Shown: positions 1 to 10,649 of the stretch, piece by piece
How positions within the stretch are numbered: the stretch's first letter is position 1
Layout of the letters: every line of letters begins with the position of its first letter
DNA from: Octopus sinensis
Taxonomy: Eukaryota
Direction of reading: 5' to 3'
Length of the DNA stretch: 10,649 bases
Assembly (NCBI RefSeq): GCF_006345805.1
Contig: NW_021827364.1
Coordinates: 1 to 10,649, forward strand
The notes under the pieces: generated by a model
The model's input: only the letters and a program-made list of their open reading frames with translations
What the model was told of the DNA's origin: nothing
The model's database searches: none
Made by a program: the position numbers and the translations under genes

Positions 1-2
1 GA

Positions 3-70
3 ATACATACATACAACATACATACATACATACATCATACATACTACATACATACATACATACATACATA
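3..70. repeat. (TACA)n microsatellite, imperfect
   Basis: Tandem ATAC/TACA units visible directly. Confidence 0.9.
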
Positions 71-129
71 AAAGCAATAAGAAAACAAAGAAAATCTTTA
101 AGACATCTTTCATGATTCGTTACAATTCT

Positions 130-390
130 ACTATAGCCACGGGCTGGCCAGATGGAAAGTGAATGAAGCCTCTAACATATGTGTGTGTGTTGTTTGTGTG
201 TGCGTGTGTGTCTTTGTGTCTGTGTTTATACCCACCACCGCTTGACCACTGCTATGAGTATGCTTAAGTTCGCCGTAACTGAGCGGTTTGGCAACAGAGA
301 CCGATAATATAATCGCAAGTTTCAAAGAACAATAAGCGCTGGGCTCAATTCATTGGCCGCAGTCTAATGAATAATATAAGAAAATAAAAG
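130..390 (+). mobile_element. Degenerate 3' portion of an Octopus-type SINE with internal (GT)n tract
   Basis: Motif order ctatagcc..gggc..cca / (GT)n / tctttgtgtctgtgttt / cgcttgac / ccgtaact.agcggtt.ggcaa.agagaccgat / tggccgcagtc.aatga / A-rich tail matches my recollection of an abundant octopus SINE body and tail. The tRNA head is absent. Recall only, no search run. Confidence 0.65.
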
Positions 391-433
391 CTTTCCATAC
401 ATACATACATAAACACGCGCACGCATACATATA

Positions 434-639
434 CAGAATGGCCCAAAAGTAGGTTTACAGTTATCAATTTAAATTACTTTTAAAACATTTTATTACGTTT
501 AAATTTCTATCTTACAATTAACTAAATTAGCATCGAATAATGGTTTCAATTTTTTTTTTATAATTAAGATCAAAACTGTTAACATATGAATACGAAATCA
601 ATAGTTGAATAACTGTAAAACTACTTTTGAGCCAGCCTG
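434..639. mobile_element. Tc1/mariner-type MITE (206 bp) with 31-bp TIRs and TA target-site duplication
   Basis: Left TIR 434-464 CAGAATGGCCCAAAAGTAGGTTTACAGTTAT vs reverse complement of 609-639 CAGGCTGGCTCAAAAGTAGTTTTACAGTTAT (27/31 identical). TA at 432-433 and 640-641; AT-rich non-coding interior. Confidence 0.88.
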
Positions 640-897
640 TATGTACGTATGTACGTATACAAGTTGAAGATTACATCACTCAACGACCAGCAGACTGGCT
701 GCGTCATTGCTGTGAAATACAGTCCGATATCACGCTAAAATTCTTCTATGTTTAAATTCTCTAAGGCTCAGAGCAAAGCAGACAATATGAATAATAATTA
801 GCTGTAACAGAAGCCGTTGATATTTCCAAATGTAAATTATATATAAAACATTTGTCAGCGTAGTTCAAGACCTATAGCGAAACACTCTAATACCATG

Positions 898-952
<55 letters not shown>
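898..952. repeat. Compound (TA)n(GA)n microsatellite
   Basis: Direct inspection. Confidence 0.9.
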
Positions 953-953
<1 letters not shown>

Positions 954-1113
954 AAGAGAAAATGGAGGGAAAATAGCAAAGGGAAGTGTGTCTTTAGGAG
1001 TGGAGCCATTAATCTATTACTCCCATGGTGTTAATATGTTTTCGATTTTAGGTTTTACTTTGAAATACACTAACAGACTCTCATATATATGTACGTATAT
1101 ATATTTACATAGG

Positions 1114-1199
<86 letters not shown>
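1114..1199. repeat. Perfect (AGAT)n/GATA tetranucleotide microsatellite, ~21 units
   Basis: Uninterrupted TAGA units. Confidence 0.95.
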
Positions 1200-1502
1200 C
1201 GTGTACATGTGTGTGTGGGTGTGCGAACACACGGGCATTATCTTGTGGGGCCAAAGAGAATTTGCTGTTGTGCGGTCTCAGGTTAGTTGTGGTCAAACAA
1301 ATGTAGGCTAAAAAAATGTCCCAATTGCAACAATCTCATCGTATATTGTTTTATAGAACCTTTATTTAAAGGAAGTAGGAATTCAGCTGCCGCTTTCAGG
1401 AGGTGAAGTAACTATGTGCCAGTTGGCTGGGGAACAGGTTTATATATGTGTATGTGTGTGTGTGTGTGTAGCTATGGTGATGCAAACAAGAAAGTATGCG
1501 TT

Positions 1503-1538
1503 TATAATATATAATATAATAATAATAATATAATAATA

Positions 1539-1576
<38 letters not shown>

Positions 1577-1655
1577 TAATAATATAATAATAATAATAAT
1601 ATAAATTAAAATAATAATAATAATAATAATAATATAATAAAAAATAATAATAATA

Positions 1656-1699
<44 letters not shown>

Positions 1700-1719
1700 T
1701 AATAATAATATAAATAATA
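1503..1719. repeat. Long imperfect (AAT)n microsatellite
   Basis: ~215 bp of AAT units with occasional slips. Confidence 0.95.
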
Positions 1720-1721
1720 TA

Positions 1722-1752
1722 TTGGGTTGGCAACTAAGTTCCTGCCGCTTTT
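1722..1752 (+). mobile_element. Solo mariner-like terminal inverted repeat (truncated element)
   Basis: TA|TTGGGTTGGCAACTAAGTTCCTGCCGCTTTT resembles mariner TIRs as recalled (TTGGGTTGGCAACTAAGTAATTGCGGATTT-type; cf. Hsmar1/MADE1 TTAGGTTGGTGCAAAAGTAATTGCGG). Preceded by TA; no partner TIR found in the window. Confidence 0.6.
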
Positions 1753-2074
1753 GTAAATTTAAATAATATCATGAAAGCAATTTTTGAAAACTGTTTCGAA
1801 CCCCAGGTTTCCGTTTCTCACACCAGGTGGAACTTAAAGGAGAATGGTACCACACAAAATATACTTAGCTCCATGCATACAAGGTGCTAACAGTTTCGTA
1901 CTTTTTATCAAACCATTACTGCTTTGAAACAAAATTCTAAAGTTTTCACTGAAAACTCGCGTGGGATTTCTGATTTGAAGCTACCATTCCTGTGAGGTTG
2001 ATCCTTGTGTAAAATCAACTAAGCAGTTTTCTATTCTTAAGAACTTTTCCTATGTAAGAACCATAAACATATAC

Positions 2075-2272
2075 GCATGTAGCCTATTGGTTAAGCTGTT
2101 GCACTCACGATCTTTAGATTGTTGGTTCGATTCCTCGACTGGGTGGCGTGTCGTGTTCTTAAGCCAAAAACTTCATTTCACGTTTCTCCAGTCACTTTCT
2201 CGTCCTCCACAGCGGAGGCTGAAGGCTAAAACAACGCAAAAGAGCATTGTGACCAGCGATGTGTAACCACGT
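2075..2272 (+). mobile_element. tRNA-derived SINE (degenerate)
   Basis: Pol III A box TAGCCTATTGG (2080-2090) and B box GGTTCGATTCC (2124-2134) at tRNA-like spacing. These are followed by a SINE-body-like gtgttcttaagc..aaaacttcatttcacgtt and a tail gaaggctaaaacaa..gcattgtgaccagcgatgtg recalled from octopus SINEs. Confidence 0.8.
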
Positions 2273-2377
2273 CGGATTTAAATATATATACCATTTTCTC
2301 TTTCCATGAACGTACTCCAAATTTCCCTCCTTTATACACCTCTCTGTAATATGTGTGTGTGATCTATATTTGTTATG

Positions 2378-2414
<37 letters not shown>
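2378..2414. repeat. (TA)n microsatellite flanking the ribozyme-bearing unit
   Basis: Direct inspection. Confidence 0.85.
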
Positions 2415-2416
<2 letters not shown>

Positions 2417-2769
2417 GAGTAGTTGAATGAATTATCTTATTAAGGATAATTCGAAAGATAACCGATACCTGGGTAGCAAATTCACATCAGAAAGAACACG
2501 GTTGAAGCTACGTCCCTAGGGCATAGACTGCGTGTCTTCGTGCGGAAATTTGTATGTTTATTTTAAAATTATAAGTATATGAAAGAATGGAGTTGAACGA
2601 CTAGTTAACAAATATCCTTTATTCTCGACATATGTTTCGAAGGCTGCATATTCCTAATTCCGAAGGAATAAGGAGTACATTATGCAGATTTCTCATCAGG
2701 AAAATCAAGGAACTTATGTCGACATCAAAATGCACAAAAAACTTTTAGCTGACCGCTCTCAAGGAACCC
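2415..2769 (-). mobile_element. Putative hammerhead-containing short retroelement (retrozyme / non-autonomous Penelope-like unit)
   Basis: ~355 bp of complex non-coding sequence bounded by (TA)n at both ends. Contains a full hammerhead core, with AATAAA 3 nt downstream of the predicted cleavage site on the minus strand. Boundaries are inferred from the microsatellite edges. Confidence 0.55.
2615..2711 (-). ncRNA. Type I hammerhead ribozyme
   Basis: Minus strand reads UCCUUGAUUUUC-CUGAUGA-[54-nt stem II: GAA..CUGCAUA..UCCU.AUUCC-UUC-GGAAU.AGGA.UAUGCAG..UUC]-GAAA-CAUAUG-UC/GAGAAUAAAGGA. All core nucleotides are present (CUGAUGA = 2699-2693, GAAA = 2638-2635, GUC = 2629-2627). Stem I has 11/12 pairs including one G-U; stem III is the palindrome ACAUAUGU. 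Predicted cleavage is between 2627 and 2626. Confidence 0.85.
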
Positions 2770-3676
2770 ATATATATACATACAAAATAATTCGGACTTG
2801 TTCTTGCTGACCATGCGACTTTACCTGAGCCTGCATAATACCTGAACATAATATTTTGCGGAAACGTTCTTTTCGCGATTTAACATCACACAGAACTAAG
2901 TATGTTCCTTTTCGTTCATATCTTTTTGTTATAATGAATTCTATTCGGAAGTACAACATGGTTCACCTCCCAGTTTTCTGTCCAGTCGAACACAGTTCAA
3001 CTGCCTCTGTTGAAAGTCAACTTACGTATTTTATGAGATTTGTTTAAAGCGGTTTTCGTTTCTCTTCTCTTCTTTTTCCTTTCGTTTTCCTTGTTTGTTT
3101 TGTTAGTTAACTCTAAACTTCAGCAACTCTGTTGAAAATAATTCTTTTACCTGTTTTGGTTTTTTTTTTTGTATTTGTTTCGCAAGATTCTTTGTGCGAA
3201 TTTGTGTGTTGAAACAAATCTTGTATCTTGGGGCGATCATTACACCAATAATAACTTCACTTCTTAATTGTTAGTCAATTGACCAAATTCACTAACAATA
3301 AAAAAAAGTGATATTCAAACAAGCCACAGTAAGATAATTCTTTTATATTATTTATTTTTTCTTTTTTGTTTGAAATCTGTTTGTGTGGGTTTACTGTATT
3401 GTTCCTGCTTAACAATATGATATAAGGCGTCTAAGTCCATTTCAGATCCAATTTTCTGTTTTCTCTCCTCGTGTATTTTATATTTAATTGTTTAATGTAT
3501 TTGTTATTATTCCTTCTTTTATTCTATAAACAATACAATTTGTTTTTTGTAATTTTTCCATCGCGGTGGTGGCGGATAGTTTCGTCATTACACCAATAAA
3601 AGGAAGTTTTAGATATGCTACCGCAAATGTACATGCTAAGCACAAAATAATAACGCAGTATGCAGTATGAGCTACC

Positions 3677-3725
3677 GAGAGTGAGAGAGAGAGAGAGAGA
3701 GAGAAGGGGGGAGAGACAGAGAGAG
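3677..3725. repeat. (GA)n purine-rich microsatellite
   Basis: Direct inspection. Confidence 0.8.
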
Positions 3726-4042
3726 GTTAGAGATGGGGCATGTGAAAATATTGTTGAAACATGCACGGTTCAACCGTTCTTTGGAACAAGTCTATTGGAA
3801 CAGAAGACCACAACCATATTTCACCAATGATTTATTGAACCAACGATCTGTTGATGGTTGAATCAAGAGAGATCTACATTTTTATGGGATAGAATACTGA
3901 AATACGTTACTAAACATATTAATTATGGTACTGATATGTTACTAAACCACGTTGTATACGAAAATACAAACACAGAGGGATTGCGACAACAGCAGTGCAC
4001 CAGGATAGAGAAGTGAATACATTCCCAGCCTCTGATATCAGT

Positions 4043-4180
4043 TATACATACATACATACACAAATACACATACACGCATATATAAACACGCGCACACACA
4101 CACACATCAGTTATATACATATATGTTTGTATGTGAGCGATTATATATATATATACATACCCACACACATATATATATAT

Positions 4181-4221
<41 letters not shown>

Positions 4222-4304
4222 GTATGTATGTATTGTATGTATGTATGTATGTATGTATGTATGTATATGTATGTATGTAGTATGCATGGCATGTATGTAT
4301 GTAT
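4043..4304. repeat. Compound (TACA)/(CA)/(TA)n/(TATG)n microsatellite region
   Basis: Direct inspection; mixed degenerate units. Confidence 0.85.
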
Positions 4305-4312
4305 AGCAGAGC

Positions 4313-4611
4313 GAAGGCGCAATGGCTCAGTAGTTAGGGCAGTGGACTCGCGGTCGAGGGTCGCGGTTTCGACTCCCAGACCGGGCTTTGTGAGTGTTTA
4401 TTGAGCGAAAACACTTAAAGCTCCAGAGGCTCGGCAGGATGGCGAACCCTGCTGTACTCTTTCACCACAACTTTCTCTCACCTTTCTTCCTGCTTCTGTT
4501 GTACAAGTATTTCGATGGGCCAGCCTTGTCACACTGAATCTTCCCTAGAACTACATTAATGGTACACATGTCTGTGGAGTGCTCAGCCACTTAGCCGTTA
4601 ATTCACAACAA
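4313..4611 (+). mobile_element. tRNA-derived SINE (Octopus-type), 3'-truncated
   Basis: Head GGCGCAATGGCTCAGTAGTTAGGGCAGTGGACTCGCGG with A box TGGCTCAGTAG (4323-4333) and B box-like GGTTTCGACTCC (4365-4376). The body gtgtttattgagcgaaaacac..aaagctcc..ccctgctgtactctttcaccacaac..gtctgtggagtgctcagccactt is recalled from an abundant octopus SINE. Ends at a (TA)n tract. Confidence 0.85.
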
Positions 4612-4612
4612 G

Positions 4613-4647
<35 letters not shown>

Positions 4648-4749
4648 ATATATATAATATATATTATATATACGTTGTGTGTGTGTGTGTGTTGTGTGTG
4701 TGTGTGTGTGTGGTGGTGTTGTACGCATACATATATATATATATATACA
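4613..4749. repeat. Compound (TA)n/(GT)n/(TA)n microsatellite
   Basis: Direct inspection. Confidence 0.9.
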
Positions 4750-5219
4750 TCAAATATAGAATAAATTTCTTCGAAAAAAATTCTATCAATGGCCAGCATA
4801 TTAAAAAATACCTTTAAATTATATGGTTATTGACGATTTGTCTATTTTCAGCATATTTGGCATTAGAATTTTTGTTTCTTTTACCCTTGTTTATAAGTTT
4901 ATATATATGAAATTTACTGTACGTTAACTATGAGTTGTTCAATGCTATTGTTTAGTGCACTGTATGCTGTACTTTCCGGCGTATAACGTGAACATGTATT
5001 ATAAACATTCAAAAGTCACCACTATCTTTCTAAATCCTCTTGTATTTCACATGGATTTTTTAGTTCTCCAAAGTTGTCCTGATGTATTAGAGCCTACCTT
5101 TCTTTGACTATAAATTTTCCTCTGAAGAATTCGCGTAGTATGCCGGTAAATACGCAATCTTCAAATTCTAACTAACATTTTATGTAATAGATAGATATAA
5201 ATAGTTTATCTCTTTGTAC

Positions 5220-5407
5220 AAGCAGTTCTCAACTGCGGGCTCAAGTGGCCCTCAAGCACCCTTCCGGCGGCCCTTGAAGGCCTTCACTGTATAGATATAA
5301 TAGCTTTTTTTTTTTAAGTGACTTGGGTTTTAAATTTTTGAGCAGTCCCCTGATAGAAATCCAGGTTATCGATCTGGCCCGGATAATAAAAAGCTTGAGA
5401 TCCATTG
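5220..5407. mobile_element. Degenerate hAT (Charlie-like) MITE, ~188 bp
   Basis: Left end AAGCAGTTCTCAAC and right end (reverse complement) CAATGGATCTCAAG both approximate the hAT-Charlie-type TIR CAGYGGTTCTCAAC. Subterminal GGCCC motifs occur at both ends. The flanking 8-mers CTTTGTAC (5212-5219) and CTATATAC (5408-5415) match 6/8, consistent with a decayed 8-bp TSD. Confidence 0.55.
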
Positions 5408-5666
5408 CTATATACAGTAATTCCGTGGGCAGGAAAAATTGGTACCAGCTGGATTACTTTCCCTCCTATCTTAAGATTCCATCCGTTATTGAGTCCTTTC
5501 TATATCTTTCTGCAGGCTAGATTGGAAAGTCCAATTTGCGTATGCAACGCATTTTTGACAACTAGCGTGATTAATAATTCAGTGCAGATATGTTGATATA
5601 TTAAATTATTGTCGATATATATACTGTAGCACAGAGTACCACAAGTTTATATGCATCTGCGTCACT

Positions 5667-5685
5667 TTATTATTATTATTTATTA

Positions 5686-5721
<36 letters not shown>

Positions 5722-5741
5722 CATCGTCATCATCATCATTA
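5667..5741. repeat. (ATT)n grading into (ATC)n microsatellite
   Basis: Direct inspection. Confidence 0.9.
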
Positions 5742-5844
5742 CCATCTTTCTGTGGTTATATTCATGCTGTTTGCAAGAATTTCCTTTTGATAGAGCTGCA
5801 AATAAATATACAAACATGCATATACATACACACAGAGGCATGGT

Positions 5845-5890
5845 GTATAACATATATACATATAGCTATATGCATGTATAGATATATGCA

Positions 5891-5955
<65 letters not shown>

Positions 5956-6040
5956 AGAGAGAGAGAAGAAATATAACGTATGTATACATACATACATATA
6001 TATATAACTACGCACACACCACACACACACACAGACACAT
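5845..6040. repeat. Compound (TA)n/(GA)n/(TACA)n/(CA)n microsatellite region
   Basis: Direct inspection. Confidence 0.85.
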
Positions 6041-6176
6041 GTATAGTTAGCGAATAACAGCCAAATGTTGAAAAACATTTTCCCCATGAGAGAAAATTTC
6101 CATTCATAATTACTTTTGTAAGGGAAGAAAATGACAAAGAATTGGAAAAAAATGTACAAAACAAATACGTAAATAT

Positions 6177-6177
6177 G

Positions 6178-6222
<45 letters not shown>

Positions 6223-6236
6223 CTGTGTGTGTGTTG
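6177..6236. repeat. (GT)n microsatellite
   Basis: Direct inspection. Confidence 0.9.
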
Positions 6237-6395
6237 TGATGTACTGTTTCGTGACAGAAAATTCAACAAAAAATTGTACTCAGAGATAGATATTAATTCG
6301 TTATATTTGGTTTGTGCCTGATGAATATATTTGAAATATTTCTCAACATATGAAACTATTTAGTAGCACTTGAACACATGTATCATGTCCAAATA

Positions 6396-6399
<4 letters not shown>

Positions 6400-6453
<54 letters not shown>

Positions 6454-6524
6454 GAGATGAAGAGAGAGGGGGAGGAGGGAGAAAGACAGACAGACGGAAG
6501 GAGAAAGAGAAAGAAAAGGAAAGA
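6400..6524. repeat. (TA)n followed by GA-rich purine tract
   Basis: Direct inspection. Confidence 0.85.
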
Positions 6525-6929
6525 ATTGGTATACTGAAGGTGACTAAATGACTAAATAGTAAATACCGCAAAAGCGAAAATACATCAGAACGAAAGGTTC
6601 AGAAAAAAGAATAAAGAACAAGCAACAGGCAAAAGAATACGTTTTAAAAATTGTTTGGTTTACTGCTGTTAAGTAGCAAAAGAAGAAATAAATACGATAT
6701 AAAAGAGGGGAAAAGTATATGAAAAAGAGAGCAGGTAAGAAAACCCCAGAGATATGTCGTCCGTAACGGATTATCGACAGACATAGTGTTGTATTGTATC
6801 GATGAACTGACCGGAGAAGTGCAACAAGAATGTTTGACAGGTGAAAATCTAGAAATATACGAAAATAAATTTGACAGTTTTTTCCTGTTTTTAAATGGCT
6901 TAAATGACCCTTCCACGAAATAAATGTCA

Positions 6930-6933
<4 letters not shown>

Positions 6934-6967
<34 letters not shown>

Positions 6968-7298
6968 TATATATATTATATATATAATTATAATAATTTT
7001 ATTATATATATATATTATAATTATATATATATATAATATATATAATATTTATATATTAATATCTATATATATATATATAATATTATATATATATATATAA
7101 TTTTTATATATATATATAATAATTATATATATATATATCAAATTATATATATTATATATATAATTATATATATAATATATTCATATATACATTATAATAT
7201 ATACCATATATGTATGTATTATGTATGTAATGTATGTATGCATGTATGTATGTATGTATGTATGTATGTATGTATGTATGTATGTATGTATGTATGTA
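6934..7298. repeat. Long degenerate (TA)n tract (~275 bp) followed by (TATG)n
   Basis: Almost pure A/T from 6934 to ~7210, then TATG units. Confidence 0.92.
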
Positions 7299-7573
7299 TA
7301 ATCCAGTGTCATCTCTCACTCTCTTTCGCTCCCTCACATACGCACACTCCCTTTCTCGCTCCCCCTCATTCTGCTACCCTTTTTCGCTACCCTGCCCCCT
7401 TTCTTTCAATCTCTTCTTGACGTTGTTTTTATTTTTCATTTTTTTTTCTTTCTTTCTATATTACAAACACAGAGGACCAGGTTGAATCAAAATGAACAGA
7501 ATTTGATTTCGATGCCCACAAGTGTATTGTCGATACATGTATGTGTAAACCGTTTATTACGATATTTAAGCAA

Positions 7574-7808
7574 ATACATACATATATACACACCTCTATA
7601 CGTACATATAGACAGACATACATAGATATATGCATACAAACATATATACGCATCCACAAACACATACATTTATATATCTATATATATATAAATATTCATA
7701 CCTAAATATATATATATATGTATATATATAGTATGTAGTATATATGTATGTATGCATGTATATATGTATATGTGTATAAGTATGTATATATGTGTATATG
7801 TGTGAGTG
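7574..7808. repeat. Degenerate TA/TACA/TATG low-complexity region
   Basis: Direct inspection. Confidence 0.8.
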
Positions 7809-8039
7809 TAGATTTTGAGTGTCCTTAAAGTCATTGTGCAGTTGGAATCGTCAATAATTTCTTTTCTAAACAAGCTGTAAAAAAATTGGAAGAACGGATT
7901 CAAATGTCATTAAAGCTCTTAAGCTTATCAAAGAGATTTTGTATGCACAAGGCCTTTATGGGCATTGAATGTACAGTATGGCTTTTCGCATGTGTGCGTA
8001 GGTTTATGCACATGTACTGCAGTATGTGAGTTCTGTGTC

Positions 8040-8609
8040 TGTGTATATAAATATATATATATATATATATATGCGTGCATGTGTTTGTGCATGTGTTTGT
8101 GCATGTGTGTGTGTGTGTGTGTGCACATTCCGGTTTCCTGATTGCAAAAAACATACATGTACACACTAACACATACACGGAAACACACACACAAATCTCA
8201 CACACACTCACACACACATGCATACATATATATACATGCACACCGATTTTCGCACACAAGTAAGCAAAGAAACAAACACGCACGATTGTATGAGATGCTT
8301 TTATTCTGTTGTAATCTCATAATCCACTGCATATTCATATATATATATATATACATACAAGCATACATACGTACGTACATACGTTCATACATACATAAAC
8401 ATATATATATATACGTATGTATTCGTTCTTGTGTGTATATATATATGCATGTTTTTGTATGTGTGTATATACATATGTCTTTGTATGTGTGTATGCATGC
8501 AGTAGATGTGTTTACATACGCATTTTATGATTTAATACTAGCCAGTCTTCCTCGTAATATATGCTAACAACATACATATATATATATATATGTAATATAT
8601 ATTATATAT

Positions 8610-8663
<54 letters not shown>

Positions 8664-8704
8664 CATACATATGTAACTACACACATGCATGTATATATAT
8701 ATAT
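8040..8704. repeat. Cluster of TA/GT/CA/TACA microsatellites with short unique spacers
   Basis: Direct inspection. Confidence 0.8.
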
Positions 8705-9563
8705 GACTTAGTGTTATTCTGGTTTATTTAAGTCAACTATTGCCTAAATTTCAAACCTCTGCCCAAACTCTAAACAAAACCCTTAGCTGAACCCTATATA
8801 TTATTAGGATTTTTAGTTTTAGTTTTACTTTTTTTAAACTCTCCTACGAGTTGACGTTTCGTAAGTTATCACTTCATCATCACATAAGTTTTTTTTTTTT
8901 CGCTGTTGTTTCGTTTGCTGTTCTTATCACTTGGAATGCTATATGTACGTATCGTGGATTGTGCGTGTCGTGGATTATAAAGTTTGCTTCTTGCTGTATT
9001 GTAGTTGCTACTGCTTGCTTCTCTTGAAATTGATATTTTGTTCCATGTCCGTTGCTAACTTCTTTATTTCTATTAAATATAAATTTACACAATTCCATAA
9101 TATACAAATCGTATTTATTCGAATACGAAACTAAACATGGTTCCCATCATGGCGTTACAATACTGGTATCGCTTGCATTACCTGTGGCCCTTATAAATGT
9201 AAAGTTAAGAGAAAATATTTAGGAAACGAGAGTTTCCGTTACTTTTTCAGCCACATTTCGGCGTATCTCTCTCCTTTCTCTCTTATATCTCCACATTCTA
9301 TTTCGATTTCTCAATTTTTTCGACACAACACTTCAATATGTCTCTCTCTCCCTCTTTTTTTCACTCTTTCACACACACACACATACTCTCTCTCTCACTC
9401 TGTTTCATCATCTTCTCTACATATTCTTTTTTCCATTATATACGTTCCCTTGGTAACTATCCAACCTCATAGTAGAAGCTAACCCTTTATATGGACCCAC
9501 CAAATTATTTATAGCATTTTTCTACATGTAAAAAAACATCAAGCCATCGATAGACTTGGCTAG

Positions 9564-9610
9564 ACTGATGTTTGCTGATGAGGTCTAATACATCGAAACA
9601 TGGCAACAGT
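9564..9610 (+). other. Degenerate minimal hammerhead-like motif (probably inactive)
   Basis: TTG-CTGATGA(9575-9581)-GGTCTAATACATC-GAAA(9595-9598)-CATG-GC-AACAGT. Core boxes have correct order and spacing with a palindromic CATG, but GGC stands where GTC is needed and stems I and II are weak. Confidence 0.4.
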
Positions 9611-9779
9611 TGCTGTCCTTTGCTTGCAATTGCTGCTAGGTTCCATTGTATTTTTCTCCAATTAAGATAAGAAATTTCAAATAATAATTATTTTTTCGTA
9701 CGATGTTCACTAATTATTCACTTACATGCCATTGGATTCATTGAGTTACTTATTATATTTTGTTATCTAGTTGAGTCAT

Positions 9780-9784
<5 letters not shown>

Positions 9785-9818
<34 letters not shown>

Positions 9819-9963
9819 GCATGAATACACACACACATACGTATATACATATATATGGAAAGGATAGAGATAGAGAAAGTGTGAGAGAGAAGGAGAGAGG
9901 GAGAACGGGGTTAGAGTAAGAGGGAGAAAAAGGGTGAGAGAGAGGGAGAGAAAGAGAGAAGAG
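9785..9963. repeat. (TA)n/(CA)n followed by GA-rich tract
   Basis: Direct inspection. Confidence 0.8.
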
Positions 9964-10055
9964 TTTGTTAGTGAGAGCTGTAGGAAAGTGCAGGGTCTAT
10001 GGCTTTTGTAGTATCCACAAGACTGGTGAGGTGGTGGCCGGGAACCTATTGCATC

Positions 10056-10310
10056 GACATGTACAGGGAGAGAGTTCCAGACAGTCGACATTACTATTTA
10101 CGTAGTGGTTACCACTGCACCACGAGAGTTGGACAAGCAAATGAGTGATAGGAGGAGAAGAGAACAGTGAGTCTTAAGTACGTGAGAGGAGGTAGTAAAG
10201 GACAGAGGCTTTTGTAGAAGCGGTGGAAAAGGTAGAGAGAGACAAAGAGAAGAGCGAGAAAGAGCGAGAGCATGTCCGTGGGTCAGAGATTTGAGTGTGT
10301 CTATCAATGA
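10056..10310 (-). mobile_element. Decayed non-LTR retrotransposon (LINE) ORF2 C-terminal fragment, CR1/L2/Jockey-group-like
   Basis: Manual translation across frameshifts gives LIDTLKSLTHGHA / VSLYLFHRFYKSLCPLLPPLTYLRLT..SSYH / VQLSWCSGNHYVNS / STVWNSLPVHV (WNSLP = 10079-10065). This is colinear with the typical post-RT motif series L.PL.HRR..SL.LFYRYY...C....PP...R.TR...H.......HY.NSF..RT..LWNSLP..V. Confidence 0.7.
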
Positions 10311-10649
10311 CAAAGTAGCAGACCCCAGTGATTCTTTGTACCACAAACGGGTTTCATACAAGGCAATTTTCCCATCGACCTGGGAATCACACACATAAGA
10401 AAACAGAATGAATTGCATAATACATAATTTAATTATTACATATACGGTGATGGGATGTGGTGAAACGTTCCTGGCTTTCAGGTTATCGTGAAAAGCTTGG
10501 TTTGAGGCTCAACTTGCCAAGTTCTTTTACAGGGTTTAGAAAAAATGAAGGACCACTGTAAATAAATCTTAGAGGAGAATATGTTGAATAAAATCATAAT
10601 TAATCGATTCTCATGTATTTCCTTCTACCCAAAGCCAAGAACTTTTAGC

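What the first reader, a model, noticed from the sequence alone, without database searches (positions are those of the whole stretch)
2415..2769. ~355 bp ribozyme-carrying non-coding unit inserted in (TA)n: candidate retrozyme or non-autonomous Penelope-like family
Seen: complex sequence starts right after (TA)n at 2414 and returns to TATATATA at 2770. It has no meaningful ORF, TIR or pol III boxes, and AATAAA lies just after the hammerhead cleavage site. Known: metazoan non-LTR retrozymes are a few hundred nt, carry type I hammerheads, can produce circular RNAs and are thought to borrow Penelope-like enzymes. Inference: a microsatellite-targeting, ribozyme-processed short retroelement, possibly uncharacterised in cephalopods.
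Basis: partly seen in the sequence, partly recalled or inferred. Interest (0 to 1): 0.75.

Follow-up and report, generated by a model that had tools for sequence, protein, structure and literature searches.

The report
Truncated end of Penelope-like retrotransposon
This 355-base insert carries a real hammerhead-ribozyme motif, but it is the cut-off end of a protein-coding Penelope-like jumping gene with hundreds of copies in TA repeats, not a separate non-coding element; the ends of those copies likely mark where its RNA begins and where copying starts.

Summary
In detail: a type I hammerhead on the minus strand (predicted cut 2627|2626), TA tracts on both sides, no ORF. The retrozyme reading does not. 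The segment is 97.8% identical to the 3' end of a ~3.55-kb unit encoding a telomerase-like reverse transcriptase and a GIY-YIG nuclease. Of 90 copies picked only by their 3' end, 85 abut TA repeats, their 5' ends scatter over more than 2 kb, and none lies in a head-to-tail array. It resembles the published Hydra clade, but lacks the clade's CxCx5C linker (0 of 6 own proteins; 112 of 113 complete homologs have a 4-Cys linker) while still targeting (TA)n. Two extras: 59 of 62 inverted partner arms start at a second fixed site ~150 nt upstream, and 5' ends pile up at an initiator-like site (10 of 89; replicate 15 of 40 arms). The window copy stops about 10 nt short of that site. The scan already noted two-site arms in other families of this genome. 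Ordinary insertion, mildly interesting family.

The parts
2415..2771 (-). 5'-truncated copy of the 3' end (pseudo-LTR) of a Hydra-like Penelope-like element; 2770-2771 (AT) fit both the element and the TA tract
   Evidence: 97.8% identity over 357 nt to the end of the ~3.55-kb RT+GIY-YIG unit in L057; 40 best genome matches 98-100%
2617..2712 (-). Type I hammerhead motif: stem I, core CUGAUGA (2699-2693), ~54-nt stem II (2692-2639), GAAA, palindromic 3-bp stem III; predicted cleavage 2627|2626
   Evidence: activity not tested
2559..2576 (-). Short 3' end site (el 194-211; most often 200, then 211 and 207); inferred reverse-transcription start of the inverted arm
   Evidence: 59 of 62 inverted partners start at el 190-225; junctions listed
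2429..2552 (-). Structured 'tail' between the two 3' end sites: long stem-loop plus an 8-bp hairpin; inferred protein-binding element
   Evidence: 4 of 20 predicted pairs change on both sides across 13 rows
2411..2418 (-). Long 3' end site (el 355) with 4-nt ATAT overlap between the element's continuation and the target; inferred reverse-transcription start
   Evidence: 85 of 90 copies TA-flanked here, 0 of 90 run on into the ORF leader; 7 exact copies in G000 do run on
2755..2771 (-). Conserved motif (ATG, then a GCTC-loop-GAGC hairpin) about 10 nt downstream of the inferred RNA start; one stem base is mutated in this copy
   Evidence: present in all subfamilies printed; mutation at el 4
2374..2414 (.). 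(TA)n target tract, 3' flank of the element
2770..2782 (.). Short TA-rich tract, 5' flank of the element

Best explanation
The segment is the 5'-truncated, hammerhead-bearing end of a protein-coding Penelope-like retrotransposon inserted in a TA repeat, likely made when the element's own enzyme copied only the first ~355 bases of its RNA. Shown: the full unit is pseudo-LTR, one ORF (reverse transcriptase, C-terminal GIY-YIG), pseudo-LTR; copies end at two fixed 3' sites (el ~200 and 355) next to (TA)n; two-armed copies pair one site with the other; 5' ends scatter but pile up against an edge at el -10. Inferred: the RNA starts at the A of an initiator-like TCATT (el -10) inside the pseudo-LTR; the nuclease cuts both strands of the palindromic TA target; each free end primes reverse transcription internally, one at each site, on either side of a structured RNA tail; most cDNAs stop early, and some, like this one, run almost to the RNA's 5' end. 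This copy lacks the upstream promoter region and the ORF and is likely inert.
For: Identity to the end of the coding unit; pLTR-ORF-pLTR in L031 and L057. Top fold matches of the ORF model are telomerase RTs (E 2e-9); its C-terminal domain matches T4 EndoII and I-TevI (Z 9.4, rmsd 3.4, 114 aligned; Z 8.7, rmsd 2.4, 89 aligned). 446 exact matches of the 3'-end 28-mer, 0 for the reversed control. In 90 of the first 100 listed: 85 TA-flanked against 7% of random flank positions; 62 of 89 have an adjacent inverted arm, 59 starting at el 190-225 and none at 340-366. 5' ends at el -15..0: 10 of 89 against 1.2 expected (p 5e-7, best of all windows). Replicate on other contigs: 15 of 40 arms at risk (12 loci) against 2.4 expected, and 1 in the next 16 nt; 8 of 75 arms in both sets of that call end exactly at -10. 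4 of 5 replicate arms ending at -10 were scored as joined to an inverted arm and none to a TA tract. Literature: partial tandems, inverted 5'-truncated copies, a one-sided tail and (TA)n bias (PMC8557442); two internal RT start sites and cutting of both strands (PMC11167929); promoter inside the pseudo-LTR (PMC2377424).
Against: No RNA end was observed: only assembled contigs were on offer. 13 of 89 copies pass el -15, and L031 has a 5' pseudo-LTR reaching about el -310, so longer templates or template jumps must also exist. 27 of 59 two-armed copies have overlapping arms, which single-RNA twin priming does not give without strand displacement or a second RNA. The asymmetry is not absolute: L036, L202 and L203 have inverted arms ending at 354-355, and L190 has both arms ending at 200. 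The TATA-like motif is only ~15 nt upstream of the inferred start. No uninterrupted ORF was found among the copies of the window's own subfamily that I fetched; ~900-aa open frames are in sister subfamilies.
Confidence: 0.85

Rival explanations
1. The short copies come from a partly independent short RNA. Truncated copies that keep the upstream promoter would make an ORF-less transcript (el -10 to 355) that the family's enzyme moves in trans, a SINE-like or pre-retrozyme stage.
For: 76 of 89 copies begin at or downstream of el -15, and the truncation rate per base is about four times higher inside that region than upstream (0.0039 against 0.0009). Only 7 exact copies join the pseudo-LTR to the ORF. 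Vertebrate retrozymes are proposed to arise from pseudo-LTRs (bioRxiv 10.64898/2026.07.22.740005).
Against: The same products follow from priming in the 5' pseudo-LTR of a full transcript. One short copy (L079) carries about 10 nt of ORF leader. No separate short subfamily was shown; I did not test diagnostic changes.
Confidence: 0.25
2. It is a metazoan non-LTR retrozyme: a non-coding tandem unit that self-cleaves and circularises.
For: Type I hammerhead, AT-rich, size within the range reported for retrozyme monomers (PMC7229834). The scan noted retrozyme families in this genome.
Against: No head-to-tail array in 90 loci. 5' ends are variable and the sequence is continuous with an RT/GIY-YIG ORF. 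One hammerhead cannot release a monomer. No circular joint in 8 runs of contigs (weak).
Confidence: 0.04
3. The pile-up of 5' ends is not an RNA start but a pause or recombination site at the conserved palindrome and hairpin near el -3 to 15, for example fold-back self-priming as proposed for rotifer Penelope elements.
For: Several arms end at el -3 to -1, in the CCATGG palindrome. Palindromes at inverted junctions were read as self-priming on an antisense template (PMC3846280).
Against: The sharpest edge is at -10, upstream of the palindrome, on an initiator-like motif, and few ends lie just beyond it. Only 9 of 59 two-armed copies have arms ending within 15 nt of each other.
Confidence: 0.2

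Closest known systems
Hydra clade of C-terminal-endonuclease Penelope-like elements, including Hydra-1_Obim of Octopus bimaculoides (Craig et al. 2021, PMC8557442; Hydra section, passages, supplement parts 2 and 58 and search hits seen)
   Same: One ORF with RT and C-terminal GIY-YIG; DKT; YRDD; no CCHH; CxxC and CxH around the conserved E and N; hammerhead near the 3' end; (TA)n targets; truncated and inverted copies.
   Different: Unit ~3.55 kb against under 3 kb. The CxCx5C linker is absent, replaced by a 147-166-aa Asn/Ser-rich stretch that ends in a conserved Cys-free motif. RIRWL in place of RWK. Stem II is ~54 nt. The tail is ~145-155 nt, not 30-40. The hammerhead of Hydra-1_Obim is a different sequence, so this is another family (compared by eye).
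Poseidon element PAc of Anolis (Frangieh et al. 2024, PMC11167929; parts 1-2 of 4 read)
   Same: Two internal RT start sites that define the tail; AT-rich targets; both strands cut; hammerhead in the pseudo-LTR.
   Different: PAc sites lie inside the ORF, close together and without homology to the target. Here they lie upstream of the ORF, ~150 nt apart, at 1-4 nt of TA-like overlap.
Penelope elements of Adineta vaga (PMC3846280; passages seen) and Drosophila virilis (PMC2377424; passages seen)
   Same: Solo and inverted pseudo-LTRs, a one-sided tail, TATA/initiator-like motifs or a promoter in the pseudo-LTR, Asn-rich inserts in the ORF.
   Different: A different clade. An intron is known in Penelope; none was seen here. 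The rotifer paper left sense versus antisense template open.
Metazoan non-LTR retrozymes (PMC7229834, passages; bioRxiv 10.64898/2026.07.22.740005, parts 1-3 of 5)
   Same: Type I hammerhead, a few hundred non-coding bases, link to pseudo-LTRs.
   Different: Those are tandem arrays with a ribozyme in each unit and give circular RNA; this is the single truncated end of a coding element.

Membership tests
Penelope-like elements (EN+) | Telomerase-related RT and GIY-YIG nuclease in one ORF | tested here: met
   Pfam finds no RT family and GIY-YIG in only 3 of 53 aligned members
Penelope-like elements (EN+) | Pseudo-LTRs, partial tandems, 5' truncation, inverted 5' copies | tested here: met
Penelope-like elements (EN+) | One-sided optional tail from two 3' ends | tested here: met
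   ends at el ~200 and 355; longer than the published 30-40 bp
Hydra clade | DKT motif; no CCHH; CxxC and CxH around the conserved E and N of the nuclease | tested here: met
   read against the definition
Hydra clade | RWK motif near the N-terminus | tested here: inconclusive
   RxRW kept but K replaced by L in the 3 own proteins that include the region; 100 of 120 homologs match RWK/RWR
Hydra clade | CxCx5C linker between RT and nuclease | tested here: not met
   0 of 6 own proteins; 112 of 113 complete homologs have a 4-Cys linker
Hydra clade | Short (under 3 kb) | tested here: not met
   L057 unit spans 3547 nt; ORF ~900 aa against a median of 707 in homologs
Hydra clade | Hammerhead near the 3' end; (TA)n insertion | tested here: met
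Hydra clade | RT phylogeny groups with named Hydra families | tested here: inconclusive
   Quick tree of 6 own and the best 45 of 120 unnamed homologs, no named references, no outgroup: own rows form one long branch beside P0001 and P0006. Likeness to the published Hydra alignment is by eye.
Metazoan non-LTR retrozymes | Head-to-tail tandem units, each with a hammerhead | tested here: not met
   0 of 90 loci
Metazoan non-LTR retrozymes | No coding capacity in the family | tested here: not met
   continuous with the RT/GIY-YIG ORF
Metazoan non-LTR retrozymes | Circular RNA monomers | not testable with these tools
   only contigs of runs guessed to be RNA
Type I hammerhead ribozyme | Core CUGANGA, GAAA, UH with three stems | tested here: met
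   core and stem III pairs kept in 12 of 12 rows
Type I hammerhead ribozyme | Self-cleavage | not testable with these tools
   needs an in vitro assay

The most novel reading that the evidence does not exclude
This is a distinct Hydra-derived lineage that lost the zinc-finger linker thought to steer TA targeting and still hits (TA)n almost every time. Its hundreds of young copies map the template base by base: a sense RNA starting at an initiator in the pseudo-LTR, twin priming from two sites that bracket a structured tail, run-off copies like this one as strong-stop-like products and raw material for retrozymes, and possibly a second run-off edge at the ribozyme cut, which would be genomic evidence that hammerhead-cleaved RNA serves as template.
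Probability: 0.35. Interest if true: 0.6.

Novelty: new variant of a known kind. Interest (0 to 1): 0.36.

Why it matters
The insertion itself is ordinary. The family bears on three open points about Penelope-like elements. First, whether the Cys linker directs microsatellite targeting, as PMC8557442 suggests; this family targets (TA)n without it. Second, whether the template is the sense or the antisense RNA, left open in PMC3846280; the edge at an initiator-like motif favours a sense RNA. Third, how inverted copies with a one-sided tail form. Sister subfamilies have uninterrupted ~900-aa ORFs, so these points can be tested in vitro.

Tried and rejected
Rfam gave no hammerhead match. Pfam on 3 own proteins gave nothing significant, and a PDB sequence search with a profile gave 0 matches; only the fold searches identified the domains. 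Foldseek on the nuclease domain had no match at E 0.001, though its top 8 rows were GIY-YIG enzymes. An intron across the hammerhead, guessed from splice-like motifs, was dropped: no such joint in 4 runs, a contig bridges the guessed donor unspliced, the acceptor is not conserved, and the ORF's Met lines up with the homologs' starts. No RNA holder was listed on record; depth of contigs was not used. Pile-up of 5' ends just after the ribozyme cut (el 144-153): 11 of 104 arms against 5.3 expected, p about 0.02, first noticed after the fact and in a mixed sample, so unresolved. Pure base pairing as the rule for the long start site is weakened: its position is kept across subfamilies while the TA-like overlap shrinks to about 1 nt in L067. 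AATAAA as a poly(A) signal at el 147 would end the RNA before both start sites; not supported, not excluded. A target-site duplication cannot be read inside TA tracts. The careful tree did not finish. Dfam and Repbase are not on hand. Literature searches found no description of this family, of a linker-less Hydra element, or of twin priming in Penelope-like elements. The O. vulgaris repeat paper (PMC13282606; part 1 of 3 and supplement search) counts 190 Penelope-like families, and its library, which I could not see, may hold this one. The bioRxiv preprint's supplements were not seen.

Full report
Coordinates. The element reads on the minus strand. 'el n' means window position 2770-n; the scripts include an el 0.

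Observation. The tracts, the lack of ORF and TIR, and the hammerhead are there. The core lies at 2699-2635 and C17 at 2627. Rfam misses it, probably because stem II is ~54 nt. In 12 distinct rows from subfamilies whose proteins are 61-91% identical, the core and stem III pairs are kept, stem II has 4 pairs changed on both sides, and slid controls pair far worse. Related rows inflate such counts, and the number of covarying pairs alone is not above shuffles. Cleavage was not tested.

What it belongs to. A DNA search of G000 gave 2800 candidates; the 40 scored are 98-100% identical and dispersed. Most of the 30 loci fetched continue upstream with shared sequence into a GIY-YIG-type and then an RT-type frame. 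L031 is pseudo-LTR, ORF, pseudo-LTR. L057 holds a 3547-nt unit whose end is 97.8% identical to the window copy. A model of the L057 frame (787 aa, pLDDT 77) matches telomerase RTs best, and its C-terminal domain matches T4 EndoII and I-TevI. An RT probe had 7855 candidates, 150 scored at 78% identity or more. Several sister-subfamily copies have ~900-aa open frames; the own-subfamily copies that I fetched are broken.

Ends of the copies. A 28-mer at the 3' end has 446 exact matches. I mapped 90 of the first 100 listed. 85 are TA-flanked at el 355 and none runs into the ORF leader; 7 exact copies in the genome do. 5' ends range from el -1827 to 318. After dropping one duplicate, 62 of 89 have an adjacent inverted arm; 59 of these start at el 190-225, mostly at 200, 211 and 207, each against a TA tract. 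Exceptions exist: 355/355 in L036, L202 and L203, and 200/200 in L190. No head-to-tail array was seen. The stretch between the two sites folds into conserved stems. This is the known one-sided tail (PMC8557442, PMC3846280), explained for PAc by two internal RT start sites (PMC11167929), but here ~150 nt long.

The 5' edge. 10 of 89 copies end at el -15..0 against 1.2 expected. In a replicate of 45 arms from 40 loci on other contigs, 15 of 40 at risk end there (12 loci) and 1 ends in the next 16 nt; over both sets of that call, 8 of 75 arms end exactly at -10. That base is the A of TCATT, which fits the invertebrate initiator consensus (recalled, no call). These ends mostly join an inverted arm, so overlap with a TA tract does not explain them. 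I infer an RNA 5' end. A promoter in the pseudo-LTR is known for Penelope (PMC2377424). The window copy starts at el -1 to 1 and belongs to this class, which is why it looked like a unit. A weaker excess just after the ribozyme cut is unresolved.

Mechanism. Shown: anatomy, target bias, two 3' sites used asymmetrically, and the 5' edge. From the literature: internal initiation and cutting of both strands by a Penelope-like protein. Inferred: each cut end of the palindromic TA target primes at one site; cDNAs truncate or run off at the RNA start; arms join head to head, or one arm is kept alone as here. Against a simple version: 27 of 59 arm pairs overlap, and 13 of 89 copies pass the edge, so second templates, read-through RNA or jumps are needed.

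Relation to known families. Motifs follow the Hydra clade definition: DKT, no CCHH, CxxC and CxH, hammerhead, (TA)n. The 120 best homologs carry Hydra motifs. Two defining features fail: the CxCx5C linker is absent in 6 of 6 own proteins but a 4-Cys linker is present in 112 of 113 complete homologs, and the unit exceeds 3 kb. The linker region is a disordered Asn/Ser-rich stretch that ends in a Cys-free motif conserved across subfamilies. Asn-rich inserts are known from rotifer Penelope elements (PMC3846280). I therefore file it as a Penelope-like element that works like Hydra, a variant lineage, without a formal tree placement. The published octopus family Hydra-1_Obim has a different hammerhead.

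Earlier scan notes. A look-up by sequence found nothing. Notes on other DNA of this genome describe two-armed insertions from two fixed sites in retrozyme and Hydra families. I reached my reading before seeing them and did not check them; they show that the two-site pattern is not new to the scan.

Verdict. A real feature and an ordinary kind of insertion. Interest 0.36, for the linker loss and the mappable template.

Noticed in passing
window 9568-9615, + strand: A second, decayed hammerhead-like core (CUGAUGA, short stem II, GAAAC, broken stem III). One other place in G000 matches at 84% over 50 nt; probably an old Penelope-like end.
   Followed up: partly
window about 2080-2280 and 4310-4612, + strand: Two tRNA-headed SINE-like repeats with B boxes at 2124 and 4365; the second recurs in 17 fetched loci. 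ARAGORN calls no tRNA.
   Followed up: no
window 150-350 and 10458-10646: Interspersed repeats found in 26 and 7 of the fetched loci; not classified.
   Followed up: no
window 2755-2771 (minus) and all subfamilies: The conserved ATG-GGC-TCY start is followed by a stop within 1-6 codons in every subfamily, and it overlaps a conserved hairpin: either a minimal upstream ORF or a by-product of the hairpin.
   Followed up: no
L031:2287-4056 and 4174-7939: A young full-length copy sits directly behind an older subfamily's 3' end, across one microsatellite: repeated targeting of the same tract.
   Followed up: no
run X4, contig 3 (on L057:4850-4991): A deep 1111-nt contig ends with el -1 to 140 of a sister-subfamily copy joined to 969 nt of other sequence. 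It may be a host transcript carrying a run-off copy; strand and RNA status are unknown.
   Followed up: no
L035, L101/L102, L191-L193: Whole two-armed insertions repeated about 0.8-1.2 kb apart with their flanks: local duplications or assembly artefacts, not retrozyme arrays.
   Followed up: partly
P0006: A protein named 'GATA zinc finger domain-containing protein 14-like' from Argonauta hians is a Hydra-type RT and lies near this family in the tree; likely a mis-annotation.
   Followed up: partly
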